A stretch of 45,859 nucleotides of DNA from a virus. Taxonomy: Duplodnaviria; Heunggongvirae; Uroviricota; Caudoviricetes. Shown in pieces: positions 1-45,859 of the stretch. Each line of letters opens with the position of its first letter. The first letter of the stretch is position 1. Both the position numbers and the translations under genes were made by a program. The notes under the pieces were generated by a model. It worked only from the letters and a program-made list of their open reading frames with translations. It was not told the DNA's origin and searched no databases. The stretch lies in IMG/VR virus record IMGVR_UViG_2718218168_000002. One strand, given 5' to 3'.

Positions 1-1248
1 ATGGCACTGAATATTCCATTCAGAAATGCGTACTATCGTTTTGCATCCAGTTACTCATTTCTCTTTTTTATTTCCTGGTCGCTGTGGTGGTCGTTATACG
101 CTATTTGGCTGAAAGGACATCTAGGGTTGACAGGGACGGAATTAGGTACACTTTATTCGGTCAACCAGTTTACCAGCATTCTATTTATGATGTTCTACGG
201 CATCGTTCAGGATAAACTCGGTCTGAAGAAACCGCTCATCTGGTGTATGAGTTTCATCCTGGTCTTGACCGGACCGTTTATGATTTACGTTTATGAACCG
301 TTACTGCAAAGCAATTTTTCTGTAGGTCTAATTCTGGGGGCGCTATTTTTTGGCTTGGGGTATCTGGCGGGATGCGGTTTGCTTGATAGCTTCACCGAAA
401 AAATGGCGCGAAATTTTCATTTCGAATATGGAACAGCGCGCGCCTGGGGATCTTTTGGCTATGCTATTGGCGCGTTCTTTGCCGGCATATTTTTTAGTAT
501 CAGTCCCCATATCAACTTCTGGTTGGTCTCGCTATTTGGCGCTGTATTTATGATGATCAACATGCGTTTTAAAGATAAGGATCACCAGTGCGTAGCGGCA
601 GATGCGGGAGGGGTAAAAAAAGAGGATTTTATCGCAGTTTTCAAGGATCGAAACTTCTGGGTTTTCGTCATATTTATTGTGGGGACGTGGTCTTTCTATA
701 ACATTTTTGATCAACAACTTTTTCCTGTCTTTTATGCAGGTTTATTCGAATCACACGATGTAGGAACGCGCCTGTATGGTTATCTCAACTCATTCCAGGT
801 GGTACTCGAAGCGCTGTGCATGGCGATTATTCCTTTCTTTGTGAATCGGGTAGGGCCAAAAAATGCATTACTTATCGGAGTTGTGATTATGGCGTTGCGT
901 ATCCTTTCCTGCGCGCTGTTCGTTAACCCCTGGATTATTTCATTAGTGAAGTTGTTACATGCCATTGAGGTTCCACTTTGTGTCATATCCGTCTTCAAAT
1001 ACAGCGTGGCAAACTTTGATAAGCGCCTGTCGTCGACGATCTTTCTGATTGGTTTTCAAATTGCCAGTTCGCTTGGGATTGTGCTGCTTTCAACGCCGAC
1101 TGGGATACTCTTTGACCACGCAGGCTACCAGACAGTTTTCTTCGCAATTTCGGGTATTGTCTGCCTGATGTTGCTATTTGGCATTTTCTTCTTGAGTAAA
1201 AAACGCGAGCAAATAGTTATGGAAACGCCTGTACCTTCAGCAATATAG
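1..1248 (+). CDS. cscB: Sucrose:H+ symporter, LacY-family MFS permease
   Basis: 415-aa ORF with a 12-TM-like hydrophobic profile; N-terminus MALNIPFRNAYYRFASSYSFLFF recalled as E. coli CscB / oligosaccharide:H+ symporter family. Not database-verified. Confidence 0.8.
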   Translation: MALNIPFRNAYYRFASSYSFLFFISWSLWWSLYAIWLKGHLGLTGTELGTLYSVNQFTSILFMMFYGIVQDKLGLKKPLIWCMSFILVLTGPFMIYVYEPLLQSNFSVGLILGALFFGLGYLAGCGLLDSFTEKMARNFHFEYGTARAWGSFGYAIGAFFAGIFFSISPHINFWLVSLFGAVFMMINMRFKDKDHQCVAADAGGVKKEDFIAVFKDRNFWVFVIFIVGTWSFYNIFDQQLFPVFYAGLFESHDVGTRLYGYLNSFQVVLEALCMAIIPFFVNRVGPKNALLIGVVIMALRILSCALFVNPWIISLVKLLHAIEVPLCVISVFKYSVANFDKRLSSTIFLIGFQIASSLGIVLLSTPTGILFDHAGYQTVFFAISGIVCLMLLFGIFFLSKKREQIVMETPVPSAI

Positions 1249-1689
1249 ACGTAAACTTTTTCCGGTTGTTGTCGATAGCTCTATATCCCTCAACCGGAAA
1301 ATAATAATAGTAAAATGCTTAGCCCTGCTAATAATCGCCTAATCCAAACGCCTCATTCATGTTCTGGTACAGTCGCTCAAATGTACTTCAGATGCGCGGT
1401 TCGCTGATTTCCAGGACATTGTCGTCATTCAGTGACCTGTCCCGTGTATCACGGTCCTGCGAATTCATCAAGGAATGCATTGCGGAGTGAAGTATCGAGT
1501 CACGCCATATTTCGCTATCAGGATTCTGTGTGATGGTTACATCGCCCGGCCCAGGGCTGTTTAGTCATCAGCGCTTTCTGACAGTGCTGAGATTTCAACC
1601 TGTTGCAGTAAAAATGAGTAGATATAAGGCAAGTGTGCTGCCAAACCCATCTTTTACGGGGTGAAGGTAGATTTCGTTTGAAGGGTATC

Positions 1690-1704
1690 TGGTGTCCCCT
1701 GCAG
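1690..1704. repeat. Prophage attachment core (attR side): 15-bp direct repeat of the argW 3-prime end
   Basis: tggtgtcccctgcag at 1690-1704 is identical to 44776-44790 inside the tRNA-Arg gene; lies just outside torI. Confidence 0.75.
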
Positions 1705-1777
1705 ACATCTACTTGGCGCGGCAGGGGATTGATTGGAATGGTGTTTTTTAGATGTGAAAAATATTTTACCCGCTATT

Positions 1778-1978
1778 TTACTCATTGGCGCGGCTTAAGA
1801 GCTTATTTTTGAATTCACAATGGTCACGATATAACCATCTTGCTCGCCCGTGGATAACTTTGGCTTTAGGCAGGTCGCCGGACTTAATCCGGTCATAGAT
1901 GAAGGTTTTACCGAAGCCAGTATCGGCCATGATGAATTTCAAATCAACCAGTGAATCAGGCTGTAGTTCGTGTTGCAT
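1778..1978 (-). CDS. torI: Excisionase / recombination directionality factor TorI (AlpA-like)
   Basis: 66-aa ORF MQHELQPDSLVDLKFIMADTGFGK..., recalled as KplE1 TorI; sits at the prophage end opposite the integrase. Confidence 0.75.
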   Translation of the reverse strand: MQHELQPDSLVDLKFIMADTGFGKTFIYDRIKSGDLPKAKVIHGRARWLYRDHCEFKNKLLSRANE

Positions 1979-1997
1979 GAGTGCTATCTCCGAATAG

Positions 1998-2013
1998 GGA
2001 ATCGAACCTGCAA
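1998..2013. repeat. 16-bp copy of the argW T-arm segment upstream of torI
   Basis: ggaatcgaacctgcaa at 1998-2013 is identical to 44790-44805, the segment of argW contiguous with the att core. Confidence 0.6.
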
Positions 2014-2302
2014 ATCAGGTAATAAAAAACCGCCATCAGGCGCTTGGTGTTCTTTCAGTTCTTCAATTCGAATATTGGTTACGTCTGCATGTGCTATCTG
2101 TGCCCATAGCATCCAGTGGTCATAGCAGTCGTTGATGTTCTATGCTTCGATAACTCTGTTGAATGGCTCTCCATTCCATTCTCCTGTGACTCGGAAGTGC
2201 ATTTATCATCTCCATAAAACAAAACTCGCCGTAGCGAGTTCAGATAAAAGAAATCCCCGCGAGTGCGAGGATTGTTATTCACCTTTGACGGCAAGTTGCA
2301 GG

Positions 2303-2590
2303 TTAGCCACGACCTTCCTCCTTTGGCTTGTGAATTTGTATCGTCATGCCGCTTTGAGTGGTGACTACAACGACAGAACCAGGCTGAAGACTGTTAAGAT
2401 TGAATGCTTCGTAAAACGAAGCCAAGGCCAGCGCTTTTTTATTCTTTCGGTTCCACCAACGCCATCCATTGCTACAGGCTACACTGACAATCCACTGTCC
2501 ACTCCTGTAAGCCATATAAAACCAGATGAGCAAAACCTGAATGAATGCTATCCAGTCAATAATCGTATATTTCGCGAAGGAGACCATCAA
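2303..2590 (-). CDS. Hypothetical phage protein
   Basis: 95-aa ORF; its start overlaps the stop of the upstream gene by 4 nt (2587-2590), suggesting translational coupling. Confidence 0.45.
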   Translation of the reverse strand: MMVSFAKYTIIDWIAFIQVLLIWFYMAYRSGQWIVSVACSNGWRWWNRKNKKALALASFYEAFNLNSLQPGSVVVVTTQSGMTIQIHKPKEEGRG

Positions 2591-3372
2591 TTAACCTCCT
2601 GCGGCGGTTCCGGTAGAGGCATCCAGTACAAGGCGTTCCCTAACCACGATAAAGTGCCGTCGCTCAACTCCACGTATTCCTCTTGTACCTGTCCTGCCAT
2701 ATACTCGCCGTGCTTTGAATAAATTAAAATCCAATCATCTTGAGCGGGCATTCGCTCACTACAGCTTATCCAACCATCCGGAGTTACCGGAGAGTTGCCA
2801 CCCTGAACAGTAGGCATATCCGGACCTTTGCGAATCGCCCTGGCAAGATCGATTGGGTCGTCGTACAACCAGTCACCTGTTTGCGGATGATTGGCCTCTG
2901 CCTGTTGCGCCGCCCACTCCAGACCGTCTTTGTGTCCTTGAAGATAGTCCAGCGGTAACTCATCACTATTACTTACAGGTTCGGCCTGAAGCATGGCGGC
3001 GCGGCAGGCGTTCCAGCCAGCTGTTCGCCCAAGCGCGTAAACTTCAGATGGCTCAAGATAATCAATGTCATGCCCGTCCTCATCGTCGTTCTCAGGTAAT
3101 GCAGCAGGTACTACCGGTACTGGCGGAGCGGCGTAGACCTCAATAATTCCATTATCAATAGGCCATTCTCCATCCTTGAGATAGTCACTTGTGCCGTCAA
3201 CTTGCTGTTCTGCAATGTGGAAAGCGCCTATTGGTTTTGCTTCCAGCGATGCCAGCGCAATCCGTGCCAGCTCTTCCGCTTCTTCTGCTGGCAGTACAAC
3301 GTTGCTACCAGGTCCGTATGTTTCGCGCCACTCCTTGATTGTCAGCAGTCGCTCTTTGGTAATAGTGGTCAT
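2587..3372 (-). CDS. Hypothetical phage early protein (possible DUF551-like C-terminus)
   Basis: 261-aa ORF in the leftward early operon; C-terminal WISCSERMP motif recalls DUF551. Weak assignment. Confidence 0.5.
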   Translation of the reverse strand: MTTITKERLLTIKEWRETYGPGSNVVLPAEEAEELARIALASLEAKPIGAFHIAEQQVDGTSDYLKDGEWPIDNGIIEVYAAPPVPVVPAALPENDDEDGHDIDYLEPSEVYALGRTAGWNACRAAMLQAEPVSNSDELPLDYLQGHKDGLEWAAQQAEANHPQTGDWLYDDPIDLARAIRKGPDMPTVQGGNSPVTPDGWISCSERMPAQDDWILIYSKHGEYMAGQVQEEYVELSDGTLSWLGNALYWMPLPEPPQEVN

Positions 3373-3375
3373 GTG

Positions 3376-3525
3376 TTAGTCCTCTGTAGCAGGTGATACG
3401 CCGTAGTTGCATTCTTCATAGAATATGTCTCTGCCTATTTCTTCGGCATCCTCTGGCGTGTCTGCTTCAAACTCAACAACCTTGCAATCATTAAATCCTT
3501 CGATAGTCACGATGTACTTAGCCAT
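3376..3525 (-). CDS. Small hypothetical protein
   Basis: Internal ATG of track ORF 3376..3606, preceded by AAGGAGAG Shine-Dalgarno; starts 2 nt after the upstream stop. Confidence 0.4.
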   Translation of the reverse strand: MAKYIVTIEGFNDCKVVEFEADTPEDAEEIGRDIFYEECNYGVSPATED

Positions 3526-3526
3526 A

Positions 3527-4126
3527 TCACTCTCCTTTGATGCGAATGCCTGCGGCGCGTGGCACATTAACTTCCACGATGCGCACAGTTGGTTTGTACA
3601 TCTCAATCGCTGTCAGCCAGTCAGCGCCGGTCATATGCTTTTCTGCATCGCCATTAGTCCATTGAACCGGCACACCAATAGCTTTCATCGCAATTTCTAT
3701 TTCCCCGGCAATGGCGCTTTTCCCGCAACCAGTAAAACCAGAGACAACGACAAGAACTTCGCCTTTGGCTGGTTTTATTTCCCGTGCTTCCAGTTCAGCA
3801 ATACGCTTACTCCCATCCGAGATAACACCTTCGTAATACTCACGCTGCTCGTTGAGTTTTGATTTTGCTGCCTCCAGTTCGTCCAGTAGTGCAATCACAT
3901 CAGGGGCACTGTCATCAACTACTGTTACGCGTGATTTTTCATAATGCTCGTCGGCAAGTGTTCGACCAATTTTGAAATCTCCATCACCACCATAACTGGA
4001 GCAGGCATAAGTGACATGTGCTCCAGATATACGCTGTATTGACATTTCCTCGCCACAAACAGAGCATTCAGGTACTGGCTTAGGTGAATAACGTTCCCGT
4101 AGCGCCTGATAATCAATCTTGCTCAC
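3527..4126 (-). CDS. Ea22-like early protein (hypothetical)
   Basis: 199-aa ORF with an N-terminal Cys cluster and a coiled-coil-like middle, as in ead/Ea22-family proteins of lambdoid early-left regions. Confidence 0.5.
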   Translation of the reverse strand: MSKIDYQALRERYSPKPVPECSVCGEEMSIQRISGAHVTYACSSYGGDGDFKIGRTLADEHYEKSRVTVVDDSAPDVIALLDELEAAKSKLNEQREYYEGVISDGSKRIAELEAREIKPAKGEVLVVVSGFTGCGKSAIAGEIEIAMKAIGVPVQWTNGDAEKHMTGADWLTAIEMYKPTVRIVEVNVPRAAGIRIKGE

Positions 4127-4178
4127 TGGTTGCCCCCTGCTTTTCTGCCTTCAACACCATGTGCGAACCATCATCCAG

Positions 4179-4367
4179 CTACCACGCGATCTCACCACCT
4201 TCAGCCATAACCAGTCGCCACACCAATTGAGCAGCCTCATTGGTAACATCACGACCTGGATCATTGCCAACGCGCATACGCCCACCTTCAACATCGCGCA
4301 TTTTTGCCAGCATGATAGTTTTTGATAGCGGTGAAAAACCAAGCTGTAGTCGTGCTGAATTACTCAC
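4179..4367 (-). CDS. Small hypothetical ORF
   Basis: 62-aa ORF in a head-to-tail chain of small leftward ORFs; no recognisable motif. Confidence 0.3.
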
Positions 4368-4549
4368 TGGTTGCCTCCTTTGCGCAACATCGCATTCAGA
4401 TATTTGTTTTTATTCACTGATGGAAAAGAATTTCTCTTAAGCAATTCCTCTCTCGATGGCATTGGCTTTACGCGTTGGCGAATAATCATTTCTGCCGGAA
4501 GAATGCCGGGATTGTATGCAAGTCCTCTCATGGTAAATTCCTCAGTCAT
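4364..4549 (-). CDS. Small hypothetical ORF
   Basis: Internal-start version of track ORF 4364..4564; start ambiguous. Confidence 0.3.
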
Positions 4550-4838
4550 TACTGATAGCGCCATAGCGTGAGCGGTAATTACGCAGGCGCGGGTCGATAT
4601 ATTCAGGGAATTTGTCTATTGTCGCTTTTCGCAACGGTCGCATTGCTGTTTCGTTTGTTCGGTCCCTCTCATCTTTTAACGCGAGCTGTATATCGCGTCG
4701 GTACATCCGTTCTGCTTTTGTTTCTGGTGTCAGGGCAATAAACGTGTCGAAATTGTTTTTGATATTTTCCAGCACCTCCGCCTTGGAGCTACCGGAGCAG
4801 TTGCGCGGGTCATCCGCACCATACAGAGGCGCTGGCAT
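4542..4838 (-). CDS. Hypothetical phage protein
   Basis: 98-aa ORF in the leftward operon, immediately downstream of the DUF669-like gene. Confidence 0.4.
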
Positions 4839-4861
4839 AATGGGAGCCTTATTTTCAGTAA

Positions 4862-5449
4862 TCAGAAAGGAGGGTAATCGTTCTGGCTGTAACCATAATC
4901 ATCTGCATGATTCTGGATTACGTTTTTAGAGCGATTGTCTTTATCTTTGAGACTGGCAACCATGTTGGCGATAGTTTCTGGTTGCTTGCCTTCCGCCTTT
5001 TCTTTAAGGGTTTGACCAGTTTGTGCAATAAACGGGATGCGTATTTCCATCTGGTAGCTGTCTGCGCCAGTCTTTTTGTTTGTGGTTAATACTTTCTGGA
5101 GCACCAACCCGATTTTCTTTCCATGAAATTCAGGTGCAACAAATTTACTGACGGAAATCATATGTTGCGTTAACTGCCCAATCCCGGCACACCCCATCAT
5201 GGCGTGAACGACATTTGCGCCAAATTTGTTTTCCGTTCCGTCATTTTTCTGAACGCAGACGCTAAGATATTGGATTTTACGTCCGTCGTCGGATTCGCCA
5301 GAAAACTCAATAAATTTGGCTCCTTTTTCTGATTGCTTTAGTTCTGCTTCAGTAATGGTAATGATATGAGCGCCAGTTTCGTTAATAAAACCACCTTGCC
5401 CTGCTGTCAGTGCTGCTTCTTCGTTATAAGTAAAAATCACGTTGCTCAT
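4862..5449 (-). CDS. DUF669-like ssDNA-binding protein with SSB-like acidic C-terminal tip
   Basis: 195-aa ORF ending in DYPPF (compare the SSB DDDIPF tip); overlaps the upstream ATPase gene by 4 nt, the usual Sak4/DUF669 pairing. Confidence 0.5.
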   Translation of the reverse strand: MSNVIFTYNEEAALTAGQGGFINETGAHIITITEAELKQSEKGAKFIEFSGESDDGRKIQYLSVCVQKNDGTENKFGANVVHAMMGCAGIGQLTQHMISVSKFVAPEFHGKKIGLVLQKVLTTNKKTGADSYQMEIRIPFIAQTGQTLKEKAEGKQPETIANMVASLKDKDNRSKNVIQNHADDYGYSQNDYPPF

Positions 5450-6126
5450 GCGGCGTTTTCCTTAATTTGATGAACATTATTGATGCCGTAGTAATCACAA
5501 ACAGTGGCATCGACAAAAGAGAGATCGTTATCAATCTCATTGGAATCAAACATTCCCATTGGGGATTTAACAGTGTCTGCACCGTTGTTTTTCGTGGTGA
5601 AAAAGAACTGGTCATCACGGGTAAGGGTGCGAAGAACTATAGTAAACATGCCTTCGACAGTGATTTTCTCGTCCAGCATTTTGCCGATAGTTTTCATTTT
5701 CACGCGCCCCATAGGGGTTTCTTCTGTGTGCGCAAGAAAATAGACTCTCAGGTCATCAGGTGCATCCTGTGCAGCCTTAATCACCTCCCATGCGTGGCGG
5801 CCTATCTCAGTAAATTTATCAAACGATTTTTCTTCTGAGCGGCGCATAAACTCATTGCTCATCACATACTGGAAGTCATCAACAATAACGATTCTTTTCC
5901 CGTATTCGTGAGCACGCTTAATTACGGCAACTATTACGTCCCATTTGTCAGTGGTAACTACGGTTCCTTTTTTTGCTCTGGCATCCCATGCCAGCCATTC
6001 TTTTGATTTAAAAGGTAGCGGCTTGCCTATTGGTTTTATAAGTATTGCTTCCTCTGGATTGATATTTCTCATGCTGGTTGATTTTCCGGTGCCAGATTCA
6101 CCGAGTATTAATGTCGCAGTTCCCAT
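5446..6126 (-). CDS. Sak4-like AAA_24 ATPase (phage recombination)
   Basis: 226-aa ORF with N-terminal Walker A GESGTGKST and a Walker B-like IVIVDD; occupies the position of lambda Red. Confidence 0.6.
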   Translation of the reverse strand: MGTATLILGESGTGKSTSMRNINPEEAILIKPIGKPLPFKSKEWLAWDARAKKGTVVTTDKWDVIVAVIKRAHEYGKRIVIVDDFQYVMSNEFMRRSEEKSFDKFTEIGRHAWEVIKAAQDAPDDLRVYFLAHTEETPMGRVKMKTIGKMLDEKITVEGMFTIVLRTLTRDDQFFFTTKNNGADTVKSPMGMFDSNEIDNDLSFVDATVCDYYGINNVHQIKENAA

Positions 6127-6134
6127 AATTTGCC

Positions 6135-6335
6135 TCAGAATGGTAATTCGGATGGGACGGAAAGAAATTCGCGCTCATTCATGCGCTCTCTTTGAGCCTG
6201 CCATAAACAAAGTTGTTTCTTTGATTTATCTCCCGCTTTACGCCAGTAACGAGCCTCAGCAATGTGATATTCTCTTTTTAATCGACTTAATTCTGGAGTT
6301 TTCGCCAGTTCTACCGGAATCATTTTGACCTCCAT
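6135..6335 (-). CDS. Hypothetical phage protein
   Basis: 66-aa ORF directly downstream of kil; overlaps the kil end by 16 nt. Confidence 0.35.
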   Translation of the reverse strand: MEVKMIPVELAKTPELSRLKREYHIAEARYWRKAGDKSKKQLCLWQAQRERMNEREFLSVPSELPF

Positions 6336-6433
6336 TTTCTGTAGGCTTCGATGGCCTCACGAAACATCTTTTCATCGCCAATAAAAGTGGCGATAGTGAA
6401 TTTAGTCTGGATAGCCATAAGTGTTTTATCCAT
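6320..6433 (-). CDS. kil: Kil-like host-killing protein
   Basis: 37-aa product MDKTLMAIQTKFTIATFIGDEKMFREAIEAYRKW from the internal ATG of track ORF 6320..6559; recalled as lambda Kil-like; directly follows cIII as in lambda. Confidence 0.5.
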   Translation of the reverse strand: MDKTLMAIQTKFTIATFIGDEKMFREAIEAYRKWRSK

Positions 6434-6566
6434 TTTTGGGAACTCCTGGCTGATTAAGTACGTCGATGAGTCGTTTCCATCCGTCACGTAATTTGCGGGT
6501 GATTCGTTCAAGTAAAGATTCGGAAGGGCAGCCAGCAACAGGCCACCCTGCAATGGCATATTGCAT
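6426..6566 (-). CDS. cIII: CIII-like protease inhibitor
   Basis: 46-aa ORF below the track cutoff: MQYAIAGWPVAGCPSESLLERITRKLRDGWKRLIDVLNQPGVPKNG, matching recalled lambda CIII; AAGGAG Shine-Dalgarno upstream. Confidence 0.65.
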   Translation of the reverse strand: MQYAIAGWPVAGCPSESLLERITRKLRDGWKRLIDVLNQPGVPKNG

Positions 6567-6645
6567 GGTGTGCTCCTTATTTATACATAACGAAAACGCC
6601 TCAAGTGAAGCGTTATTGGTATGCGGTAAAGCCGCGCTCAGGCGG

Positions 6646-6894
6646 CTACTCTATTTCTTCTTCGAATGATTTTATTAGCCGGTCAATAACATCATCTGTT
6701 TCAATATCATTTCCGTCTGATTGCTTTAATACGTCTATTGATTCTGCTGCGGTAAATTCCATCGCTGTGAGAAACTCGACAATTGCACACTCAACGACAT
6801 GTCGTTCTTCATCTGTACGACATGAGATAAAAGAGCATTTAATTGCTGTTATTACTTTTTGTTTAAGTTCTGCAGGATAATCAGTTTTTATCAT
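6646..6894 (-). CDS. Hypothetical phage protein
   Basis: 82-aa acidic ORF in the pL operon, with GGAG before the ATG. Confidence 0.45.
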   Translation of the reverse strand: MIKTDYPAELKQKVITAIKCSFISCRTDEERHVVECAIVEFLTAMEFTAAESIDVLKQSDGNDIETDDVIDRLIKSFEEEIE

Positions 6895-6907
6895 CGTTTA
6901 CTCCGTC

Positions 6908-6935
6908 AAAAAAAATCGCCCTCACACTGGAGGGC
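6908..6935 (-). terminator. Rho-independent terminator in the leftward operon (tL-like)
   Basis: Minus strand reads GCCCTC-cagtgt-GAGGGC followed by an 8-nt T run (plus-strand A run 6908-6915). Confidence 0.55.
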
Positions 6936-7071
6936 AAAGAAGATTTCCAATAATCAGAACAAGTCGGCTCCTGTTTGGTTACGAGCGACATTGCTCCGTG
7001 TATTCACTCGTTGGAATGAATACACAGTGCAGTGTTTATTCTGTTGTTTATGCCAAAGATAAAGGCCACTA

Positions 7072-7169
7072 TCAGGCAGCTTTGTTGTTCTGTTTACCAA
7101 GTTCTCTGGCAATCATTGCCGCCGCTCGTAATGCCCACACCATTGATTCTTATCAATAGTCGCAGTCAT
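7072..7169 (-). pseudogene. ral: ral (restriction alleviation) remnant with internal deletion and frameshift
   Basis: N-terminal frame gives MTATIDKNQWCG then a stop after 18 codons; a second frame gives WALRAAAMIARELGKQNNKAA. Both match recalled lambda Ral termini; about 100 nt of the middle are missing. Confidence 0.45.
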
Positions 7170-7293
7170 ACGGATAGTCCTGGTATTGTTCCATCACATC
7201 CTGCGGATGCTCTTCGAACTCTTCAAATTCTTCTCCCATATCTCACCTCAAATAAGTGGTTTGCTGCGAAAGTAAATACGCTTAAGTTACCTG

Positions 7294-7431
7294 TTATTTA
7301 TCCCACCAAGTTCCGTATCTATCTATCCAGTTACACCAATCATCGACACTCCATTTTGTTGTGTCGCATTTTGGCAACTGGCATGAATATCTACCTTCTT
7401 TGTAAAGTCGGCGTTTGACTTTCTTGAGCAT
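7294..7431 (-). CDS. Small Cys-containing protein immediately downstream of N
   Basis: 45-aa ORF MLKKVKRRLYKEGRYSCQLPKCDTTKWSVDDWCNWIDRYGTWWDK, with GAGGTGAG Shine-Dalgarno; below the track length cutoff. Confidence 0.35.
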   Translation of the reverse strand: MLKKVKRRLYKEGRYSCQLPKCDTTKWSVDDWCNWIDRYGTWWDK

Positions 7432-7439
7432 GGCTCACC

Positions 7440-7745
7440 TCAATCGTAATAAGCTGGAATTGATTTTCCGCGTTGCTTCTGGCGGCCTGAGCATGTCACA
7501 CCCATTTCACTGCGTGGCTTGCGGTAGTAAATGCGATTCTGTTTACTCTCGACTTCTTCTGCCTTCTTGCAGCGAAGGCTTCCGAGTGATGCTGCTTTAT
7601 CTGCTCTGACGCAACCAGAGAGCTTTAGCGCAATTTTTCGTGCCAGTCGCTGCTCTTGCATTGCCTGTTCACGTTGAGCCTGTCTGCGTGCTCTGCGGCG
7701 ATTTCTGGCGTTATCGTCAGCCAGATATGTAATGACTACTGTCAT
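7440..7745 (-). CDS. N: N-like transcription antitermination protein
   Basis: 101-aa basic ORF with an arginine-rich N-terminal motif (ARNRRRARRQAQRE) and C-terminus GVTCSGRQKQRGKSIPAYYD resembling lambda N; first gene downstream of pL. Confidence 0.7.
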   Translation of the reverse strand: MTVVITYLADDNARNRRRARRQAQREQAMQEQRLARKIALKLSGCVRADKAASLGSLRCKKAEEVESKQNRIYYRKPRSEMGVTCSGRQKQRGKSIPAYYD

Positions 7746-7852
7746 GTTGACCTCCGATGATTGATTTTGGCGGTGACGCGCCGGGTGCTTATCTTCCGGT
7801 TGCCGTCGTGCAGCTGCACTTCACGTCACCCCAAAGCCAACTACTCTTTGGT

Positions 7853-7894
7853 TCCCGCATTTCGGCGGGACAATCCCATCAATGTTAAAGAGCC
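7853..7894 (-). promoter_or_regulatory. nutL-like site (boxA plus boxB hairpin)
   Basis: Minus strand reads GGCTCTTTAACA (boxA-like), a 12-nt spacer, then hairpin TCCCGC-cgaaat-GCGGGA; the same pair recurs downstream of cro. Confidence 0.55.
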
Positions 7895-7940
7895 TGCCAA
7901 TCTGTTCCGTTTGGCTTCCAGCTTCCTGCTGATGTGTTTA

Positions 7941-8003
7941 GTATCACCGCTAGTGGTATGCGTGTCAACACCGCCAGAGATAATTTATCACCGCAGATGG
8001 TTA
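7941..8003 (-). promoter_or_regulatory. pL promoter with oL1-oL3 operators (lambda-type)
   Basis: Minus strand TTGACA (7964-7969), 17-nt spacer, GATACT (7941-7946); operator-like 17-mers tatcaccgctagtggta, caacaccgccagagata and tatcaccgcagatggtt. Confidence 0.8.
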
Positions 8004-8160
8004 TCTGTATGTTTTTTATATAGATTTATTTTTTGCAGGGTTGTATGGATTGGGAAGGTGATCGAGAGATCTGAATTGCGATGTTTAGTGAGTTGTATCT
8101 ATTAATTTTCAAATAAATACAATTGGTTATGTGTTTTTAGGTGTGGCGATCGTGAGGCAA

Positions 8161-8186
8161 AGAAAACCCGGCGCTGAGGCCGGGTT
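8161..8186 (-). terminator. Rho-independent terminator ending the cI operon
   Basis: 8-bp stem aacccggc/gccgggtt with a 6-nt loop, then a T-rich tail on the minus strand; 6 nt after the stop of 8192..9064. Confidence 0.5.
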
Positions 8187-8191
8187 GTATA

Positions 8192-9064
8192 TTATTTAAT
8201 TTCTTTTTCCGGTAAATACATTGTCATTTGAACAGGTTTCTTTCCATAGTGTTGAGCAACTCGACTTCTTAGCTCATGCATGGTGTCGCATGTTTTTGCG
8301 ACCCCAATAACCTCCCAGCACCTTGATACAAGCTGCCTTACACCTAGGTTCTCGGTTAACTGTCTATGCCAGTGAACTCCTGCCGCAGGCTTGTTTTCTT
8401 TAAGATATTTAGCCACATCTTCGTCAAGAGTGTCATAAATTAACTCTATAACTAATTTCCCCCACCATTTGGGCCTTGATTGCAATGGGGTACTCCATCC
8501 TGTCAATCTACCAAATTCTTCCCATAACTCATCAGGAAATGTTTTTTCCCATGCTCTTAGTTCCTCAGCGATGAACGCCCTGAGTTTTACTTGGAGAGCA
8601 TCCTCTGCGCGCTCATACTGATACCCAGTAGCCTCATCAATTAGAGCATCTAACCCAGTCCTGGTTAAACCTGCTGTTAATACAGCACATTTAATTGCTA
8701 TTTCTCGCTGTCTATCTGTCAATGGCGCGCCTTTGTATAGCGCCTGTACATAGCCGCGACAAATCAATTCAAATTGCTCAGTCTTAAGTCCTTGGCTTTT
8801 AAATTGGGTTCCTGGTATGGAAAACTCTATGAGTTCGGCCAGGACTAAGTCTTTGTCTATAAAGCCATTAAGTGAGCTAACGCCAATAAATTTAGCCAGG
8901 TCTCCTGACTCCGCATTGGCAATTGCTTTTACAGTTGCTCGCAAAGCTATAACACGATGTCCAGTGTCAAGCACATAGCAATCAATACTTTCACCACCTA
9001 AGTCGATCTTCCCCTTCCATTTTGCGAATGGGGATGGTAATTGCTGTAAATCATCATGTTCCAT
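8192..9064 (-). CDS. Uncharacterised cargo protein in the rexAB slot of the immunity operon
   Basis: 290-aa product from the internal ATG (MEHDDLQQLPSPFAKWKGK...) 32 nt after the cI stop; the full track ORF 8192..9160 would overlap cI by 65 nt. No similarity to RexA/RexB recalled. Confidence 0.6.
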   Translation of the reverse strand: MEHDDLQQLPSPFAKWKGKIDLGGESIDCYVLDTGHRVIALRATVKAIANAESGDLAKFIGVSSLNGFIDKDLVLAELIEFSIPGTQFKSQGLKTEQFELICRGYVQALYKGAPLTDRQREIAIKCAVLTAGLTRTGLDALIDEATGYQYERAEDALQVKLRAFIAEELRAWEKTFPDELWEEFGRLTGWSTPLQSRPKWWGKLVIELIYDTLDEDVAKYLKENKPAAGVHWHRQLTENLGVRQLVSRCWEVIGVAKTCDTMHELRSRVAQHYGKKPVQMTMYLPEKEIK

Positions 9065-9095
9065 TAATTGAATTACCCTTTTTTGCTGCGTTGAA

Positions 9096-9812
<717 letters not shown>

Positions 9813-9819
9813 TTAAATC

Positions 9820-9885
9820 TATCACCGCAAGGGATAAATATCTAACACCGTGCGTGTTGACTATTTTACCTCTAGCGGTGATAAT
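9820..9885. promoter_or_regulatory. oR3-oR2-oR1 operators with divergent pRM and pR
   Basis: tatcaccgcaagggata, taacaccgtgcgtgttg, tacctctagcggtgata; pR -35 TTGACT (9857-9862) and -10 GATAAT (9880-9885); AGGAGG before cro. Confidence 0.9.
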
Positions 9886-9900
9886 GATTGCATGTACTAA

Positions 9901-10110
<210 letters not shown>

Positions 10111-10117
10111 GTAACAC

Positions 10118-10161
10118 CGCTCTTTAACAGTCATGGTCCTCATTCCCGCCGAAATGCGGGA
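10118..10161 (+). promoter_or_regulatory. nutR-like site (boxA plus boxB hairpin)
   Basis: CGCTCTTTAACA (10118-10129) then hairpin TCCCGC-cgaaat-GCGGGA (10144-10161), identical in boxB to the nutL-like copy. Confidence 0.6.
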
Positions 10162-10219
10162 ATACAACGCGCATAAGTTGATGCGCATAACTTCTTATTT
10201 GTTAAGGAAATACTTACAT

Positions 10220-10516
10220 ATGGTTCGTGCAAACAAACGCAACGAGGCTCTACGAATCGAGAGTGCGTTGCTTAACAAAATCGCAATGCTTGGAACTGAG
10301 AAGACAGCGGAAGCTGTGGGAGTTGATAAGTCGCAGATCAGTAGGTGGAAGAGGGACTGGATTCCAAAGTTCTCAATGCTGCTTGCTGTTCTTGAATGGG
10401 GCGTCGTTGACGACGACATGGCTCGATTGGCACGACAAGTTGCTTCGATTCTCACCAATAAAAAACGCCCGGTGTGCAAGACCGAGCGTTCTGATCAAAT
10501 ACAAATGGAATTTTAA
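10220..10516 (+). CDS. cII: CII transcriptional activator
   Basis: Internal ATG of track ORF 10133..10516 gives MVRANKRNEALRIESALLNKIAMLGTEKTAEAVGVDKSQISRWKRDW..., recalled as lambda CII. Confidence 0.9.
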   Translation: MVRANKRNEALRIESALLNKIAMLGTEKTAEAVGVDKSQISRWKRDWIPKFSMLLAVLEWGVVDDDMARLARQVASILTNKKRPVCKTERSDQIQMEF

Positions 10517-10538
10517 CAACATCCAACGAGGTAATTAT

Positions 10539-10682
10539 ATGCGAAAAACGCAGGAAAATAAACGCGTTAATCACCGAAAAGATGTGCTACGTGACCAGTT
10601 TTATCAGGGGGTTAATCCAGCAATAGCTGTGCCACTGAGAGAAATACTTAACAGGTACAAAACTTCGGAGAAGTCAAAATGA
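10539..10682 (+). CDS. Small basic hypothetical protein upstream of the replication initiator
   Basis: 47-aa ORF MRKTQENKRVNHRKDVLRDQFYQGVNPAIAVPLREILNRYKTSEKSK with GAGG Shine-Dalgarno; its stop overlaps the next start (ATGA). Confidence 0.4.
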   Translation: MRKTQENKRVNHRKDVLRDQFYQGVNPAIAVPLREILNRYKTSEKSK

Positions 10683-11563
10683 GCATGAATCTTATGGCTA
10701 AGGCCATGAATATAAAGGTTGGCAACCCACTGAGAAAACTGGTTCTGATTAAACTTGCCGATAACGCCAATGATAATGGCGAATGCTGGCCTTCATATCA
10801 ACATGTCGCTGACCAGTGTGAGGTGAGCAGATCGACAGTAAAAAGTCACATTAGGGCACTGGAAGAGATGGGGCTTTTGAAAAGGGAATTCAGAAGAAAA
10901 GGAGAGCTTAACCAGTCAAACGTTTTTTATCTGACGCTGGATAATGCACAACAAATCCAACCAGAATCAGGTGGGGCAGGAGCTGCCCGGGGTGGGGCAG
11001 GAGCTGCCCGGGGTGGGGCAGGAGCTGCCCGGGGTGGGGCAGGAGCTGCCCGGGGTGGGGCAGGAGCTGCCCGGGGTGGGGCAGGAGCTGCCCTAGGGGG
11101 TGGGGCAGGAGCTGCCCTAGGGGGTGGGGCAGGAGCTGCCCCCAGAACCTATCACTCTTTTGAACCAGTCAATGAACCTAAAAACATTATGTTCGAACAT
11201 GTCCGAACAGAGTGTGAAAAAACTCCTGACCGTCACGAAGAAACCGACAAGGCATTCGAGGAAATATTCTGGTGTGCAGGAATGCGGAAAGCCGGGAAGA
11301 AAAACGCAGCTTCGGCATTCAGAACACAGTTCAGGGAATGGCGTAAAACTACCAGGGGTACGGCAAGCGAGTTTGCCACGATGCTGGCAGAAGACATCGC
11401 ATGCAGGAATGGTAAGCAGTTCGGATTCGACAGGTTGTTACCATCGAGCTACCTGAACGGTCAACGCTGGAACGACGAGAAGCCAGAAACTATTCAACCA
11501 CAATCCAAACCATCATCCGCAATCACCGTATCGAAAACTGGCTACGTGTTTTTCGACAGGTGA
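10679..11563 (+). CDS. Replication initiator protein (winged-helix HTH N-terminus; O-like role)
   Basis: 294-aa ORF at the lambda O position; N-terminal HTH-like segment (SYQHVADQCEVSRSTVKSHIRALEEMGLLKR); internal Gly/Ala-rich linker encoded by an iteron array. Confidence 0.55.
   Translation: MSMNLMAKAMNIKVGNPLRKLVLIKLADNANDNGECWPSYQHVADQCEVSRSTVKSHIRALEEMGLLKREFRRKGELNQSNVFYLTLDNAQQIQPESGGAGAARGGAGAARGGAGAARGGAGAARGGAGAARGGAGAALGGGAGAALGGGAGAAPRTYHSFEPVNEPKNIMFEHVRTECEKTPDRHEETDKAFEEIFWCAGMRKAGKKNAASAFRTQFREWRKTTRGTASEFATMLAEDIACRNGKQFGFDRLLPSSYLNGQRWNDEKPETIQPQSKPSSAITVSKTGYVFFDR
10970..11143 (+). repeat. Tandem 21-bp iteron array inside the initiator gene (candidate origin)
   Basis: Five exact copies of ggtggggcaggagctgcccgg, then three 24-bp variants; each unit holds inverted arms gggcag/ctgccc. 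Confidence 0.6.
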
Positions 11564-11670
11564 ACCATGAAATCAAAAATCAAATCGCTACTGGTCGCTG
11601 GTTATAACCACGGCTGGTTAAGTATTTCGTTTGTCGATTTCTGGTTTAAAAATCTCAATCTGAGGGAATC

Positions 11671-13551
11671 ATGAGGCCAAGTGAACTCAGCGACCTGCTT
11701 TGGGCGCAGGTTGACAGGGTGGCTCCGCACCTGTTGCCAAACGGCAAGAAAGAGGGGCATGAGTGGGTTGCCGGTAACGTTAACGGTGACAAGGGAAACA
11801 GCCTTAAGGTCAACCTTAGCGGCAAGAAAAAATGGGCTGATTTCGCTGAGGGAGACGGCGGTGACATGCTTGATTTGTGGATGTCATGTCGTGGAATTAA
11901 TCTGCATCAGGCTATGCAGGAAGCGAAAGCATTTCTCGGTATCAAGGATGACGATCACCATTTCGATGCCAAACGTGAGAAGAAATTCTCCAGACCTGAC
12001 CGCAAGAAAATCGCCCGCTACGTTACCAGAACAGAATCCCATCTTGAGTACCTGCAATCGCGTGGCATATCGCCAGAAATCGTAAAGCGCTACGAGGTTG
12101 TCAGCGGCAAGGTGTGGAATGGAGAGCGAGAACTGGATGCTCTGGTGCTTCCGTACAAACGCGATGGTGAGTTGTTGCAGGTAAAGCGAATCAGCACTGA
12201 GCGCCCGGGCGGGAAGAAAGTCATTATGGCAGAAGGTGATTGCGAACCTTGTCTGTTCGGATGGCAGGCTCTGGACGCTGGCGTGAGGGCGGTTGTACTT
12301 TGCGAAGGCGAAATTGATTGTATGAGCTATGCGCAATACGGCATCTCGGCGTTATCCGTACCGTTTGGTGGCGGGAAAGGCGCTAAGCAGCAGTGGATTG
12401 AGTTTGAGTATCACAACCTCGACAGGTTTGAGGAAATATTCATCTCGATGGACGTTGATGATGTTGGTCGTGAAGCCGCAAGGGAAATCGCAAGCCGACT
12501 CGGTGAACATCGTTGCCGTCTTGTTACTCTGCCGTACAAAGACATCAACGAATGCCTGATGAACGGTGTTACCGAGGATGAAATCTGGCAGTACATCGGC
12601 ACGGCATCCTACTTCGATCCTGAAGAACTCTACAGCGCGCGAGAGTTTTACCAGGACACTATCAACGCTTTCTACGGCAAGCAGCAGTATCTGTTTAATC
12701 CACCGTGGGAATCTCTGGCAGATAAATTCCAGTTCCGTGAGGCCGAGTTGACGCTGGTCAATGGTGTGAACGGTCACGGAAAAACGGAGGTTGTCGGGCA
12801 TATGGCACTTGAGGCAATGCGTCAGGGTGTGAAGACGTGCATCGCGTCACTTGAGCTGAAGCCTGGTATTCTCCTTAAGCGCCTTACCCGTCAGGCGACG
12901 TGCTGCAAGATGCCGCCAGTGCTGGAAATTGACTCTGCATTTAAATTTTATGACGAAAGACTTTGGGTGTTTGGCCTGACCGGAACGGCGAAAGCCGACA
13001 GGCTGATCGAAATATTCGACTACGCTCGCCGCCGATACGGGATCCAGTTATTCATCATCGACAGCCTGATGAAATGTGGCATAGGCGACGATGACTATAA
13101 CGGGCAGAAGGCGTTTGTTGACTCGATTTGCGACTTCAAAAACAAAACAAACTCCCACGTCATTCTCGTTACTCACTCGCGAAAAGGAGACAGCGAAGAA
13201 AAACCAACCGGGAAAATGGACGTAAAAGGCTCTGGAGCGATAACAGACCTGACAGACAACCTTTTCATCATCTGGCGTAACAAGGCTCGCGAGAGAGCGT
13301 TACAGAGAGTTCAGAGTGGTGAAAAGATGTCTGAGAAGGACGAACAGCTACTGGCATCTCCGGCATCTGTTTTGATGCTTGAAAAACAACGTAACGGAGA
13401 AGGTTGGGAAGGTGGTGTCCCGTTGTTCCTTGACGAGCAATCGCACCAGTTCCTGCAACTTGAATCAGGATCGCCATATAGCTACATCGCCAATATGCCG
13501 AAATCGGAATATGACGAGGCGTGGCGACAGGAAAACGTGACGGAGTATTAA
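11671..13551 (+). CDS. Bifunctional DNA primase/helicase (TOPRIM plus DnaB/SF4-like ATPase)
   Basis: 626-aa ORF; TOPRIM-like acidic motifs (VVLCEGEIDCMSYAQ, ISMDVDDVGREAA) and a C-terminal Walker A (NGVNGHGKTE) with a RecA-like core (FIIDSLMK); GAGGGA before the ATG. Confidence 0.7.
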   Translation: MRPSELSDLLWAQVDRVAPHLLPNGKKEGHEWVAGNVNGDKGNSLKVNLSGKKKWADFAEGDGGDMLDLWMSCRGINLHQAMQEAKAFLGIKDDDHHFDAKREKKFSRPDRKKIARYVTRTESHLEYLQSRGISPEIVKRYEVVSGKVWNGERELDALVLPYKRDGELLQVKRISTERPGGKKVIMAEGDCEPCLFGWQALDAGVRAVVLCEGEIDCMSYAQYGISALSVPFGGGKGAKQQWIEFEYHNLDRFEEIFISMDVDDVGREAAREIASRLGEHRCRLVTLPYKDINECLMNGVTEDEIWQYIGTASYFDPEELYSAREFYQDTINAFYGKQQYLFNPPWESLADKFQFREAELTLVNGVNGHGKTEVVGHMALEAMRQGVKTCIASLELKPGILLKRLTRQATCCKMPPVLEIDSAFKFYDERLWVFGLTGTAKADRLIEIFDYARRRYGIQLFIIDSLMKCGIGDDDYNGQKAFVDSICDFKNKTNSHVILVTHSRKGDSEEKPTGKMDVKGSGAITDLTDNLFIIWRNKARERALQRVQSGEKMSEKDEQLLASPASVLMLEKQRNGEGWEGGVPLFLDEQSHQFLQLESGSPYSYIANMPKSEYDEAWRQENVTEY

Positions 13552-13580
13552 ATGGCCATCTACATCACTGAGCTAATAAC

Positions 13581-13613
13581 AGGCCTGCTGGTAATCGCAG
13601 GCCTTTTTATTTG
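13581..13613 (+). terminator. Rho-independent terminator after the primase-helicase gene
   Basis: Stem aggcctgc/gcaggcct with an 8-nt loop, followed by ttttatttg. Confidence 0.6.
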
Positions 13614-13627
13614 GGGGAGAGGGAAGT

Positions 13628-13954
13628 GTGGCTGACTGGCAAATTCCAATCATCATTCTTGCCGGAGCTTCGCTGGTTGCTGGCTTTATCCTGCTGAAAA
13701 AGCATAAAGACCGTGATCAAAAAGTCGAAGTTCTCTATGGGTATCCAGCGAACAGCACAACATGGCTGACCATTTACCACTACCGAAAATCAGGCCGTTG
13801 GGTATTCGAATGGGATGATCTGTTCGCTGAAAAGCGACCAAAGTCATGGGGAGACATCAGCGAATGCATGATGTTTGAAGAAAGAAAATCCGGCGCAACC
13901 CGAGAAGAGTTTAACGAAGCGTGGAGGCGATTAAGTGAGAGGGGGTATCAATGA
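13628..13954 (+). CDS. Hypothetical protein with N-terminal transmembrane segment
   Basis: 108-aa ORF with a GTG start after GGGAGAGGG; hydrophobic N-terminus IPIIILAGASLVAGFILL. Confidence 0.4.
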   Translation: MADWQIPIIILAGASLVAGFILLKKHKDRDQKVEVLYGYPANSTTWLTIYHYRKSGRWVFEWDDLFAEKRPKSWGDISECMMFEERKSGATREEFNEAWRRLSERGYQ

Positions 13955-13976
13955 GCAGAATTAAGTCGAGGTAACA

Positions 13977-14423
13977 ATGAAGCAAATATACATGCTTCGC
14001 AACGAAGCAATCAGAAATAACGCCATAGACGCAATACTCTCACTTCCGATCGACGACAAGTCACCTCACGAAGTCCACATTAAAGAACCCAAGCGGAGCA
14101 ATCCTCAAAACCGCCTTATGTGGGCGTTATTGCAGGACGTATCACGTCAGGTGCTTTGGCATGGACAGAGACTTGCGCCGGAGGACTGGAAAGACCTGTT
14201 TACTGCCCTGTGGCTTAAGACCAAAAAACTGGAGCAACGAAGTGTGCCTGGTATCGACGGTGGCGTTGTCATGCTTGGCGTGCGTACCAGCAAAATGCGA
14301 AAGGCCAGCATGACTGAGCTTATCGAAATCATGTTTTGGTTCGGCTCAGAGCGCAACGTGCGGTGGAGTGATGACTCCCGGCGAGAGTATGAATGGTCAC
14401 AACGAAAAGGGAAGGCTGCATGA
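13977..14423 (+). CDS. ninB: NinB (Orf-family recombination protein)
   Basis: 148-aa ORF; NPQNRLMWALLQDVSRQVLWHG and the C-terminal RNVRWSDDSRREYEW match the recalled lambda NinB pattern. Confidence 0.75.
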   Translation: MKQIYMLRNEAIRNNAIDAILSLPIDDKSPHEVHIKEPKRSNPQNRLMWALLQDVSRQVLWHGQRLAPEDWKDLFTALWLKTKKLEQRSVPGIDGGVVMLGVRTSKMRKASMTELIEIMFWFGSERNVRWSDDSRREYEWSQRKGKAA

Positions 14424-14947
14424 CTATCAAATCAAATACGCCAGCGTCAGATAGGTATCGGCTTATTGAGGATTATCTGTATTTAGACGGAGATACAGTC
14501 AGATACAAAAAGGACTCGCTAAAACACCCCAACCACAGCCACCGGGCAGGAGATGAAATTAAAACATCGATAAATGGATCTGGGTATAGACAGGTGTGTT
14601 TTGCAGGCATTCAGATGTTTGTTCACGTAGTTGTTTTTGCGCTGCACAACAAAAGAATGCCATTGAAAAATATTGACCATATTAACGGGAACAGGCTGGA
14701 CAATTCCCCAAAAAATCTTAGGGAGGCAGGCCGGATAGCAAACAGCCGAAATCAGAAAACTAAGTGCAATAGCCGTTCTGGAATAAAAAATGTTTTATGG
14801 AACAAGCAAAAAAATAAATGGGCCGTTCAAGTGCGCACAGATTTTGGCCGGTTGTATTTTGGGCTCTATGAAGATCTTGAACTTGCTTGTTTGGTTGCCA
14901 GTGAGGCTATCAACAAATATCACGGACAATATGCGAAGGTTGTATGA
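14420..14947 (+). CDS. HNH endonuclease with AP2-like DNA-binding domain
   Basis: Internal ATG (MTIKSN) of track ORF 14393..14947; HNH motif HVVVFALHNKRMPLKNIDHINGNRLDNSPKNL; overlaps the ninB stop by 4 nt. Confidence 0.65.
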   Translation: MTIKSNTPASDRYRLIEDYLYLDGDTVRYKKDSLKHPNHSHRAGDEIKTSINGSGYRQVCFAGIQMFVHVVVFALHNKRMPLKNIDHINGNRLDNSPKNLREAGRIANSRNQKTKCNSRSGIKNVLWNKQKNKWAVQVRTDFGRLYFGLYEDLELACLVASEAINKYHGQYAKVV

Positions 14948-15474
14948 TTAAGCATAAATCAGAAACACCAAAAGAAGTTAGAGACTGCTGGCAAACACCG
15001 CTTTGGCTTTTTGATGCACTGGATATTGAGTTTGGATTCTGGCTGGATTCGGCAGCGAGCGACAAAAATGCTCTGTGTGCTCACTGGCTAACTGAGGCCG
15101 ACGACGCGCTCAATTCTGAGTGGGTAAGCCACGGTGCAATCTGGAATAACCCACCGTACAGCAATATCAGGCCGTGGGTGGAAAAAGCCGCTGAGCAGTG
15201 CATACAACAGCGACAGACGGTAGTGATGCTTGTGCCAGAGGATATGTCAGTCGGATGGTTCAGCAAGGCTCTGGAGAGTGTTGACGAAGTTCGTATTATC
15301 ACTGATGGACGGATTAATTTTATCGAACCATCGACAGGGCTGGAGAAGAAGGGAAACAGCAAAGGCTCCATGCTGCTGATTTGGCGACCGTTCATCAGTC
15401 CTCGACGGATGTTTACTACCGTATCCAAAGCGGCATTGATAGCGATCGGGCAGGGCGTCAGGAGGGCTGCATGA
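14944..15474 (+). CDS. Phage Dam-family DNA N6-adenine methyltransferase
   Basis: 176-aa ORF with the catalytic NPPY motif (WNNPPYS); ATGA start/stop overlap with the HNH gene. Confidence 0.7.
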   Translation: MIKHKSETPKEVRDCWQTPLWLFDALDIEFGFWLDSAASDKNALCAHWLTEADDALNSEWVSHGAIWNNPPYSNIRPWVEKAAEQCIQQRQTVVMLVPEDMSVGWFSKALESVDEVRIITDGRINFIEPSTGLEKKGNSKGSMLLIWRPFISPRRMFTTVSKAALIAIGQGVRRAA

Positions 15475-16316
15475 TAAATGTCGTTAGTTTCTCCGGTGGC
15501 AGGACGTCAGCATATTTGCTCTGGCTAATGGAGCAAAAGCGACAGGCAGGTGAAGACGTGCATTACGTTTTCATGGATACAGGGGCAGAGCACCCTAAAA
15601 CATATGAGTTCATCCGAAATATCGTCAGTAACTGGAAAATAGACTTACATTGCCTTCGTGTAATACCTAATCCAGAAATGGGGAAGGCCAGTAGTTATGA
15701 AGAGATAGGTGTCAATGATATTGGTCCAGATCTTATACCGTGGAAAAGGATGTTAAATAAATACGGACATCCATATATCGGCGGTGCGTTCTGTACCGAC
15801 AGAATGAAGTCTGTTCCATTCACCAAATATTGTCAGGAAAAGTTTGGGAAAGGAAATTACATCACATGGCTTGGCATTCGCACAGATGAACCAAACAGGC
15901 TTAAAAGGGCTAATGGTTTTCGGTACCTGGCTGATATAAGCGATTTTGAAAAACAGGATGTGCTTGATTGGTGGAGTGGGCAGAAGTTTGATCTTGGCAT
16001 ACAGGAGCATCTTGGTAATTGTGTTTTCTGTATAAAAAAAAGTATGCAAAAGGTTGCGCTGGCAGCCATGGATGAGCCAGAACTTGCAGATGCATTTATC
16101 AACATCCTTGATACAGAAATAAAAACAGGAAAGGAACCGGTTATGTATCGAGGGAATAATACACTTAAATCACTGATTGCCTTGTTTAGTGATATATCAA
16201 GAGATGAGTTAGCCTCAAGAATGACATCAATGCGACAGTATGATTCAGGTTCGTGTTCTGAATCATGTGAAGCATTTTCATGTCAGCTTGGATTTAATTT
16301 TGAGGATGCGGCATGA
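15471..16316 (+). CDS. PAPS-reductase-like PP-loop ATPase family protein
   Basis: Internal ATG after AGGAGG; PP-loop motif [12 protein letters not shown]; C-terminal Cys clusters; 4-nt overlap with the methyltransferase gene. Confidence 0.65.
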
Positions 16317-16495
16317 GACGACAGCGACGAAGCATCACCGACATAATCTGCGAAAACTGCAAATACCTTCCAACGAAACGCTCCAGAAATAAACGCAAGC
16401 CAATCCCAAAAGAATCTGACGTAAAAACCTTCAACTACACGGCTCACCTGTGGGATATCCGGTGGTTAAGACATCGTGCGAGGAATACAAGGTGA
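16313..16495 (+). CDS. ninE: NinE-like protein
   Basis: 60-aa [32 protein letters not shown]..., recalled as lambda NinE; start overlaps the upstream stop. Confidence 0.55.
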
Positions 16496-16586
16496 TTGAC
16501 GCGATGATTTATTCGGGGCTATATTCCCAGCACGCCAGCAAAATCTGGCGTCGGGATTGGAACCCCGGATAGAGACCGCGACAAAC

Positions 16587-16610
16587 ACACGCCGCGAGCG
16601 TGTTTTTTAT
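16587..16610 (+). terminator. Rho-independent terminator upstream of the ORF6N moron
   Basis: Stem acacgc/gcgtgt with loop cgcga, followed by tttttatt. Confidence 0.5.
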
Positions 16611-16769
16611 TGTCGTATGCACGCGCACATCTGAATTATGGTGGGGCGCATGGGGGAGCTGAAAAGCTCGCCGGTCGGTTTCCCGGTAGTTCCAACCCTG
16701 TGCGTCTCACCACCCGATGATTGGAACCTGACGGTGGTGATAGTTTAGAAACCACCAGAGGGCGTCATT

Positions 16770-17450
16770 ATGACAACTCAAATTTCTGTTGAAACTCTCT
16801 CCCCGATCACCCATAACCAGATTCCTGTTATTACCACCGAACTTTTGGCGCAGCTTTACGGCACTGAGCCGGTGCGTATTCGCCAGAATCATCATGAGAA
16901 CAAAGTACGCTTCGTTGAAGGGATACACTTTTTCAAAGTTGTTGGTAATGACCTTAAAGAATTGCGGGTAGCTTTAAACTACTCACAAAATCCCATCTCT
17001 CCCAAAGCCCGCTCCCTCATCCTCTGGACAGAACGAGGCGCAGCACGCCACGCCAAAATGCTCGAAACCGATCAGGCGTGGGAAGTGTTCGAAAAACTGG
17101 AAGACTGCTATTTCAGCCAGTGCGAGAAAAATACAGGTAAACAAGAGAAGAGCACCAACAAGCTTTCCGCAAAAGAAGCAAACAGCCTTGTATGGTTATG
17201 GGATTATGCTAACCGCTCACAGGCATTATTCCGCGAATTGTATCCAGCGCTAAAGCAAATTCAGTCTAACTATTCCGGCAGATGCTACGACTACGGTCAT
17301 GAGTTCTCGTATGTTATTGGAATGGCGAGAGACGTTTTAATCAATCACACACGAGATGTTGATATCAATGAGCCAGACGGACCAACGAATCTTTCCGCAT
17401 GGTTAAGGCTTAAGAACAAAGAATTACCTCCTTCACTGCATCGCTACTGA
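16770..17450 (+). CDS. ORF6N-domain antirepressor-like protein
   Basis: 226-aa ORF; N-terminal pattern [11 protein letters not shown]...[10 protein letters not shown]...[36 protein letters not shown] typical of the ORF6N domain; C-terminal half unassigned. Confidence 0.6.
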
Positions 17451-17467
17451 CAATTGACAACTTAACA

Positions 17468-17492
17468 AACCCAGCTTCGGCTGGGTTTTTTA
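17468..17492 (+). terminator. Rho-independent terminator after the ORF6N gene
   Basis: Stem aacccagc/gctgggtt with loop ttcg, then a T run; two TTGACA hexamers lie just upstream. Confidence 0.65.
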
Positions 17493-17518
17493 TTGGTGAA
17501 TTTTCAATATGAGAGGAC

Positions 17519-18247
17519 ATGACAATGAACGAGCTGATAAATAGCAATGTCATCAAAATGACTAGCATTGAAATCGCTGAGCTTACAGGTAAGCGTCATG
17601 ACAATGTGAAACGTACCATCGAAACGCTGGCTAAAAATGGTGTTATCCGGCTTCCTCAAATTGAGGTTTCCGAAAGAATCAATAACTTAGGGTTCAATGT
17701 TCAGTACGAGCATTACGTCTTCGAGGGCGAACAAGGTAAGCGAGACAGTATTGTCGTTGTTGCCCAGTTGTCGCCGGAATTCACGGCTCGCCTTGTTGAC
17801 CGTTGGCGAGAGCTTGAAGAAACTGCGGTTAATATCCCCAAAACGCTACCGGAAGCGTTGCGCCTTGCTGCTGACCTTGCTGAGCAGAAAATGCAACTGG
17901 AAAACCAGCTCGCAATTGCCGCACCTAAAGTTGAGTTTGCCGATCGCGTTGGCGAGGCCAGCGGAATTTTGATTGGAAACTTTGCAAAGGTTGTTGGTAT
18001 TGGTCCAAACAAACTGTTTGCGTGGATGCGCGATCACAAAATCCTTATTGCTTCAGGTTCCCGGCGCAATGTGCCAATGCAGGAATATATGGATCGCGGC
18101 TATTTCACAGTGAAAGAAACAGCGGTCAACACAAATCACGGAATACAGATATCGTTCACCACAAAAATCACCGGGCGTGGTCAACAGTGGCTGACCAGAA
18201 AGCTGCTCGATAACGGAATGCTGAAAGTAACAGGGGAGGCTGCTTAA
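17519..18247 (+). CDS. Rha/Ant-family phage antirepressor
   Basis: 242-aa ORF; N-terminal Rha-like segment (MTSIEIAELTGKRHDNVKRTIETL) and a C-terminal AntA/AntB-like region; GAGAGG before the ATG. Confidence 0.65.
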   Translation: MTMNELINSNVIKMTSIEIAELTGKRHDNVKRTIETLAKNGVIRLPQIEVSERINNLGFNVQYEHYVFEGEQGKRDSIVVVAQLSPEFTARLVDRWRELEETAVNIPKTLPEALRLAADLAEQKMQLENQLAIAAPKVEFADRVGEASGILIGNFAKVVGIGPNKLFAWMRDHKILIASGSRRNVPMQEYMDRGYFTVKETAVNTNHGIQISFTTKITGRGQQWLTRKLLDNGMLKVTGEAA

Positions 18248-18537
18248 TGGCTAACCTACGCAAAGAAGCGCGCAACAGAGAATGCCAGGTACGTATTTAC
18301 GGCGTATGCAATGGTAATCCTGAAACTACAGTTCTGGCACATTACCGGATGGCTGGAATTTGCGGAACGGGAATGAAGCCTGACGACCTGATCGGTGCAT
18401 GGGCTTGTAGTGACTGCCACGCGGAGATCGACCGACGCACCCATAATCTCGACAACAAAGACGCCAGACTTTACCACCTCGAAGGCGTGATCAGGACGCA
18501 GGCGATACTGCTGAAGGAGGGGAAGATTAAGTCATGA
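18247..18537 (+). CDS. YbcO-like DUF1364 protein (putative nuclease)
   Basis: 96-aa ORF with a conserved Cys/His pattern (CQVRIYGVCNGNPETTVLAH...CSDCHAEIDRRTH), recalled as similar to DLP12 YbcO. Confidence 0.65.
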   Translation: MANLRKEARNRECQVRIYGVCNGNPETTVLAHYRMAGICGTGMKPDDLIGAWACSDCHAEIDRRTHNLDNKDARLYHLEGVIRTQAILLKEGKIKS

Positions 18538-18896
18538 ACGAATATCAGTTTGTGCTTCCATACCCGCCGTCGGTGAACACCTACTGGCGAAGACGGGGAA
18601 GCCAATACTACATCAGCGATAAAGGCCAGAAATACCGAAAAGACGTTCAGCAAATCATCCGCCAACTCAAGTTAGATATTTTCACCAAATCACGACTCCG
18701 CATCAAAGTCATCGCAGACGTTCCAGACTCCCGCCGCCGCGACCTCGATAACATCCTGAAAGGTTTACTCGACTCCCTTATCCACGCCGGATTTGCGGAA
18801 GACGACGAGCAATTCGATGACATTCGCGTAATTCGTGGTGTGAAAGTACCTGGCGGACGGCTTGGAATAAAAATCACCGAACTGGAGAGCGTATGA
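18534..18896 (+). CDS. rusA: Holliday-junction resolvase RusA
   Basis: 120-aa ORF with the RusA signature (VNTYWRRRG..., DSRRRDLDNILKGLLDSL, GGRLGIKITELE). Confidence 0.85.
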   Translation: MNEYQFVLPYPPSVNTYWRRRGSQYYISDKGQKYRKDVQQIIRQLKLDIFTKSRLRIKVIADVPDSRRRDLDNILKGLLDSLIHAGFAEDDEQFDDIRVIRGVKVPGGRLGIKITELESV

Positions 18897-19027
18897 ACAA
18901 AGCATTCGAACGATATATGCGCCAGCGTTATGGCAATCGCTACGATCTGACCCGCGATACTGGCGGTTTCTACTGCCGTGAGGTTGTGAAACGAATGTTT
19001 GAAGTGTGGTGTCATTGCAAAGGATAG
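18893..19027 (+). CDS. Small hypothetical protein between rusA and Q
   Basis: 44-aa ORF MNKAFERYMRQRYGNRYDLTRDTGGFYCREVVKRMFEVWCHCKG; its ATG overlaps the rusA stop. Confidence 0.35.
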   Translation: MNKAFERYMRQRYGNRYDLTRDTGGFYCREVVKRMFEVWCHCKG

Positions 19028-19038
19028 AGGGGAAGACG

Positions 19039-19527
19039 ATGAGCATAAGAGAACTAAACCTCACCAAAGAACAGCACGATTGGCTGAATGGCTGGCTTGA
19101 ACTGTGGGGAGCATGGGTTTATTCAGGTCGTCTTGAAAAGCGCATGAGCAGCGTAATAGCGAAGTTTATGGAGAGCGTAGAGCCGGGAAGAGTTATTACA
19201 AGGCCAATGTGTAATGATGATGATGGAATGTTGATTTCTCAGGTCGTCGATTCCGTCATGTACATTGACAAGAAAGCCTTTGGCATCCTCCTCAGCTACT
19301 ACGCTCATGGATCTTCCAAGCACGCCATTGCATCTTACTATCATCGTGTCGCAAGACCTCGCAAGATGTTATGCCGGGGCGGCGGGCGCATTCAAAAACC
19401 ATCGCTCGCAACCTGTCGCCGGGAAGTTGACGAAATCCTCAATGCCTCGTTGTTTATGATTTATCCGGCTCTGGATAGTGCGTTTAAAAACCGGAAACGT
19501 GTAGAGAAAATTAAACATATAGCATAG
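19039..19527 (+). CDS. Late-gene antiterminator Q-like protein
   Basis: Internal ATG (MSIRELNLTKEQHDWLNGWLELWGAWV...) of track ORF 19006..19527; sits between rusA and the lysis cassette; motif recalled from Q-family proteins. Confidence 0.6.
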   Translation: MSIRELNLTKEQHDWLNGWLELWGAWVYSGRLEKRMSSVIAKFMESVEPGRVITRPMCNDDDGMLISQVVDSVMYIDKKAFGILLSYYAHGSSKHAIASYYHRVARPRKMLCRGGGRIQKPSLATCRREVDEILNASLFMIYPALDSAFKNRKRVEKIKHIA

Positions 19528-19533
19528 AACGTG

Positions 19534-19614
19534 TTGACATCATTGAGCAAATGAGCAACACTATTCGCATAAGCTGCCGTTAGTGGCTCTTAAGTTGCAA
19601 CGGTGGCTTTTTTT
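19534..19614 (+). promoter_or_regulatory. Candidate late promoter (pR-prime-like) and short-transcript terminator
   Basis: TTGACA at 19534-19539, 7 nt after the Q stop; 9-bp stem (gctgccgtt/aacggtggc, two G-U pairs) then TTTTTTT at 19608-19614. The -10 is weak. Confidence 0.35.
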
Positions 19615-20054
19615 GTTTGCACAACAGGTAAGAGCATTCTCCTTTATGGGGCTTGGCTTAAATGCACCGAGTGCTCTTATCGTTGTGGTGAAGCTCAATG
19701 GCGAGCTAGCAGATAGGCGACAGTGAAAATACTAGTCATGTAGCTGACCGCCGCGCGTACTGCAATCGGCAGCGCACCGATGGAAGCCGGTTCGATTCCG
19801 GCCGCCACAACCCAAACTGAGCCGTAGCCACTGGCTATCCTGAATTCATCAGTGATAGTTACGCTGCGGCCTTCTACACATGACCTCGTGAAAGCGGGTG
19901 GCAGGAGGTTGCGCTAACAACCCCCTGCCGCTTTGCCCGTGCATATCGGTCACGAACAAATCTGATTACTAAACACAGTAGCCTGGATTTGTTCTATCAG
20001 TAACCGACCATATTCCTAATTAAATAGAGCAAATCCCCTTATTGGGGGTAAGAC

Positions 20055-20378
20055 ATGAAGATGCCAGAAAAAAATGACCTGTTAGCCGCCATTCTCGCGG
20101 CAAAGGAACAAGGCATCGGGGCAATCCTTGCGTTTGCAATGGCGTACCTTCGCGGCAGATATAATGGCGGTGCGTTTACAAAAACAGTAATCGACGCAAC
20201 GATGTGCGCCATTATCGCCTGGTTCATTCGTGATCTTCTCGACCTCGCCGGACTAAGTAGCAATCTCGCTTATATAACGAGCGTGTTCATCGGCTACATC
20301 GGTACTGACTCGATTGGTTCGCTTATCAAACGCTTCGCTGCTAAAAAAGCCGGAGTAGAAGATGGTGGAAATCAATAA
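20055..20378 (+). CDS. S: Holin S (lambda type)
   Basis: 107-aa [46 protein letters not shown]..., recalled as lambda S with a dual-start MKM. Confidence 0.9.
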
Positions 20379-20838
20379 TCAACGTAAGGCGTTCCTCGAT
20401 ATGCTGGCATGGTCAGAGGGAACTGATAACGGACGGCAGAAAACCAGAAATCATGGTTATGACGTCATTGTAGGAGGAGAGCTATTCACTGATTACTCCG
20501 ATCACCCTCGCAAACTTGTCACGCTAAACCCCAAACTCAAATCAACAGCCGCCGGACGCTACCAGCTTCTTTCCCGTTGGTGGGATGCCTACCGCAAGCA
20601 GCTTGGCCTGAAAGACTTCTCTCCCAAAAGCCAGGACGCTGTGGCACTGCAGCAGATTAAGGAGCGTGGCGCTTTACCGATGATTGATCGCGGTGATATT
20701 CGTCAGGCTATTGATCGTTGCAGCAATATTTGGGCTTCATTGCCCGGCGCTGGCTACGGTCAGTATGAACACAAGATCGATAGTCTGATTGCCAAATTCA
20801 AAGAAGCTGGCGGGGTGGTTAATGAAACTTCGCTATAA
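20362..20838 (+). CDS. R: Endolysin R (lytic transglycosylase, lambda type)
   Basis: 158-aa [42 protein letters not shown]..., recalled as lambda R. Confidence 0.9.
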
Positions 20839-21283
20839 GCTGGTTATTTCTGCTTTCCTCCTGACTTTATTCGGTTCTCTCGTCTGGTCAGCTAATCATT
20901 ACCACAATAAAGCCATTGAATACAAAAAACAGCGCGACGAAAACGCTATGGCATTAGATTCGGCTATGTCGACGATCTCTGATATGCAGAAGCGTCAACG
21001 TGACGTAGCAGAACTCGATGCCAGATATACAAAGGAGCTTGCTGATGCTAACGCGACTATCGAAAGTCTCCGTGCTGATGTTTCTGCTGGTCGTAAGCGC
21101 CTGCAAGTCGCCGCCACCTGTGCAAAGTCAACGACCGGAGCCAGCGGCATGGGCGATGGAGAAAGCTCAGGACTTACAGCAGATGCTGAACTCAATTATT
21201 ACCGTCTCCGAAGTGGAATCGACAGGATAACCGCGCAGGTTAACTACCTGCAGGAATACGTCAGGACGCAATGCCTGAAATAA
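20822..21283 (+). CDS. Rz: i-spanin Rz
   Basis: Internal ATG of track ORF 20789..21283; N-terminal TM segment then a coiled-coil region similar to recalled lambda Rz (RQRDVAELDARYTKELADA). Confidence 0.8.
   Translation: MKLRYKLVISAFLLTLFGSLVWSANHYHNKAIEYKKQRDENAMALDSAMSTISDMQKRQRDVAELDARYTKELADANATIESLRADVSAGRKRLQVAATCAKSTTGASGMGDGESSGLTADAELNYYRLRSGIDRITAQVNYLQEYVRTQCLK
21045..21230 (+). CDS. Rz1: o-spanin Rz1 (lipoprotein embedded in Rz in +1 frame)
   Basis: Embedded ORF with a signal/lipobox-like LLVVSAC followed by a proline-rich segment, as in lambda Rz1. Confidence 0.6.
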   Translation: MLTRLSKVSVLMFLLVVSACKSPPPVQSQRPEPAAWAMEKAQDLQQMLNSIITVSEVESTG

Positions 21284-21316
21284 ATTTTTTTGCAAATCAC
21301 AAAGTCCATTTAATGA

Positions 21317-21341
21317 GCCTCGCGAAAAGCGGGGCTTTTTT
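21317..21341 (+). terminator. Rho-independent terminator after the lysis cassette
   Basis: 7-bp stem gcctcgc/gcggggc (one G-U pair), loop gaaaa, then TTTTTT. Confidence 0.6.
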
Positions 21342-21492
21342 ATGTCCGCAGTAAACCGCGCATTCTCGTGCGCATATCAACCAAGAGCTTTTCGGGATAT
21401 GAGACAGAGACAGGATGGTGGCTTACATCGTGCCGCTCTTGGGCTGTCCATGTCTGCGAGAACTGGCTCATATCACCAAAAAGGTAAATACG

Positions 21493-22221
21493 ATGTCCAA
21501 TATCATCCCGATTGATTTCGAAGGCCATCCCATGCGTTTTTCTGACGATGGCTGGTTTGACGCGACTGCGGCAGCTGACAAGTTCAACAAGGAGCCGGCT
21601 CAGTGGCTTAGGCTTCCTGAGACTGTCCGTTACATCGAGGCGTTAAAGAGTAGATATGGGAATATCACATATGTAAAAACCAGCCGCGCTCGCAAAGACC
21701 GTGGCGGCGGAACATGGCTTCACCCAAAACTGGCGGTCAGATTTGCTCGATGGCTTTCTGTAGATTTTGAGATCTGGTGTGATGAGCAAATTGACGCAAT
21801 CATTCAGGGTTCCGTTCATCATATCGACGATGAAAGAATAAAGGCTATTTTCCTTCTGGATAAATCTCAGCCATGGGAAAAGAGGTTTAGCGATCCGTTT
21901 TATTCTGCGATGTTCAAAATGTCAGGGCTGCCCCGTCATCGACCAGGTCGTCGCCCCGCACTATTTGGGATGATCAGTGCCAAGTGGGTATATGGCCCGG
22001 TATTACCACCAGAAGTATATGCAGAGGTTAAAAGACGGCTGGCTGCGGGAGACAAAATCCATCAGCACCTTAAACCTGACGCGCTGACATTGGTTGAGCG
22101 ACAGATCATTGCCGTTACCAGCATTGCCAATGGGTGCTCTGATTATCGTGATTTCGAAGCGCGTTGCATGTCGGCATTCCCGGTGAAAGGGCAGATGAAA
22201 TTGCTCTATGCGGCGGCCTGA
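21493..22221 (+). CDS. KilA-N domain protein
   Basis: Internal ATG (MSNIIPIDFEGHPMRF...) after AAGGTAAA; KilA-N-like core (GTWLHPKLAVRFARWL). Confidence 0.55.
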   Translation: MSNIIPIDFEGHPMRFSDDGWFDATAAADKFNKEPAQWLRLPETVRYIEALKSRYGNITYVKTSRARKDRGGGTWLHPKLAVRFARWLSVDFEIWCDEQIDAIIQGSVHHIDDERIKAIFLLDKSQPWEKRFSDPFYSAMFKMSGLPRHRPGRRPALFGMISAKWVYGPVLPPEVYAEVKRRLAAGDKIHQHLKPDALTLVERQIIAVTSIANGCSDYRDFEARCMSAFPVKGQMKLLYAAA

Positions 22222-22223
22222 TC

Positions 22224-22481
22224 ATGATCACCCGAATAATAGAATGCGCCTCCAGAGCGGGGCGCGACTTCTCAGAGTTTATGAAAGGCGAGAAGGGCAT
22301 GATGGAAGCATTGGCCTCGGTGGATGAGTTTGGCGAGCAGCTGCGCCTCAACGGCTGTGTCAATCATCACTTTGTTAGCTACATGATGCGGAACTCGATC
22401 ATGCAGGCATTCATGGACATGGCAAAAGCCGAGAGGAAAGAAGAGCGCCGGCGTAAGCGAGCGGAAGCAAAAGCGAAGTAG
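22224..22481 (+). CDS. Small hypothetical protein with basic C-terminal tail
   Basis: 85-aa product from the internal ATG 3 nt after the KilA-N stop; C-terminus KAERKEERRRKRAEAKAK. Confidence 0.4.
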   Translation: MITRIIECASRAGRDFSEFMKGEKGMMEALASVDEFGEQLRLNGCVNHHFVSYMMRNSIMQAFMDMAKAERKEERRRKRAEAKAK

Positions 22482-22775
22482 CCATTACAAAGCCCATCTA
22501 CTGGTGGGCTTGATAATGAAACCGGAATTTATTCTGGGCAACCAGTTACGGCAGTACAGCGAAACAACCCAAGCCAGTAAGTGGGGAAATAACACTGGCA
22601 GCCACTGAAAGATGAACCTCCAGCCTTATGGCAAAAAAGATTCTTTGTGGTGGCGGACTGATGGAAAGACATCGGTTATTGCAGAGGCCATTCAATGAGT
22701 GGTCTCGACAATGGCTTATACCCTACACGGGATAACTTAACTGATATCCCTTTTAACGGATAAACGGAGCCAACA

Positions 22776-23330
22776 ATGGCAAAGCTCACAGACAAACAAG
22801 AGCTGTTTGCCCGTGAGTACCTGAAAGATTTAAACGCCACTCAGGCAGCTATCAGGGCGGGTTACAGCGAGAAAACTGCTCGCGCCACTGGCAGCGAGAA
22901 CCTGTCAAAACCTGACATAGCAGATCGCATTGCTGAGCTAAAGGCTGAACGCAATGAAGAGGTAGGTATAGACGCTGCCTATGTATTGCGACGGCTGACT
23001 GAAATCGATCAGATGGACGTGCTTGACATTCTGCTTGCCAATGGCGAACTGAAGCCGATTAAAGACTGGCCTAAGGTGTGGCGTACAACGCTATCAGGAA
23101 TGGATGTCGTCGAGATGGCATCAGCAGATAGTGCTGCTCTCCTGAAGAAAATCAAATGGCCTGATAAGGTTAAAAACCTTGAGTTGCTTGGGCGTCATGT
23201 TTCTGTTCAGGCGTTTAAAGACAACGTCAAAAATGAAGTGACTGGCGCTGATGGAGGACCAGTCAGAACAGAAATTACCAACTTAACGCCGGAGCAGGCT
23301 GCAGAGGCGTATAGAAAAATGATGGGCTAA
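22776..23330 (+). CDS. Terminase small subunit
   Basis: 184-aa ORF; N-terminal HTH-like [32 protein letters not shown] typical of TerS; directly precedes the large subunit. Confidence 0.7.
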
Positions 23331-23332
23331 GT

Positions 23333-24955
23333 ATGCCGTTACCATTCCCCTTCGATTTTAAACATCCTGATTACCAGATGGTTTTTGAATGGCGGATGGA
23401 GCGCTTACAGCGCATTCGCCAGAACCCTGAAATGCTGCCAGCGCTTAAGCAGTTTTATCGCACCAACCCGGCCCAGTTCATTATCGACTGGGGCATGACG
23501 ACAGACCCGCGCAACATTGATTATGGCCTGCCGGTCACCATCCCTTTTCTGCTGTTCCCGAAACAGGAAGAGTGGATTCACTGGATCATGGAGCGGCGCG
23601 AAAAGCTGGAGAACGGCATTACCGAAAAGAGCCGTGAAATGGGGCTCAGCTGGACGGCGATCGGGCTGGCCTGCTCGCTCTGCCTCTTCAACAAAGAGAT
23701 GGTTATCGGCTTCGGCTCCCGTAAAGAGGAATACGTCGACAGTACCGGTGACCCGAAGGCGCTGTTCTGGAAGGCGCGAAAGTTCGTGGAAACACTGCCC
23801 ATTGAGTTTCGTGGTTCGTGGGACGAGAAGAAGCATGCGCCGTATATGCGCGTTGAGTTTCCAGATACTGGCGCGGTTATCAAAGGCGAGGCTGGCGACA
23901 ATATCGGACGTGGTGACCGTACCACGCTCTACCTGGTGGATGAAGCTGCATTCCTCCAGCGTCCTCTGTTGATTGATGCGGCGCTGTCGCAAACCACCCG
24001 TTGCCGTATTGACCTGAGCTCGGTTAATGGCATGGCGAACCCGTTCGCGCAGAAGCGCCACGGCGGAAAGATACCAGTATTCACGTTCCACTGGCGAGAT
24101 GACCCGCGCAAGGATGAAGAGTGGTATCGCAGGGAGTGCGAGAAAATCGACAATCCGGTGGTGGTGGCGCAGGAACTTGACCTGAACTACAGCGCATCTG
24201 CGGAAGGCGTCCTGATCCCGTCCGACTGGGTACAGGCTGCCGTCGACGCGCATATCAAACTTGGTATTCAGCCAACGGGCAAGCGACTGGGCGCGATGGA
24301 CGTCGCCGACGAAGGCCGGGACAAAAATGCCTTTTCGACCCGTCACGGCTTCCTTCTGGAGAACGTGCGTGAATGGTCCGGCGTTGGCAGCGACATTTAC
24401 CAGTCTGTTGAGAAGGTCTTCGGCTTTTGCGAACAGGACAACCTCGAAGAGTTTCGCTTCGACGAGGACGGCCTGGGTGCTGGCGTTCGCGGCGATGCGC
24501 GCGCCATCAACGAACTGCGTTACGCAGCGCGCCGACCGTCAATACTCGCCACACCGTTTCGTGGTAGCGGCGCGGTATTTGATCCGGACGATGAAGCGGT
24601 GCGCGGGGACAACGGACAGGCCGCACGCCTGAACAAGGACTTCTTCGCCAACGCCAAGGCCCAGAGCTGGTGGTGGCTACGCAAGCTTTTCCAGAACACC
24701 TATCGCGCCGTGGTTGAGGGCATGGCCTACAACCCGGACGAAATCATCTCAATCAGCAGCGCCATGGCGAGCAAAGACAAACTCATCATTGAGCTGTCGC
24801 AGCCGACCTACTCCATTAATGGCGTGGGGAAAATCGTTGTTGATAAACAGCCTGATGGAACCCGGTCGCCAAACCTTGCCGACTCGGTGATGATCAGCTA
24901 CGCGCCAATGAATTCAGCCCTGAACATCTGGGAGCTGCTAGGGAGACAGGCCTGA
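23333..24955 (+). CDS. Terminase large subunit
   Basis: 540-aa ORF between TerS and portal; Walker B-like LYLVDEAAF; an acidic C-terminal half is consistent with a nuclease domain. Confidence 0.65.
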
Positions 24956-26421
24956 TGGCACGAAACAAACAAGCCACGCGGCGAACGGCACAGGCCACCG
25001 CTGATGGCTATGAGAACTTTGTTGCCCGCGTGGGGATGCAGACACCTAACCAGCACTCAGCATCCACCTACCGGGCTAATTTCACCAGTCGTAACCGCAT
25101 GCTGGTGGAATGGTCCTATCGTTCGTCCTGGATTATCGGCGAAGCAGTCGATGCTATCCCGGATGATATGACCCGCAAAGGCATTCGCATCACTTCGGAA
25201 ATTGATGCAAAAGATCGTGGCATTCTCGAATCACAACTGGATGAGTTGCAAATCTGGGATGCGCTGAATGACGTGCTGAAATGGTCGCGCCTCTACGGCG
25301 GCGCGGTGGGTTTCATCATGATTGAGGGGCAGGCACCAATGACCCCGCTGCGACCCGAAACCATCGGTAAGGGCAAGTTTAAGGGGATTCTCCCGCTCGA
25401 CCGCTGGATGATTGACCCGGTACTGACCCGCCGCATTAAAGATATGGGGCCGGACCTGGGTAAACCTGAGTTTTACGATGTGGTGACCACAGCAACGGGA
25501 ATTCCTGCCTGGCGCATTCATCACAGTCGACTGATTCGCTTTGATGGCGTCACGCTGCCATTTCAGCAGAAGATGACCGAGAACGAATGGGGAATGTCGG
25601 TTGTAGAGCGTATCTGGGATCGTCTTACCGCGTTCGACAGCGCTACTGTCGGCGCGGCGCAGCTGGTCTACAAAGCGCATTTGCGCACCTACAGCGTGGA
25701 GAAGCTACGCGAGCTTATCGCACTTGGTGGTCCTGCGTATGAAGCGTTGCTGAAGAATATTGACCTGATTCGACAGTTCCAGAGCAATGAAGGCATGACG
25801 CTCATGGACTCGCGGGATAAGTTTGAAACTCATCAGTACAGCTTCAGTGGTCTGGATGACATCCTTTCACAGTTTGCAGAACAGATTAGTGGCGCTGTTG
25901 GTATCCCACTGGTGCGGCTGTTTGGACAGTCCCCGAAAGGATTTTCTACCGGTGATGCAGACCTTGCCAACTATTACGACCGCATCAGTTCGTTGCAGGA
26001 GAGGCGTTTACGTCTTCCGGTGCGGCGGATACTGGACATCATGCATCGTTCGGAACTTGGCAAGCCGCTCCCGGATGATTTCACGTTTGAGTTTAACCCG
26101 CTCTGGCAAATGTCTGATGTCGATCGCTCAACGGTGGCGTTAAACACCACCAACGCAATCAGTACGGCGCTGGGTGATGGTCTGATGACACTGAAAGCCG
26201 CTATGACCGATTTGCGCGAAAATTCTGACGTAACCGGCATCGGGGCATCCATTACCGACGAGGACATAGAGAATGCCGAAGACGAAGCGCCGCCCGGCAT
26301 CGGCGAACCTGATGACGAACCGCAGGAACCGTCAGGCGGAAATCCGCTATCGAACCAGCCTACGCAGGATAGCGCGGGCGGTCGGAGACATCGTAAATGG
26401 TCGCTACGATGGTTCAAATGA
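24955..26421 (+). CDS. Portal protein (candidate)
   Basis: 488-aa ORF whose start overlaps the TerL stop (tgATG); position between terminase and Mu-F-like gene; acidic C-terminal tail. Confidence 0.6.
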   Translation: MARNKQATRRTAQATADGYENFVARVGMQTPNQHSASTYRANFTSRNRMLVEWSYRSSWIIGEAVDAIPDDMTRKGIRITSEIDAKDRGILESQLDELQIWDALNDVLKWSRLYGGAVGFIMIEGQAPMTPLRPETIGKGKFKGILPLDRWMIDPVLTRRIKDMGPDLGKPEFYDVVTTATGIPAWRIHHSRLIRFDGVTLPFQQKMTENEWGMSVVERIWDRLTAFDSATVGAAQLVYKAHLRTYSVEKLRELIALGGPAYEALLKNIDLIRQFQSNEGMTLMDSRDKFETHQYSFSGLDDILSQFAEQISGAVGIPLVRLFGQSPKGFSTGDADLANYYDRISSLQERRLRLPVRRILDIMHRSELGKPLPDDFTFEFNPLWQMSDVDRSTVALNTTNAISTALGDGLMTLKAAMTDLRENSDVTGIGASITDEDIENAEDEAPPGIGEPDDEPQEPSGGNPLSNQPTQDSAGGRRHRKWSLRWFK

Positions 26422-27046
26422 CAGTATCACGGAAATTATTGAGGCGCTGGAACGCTACAGTGAAATCATCACCCCCTGGGCGACAAAGGTCGCGGAAAAC
26501 TTTACCGCCGATATTGTGCGCAAGAATGATGAGCAGTGGCGTAAACACAGCAAAACCATCAGCCGTGAGCTACGCAATCTGGTAAACAGTGCCCCGCCAG
26601 GGCAGGTGATGAAATCCATCGTTGCTGAACAGGTTAAGTACATTAAATCGCTACCCCTCGAGGCGGCTGACAGGGTGTACGACATCCAGAATCGGGCGAT
26701 TGAAGCTGTTGTGACCGGTGGGAGAGCGGAACATTTTGCTAAAGAAATAGCCGCATCGGGTGATATAGCAAAGTCCAGAGCTGACCTGATTGCCCGTACT
26801 GAACTTGGACGTGCAACCGGCGCGCTGGATCAGGCGCGTGCGCTGGCAATTGGTTCGAATGGTTATATCTGGCGTACAGCCGAAGATGGTGACGTCAGGC
26901 ATTCTCATCGGGAAATGGAAGGTAAATTTGTCGAATGGGGCAAACCTCCAACGCTTGATGGCATGACCGGTCACGCTGGCGAGCTCCCGAATTGTCGCTG
27001 TTATAAAGAAATCGTTTTTCCCACCTCCCATTCTTATCCCGCCTGA
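26273..27046 (+). CDS. Head morphogenesis protein (Mu F / SPP1 gp7 family)
   Basis: C-terminal Mu-F-like motifs (RTELGRATG, DGDVRHSHREMEGKF, ELPNCRCY); start uncertain, as the track ORF overlaps the portal by about 150 nt. Confidence 0.65.
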   Translation: MPKTKRRPASANLMTNRRNRQAEIRYRTSLRRIARAVGDIVNGRYDGSNDSITEIIEALERYSEIITPWATKVAENFTADIVRKNDEQWRKHSKTISRELRNLVNSAPPGQVMKSIVAEQVKYIKSLPLEAADRVYDIQNRAIEAVVTGGRAEHFAKEIAASGDIAKSRADLIARTELGRATGALDQARALAIGSNGYIWRTAEDGDVRHSHREMEGKFVEWGKPPTLDGMTGHAGELPNCRCYKEIVFPTSHSYPA

Positions 27047-27060
27047 ATCGCAGGTAACAC

Positions 27061-28281
27061 ATGAAATATTTTTTCAATACCCGGCTGGGGGAAACCCGCT
27101 ATCAGCTGGCTGACGGCTCGTTGCTGTGCAAAGACGTGCCGATAGGACGAACAGGTAAGCAGCTCTATGGTGCTGATGACCTGCCAAAACTGAAACCCGA
27201 TAAGTTCGGTGAAATAGTCGTCACGCGTTCTCCTGAGCAGGTATTCCATCCCGCCACGCTTGCCTCATTCGAAGGAATGAGTATCACGGTGTTGCATCCC
27301 GAGGATGAAAACGGGGATGTGCGGCTGGTGAATCCAGAGAACTGGAAAGAGCTCGCGGTCGGGCATCTTCAGAATGTCCGGCGCGGGACGGGTGTGCAGT
27401 CTGATTTGATGCTGGCTGACCTTATCGTCAAAGACGAAAACGCCATTCAGCTGATCGAAGATGGCCTGCGCGAAGTGTCGTGTGGCTATGACGCGGAATA
27501 TAAGCAGACTGAGCCGGGTAAGGCTGAGCAGGTTGATATTACCGGAAACCATGTGGCTCTTGTCCCTAAAGGCAGAGCCGGAAATCGTTGTGCAATTGGA
27601 GACAGAGACACAATGGCAAATCAAAAGAAAAGCTGGTGGACCCGCATGCGCACGGCCATCAAAACGGGTGACGCTGACACCATGAACGAACTGGTGGAGT
27701 CGGCTCCCGCATCGGTTACAGGAGATGAGGGGGATTTGCCGCAGGGCGTTAATCTCAACATCAACCTGTCCCCGCAGCAACCGCTACCGGACAAAGCACC
27801 AGAGATGGGCGGAGGTCCAACGGGCGACAGTGATGATGACCTCAAAACATTACTGAAAGCCCTGCTGGCTAAGCTGGAAGGAAATGCGACGGGCGATAAC
27901 GACAATAAGCCTGACGATAATCCGACCGGTGACGGCGAGGACGATGAAGAGGAAACCACGATTACTGGTGACTCAGCCTGGCGTGCCGAAGTTATCGTTC
28001 CGGGTATTGATCTGAGCCGTAAGATGAAACCGACCGCGTTCAAACGTGAGGTTCTGGCTTCTGCTGACAAAACGCTGGTTCGCCAGATAGTCGGTGATGC
28101 GGATATCCGCAAATTGCCGAAACAATCAGTCGACATGGCGTTTAATGCCGTGTCTGAGATTGCCAAAGGGCGAAACACCCGCGCCACCACCGGCGATGCA
28201 CAGCGCCCAAATATGGGCATGACCAGTATCGCTTCCCTGAACAAACAAAACGCTGAATTCTGGGCAAACCGTAAAGGGTAA
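27061..28281 (+). CDS. Head scaffold/protease-like protein (DUF2213-like)
   Basis: 406-aa ORF between Mu-F-like and capsid genes; acidic low-complexity central region typical of scaffolds. Confidence 0.5.
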   Translation: MKYFFNTRLGETRYQLADGSLLCKDVPIGRTGKQLYGADDLPKLKPDKFGEIVVTRSPEQVFHPATLASFEGMSITVLHPEDENGDVRLVNPENWKELAVGHLQNVRRGTGVQSDLMLADLIVKDENAIQLIEDGLREVSCGYDAEYKQTEPGKAEQVDITGNHVALVPKGRAGNRCAIGDRDTMANQKKSWWTRMRTAIKTGDADTMNELVESAPASVTGDEGDLPQGVNLNINLSPQQPLPDKAPEMGGGPTGDSDDDLKTLLKALLAKLEGNATGDNDNKPDDNPTGDGEDDEEETTITGDSAWRAEVIVPGIDLSRKMKPTAFKREVLASADKTLVRQIVGDADIRKLPKQSVDMAFNAVSEIAKGRNTRATTGDAQRPNMGMTSIASLNKQNAEFWANRKG

Positions 28282-28284
28282 AAA

Positions 28285-28791
28285 ATGAATAATGTATTTC
28301 TGTACCGGATGCCTGTTGGCATTGCCGGGGCTGTCTCTCGTCCGCAGGACTTAACCGTCGAACCGGTGGTCCTTAAATCCGATAACGCCTTTGCTGCCTA
28401 TGGGCTGGCTGGTAAATACGATGATGACGGTTTTTTCGTGCCGCTGGCAGATGGTGATACCGCAGACAAGGTGAAGGGGATCTATGTGCGCCCTTATCCG
28501 ACCACTTCGCAGCCGGACATGGTTCGCCAGGTGGGGAGTGGCAAGAACTTCCCTGGCGACGCCATGAAGCGTGGCTACGTGACCGTTAATCTCGGTTCTG
28601 ATTTTGATGCCAGCACCATCAAAAAAGGCGACCCGGTATACGTTGTCGTCTCCACTGATGAATCCATCAAAGTGCCGCTGGGTGGATTCATGTCCACGTC
28701 AGTCAGTGGCAAAAATGTGGTGCTGACCAACGCTGAATTCACAGGTGCCGGTGATGCTGACGGCAATGCAGAAATTTCCTGGAAGATTTAA
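28285..28791 (+). CDS. Head structural protein (decoration-like; hypothetical)
   Basis: 168-aa ORF immediately upstream of the major capsid gene; position-based. Confidence 0.4.
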   Translation: MNNVFLYRMPVGIAGAVSRPQDLTVEPVVLKSDNAFAAYGLAGKYDDDGFFVPLADGDTADKVKGIYVRPYPTTSQPDMVRQVGSGKNFPGDAMKRGYVTVNLGSDFDASTIKKGDPVYVVVSTDESIKVPLGGFMSTSVSGKNVVLTNAEFTGAGDADGNAEISWKI

Positions 28792-28802
28792 GGAACAGAC
28801 GA

Positions 28803-29744
28803 ATGATTACTTTTGATCAGGCAACCGTTGACAGCTCTGGTGCCTTTCTCATCGGAGAGCTGGAGCGACTCGACCAGACGCTGAACCTGCCACTGGTGGG
28901 GTACACCTGGACCCGCGATATTCAGTTGCGTGAAGATGTCTCTATCGCAGATGACATTTCCAGCTGGACGAATACCAGCTTCGCCGCTGCGGGTACTGGT
29001 GCAAATCCGAATGGCAAAAACTGGGTAGGCAAAGACTCAACCGCTATTGCTGGCGTAAACGTGGATATCGGCAAATCCGGTAACCCGCTGAACCTGTGGG
29101 GGATGGAACTTGGCTGGACGGTCATAGAATTGCAGGCTGCTCAGCAGGTCGGACGCCCGATCGATACGCAGAAGTATGACGGGATGCAACTGAAATGGCA
29201 GATGGATAACGATGAACAGGTATATGTTGGCGATTCCGCATTAAACCTGAAAGGCCTTGTTACCCTGGACGGCGTGCCTGTCAACAACGCTGCCAAAACG
29301 TGGGCAACCTCAACACCGGACGAAATCCGCGCAAGCATTAACCAGGTGCTGTCTGATGCGTGGGCCGCTTCTGGTTACTCTGTGGTCCCGCGTGATTTGC
29401 TGATCCCGCCTGAGCAGTTTGCTCTGTTGTCCAGCATCATCGTTTCATCTGCGGGTAACCAGTCCCTGTTGACGTACCTTCAGACCAACACCATCAGCTA
29501 TCACCAGAACGGTATTCCGCTGAATATCCGCGCGGTTAAATGGCTGAAAGGCCGTGGTGTGGGGAATAAGGATCGCATGGTTGCGTACACCAACGATAAA
29601 AAATACGTCCGCTACCCGCTGGTTCCGCTTCAGAGCGTGCCGGTGCAGTATCGCGGTCTGTATCAGATCGTCACTTACTACGGCAAGCTGGGTGCAGTCG
29701 AGCCAGTGTACAAAGAAACCATTTCGTACGTTGATGGCATTTAA
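28803..29744 (+). CDS. Major capsid protein (candidate)
   Basis: 313-aa ORF in the head module; size and position fit a major capsid protein of Mu-like heads. Confidence 0.55.
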   Translation: MITFDQATVDSSGAFLIGELERLDQTLNLPLVGYTWTRDIQLREDVSIADDISSWTNTSFAAAGTGANPNGKNWVGKDSTAIAGVNVDIGKSGNPLNLWGMELGWTVIELQAAQQVGRPIDTQKYDGMQLKWQMDNDEQVYVGDSALNLKGLVTLDGVPVNNAAKTWATSTPDEIRASINQVLSDAWAASGYSVVPRDLLIPPEQFALLSSIIVSSAGNQSLLTYLQTNTISYHQNGIPLNIRAVKWLKGRGVGNKDRMVAYTNDKKYVRYPLVPLQSVPVQYRGLYQIVTYYGKLGAVEPVYKETISYVDGI

Positions 29745-29785
29745 CAGCCACATGGCCCCCTGGCGGGGCCATTAAGGATGACCCG

Positions 29786-30007
29786 ATGGCAAAAAATAAT
29801 GCAGTAATACACGTACATACCCCGTTTGTGCTCACGCTTCCCGACGGTTCACGGCGCGAGTTTGTTAAAGGCCGTCATGCTGTGGAGGAAGACGTTGCCA
29901 CGCACTGGTTCACTCGTGCGCACGCGGAAGTATCCGTTGGCAAAGCCACAGACGCGCGTAACGAGGTAAAAAATGCCAAAGAATCAAAGTCTGCCAGCGG
30001 TAAGTGA
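29786..30007 (+). CDS. Small hypothetical protein
   Basis: 73-aa ORF between capsid and head-tail genes. Confidence 0.3.
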
Positions 30008-30380
30008 TTTTCGCCGCGACTTCCCGCAGTTTGCTGACCCTGCCAAATATCCCGAAGCGCAAATCCAGTTTCGTCTGAATCTGGCCGATGAACTGCTGAG
30101 CGAAAACGTCACCGGCAAAAAGTTGTTTCCGTACTTTGCCGGGTTGTTCGTTGCGCACTACATGACGCTCTGGGCGGCAGACAGCCGGGCGATGCTGGCT
30201 GGTGGTTCGGGCGGTTCAACCAATGGTGTTCAGTCCTCAAAGTCCGTGGATAAGGTAAGCGTCAGTTATGACACCAGCGCGACGCTGAATCCTGATGCAG
30301 GTTTCTGGAATAACACCCGATATGGCGCTGAATTTTATCAGTTGATCACGATGTTCGGTGCAGGCGGTCGCCAGCTATGA
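29973..30380 (+). CDS. Head-tail connector region protein (DUF4054-like; hypothetical)
   Basis: 135-aa ORF with GAGGT Shine-Dalgarno; position-based. Confidence 0.4.
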
Positions 30381-30931
30381 GTTTCAAAAGCGGTGTAACA
30401 ACGAGGGTGGATAACGCTAAGGCCATTCTGGATGCGCTCAGGTCGTTAACCAAAAAAGATGTGCTGGTCGGCATCCCTTCGGAAGACAGCGAGCGGGATG
30501 ATGTTCCGTTTGGTAATGCGGGCATCGGTTACCTCAACGAATACGGCTCACCAGAGCAGAACATCCCGCCACGACCTCACCTGGCCCCCGGCGTTAAATC
30601 GGCAGAAGAGCAGACGGTGCCGCAGCTCAAAGCCGCGGCGCAGGCTGCGCTTGATGGTAATGCGTCGGGTGCGGAAAGAGCGCTCAACCGTGCCGGAACG
30701 CTGGCCGTTAATGGTGTCAGGCGTTACATGACCATTACCGGCTTTACGCCGCTTGCTGACAGTACTGTTGAAGCCCGGGCTCGTCGGGGGCGCAAGGGGG
30801 CAACACTGGAACTTGCCCGGCGTGCTGCTGGCGAATCTCCCGGAACCGATCTGGCGAAACCATTAATTGACACCGGGCAATATCGCAGAGCTATTACCCA
30901 TGTAGTGAGGGATAAAGATGCCGACTCTTGA
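30377..30931 (+). CDS. Hypothetical virion protein
   Basis: 184-aa ORF with an ATGA overlap to the upstream gene. Confidence 0.4.
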
Positions 30932-31307
30932 TGTAACAGATGTGCTTTTTGACCCCGATTTTTGCGACTTCAATTTGTGGGTAACACGCCGAGTGCAAAC
31001 GGTGGATGAGGACGGGATCGGCAGCGACAGCGAAGTTAAAAAGCAGTTTGCCGGAGTCGTAACTGTTGATCGCTCTCTGGAAAACCGCCGTATGCAGGCA
31101 GGGCAGGTAATCAGCGGTGCAATTCTGATTGTGACGACTGAGCGACTGACGCAGGGACAGACTGGCCGTGATGCCGATATCGTGACGTATCAGGGCCGTG
31201 ATTATCGTGTGACTTTCGTCGACCCATATACAGCGTATGGTGCCGGATTCGTTCAGGCGCATTGTGAGTTGCTGCCGTTTGATGGGGGAATTCCGGTTGA
31301 GCAATAA
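30918..31307 (+). CDS. Hypothetical virion protein
   Basis: 129-aa ORF in the head-tail joining cluster. Confidence 0.4.
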   Translation: MPTLDVTDVLFDPDFCDFNLWVTRRVQTVDEDGIGSDSEVKKQFAGVVTVDRSLENRRMQAGQVISGAILIVTTERLTQGQTGRDADIVTYQGRDYRVTFVDPYTAYGAGFVQAHCELLPFDGGIPVEQ

Positions 31308-31845
31308 CACCAGCACAGAGCGCGGATGGCTGATACCAACCAGTGGCGATCCGGATTATGACGAAGCGCTCGACAGGCTGTTAAGCCAGTGGATGCGTAA
31401 CGTTTCCGGTCTGTCTGCCGGGATGGTTCGCCCGCGCTGGCAGAAAGAGCAGCCGCCACTGCTACCGGTTGAAACGAACTGGTGTGCGTTTGGGGTTATC
31501 GGATGGTCAGGTGATGACAGTCCGGCATTCACCAGACAGACCGATGATGGCTCTCAGCTCTGGCGGCATGAAACGATTGAGTGTATGGCTTCGTTTTATG
31601 GTCCGGCGGGGATGGTGTATGCGTCCCGGTTTCGTGACGGTATATCTGTACCGCAGAACAATGCAGCACTGAATGCGCTGGGGCTGTCTCTTGGCGATTA
31701 CACAGGTCTGACTCCCTTCCCTGAACTTATTAATCAGCAATGGGTCCGCCGCTACGATATGACGGTGCGTCTGCGCCGGAAGGTTGTGCGCGAGTACGGT
31801 ATTAAATCGCTGGTGGAAGCACCAGTCATCTTTTTCGGAGATTAA
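31282..31845 (+). CDS. Hypothetical virion protein (start uncertain)
   Basis: Internal ATG of track ORF 31237..31845; overlaps the upstream gene by 26 nt. Confidence 0.35.
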   Translation: MGEFRLSNNTSTERGWLIPTSGDPDYDEALDRLLSQWMRNVSGLSAGMVRPRWQKEQPPLLPVETNWCAFGVIGWSGDDSPAFTRQTDDGSQLWRHETIECMASFYGPAGMVYASRFRDGISVPQNNAALNALGLSLGDYTGLTPFPELINQQWVRRYDMTVRLRRKVVREYGIKSLVEAPVIFFGD

Positions 31846-31848
31846 GCT

Positions 31849-32994
31849 ATGGCACAGGGCTTGCCTGTATCAAACGTTGTTAATGTTGATGTGATCATGT
31901 CGCCGCGTGCAGCATCAGGGCGAAATTTTGGTGCATTACTCATTCTCGGCCCGTCCACAATCATTCCGGTAAGTGAGCGCATTCGTCGTTATTCTGCCAC
32001 GGAAGATATTGGAAAAGATTTTGGCGTGGAATCACCAGAATATAAAGCTGCGCAGGTGTTTTTCTCACAATCACCGAAACCTCAGGAGGTTTTTGTTGGT
32101 CGTTGGGTGAAAACGAAGGGAGACAGCGAACAGGCCACGACTGAGACGCTGGAGCAGGCTGTGAATGCCATGCTCGATTATACTTCATGGTATGGGCTGG
32201 GGATTGCAGACGATGAAGATATTCCGGATGCAGACTGGCTGAAAGTGGCTGCGGCGATCGAATCCTCTTCTGTAAGCCGTATTCTGGCGATTACGACAAG
32301 CGATGAGAAATGCCTACAGACTGCATCCAGCGATGATTTGGCATCAAAACTGAAAACCGCCGGATATTCACGCAGTTTTATTCAGTATTCATCGGGTAAT
32401 AAATACGCTGCGTTATCTGCATTTGGCCGGGCATTCACGGTTAATTTCAATGGCAGTAATACCGCGATTACGCTCAAGTTTAAGCAGGAGCCGGGTGTCG
32501 GGTATGAAACACTGACAGTCAGCCAGGCATCGGCACTTGATGCAAAAAACTGCAATGTGTTCGTGTACTACCAGAATGATACAGCTATCCTCCAGCAGGG
32601 AGTGATGGCTAACGGCGATTTCTTTGATGAACGCCACGGCCTGGACTGGTTACAGAATTATGTGCAGACCAACCTCTATAACCTGCTTTATACCAGCACC
32701 ACGAAGGTTCCCCAGACTGAAGCCGGTATTACCAGACTGTTATCAAATGTTGAAAAATCACTGGATCAGGCCGTTCAGAATGGACTGATTGCTCCGGGCG
32801 TATGGAACGGGGGCGACCTTGGCCAGTTGTCATCAGGTGACACGCTGCCCAAAGGTTATTACGTATACGCCCAGCCGCTGGATGAACAGGCACAATCAGA
32901 ACGTGAAGCCCGTAAGGCTCCGGTGATTCAGGCTGCAATAAAACTTGCAGGCGCGGTTCATTACGCTGACGTACAGATTAACGTTGTTCGCTAA
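31849..32994 (+). CDS. Tail sheath-like protein (DUF3383-like)
   Basis: 381-aa ORF followed by a tube-like gene, a frameshifted chaperone and the tape measure: the sheath slot of a contractile-tail cluster. Confidence 0.5.
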
Positions 32995-33004
32995 GGGGAA
33001 GTGA

Positions 33005-33445
33005 ATGTCTACCTATTCTTTTATGGATGTCACTGCGACGCTGACCGGGCCGACCGGTTCGATTGACCTCGGGTACGGTTCTGCAAGTTCTGAAGAGGGG
33101 ATTGTGGTTGCGATGGGCGGTCCTAAAAACACCATGACCATCGGTGCTGATGGCGAAGTGATGCACAGTCTCCATGCAGATAAAAGCGGGACGATTACCG
33201 TTAACCTTCTGAAGACATCACCGACAAATAAAAAATTGTCGCTGGCGTATAACGCACAGAGCCAGTCTTCTGCCACATGGGGGAATAACGTTATTGTGAT
33301 CCGAAACAAGGTCAGCGGCGACATCATCACGGCACGTAGTGTTGCGTTCCAGAAACAACCGGATAATGCCAACGCTAAAACCGGTAATACGATGCCGTGG
33401 GTGTTTGACTGCGGCAAGATTGACCAGGTTCTCGGGGAGTTTTAA
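33005..33445 (+). CDS. Tail tube-like protein (DUF3277-like)
   Basis: 146-aa ORF between the sheath-like and chaperone genes. Confidence 0.5.
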   Translation: MSTYSFMDVTATLTGPTGSIDLGYGSASSEEGIVVAMGGPKNTMTIGADGEVMHSLHADKSGTITVNLLKTSPTNKKLSLAYNAQSQSSATWGNNVIVIRNKVSGDIITARSVAFQKQPDNANAKTGNTMPWVFDCGKIDQVLGEF

Positions 33446-33448
33446 TAC

Positions 33449-33901
33449 ATGGAATTCGAAATCAAAGGCGTGAAATATCGCGCGGCAAAACTCAGCGTTT
33501 TTGATCAGCTGAAAGTGACCCGCAAACTTCTGCCTGTGCTGGCAGGAATGATGTCAGATTTCGGGAGCATTCGCTCCCGTTTGCCTGCTGATGGCAAAAT
33601 CGACACCGTGAAATTCGAGCAGTTAAAACCGGTGTTTGAAACCATGCTCCCGCGTATCGCTGAGGAACTGTCTTCCCTGACCGAAGATGACACCAGTGCG
33701 ATTATTCATCCCTGTCTTGCGGTGGTATCGCGGCGTCATATGGACGGATGGGTTCCGGTATTTACCCAGGGCGAACTGATGTTTGATGATATTGACTTGC
33801 TGGTCATGCTGCATCTGGTGGCGCGGGTGGTCGCCGATTCGCTGGGAAATTTTTTGCCTACACCCCTTACCAGCACGACGCAGAGCCTGCAACAGGGCTG
33901 A
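33449..33901 (+). CDS. Tail assembly chaperone (short form)
   Basis: 150-aa ORF directly upstream of the tape measure gene; slippery heptamer near its 3-prime end with an open -1 frame continuing to 34089. Confidence 0.5.
   Translation: MEFEIKGVKYRAAKLSVFDQLKVTRKLLPVLAGMMSDFGSIRSRLPADGKIDTVKFEQLKPVFETMLPRIAEELSSLTEDDTSAIIHPCLAVVSRRHMDGWVPVFTQGELMFDDIDLLVMLHLVARVVADSLGNFLPTPLTSTTQSLQQG
33850..33856 (+). other. Candidate -1 programmed ribosomal frameshift site (T TTT TTG)
   Basis: Heptamer in X XXY YYZ register relative to the chaperone frame; the -1 frame is open from 33850 to the stop at 34087-34089. Confidence 0.5.
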
Positions 33902-34078
33902 CGTTTAACAGCCTGCCTGACGGGCTGTCTTACCTTCTCAATCCGGTTGACGCCGGGTTAATTCCTTATACAGCACTTAAAGATGGCTCTGTCGATTTGT
34001 ACGACATTGCTCTCTTGAATGACCATCTGGCGGTAAAAGCGGATAACCAGCGGCGCATTGAGAAATGGAGAGAGGATA

Positions 34079-36067
34079 ATGAACGCTGAAACTATTAAAG
34101 ATTTCCTCGTCTCGCTTGGCTTCAGTGTGGATGATGCAGGAGCGAAAAAGTTCGGTTCTGTCCTCGCCGGTACAACTGCAAATGTCATCAAAATGGGACT
34201 GGCCGTTGAAGGAGCTGCGCTGTCCGTGGTGGCCTTCACGGCTAAGATCGCCTCCGGCCTGGATAATCTTTACCGGGCGTCACAGCGCACCGGCGCGACA
34301 GTCCAGGGAATTCAGTCTATTGGCTATGCGGTTTCGCAGGTTGGCGGCAGCGTGGACGCGGCGCGAACCTCTCTGGAAAGCCTCTCCCGGTTTGTTCGTA
34401 ACAATCCCGGCGCGGAAGGCTTCCTGAATCGCCTGGGGGTACAGACACGGGATGCCAGCGGTAACATGCGTGACATGGCCGCTATTTTTACAGGTGTAGG
34501 CCAGAAGCTCAGCGGCATGCCGTATTACCGGGCTAACCAGTATGCGCAGATGCTAGGCATTGACGAAAATACCCTTATGGCGATGCGCCGGGGTGTGGGT
34601 GATTTCTCCGGGCAGTACAGCGCAATGGCGAAAGCTATCGGCTTCAATGCTGACGAGGCGGCCAGAAGCTCCAACAAATTCATGACCTCCCTGCGCGAGT
34701 TCGGCGCGATGGCAGGCATGGCCCGTGACAAAATCGGCTCTAATCTTGCTGGTGGTCTGGCGGGTTCGCTGGACACACTGCGCCGCCACATCCTCGATAA
34801 CTTCCCGCGCATCGAGCAGACCCTGACGAAAGCCATAAAAGGCATTCTGGCGATCGGAGACATCATCGGGCGGCTGTTCTTCAGGCTAATTGAGGGAACA
34901 TCCAGCCTTATCACCTGGTGGCAATCGCTGGATAAGCAAACGCGGGAGCTCATCTCGCTGTTTGGCGCGCTGACGATTGCGCTGCGCATTCTGAACAGTA
35001 CGTTCTGGATGTCGCCGATTGGCCTCATTACCGCGCTGGCGGCGGGGATTGCCCTTCTGTGGGAGGACTATCAGACCTGGAAGGAAGGCGGCGACAGCCT
35101 GATTGACTGGGGCAAGTGGAAGCCGGAGGTCGATGCCGCGCTGAAGATGGTTCGTGACCTGAAAGGGTCTGTTAATGAACTGGCGAAAGCGCTGGCGAAA
35201 CTGCTCAATATTGACCCCAAATCATGGTCCCTGAAGTGGGATTTCAGCAACTTCATCGACCAGATGGGCGAATTCAGCAAAATGCTGAACATGATCGCCG
35301 ACCTGCTCAACGCTATCAAAGATGGCCGCTGGGCTGATGCCGTCATCATCGGCAAACAGATACTTAATCAGGGCAGCGAAAATCCGTCAGCGATGCCGAT
35401 GGTTACAGACAGCGCTAACAGTACTGCCGACTGGATTAAAGAGCACTGGGGATTCGATCCCCGCAGTGTGGGCCGGACGGTACGCGGCTGGTTTGGTGAT
35501 GATGAGCCGGAACAATATGCACAGGCTACGAAACGAGGAGAACGGAATAACAATCCGGGAAACCTTAATTTTGCTGGTCAGGCAGGGGCTTCTCTTGAAC
35601 GCCCGGGCGGGCGATTTGCCAGATTTGAAACTGCTTTTGATGGATTACGGGCTCTTGCTCGTCAGTTAATGCTGTACGCCGGACGGGGAATAAACAGTGT
35701 GGAGAAAATTATCTCTACCTGGGCACCTGCGTCTGATAATAACAACACAACTGCGTATATCAGGGCTGTATCGCAACGACTGGGAGTGGATCCCCGGGCT
35801 GCCCTGAATATGAGCGATCCGCAAACCATGTCAGCATTGATGAGCAGCATTATCCAGCATGAGAATGGAAGAAATATCTATTCTCGAGAGCTGATTAATA
35901 AGGCTGCCGTGGCGGGAATTAGTGGCAAAATGACAGAGGTTAACCAGCAAAATACTTACCACATTTACGGTGGCGGAGATCCGCACGCTGTCGGTAATGA
36001 GGTTGCACGTCGGCAACAGTCTGCAAATGCTCAGGTCATGCGAAGTAATCAGGTGAGGGTGGGTTAG
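34079..36067 (+). CDS. Tail tape measure protein
   Basis: Long ORF after the chaperone; ATG at 34079 preceded by GAGAGAGGA (track ORF uses TTG at 34058); alpha-helical, Ala/Gly-rich N-terminal half. Confidence 0.7.
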   Translation: MNAETIKDFLVSLGFSVDDAGAKKFGSVLAGTTANVIKMGLAVEGAALSVVAFTAKIASGLDNLYRASQRTGATVQGIQSIGYAVSQVGGSVDAARTSLESLSRFVRNNPGAEGFLNRLGVQTRDASGNMRDMAAIFTGVGQKLSGMPYYRANQYAQMLGIDENTLMAMRRGVGDFSGQYSAMAKAIGFNADEAARSSNKFMTSLREFGAMAGMARDKIGSNLAGGLAGSLDTLRRHILDNFPRIEQTLTKAIKGILAIGDIIGRLFFRLIEGTSSLITWWQSLDKQTRELISLFGALTIALRILNSTFWMSPIGLITALAAGIALLWEDYQTWKEGGDSLIDWGKWKPEVDAALKMVRDLKGSVNELAKALAKLLNIDPKSWSLKWDFSNFIDQMGEFSKMLNMIADLLNAIKDGRWADAVIIGKQILNQGSENPSAMPMVTDSANSTADWIKEHWGFDPRSVGRTVRGWFGDDEPEQYAQATKRGERNNNPGNLNFAGQAGASLERPGGRFARFETAFDGLRALARQLMLYAGRGINSVEKIISTWAPASDNNNTTAYIRAVSQRLGVDPRAALNMSDPQTMSALMSSIIQHENGRNIYSRELINKAAVAGISGKMTEVNQQNTYHIYGGGDPHAVGNEVARRQQSANAQVMRSNQVRVG

Positions 36068-36654
36068 TGGATATTCTCTCTACACTTTTTCATCAGCAGA
36101 GCAGAAAAATAGGAATGATTGTTCCCAGTGTTGTTATTTCAGAGAAGCATACAGATATGCTTGAAATAACAGAGCATCCGGTAGAGGTCGGGGCCGCTGT
36201 CGCTGATCATGCCTATAAAAAACCGTCAGAAGTGGTGATGGAGGTTGGTTTCGCCGGTGGCGGCGCATTGCTGGATTTTGCCAGTAATCTGACGGCTACC
36301 AGCCTGCTCGGCCTGAGTCCTCAGCAGACGTATCAGGAGCTACTGGATCTGCAGGAAAGCCGTATCCCCTTCGATGTGGTAACCGGTAAACGGCTGTACA
36401 GCAACATGTTGATCCGGGCGCTGGAAGTGACGACGGACAAGACAACCGAAAACGTCCTGTCCGCCGTCCTCACCCTGAGGGAGGTCATTATCTCCCGGAC
36501 ACAGCAGATTACCGTCGCGGATAAAACCAACATGAAGGAAGGGGCCAGCACGTCGGCGGTACAGAATAGAGGTAACAAAACCACAAAGCCTCCAGATACT
36601 TCACTGCTGAAAAGCATCACGGGTAACGTGGCGTCATTACTGGGAGGCGGCTAA
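36067..36654 (+). CDS. Hypothetical tail protein
   Basis: 195-aa ORF with a GTG start overlapping the tape-measure stop. Confidence 0.4.
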   Translation: MDILSTLFHQQSRKIGMIVPSVVISEKHTDMLEITEHPVEVGAAVADHAYKKPSEVVMEVGFAGGGALLDFASNLTATSLLGLSPQQTYQELLDLQESRIPFDVVTGKRLYSNMLIRALEVTTDKTTENVLSAVLTLREVIISRTQQITVADKTNMKEGASTSAVQNRGNKTTKPPDTSLLKSITGNVASLLGGG

Positions 36655-36956
36655 TGACAATTCAGGAAATTCCGCTGACAGCGGACAACCAGCAGTTCAG
36701 CATCGTCCTGGGTGGTGTCACCTGGCGGATTAGCATCATATGGCGCGATCCTTACTGGATTATGGACCTGCAGAACGACAGAGGAGAGCCGGTAATCTCC
36801 GGTATTCCTCTCGTCACTGGCGCTGATCTGCTGGCGCAGTACGCCTGTATGGGACTTGGTTTTAAGCTGTTGGTGGTCTGCGATGACAACACACAGGATT
36901 ATCCCACGAAAACTGACCTGGGCGGGCGCAGTCATTTGCTGGTATCAACGGAGTAA
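36654..36956 (+). CDS. Hypothetical tail protein
   Basis: 100-aa ORF with a start/stop overlap to the upstream gene. Confidence 0.4.
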   Translation: MTIQEIPLTADNQQFSIVLGGVTWRISIIWRDPYWIMDLQNDRGEPVISGIPLVTGADLLAQYACMGLGFKLLVVCDDNTQDYPTKTDLGGRSHLLVSTE

Positions 36957-36958
36957 GC

Positions 36959-38020
36959 ATGTCACAGAACTGGATGAGACATTTCGAGCTGCAGCTTGTG
37001 GACGGGAACGGTAAGGGAATTGAGCTAAGTGATTTCAAAGTCACCTTTACGATCGACTGGTTCAACATCAGCAGCGCGTCCCGGGTAGGGACTATCAAAA
37101 TTTATAACCTTTCGGCAGATACTGTGAACCGAATTACCGGGCAGGAGTTTTCGAAAGTGCGGCTGATTGCCGGTTACGACGGTATCGCGCCGGAGGTGGC
37201 GGCAAGCGACGTCGGGACTGTGCGTGAAGTTGACGCGGCGGACGTGGGCCAGAGTGATGGCCGCAACTACGGGCTGATTTTCAGCGGAGAAATTCGCTAC
37301 TCGGTCACAGGAAAAGACAGTCCGGTTGATACCTACGTCCTGATTCAGGCAGCAGATACTGATCTGGCATTTGCCACCAGTATAACCTCACAGACGCTGG
37401 CTGCCGGTTACACAGTCGCAGATGTGAACCGTGCGCTGATGAAAGACTTTGAGGCCAAAGGCGCGACCGAAGGACTGACACCTGAAATGCCTGCTACCGT
37501 ATACCCTCGAGGGCGGGTGCTGTTCGGCATGACACGGCATCTTATGGATAACGTGGCCGGACAATGTGGCGCAACATGGCAATTTGTGGACGGTCAGCGC
37601 CAGATGGTGGCGAATAACGAGTATGTTCACGACGCGATTGTGCTCAACAGCGCCACCGGGCTTATCGGCATGCCGCAGCAGACTATCGGTAACGGCGTAA
37701 ACGTCCGCGCTCTTATTAATCCGAACATCCGGGTTAACGGGCTTATTCAGCTGGATCAGGCTTCCGTGTACCGCACCGCGCTGTCGAACAATGATATCGC
37801 GATGGCTGGTGGGCAGATCACCGACCAGAACACAGACGGAAATATCACGCTCAGCGGCACCACAGCACAACCTGCCAGCATCGCAACGGATGGCGTTTAT
37901 ATTGTGCGCGGGATTATGTACACTGGCGATACAAGGGGCCAGGCGTGGTACATGGATATGATGTGCGAAGCGCGTGGCGCGGCGGATCTGTATACGCAAT
38001 CGGCTTTGCAAAGGGGATGA
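36959..38020 (+). CDS. Tail/baseplate hub-like protein (hypothetical)
   Basis: 353-aa ORF between tape-measure-proximal genes and the baseplate cluster; position-based. Confidence 0.45.
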   Translation: MSQNWMRHFELQLVDGNGKGIELSDFKVTFTIDWFNISSASRVGTIKIYNLSADTVNRITGQEFSKVRLIAGYDGIAPEVAASDVGTVREVDAADVGQSDGRNYGLIFSGEIRYSVTGKDSPVDTYVLIQAADTDLAFATSITSQTLAAGYTVADVNRALMKDFEAKGATEGLTPEMPATVYPRGRVLFGMTRHLMDNVAGQCGATWQFVDGQRQMVANNEYVHDAIVLNSATGLIGMPQQTIGNGVNVRALINPNIRVNGLIQLDQASVYRTALSNNDIAMAGGQITDQNTDGNITLSGTTAQPASIATDGVYIVRGIMYTGDTRGQAWYMDMMCEARGAADLYTQSALQRG

Positions 38021-38023
38021 GCA

Positions 38024-38365
38024 ATGAGGGGTATCATTTTTCTGTTAGCTGTCTTTTCTGCGTGCAGCGTGTGGGCGGATGGCTTCACGGTTAAATGCGG
38101 TGGCTACACTATGGTTGCAAACCAGGGCGAGTTATCGACAATTAACGGTGAAAGAGTTACCTCTCAAAAAATCACCGAACTGGGTACCAATGGTTTGAAA
38201 GTAGACATGGGGATTATGCCTGCCAAAGACGGTAACAACTACGGCTTTGAATACATTCGTCGCCCTGGTACCGAAACGCGATTCCTGAATGTGCAACTGC
38301 TGCAGAACAGCATGGATGCGCCGAAAATCATCGGTTCCTTTCCATGCAAAAAGATTGTTGATTAA
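38024..38365 (+). CDS. Secreted or lipoprotein moron (uncharacterised)
   Basis: 113-aa ORF with signal peptide MRGIIFLLAVFSACSVWA (possible lipobox FSAC); unlike the flanking structural genes. Confidence 0.5.
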   Translation: MRGIIFLLAVFSACSVWADGFTVKCGGYTMVANQGELSTINGERVTSQKITELGTNGLKVDMGIMPAKDGNNYGFEYIRRPGTETRFLNVQLLQNSMDAPKIIGSFPCKKIVD

Positions 38366-38418
38366 TCACTCGTAATTATAATGTGATACTTCTACTTTCA
38401 CGATAAGGAATTTGTCGC

Positions 38419-38658
38419 ATGTTCGGATTTGATAAATTAATAACTCCAAAAATCATCAACGTTCTGTATGGCATCACAATGTTACTTCTGGTTGTTGCCG
38501 CCATTATAACGTTTGTTAATGGGAAGGCTGCTGGCGCTTTAGTGCTTTTGTTATGTGCTGTATTTTGCCGAATATTTTTTGAGTGCATCATGGTTTCATT
38601 TAAAAACAATGAGTATCTTCGCCGAATAGCTGAAGCGTTAGAAGCAAACAAGCAGTAA
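38419..38658 (+). CDS. Small inner-membrane protein moron (two predicted TM helices)
   Basis: 79-aa ORF with own AAGGAA Shine-Dalgarno; two hydrophobic stretches; followed by a terminator. Confidence 0.5.
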   Translation: MFGFDKLITPKIINVLYGITMLLLVVAAIITFVNGKAAGALVLLLCAVFCRIFFECIMVSFKNNEYLRRIAEALEANKQ

Positions 38659-38674
38659 TGAAACTTCAATAATG

Positions 38675-38698
38675 AACCCGCCACCCGGCGGGTTTTTT
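38675..38698 (+). terminator. Rho-independent terminator after the tail-region moron
   Basis: Stem aacccgcc/ggcgggtt with loop accc, overlapping a TTTTTT run. Confidence 0.6.
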
Positions 38699-38717
38699 GC
38701 TTTCTGGAGCCTACTAA

Positions 38718-39473
38718 ATGGCAGTATCTGACCAGACCCGCAGCGGCGACCTTGCCGAAACATTCAAATCTGAACGGGAAACAACAAAGAACCAGATCCG
38801 TGTCGCCTTGCCTGGCATTGTTCAGTCATTCGATCCCGACGCGGTGACGGCGGTTGTGCAGCCAGCTATCCGTTCGGTTGAAAAGGATAACGACGGTAAC
38901 CGCATTACCAAAAATTACCCGTTGCTGGTGGATGTGCCAGTGGTATTTCCGCGCGGTGGAGGCTGTACGTTGACTTTTCCGGTTAAAGCCGGGGATGAAT
39001 GCCTGGTGATTTTCGCCGACCGCTGCATCGATTTCTGGTGGCAGAACGGCGGGGTGCAGGAGCCTGTCGACGACCGGGTGCATGATTTATCGGATGCTTT
39101 CTGTATCGTCGGGCCGCAGTCTCAGGCGCAGAAAATAAGCGGAATAAGCACCAGTGGCGCGCAGCTGCGTACTGATGATGGCGCTGCGTTTGTGGAAGTG
39201 GCCGCAGGCCATAATATCACGGTTAAAACTCCCGGCGCGTTGACGGCGACAGCAGAAGGAGGAACCACGATCACATCACCCACCATCACGCTAAACGGCA
39301 ACGTGACAATAAACGGGAATCTCTCTCAGGGGATGGGCGAAAGCGGCGGCACCGCGACGATGCTTGGCCCTGTCACGGTGACTAACGATGTAAAAGCTGG
39401 TGGTAAGAGCCTGATGACGCACACGCACGGCGGAGTACAGACCGGCGGCGGTAACACAGGAGCGCCTAACTGA
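38718..39473 (+). CDS. Baseplate spike protein (gpV-like)
   Basis: 251-aa ORF heading a V-W-J-I-H-G-like gene order; Gly/Thr-rich C-terminal region with HTHGG. Confidence 0.55.
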   Translation: MAVSDQTRSGDLAETFKSERETTKNQIRVALPGIVQSFDPDAVTAVVQPAIRSVEKDNDGNRITKNYPLLVDVPVVFPRGGGCTLTFPVKAGDECLVIFADRCIDFWWQNGGVQEPVDDRVHDLSDAFCIVGPQSQAQKISGISTSGAQLRTDDGAAFVEVAAGHNITVKTPGALTATAEGGTTITSPTITLNGNVTINGNLSQGMGESGGTATMLGPVTVTNDVKAGGKSLMTHTHGGVQTGGGNTGAPN

Positions 39474-39826
39474 TGCGATACAGACGTGAAGACGCCGATG
39501 GCGATTATACCTTTGGCAGCGGTGATGACACCTGGCTGATTAACTCACCGGAGGCCGTGGCGCAGGCGGTAAAAACGCGATTCGAATTGTGGTATGGGCA
39601 ATGGTTTCTCGACACCACCGAGGGGACTCCGTGGATCCAGTCCGTGCTGGGCAGGCAAAAACCGGAAACTTACAACCTGGCGATCAGAAAACGCATTCTG
39701 GAAACGCGGGGCGTTAAATCAATCCTCTCTTTCAATACGACGGTGGATACCACGACCCGACGTGTCATGTTTTCCGCTGAAATCGACACTCTCTATGGAA
39801 TAACGACTGTTACATCGGAGGCGTAA
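39473..39826 (+). CDS. Baseplate wedge protein (gpW/gp25-like; candidate)
   Basis: 117-aa ORF, similar in size to P2 W, between the V-like and J-like genes. Confidence 0.45.
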   Translation: MRYRREDADGDYTFGSGDDTWLINSPEAVAQAVKTRFELWYGQWFLDTTEGTPWIQSVLGRQKPETYNLAIRKRILETRGVKSILSFNTTVDTTTRRVMFSAEIDTLYGITTVTSEA

Positions 39827-41025
39827 TGGCTCTGAACCTTGATTCTCTCGGTTTATCTGCAAAGGTAACCGCAGAGGGGATCAGTGCGCCTGATTATCAG
39901 ACGATACTCAGCACCCTGATTAGCTATTTTCAGCAGATTTATGGCAGTGATGCCTACCTCGAACCGGACAGCAAAGACGGCCAGATGGTGGCTCTGATGG
40001 CGCTGGCGATTCATGATGCCAATAATATGGCGATAACTGTCTACAACTGTTTTTCACCGGCAACCGGCTATGGGGCTGCACTGACCAGCAACGTGAAAAT
40101 AAATGGTATTTCACGTAAAGGCGCGACGAACTCTACGGTTGATTTGCTTCTTACAGGAACTGCCGGAACAACCATCATTAATGGCAGCGTGAAAGACAGT
40201 AATAATGTGATATGGCGTTTGCCTGCTTCAGTGGTGGTCGGCGTGGATGGTACAGTGATGGTGACTGCAACATGTTCCGTCAGTGGTGCAGTGGCGGCGC
40301 TGGCTGGAACTATCACTGAAATAAATACGCCAACCCGTGGCTGGGTTTCGGTAACTAATCCTGCTGCGGCTACCGTGGGCACTCCGGCAGAAACTGACGC
40401 GGAGTTACGTATCCGCCAGTCGCAAAGTGTTGCGTTGCCATCAATAACCCCATTTGAAGCACTGGATGGTGCTGTTTCTAATGTTACCGGTGTAACCCGC
40501 CACAAACTCTATGAAAACGATACTGGTTCGGAGGACGGTAACGGGTTACCGCCACACTCTGTTGCTGTAATTGTGGATGGCGGTGATGTAACGGATATTG
40601 CTCAGGCTATCAGAGGGAATAAAGGCCAGGGGACAGCCACTCACGGTACAACATCCGTTACGGTTCCGGATAAATACGGCAATCCCCATGTAATCAAATT
40701 CTCGCGTTCCAGTGATGTGCCTGTTTATGCCCGGATTAAATTAAAAGTTTTTACGGGTTATACCTCACAGATAGGGCAGCAGATCCAGCAGGCTATTTCC
40801 GACTATATCAATAGTCTGATGATTGGTAATTCGGTCCTTTTAAGTCGCATTTACTCACCGGCGAATCTTGGCGTGGTGAGTGGCGGGAATGCACGCTATT
40901 ACGATATTCAGGAACTGACGATTGGGAAATCCCCGGGGGCTTTGTCGTCATCAAACATTGATATCAGATATAACGAATCTGCGTCCTGTACCCCGGAAAA
41001 TATCGTTATAACGGTGGAGTCATGA
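39826..41025 (+). CDS. Baseplate J-like protein
   Basis: 399-aa ORF at the J position of the baseplate cluster. Confidence 0.6.
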   Translation: MALNLDSLGLSAKVTAEGISAPDYQTILSTLISYFQQIYGSDAYLEPDSKDGQMVALMALAIHDANNMAITVYNCFSPATGYGAALTSNVKINGISRKGATNSTVDLLLTGTAGTTIINGSVKDSNNVIWRLPASVVVGVDGTVMVTATCSVSGAVAALAGTITEINTPTRGWVSVTNPAAATVGTPAETDAELRIRQSQSVALPSITPFEALDGAVSNVTGVTRHKLYENDTGSEDGNGLPPHSVAVIVDGGDVTDIAQAIRGNKGQGTATHGTTSVTVPDKYGNPHVIKFSRSSDVPVYARIKLKVFTGYTSQIGQQIQQAISDYINSLMIGNSVLLSRIYSPANLGVVSGGNARYYDIQELTIGKSPGALSSSNIDIRYNESASCTPENIVITVES

Positions 41026-41702
41026 GCAAATACACCGAACTAATCACGAACTACCACGCCACCAAACCTAAATTTCTTGCACATGTTGATCTGATGACCC
41101 GGCCGCTTATTGATGTTGCGGCTGCCACCAGAGGGCTGATTACTGCATTTGATATTGACTCTGCGGTTGGTGTGCAACTTGACATTCTGGGATTGTGGAT
41201 CGGACGTAGCCGTGTTGTCAGCCAGCCTATTTCAGGTGTCTATTTCAGCTGGGATACCGACGGGCTTGGATATGATCAGGGTGTATGGCAGGGGCCATAC
41301 GATCCTGATTCCGGATACATGTACCTCAGCGATGAAACTTATCGTGTCATCCTTAAAGCGAAGATTGCGATTAATAACTGGGACGGACGGAATGATTCGC
41401 TTCCGGCAATTCTTGACGCGGCAACAGCAGGATCCGGACTGCGAATGCAGATAGTCGATAACCAGGACATGACGATATCGGTCTGGGTCTTTCCTGATAC
41501 TGATATTTCAGATGTATCGCGTGAGTTAATTGCGACAATTAAACAGGGGTATCTAACAGTAAAAGCCGCCGGGGTATGGGCGGGGAGCATTGAAACACCT
41601 TCGGTGGAAACTCCATCGGAAGGCTCTAAATTTTTTGGTTTTGATATGGATAACGAATTCATCAGTGGTTTTGATGTAGGGGCATGGGGAGTATTACTCT
41701 GA
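41022..41702 (+). CDS. Baseplate/tail protein I-like
   Basis: 226-aa ORF between the J-like and tail-fiber genes. Confidence 0.5.
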
Positions 41703-42535
41703 TGGCGAAAAATGACTTTAAAGCGTTTGCAACTGATCGAAATGCCAATGTTATGTCGCAGGAAGAATGGGAAGCGTTGCCTGCGCTTATATCCGGATTT
41801 ACAGCAGGGAAAGCATCCAGTGCGCAAGTCAATAAGGTTATTCGGCAGGCCAGCTTTATTGCTGCAGCTCTGGCCCAGTTTGTAAGTGATAAAACGCAAC
41901 GGGATGTGCTTGATAATGGTGATCTGCCCGGTTTTGTTGAATTGCTGGGATCGGGGTTTGCTGTTGAATACCTGAGCCGCAAGAATCCGTTTGGTGATAT
42001 CAAATCGGATGGCACGGTGAAAACGGCTCTCGAAAACCTTGGTTTGGGAGAAGGCTCTGCATTACCGGTTGGGGTGCCTGTTCCGTGGCCTTCAGCCACT
42101 CCGCCGACAGGCTGGCTGAAATGCAATGGTGCGGCTTTTTCTGCTGAAGAATACCCGGAACTGGCAAAGGCTTACCCGACCAATAAATTGCCTGATTTAC
42201 GTGGTGAGTTTATTCGTGGCTGGGATGATGAACGTGGTGTGGATAGTGGGCGAACTCTGCTTTCATCGCAAGGAGATGCTATTCGAAACATTACTGGCGG
42301 TTTTGGTCAGTTGCGCGTAAACAGCGAAATTAATGCAATTGTCGATGTTCAAAGTGTGAGTGGGGCTTTTTACGGAGGTACCTCAGTCCGGAATAACATC
42401 AATGTGTCTATGACATACGCTAATGACCGAAAAATCCGACAAGATGTTCACTTCTCGGCGGCAAATGTTGTTCCAACAGCAAATGAAAATCGTCCACGTA
42501 ACATCGCCTTTAATTATATTGTGAGGGCTGCATGA
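41702..42535 (+). CDS. Tail fiber protein with tail-collar motif
   Basis: Internal ATG overlapping the upstream stop; conserved collar-like segment [52 protein letters not shown]. Confidence 0.7.
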
Positions 42536-43137
42536 TGAATAAAGCTGTATTAAATAGTGAACTCATTGCCATAAAAGCGGGAGACATTATCATTTATAAT
42601 TATGATGGTGAAACGCGTGAATATATTTCTACATCAACTGAATATCTCGCTGTCGGCGTCGGTATCCCGGCATGTTCTTGTTTAGATGCACCAGTTACAC
42701 ATAAAGCTGGTTATGCAATCTGCCGTTCTGCAGATTTTAACTCATGGGAATATGTGCCAGACCATCGCGGTGAAATCGTCTTTAGCACCGAAACAGGAGA
42801 ATCAAAAGAAATCACAGCTCCGGGTGATTACCCTGATAATACAACCACTATCGCCCCGTTAACACCATACGATAAATGGGATGGTGAGAAATGGGTGACG
42901 GATACCGAAGCACAGCATAGCGCCGCAGTAGATGCAGCAGAAGCACAGCGCCAGTCACTGATTGATACTGCAATGGCTTCAATCAGTCTGATTCAGCTGA
43001 AATTACAGGCCGGACGGAAGTTGACGCAGGCAGAAACAACCCGACTTAACGCCGTGCTGGATTACATTGACGCGGTGACGGCAACAGATACCAGCACCGC
43101 GCCGGATGTCATCTGGCCTGAACTGCCGGAGGCGTAG
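42532..43137 (+). CDS. Tail fiber assembly protein
   Basis: 201-aa ORF directly after the tail fiber gene with a start/stop overlap; C-terminal motif [17 protein letters not shown]. Confidence 0.7.
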
Positions 43138-43291
43138 GCCATTCAATATCTGGCGCACCGGAAGTATCGACCAGCTCCAGTGCGTCCAGTTGACATCCTC
43201 CACGCCCTGAAGGACGGGGTTTTACGGCGCACCGGATAAATCCAAATGGAGTTTCGGGAGATAAATGAAACCGCAGCCACGTCGTATGCAA
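43109..43291 (-). pseudogene. Inverted C-terminal fragment of a tail fiber assembly gene
   Basis: Minus-strand ORF ending [21 protein letters not shown], homologous to the C-terminus of the plus-strand Tfa; overlaps its 3-prime end tail-to-tail. Confidence 0.4.
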
Positions 43292-43457
43292 GAACTTGCT
43301 GCGGTTCGCTGGTGAAGTGTCGATGGTGAGAGTATTGAATGATTTCCAACTGTTGCCAATTTTACTATGTTTTCAGTAGAACACTTAGACAAAACTGAGG
43401 CACACAAATCTTTGCACTGGATTGCAAGGCTTTGTGTTATTCGATAGTTAATGCGGA

Positions 43458-44615
43458 TCACTCCACCTTTTCATCAATCCAGTCCGCCCACCACTGCATC
43501 ATTTCTCTGCGCTTATCTAGATACTGAGCATGGTTGTAAATACCGCGCACAGATCCGCCGTTGGCATGTGCCAGTTGCACCTCAATCGCGTCAGCAGGCC
43601 ATTCGTGCTCGTTCATAATCGTGCTAAATTCATGCCTGAATCCGTGACCGCTTTCCAGACCCTCATAGCCGATTTGTTTGATCACAAGTAGAACCGCGTT
43701 CTCGCAGATTGGCTTCTTCTTATCGTTGCGCCCGGCAAAAACAAACTCTGATACTGGTTTGGTGATGGAGCTTAGCGTAGTGAGAAGTTCAACCACCTGG
43801 TCTGACATCGGGACCACATGAATTTTGCGTCCCTTCATCACACTGGCGTCGATGGTGATAATCCTGTTTTCAAAATCGACGTTCTTCCATAGCATGGAAC
43901 GAAGCTCTTTCGTTCTTAGGGCTGTGTAGCGTAAAACTTTGGTCGCAATGAGCGATACGATACTTCCTGAAAATGTTGCCAGTGCTTTGTTGAATGCCGG
44001 GATCTGGTCTGCAGGAAGAAACGGGAAGTTCTTCTTGCGGTATCCCTTCATGGCGTCTGCAAGGTCAGGTGCCGGGTTGTATTTAGCCCTTCCGGTGACA
44101 ATAGCGTAACGGAAAACTTCGCCGCATCTTCTGCGGGCTTTGTTGGCTCGCTCCATTGCACCGCGATCTTCAAATCTGCGGATTACTTCCAGCAGTTGCA
44201 TCGGCTCAATATCCTGAATTTCAAGGCTGCCGATGATAGGTAAAATGTCGTCATCAAACATTTTTGCAAGTTCATTTGCATAGCCTACTGACCAGACTTG
44301 CTTCTTGTGCTCGTACCATTCCTTGTAAATGGCGCTAAAGGAATTGTTGTTAGACGAAGCCTTTTTCGCTTTTACCGGATCGATGCCAACCGAGATGTCT
44401 TTCCTAGCGGTCCATGCTTTATCCCTTGCCTCCTGCAAAGTCATAAGCGGATATTTTCCGACGGTCAGGATTTTCTCTTTACCGTCAATCTTGTAGCGAA
44501 GCTGCCATACCTTTTTCCCGGATACAGGAACATAAAGGTACAGGCCATTACCATCGAGAAGGCGGTATGGTTTTTCTTTCGGCTTTGCTGCTTCAATCTG
44601 CTTAACGGTGAGCAT
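43458..44615 (-). CDS. intS: Tyrosine integrase (P4/KplE1 IntS type)
   Basis: Start placed at MLTVKQIEAAKPKEKPYRL (track ORF extends to 44651); C-terminal catalytic region HGFRHEF...HANGGSVRGIYNHAQY; adjacent to argW. Confidence 0.85.
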   Translation of the reverse strand: MLTVKQIEAAKPKEKPYRLLDGNGLYLYVPVSGKKVWQLRYKIDGKEKILTVGKYPLMTLQEARDKAWTARKDISVGIDPVKAKKASSNNNSFSAIYKEWYEHKKQVWSVGYANELAKMFDDDILPIIGSLEIQDIEPMQLLEVIRRFEDRGAMERANKARRRCGEVFRYAIVTGRAKYNPAPDLADAMKGYRKKNFPFLPADQIPAFNKALATFSGSIVSLIATKVLRYTALRTKELRSMLWKNVDFENRIITIDASVMKGRKIHVVPMSDQVVELLTTLSSITKPVSEFVFAGRNDKKKPICENAVLLVIKQIGYEGLESGHGFRHEFSTIMNEHEWPADAIEVQLAHANGGSVRGIYNHAQYLDKRREMMQWWADWIDEKVE

Positions 44616-44775
44616 GGGTAAAAATCCGGTGGGTAAAATTATTTTATCCACTTTTTACCCGTCATGGAGTGCGGCTGTCAACGATCTGACGCGAACCATG
44701 ACGAACCGTGAATATACGGAAGGCTTGATATTCAGGGGATTTTGCGGACTGGTACGGATGGGAGCGAACTGATAA

Positions 44776-44851
44776 ATGGTGTCCCCTGCAGGAATCGAAC
44801 CTGCAATTAGCCCTTAGGAGGGGCTCGTTATATCCATTTAACTAAGAGGAC
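44776..44851 (-). tRNA. argW: tRNA-Arg (anticodon CCU)
   Basis: Minus-strand cloverleaf: acceptor GTCCTCT/AGGGGAC, D stem GTTA/TAAC, anticodon stem AGCCC/GGGCT with loop CTCCTAA, T arm GCAGG-TTCGATT-CCTGC, discriminator A, CCA. Confidence 0.9.
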
Positions 44852-44926
44852 AATGCGGCATGAGTATACCCGCTAATGGACTGCGGGGTAAGTACGCTGC
44901 CGCTCGATTGCTTAAACCCTCGCCAT

Positions 44927-45859
44927 TTATGCTGGGTTTTTATCATTTTTCTTAATGTTTTCCGCACGTTCTGCTTTTTGGCGTGCTTCTGCTTTACGCT
45001 TGTTGCTCATGTCGTTACGAATCTGTGCATGACTCATTAACGCGAAGATAAAGGTGCCGCCGCAGATGTTCCCCGCTAAAGTAGGTAGTGCGAAGGGCCA
45101 GATGAAATCGCTCCAGTGCAGCGTGCCGTTAAACACCAGATAGAGGATTTCAACAGAACCGACAACGATGTGGGTGGTGTCACCCAGTGCAATAAGCCAG
45201 GTCATCAATATAATCACCACAATCTTTGCCGCACCCGCAGCAGGAAACATCCAAACCATAGTGGCGATCAGCCAGCCGGAAATGATCGCGTTGGCAAACA
45301 TCTCGCTGGGGGTGTTCTTCATCACATCCATGCCGATTTTGACAAATGCATCGCGAGTTTCTTCATTGAAGATAGGCATATATTCAAATGCCCATGCAGC
45401 AATACCTGTCCCGAGAATATTACCCAGCAGCACGACGCCCCATAATCGCATAAGTAAGCCGACGTTGCTCATTGTCGGTTTTTGCATGACGGGTAGTACC
45501 GCAGTCACGGTGTTTTCGGTAAATAATTGCTGGCGGGCCATAATGACGATAATAAAACCAAAGGTATAACCGAGATTCTCCAGTAAGAAGCTGCCTGGCA
45601 CTCCTTCCAGTTCGACATGAAATATCCCTTTTGCCAGTAGCGAAGCGCCCATCGACAGACCCGCCGCAATGGCTGACCACAGTAGCGCCATTGCGTCGCG
45701 TTCCAGCTCTTTTTCACCATCCTGGCGGATATGCTCATGAATTGCCATCGCCCGGGAGGGGAGTCGATCTTCATCTATTTCTATTTTTTTGCCGCGCTCT
45801 TTTTCTTCGCTCTCAACTTCAATTTCGTCGCTGTGTTGATCAATTTTGTCGTTGTCCAT
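44927..45859 (-). CDS. yfdC: Formate/nitrite-transporter-family inner membrane protein YfdC
   Basis: 310-aa ORF starting exactly at the window end; multi-TM with acidic N-terminus MDNDKIDQHSDEIEVESEEKERG; recalled as the K-12 neighbour of argW. Confidence 0.75.
   Translation of the reverse strand: MDNDKIDQHSDEIEVESEEKERGKKIEIDEDRLPSRAMAIHEHIRQDGEKELERDAMALLWSAIAAGLSMGASLLAKGIFHVELEGVPGSFLLENLGYTFGFIIVIMARQQLFTENTVTAVLPVMQKPTMSNVGLLMRLWGVVLLGNILGTGIAAWAFEYMPIFNEETRDAFVKIGMDVMKNTPSEMFANAIISGWLIATMVWMFPAAGAAKIVVIILMTWLIALGDTTHIVVGSVEILYLVFNGTLHWSDFIWPFALPTLAGNICGGTFIFALMSHAQIRNDMSNKRKAEARQKAERAENIKKNDKNPA

Follow-up and report, generated by a model that had tools for sequence, protein, structure and literature searches.

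The DNA lying between the tail-fibre assembly gene (tfa) and the integrase gene of the prophage studied here is very probably the non-functional scar of a Pin-type invertible tail-fibre segment of the Hin/Gin/Cin/Pin family. The window, by which the entire stretch of 45,859 nucleotides in IMG/VR virus record IMGVR_UViG_2718218168_000002 is meant, contains baseplate genes upstream of a tail-fibre gene, followed by an intact tfa gene, three short relics and a convergent IntS-type integrase gene (Table 1). The relics are derived from an inverted alternative chaperone gene (tfa'), from one end of an IS200/IS605-family element and from the pin DNA-invertase gene, and a 60-amino-acid open reading frame (ORF) that reads across all three appears to be an accidental open frame rather than a gene. 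A correct annotation would list a tfa' pseudogene, the remnant of an IS200/IS605 end and a remnant of the pin 3' end, and would treat the prophage as having one fixed fibre specificity. Beyond this correction of the annotation the scar is of little significance.

Table 1. Features in and around the putative switch scar (positions in the window)
Feature	Position	Strand	Basis
Tail-fibre gene, 283 aa; constant N-terminal part to ~42026, variable C-terminal tip 42053-42535	41684..42535	+	
Single Pin/Gin-type crossover site, pix-like, 26 bp, TTCTCCCAAACCAAGGTTTTCGAGAG on the minus strand	42027..42052		
tfa, intact tail-fibre-assembly (chaperone) gene, 201 aa	42532..43137	+	Pfam Caudo_TAP, E 4.7e-33
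60-aa ORF, TTG start	43109-43291	-	ORF list
tfa' relic (inverted alternative chaperone gene, YfdK type), stop plus last 26 codons	43109..43189	-	
51-nt remnant of one IS200/IS605-family terminus, with subterminal hairpin CGCCCTGAAGGACGGGG	43190..43240	+	
pin DNA-invertase 3'-end relic	43241..43268	+	Alignment with L002 pinE and L003 pin fragment
Non-coding spacer normally 3' of pin, to the stop of the convergent integrase gene	43269..43457		
IntS-type tyrosine integrase gene	43458..44651	-	Pfam Phage_integrase and Arm-DNA-bind_3
tRNA-Arg(CCT) gene argW; yfdC beyond	44777-44851		

The inverted tfa relic and its intact partner

Both the Tfa-like C-terminus of the minus-strand ORF and its tail-to-tail overlap with the intact plus-strand tfa gene, as described in the original prediction, were confirmed. 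The C-terminal 26 amino acids share 25 residues with YfdK of E. coli K-12 (E 3e-16) and likewise 25 of 26 with the 146-amino-acid inverted Tfa' of E. coli TUM1880 (comparison sequence L002; E 8e-14), and the underlying 78 nt show 92-96% nucleotide identity to these intact relatives, with the homology to both ending sharply at 43189. The stop codon of the ORF falls inside the 3' end of tfa, resulting in an overlap of 29 nt (43109-43137). An overlap of the same length is found in the intact switch of TUM1880 (tfa 3003-3605, tfa' 3577-4017) and in the tfaS/yfdK pair of K-12 (7078-7106). The same 81 nt are called in RefSeq as a pseudogene ('tail fiber assembly protein, missing N-terminus') in four further comparison sequences (L001 and L004-L006). 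The view of the ORF as a Tfa fragment holds for these last 26 codons only, the N-terminal 34 residues being unrelated to Tfa and produced by antisense read-through of the IS-end remnant and the pin 3' end, so that the ORF as a whole is a chimera.

Within the window, the evidence for an inverted tfa copy is thin when taken alone. The ORF shares only a short motif with the plus-strand Tfa (11 of 21 amino acids), and its match to Pfam Caudo_TAP (PF02413) is confined to residues 36-55, corresponding to profile positions 111-130 of 131, with 20.5 bits against a cut-off of 22.1. A full-length domain above the Pfam gathering threshold is therefore not present in the ORF, while the plus-strand Tfa scores 114.6 bits. 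Nucleotide inverted repeats in the region 41000-43700 are limited to pairs of 12-20 nt, which is the chance level. The inverted self-comparison proposed with the original prediction accordingly recovered the protein motif and no nucleotide repeat longer than 13-20 nt, and is borderline by itself. The low motif identity, the background level of the repeats and the sub-threshold Pfam score would all be compatible with a chance resemblance, in which the ORF mimics a Tfa C-terminus as the antisense or neighbour of the tfa end and no alternative cassette ever existed. This is vanishingly improbable, however, as the 78 nt encode nearly the complete end of a different, intact Tfa, the overlap has exactly the geometry seen in intact switches and one such switch occupies the same locus in a sister prophage; the comparisons with TUM1880, K-12 and E. 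coli PEC122 refute it. The identity of the tfa' relic is thus proven by comparison outside the window.

The fibre tip in the expressed position contains a Collar domain of phage tails (Pfam PF07484, E 1.3e-15), and its chaperone partner in that position is the intact tfa gene. The encoded protein is 82% identical to the Tfa of TUM1880, and its C-terminal 95 amino acids are 96% identical to the product of the K-12 pseudogene tfaS. Of the two alternative cassettes of tip plus chaperone that lie tail to tail in such systems, one is therefore complete in the window, while the other is represented by 26 tfa' codons, without its tip (tip').

The crossover site and the remnants next to tfa'

The search for hin/gin/pin-like recombination sites recommended with the original prediction yielded one Pin crossover site in the window, with no matches in 100 shuffles. 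As in a functional invertible segment, the site is part of the fibre reading frame and falls where the constant part meets the variable one. Homology of the fibre gene to the variable tips of TUM1880 starts at 42029/42044, while the homology of its constant part to K-12 yfdL (41975-42053) breaks off precisely at this site, whose 26 positions are all shared with the sites in yfdL and in L001. The inverted repeat of the e14 P segment, TTGGTTTGGGAGAAGG (PMC12529663), occurs exactly and once within the surviving crossover site (42039-42054), and its reverse complement is absent from the window. No second crossover site is present in the window, where the next-best match has 9/26 mismatches; the pair of inverted sites is thus lacking. 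The intact switches of TUM1880 and PEC122 (L015) carry two to three crossover sites in mixed orientation. The three sites in TUM1880 (2011-2036, 2528-2553 and 4378-4403; two one way and one the other) are accompanied by an extra promoterless tip cassette in direct orientation, and this multi-cassette layout resembles the three-repeat system of PMC4272514.

An invertase gene had been reported as missing, with the integrase gene following directly. None is indeed encoded in the window: tblastn with PinE detected no serine recombinase anywhere in the 45.9 kb (best E 4.9), and no invertase adjoins the segment. Traces of pin persist, however. The sequence GGAGATAAATGA at 43257-43268 corresponds firmly to the C-terminal end of Pin (G D K stop), while AGTTTCG (43250-43256) is probably pin sequence with a 2-nt deletion, which would extend the remnant from the last 12 nt of the gene to ~19 nt. 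The assignment of 43241-43249 to pin is uncertain. From 43257 onward the window corresponds to PEC122 from 6001, i.e. 12 nt before the pinE stop, and to TUM1880 from 5001, and the region 43257-43436, comprising the last 12 nt of pin and its ~170-nt 3' flank, is 94% identical to TUM1880 and 97% identical to PEC122. In Gin/Cin/Pin systems a Fis-dependent recombinational enhancer is located within the 5' part of the invertase gene. This enhancer is presumed lost from the window, since homology to pinE begins only 12 nt before the stop and the 5' part of pin is absent.

Two hairpins are found in the spacer downstream of the pin relic (43269-43306 and 43402-43437). Its 43269-43436 portion is among the most widespread pieces here, with matches in many lambdoid phages (Stx, HK and phi80-type) as well as in ~2900-4300 of the 5426 E. 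coli genomes. Wrong annotations of it as a 'capsid protein' or 'tail fiber' fragment are occasionally encountered. An Rfam scan of 42900-43600 returned nothing beyond a weak, sub-threshold plus-strand match to CssrB, a Shigella chromosomal sRNA, at 43239-43303 (23 bits against a gathering score of 76, E 0.019). The match overlaps the pin-terminator hairpin and probably reflects shared prophage sequence or chance.

The 51 nt separating the tfa' and pin relics were also considered as diverged pin or Tfa sequence. This was rejected, as tblastn with all switch proteins of TUM1880 gave no match there and the dispersed-repeat signal pointed instead to an IS200/IS605 end. When the junction was used as the query, 43190-43240 proved to be a dispersed repeat in ~3600 E. 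coli genomes. At the three loci examined, the repeat forms the terminus next to the 3' end of an IS200/IS605-family tnpA, and one of these three elements also bears a divergent tnpB/InsQ. The window sequence 43199-43240 matches the end beside the tnpA 3' end of annotated IS200/IS605 elements (tnpA plus tnpB/InsQ; L008, L009, L011 and L013) at 41 of 42 positions, and all copies, which share the terminus and subterminal hairpin, finish at GGATAA; the assignment of the first nine nucleotides (43190-43198) to the IS end is not firm. The true IS end (GGATAA/A) abuts the pin relic, while the IS-internal side abuts tfa'. A coding sequence for a tnpA (Y1/HUH) transposase was not detected in the window by tblastn with the TnpA of L013 (best E 0.94), and 43190-43240 would appear to be a solo IS end, not an element.

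A solo 51-nt copy identical to 43190-43240 is also present near nleD in E. coli UTME-14 (L010/L014, 2816-2866), where it shares the left boundary TTGACATCC with the window in the unrelated context of an effector island. The interpretation of the 51 nt as a miniature mobile element, considered on account of the same boundaries in L010, was unsupported, with blastn and tblastn showing no IS homology past 42 nt. The sequence just left of the L010 copy bears, by eye, a loose likeness to the IS interior (CCTTAT...ATCC).

Intact and decayed relatives of the switch

The geometry of Mu G and P1 C-type invertible segments, originally proposed from the overlap, finds support in the surviving Pin site, in the opposite orientation of the K-12 block and in the complete switch of PEC122. 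The sister prophage in the latter strain, inserted at argW/intS, carries the fibre gene, tfa, tfa' (-), tip' (-), pinE and intS, and an inverted pair of crossover sites flanks ~1.7 kb. Its baseplate genes are 93% identical to those of the window, and identity is 97% from the last 12 nt of pin through int, argW and yfdC, while the tfa/tfa' block is 92% identical in inverted orientation. Collinear homology to an intact switch at the orthologous locus is hence found on both sides of the scar, which is consistent with a relic.

In the ancestral state, a serine invertase gene pin would have stood just before intS, as it still does in PEC122, and would have flipped the ~1.7-kb segment lying between the fibre-gene site and its inverted counterpart beside pin. 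With each flip the C-terminal fibre tip would have been exchanged together with its own chaperone gene, tip and tfa for tip' and tfa'. In the window prophage the segment appears locked in the orientation giving the Collar-domain tip and the 201-amino-acid Tfa. Missing from it are ~120 N-terminal tfa' codons, tip', the other crossover site and almost the entire pin gene, including the 5' part that would bear the enhancer. An IS200/IS605-family element may first have inserted near the 3' end of pin, followed by a single ~2-kb deletion from inside the IS into tfa' that left 51 nt of the IS end. This order of insertion and deletion is a reconstruction, and no complete IS was found at that pin position among 5426 complete E. 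coli genomes.

The comparison with the tfaS/yfdK/yfdL region of the K-12 prophage CPS-53 (KpLE1; yfdL' - yfdK - tfaS'), also put forward with the original prediction, showed the same block in opposite orientation to intS, with the homology interrupted at the crossover site. CPS-53 occupies the same argW/yfdC site and resembles the window in its integrase (96% nucleotide identity), in the absence of an invertase, in the 29-nt tail-to-tail overlap between an intact tfa gene and an inverted, truncated one and in the identical 26-bp site in the fibre gene. The tfaS and yfdK genes match 42847-43189 of the window in opposite orientation relative to the collinear int-argW region. Unlike in the window, a gp53-like tip and the 146-amino-acid YfdK stand in the expressed position in K-12, the 201-amino-acid type is a pseudogene with 100 codons kept, the fibre gene is itself a pseudogene, tfaS is separated from intS by the gtr O-antigen operon and yodE, and the junction lacks an IS-end remnant. 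The opposite orientation of the block and the end of the fibre homology at the site argue that the K-12 and window prophages represent a single switch caught in its two orientations, with a separate deletion having frozen each.

As in the e14 P segment with pinE, and in the Mu G-gin and P1 C-cin systems, the crossover site of the window lies in frame at the junction of the constant and variable fibre parts, and its sequence is shared with these systems. In e14-type systems the tip and chaperone cassettes are arranged tail to tail, with pin directly downstream in the intact relatives TUM1880 and PEC122. The window, by contrast, retains neither the second site nor the alternative tip, has little left of tfa' and lacks the invertase and, presumably, its enhancer, making it a relic rather than a working member. 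The closest sequenced phage is Escherichia phage vB_EcoM-611R5, with 96% identity over the aligned 82% of the structural-gene region 22000-43460. This phage shares the baseplate, fibre and tfa genes and the inverted tfa' overlapping tfa, but its tfa' is still full-length (146 aa), tip' survives as a 55-aa fragment and the invertase is cut down to 104 aa, which represents an earlier or independent stage of decay. A further prophage at argW (L003) has 41 tfa' codons joined to a pin HTH fragment at an ATTGC microhomology, which appears to be an independent deletion. PEC122, vB_EcoM-611R5, L003, the window and K-12 CPS-53 can be arranged as a clean series of decay states of a single host-range switch, with both frozen orientations at one chromosomal site and one loss seemingly involving an insertion sequence.

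The segment in the window is predicted to be incapable of inversion, because one site is left and both the invertase and the alternative tip are gone. The need for two sites and an enhancer is established for the Hin/Gin systems. PMC3798978 likewise gives two inverted sites on the same DNA and a Fis-bound enhancer as requirements for inversion. Continued switching of the fibre gene by a host-encoded invertase acting in trans, such as PinE, PinQ or PinR of other prophages, is extremely unlikely. While Pin-family enzymes do work across prophages, all three inverting the e14 P segment (PMC12529663), whose repeat the surviving site reproduces perfectly, there is no partner site in the window for it to recombine with, and the deletion of the alternative tip leaves nothing to swap in. 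The single site, the absent invertase and the intact sister locus instead favour the fossilised fibre cassette of the original prediction.

Distribution of the scar and the prophage boundaries

While the relic state of the cassette was correctly foreseen, its decay is not limited to the window prophage. The composite scar is also present in L001, L004, L005 and L006 and in phages HK97 and HK106. Overall, no fewer than five other E. coli genomes among those examined carry it, and the whole junction occurs in 6 of 5426 E. coli genomes. Its chromosomal settings differ, with the scar adjoining ybhB-bioA in L001, pphA in L005 and dusA in L006. In HK97 and HK106 it lies between tfa and sib/attP and includes, as in the window, the 26 tfa' codons, the IS-end remnant and the pin 3' end, at 95-96% identity. 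Both phages belong to the lambdoid siphoviruses and have a lambda-type attachment site; the window prophage, a myovirus similar to SEN34 and vB_EcoM-611R5, sits at argW and has only the tfa-end module in common with them. The scar would thus be older than the window prophage, since it is present in unrelated phage backbones, and appears to move with the 3' end of the tfa module through recombination among phages. A prophage of the window type in E. coli FJ_Ec_21 (L001, 5359-5442), next to ybhB-bioA in the lambda attachment region, has just 84 nt from the 3' end of an IntS-type integrase gene behind the scar, suggesting a rearranged or chimeric prophage end.

The conservation of the scar in viable phages such as HK97 could be taken to indicate co-option, either of the ORF as a small protein, its frame being open in all six copies examined, or of the hairpins (the IS-end hairpin at 43204-43225 with the TTTT after it and that at 43269-43306) as a late-operon terminator facing int. 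Such a function is very unlikely. The copies are too alike to inform on selection or constraint, the ORF start region contains a frameshifting indel between copies, translation would begin at a TTG codon and the N-terminal 34 amino acids are read from the opposite strand of unrelated relics. In RefSeq nothing but the 81 nt is called, and that as a pseudogene, and the IS hairpin is not flagged by a terminator scan. There is still a slight chance that the lone site recombines with the sites of other resident prophages through their Pin invertases, or that the hairpins of the IS end and the pin terminator have been retained for shielding the late operon and the convergent int gene from each other. 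An active lone site would allow the exchange of fibre tips between prophages or large chromosomal inversions.

Wrecked switches of this kind are common in E. coli prophages and have already been annotated, pseudogene calls being routine, and tfaS of K-12 is the textbook case of a truncated inverted tfa beside an intact one. A literature search found no paper describing exactly this scar. The IS-end remnant at the junction adds a small detail to an otherwise ordinary scar.

The integrase-argW region of the window is 96% identical to intS-argW of K-12 and the yfdC region 97.9%, the latter identifying the host as E. coli or a very close relative. The gtr O-antigen-modification operon found between the tail genes and int in K-12 CPS-53 is absent here. 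A 15-nt direct repeat, TGGTGTCCCCTGCAG, corresponding to the 3' end of argW, is present at 1690-1704 and 44777-44791. These repeats are likely to be the attL and attR cores, bounding a ~43.1-kb prophage that fills nearly the whole window. Approximately 300 nt inside the left prophage end, a second exact match of 16 nt (1998-2013, E 8e-4) to the internal T-arm region of argW (44791-44806) could be a fragment of an older integration or due to chance.
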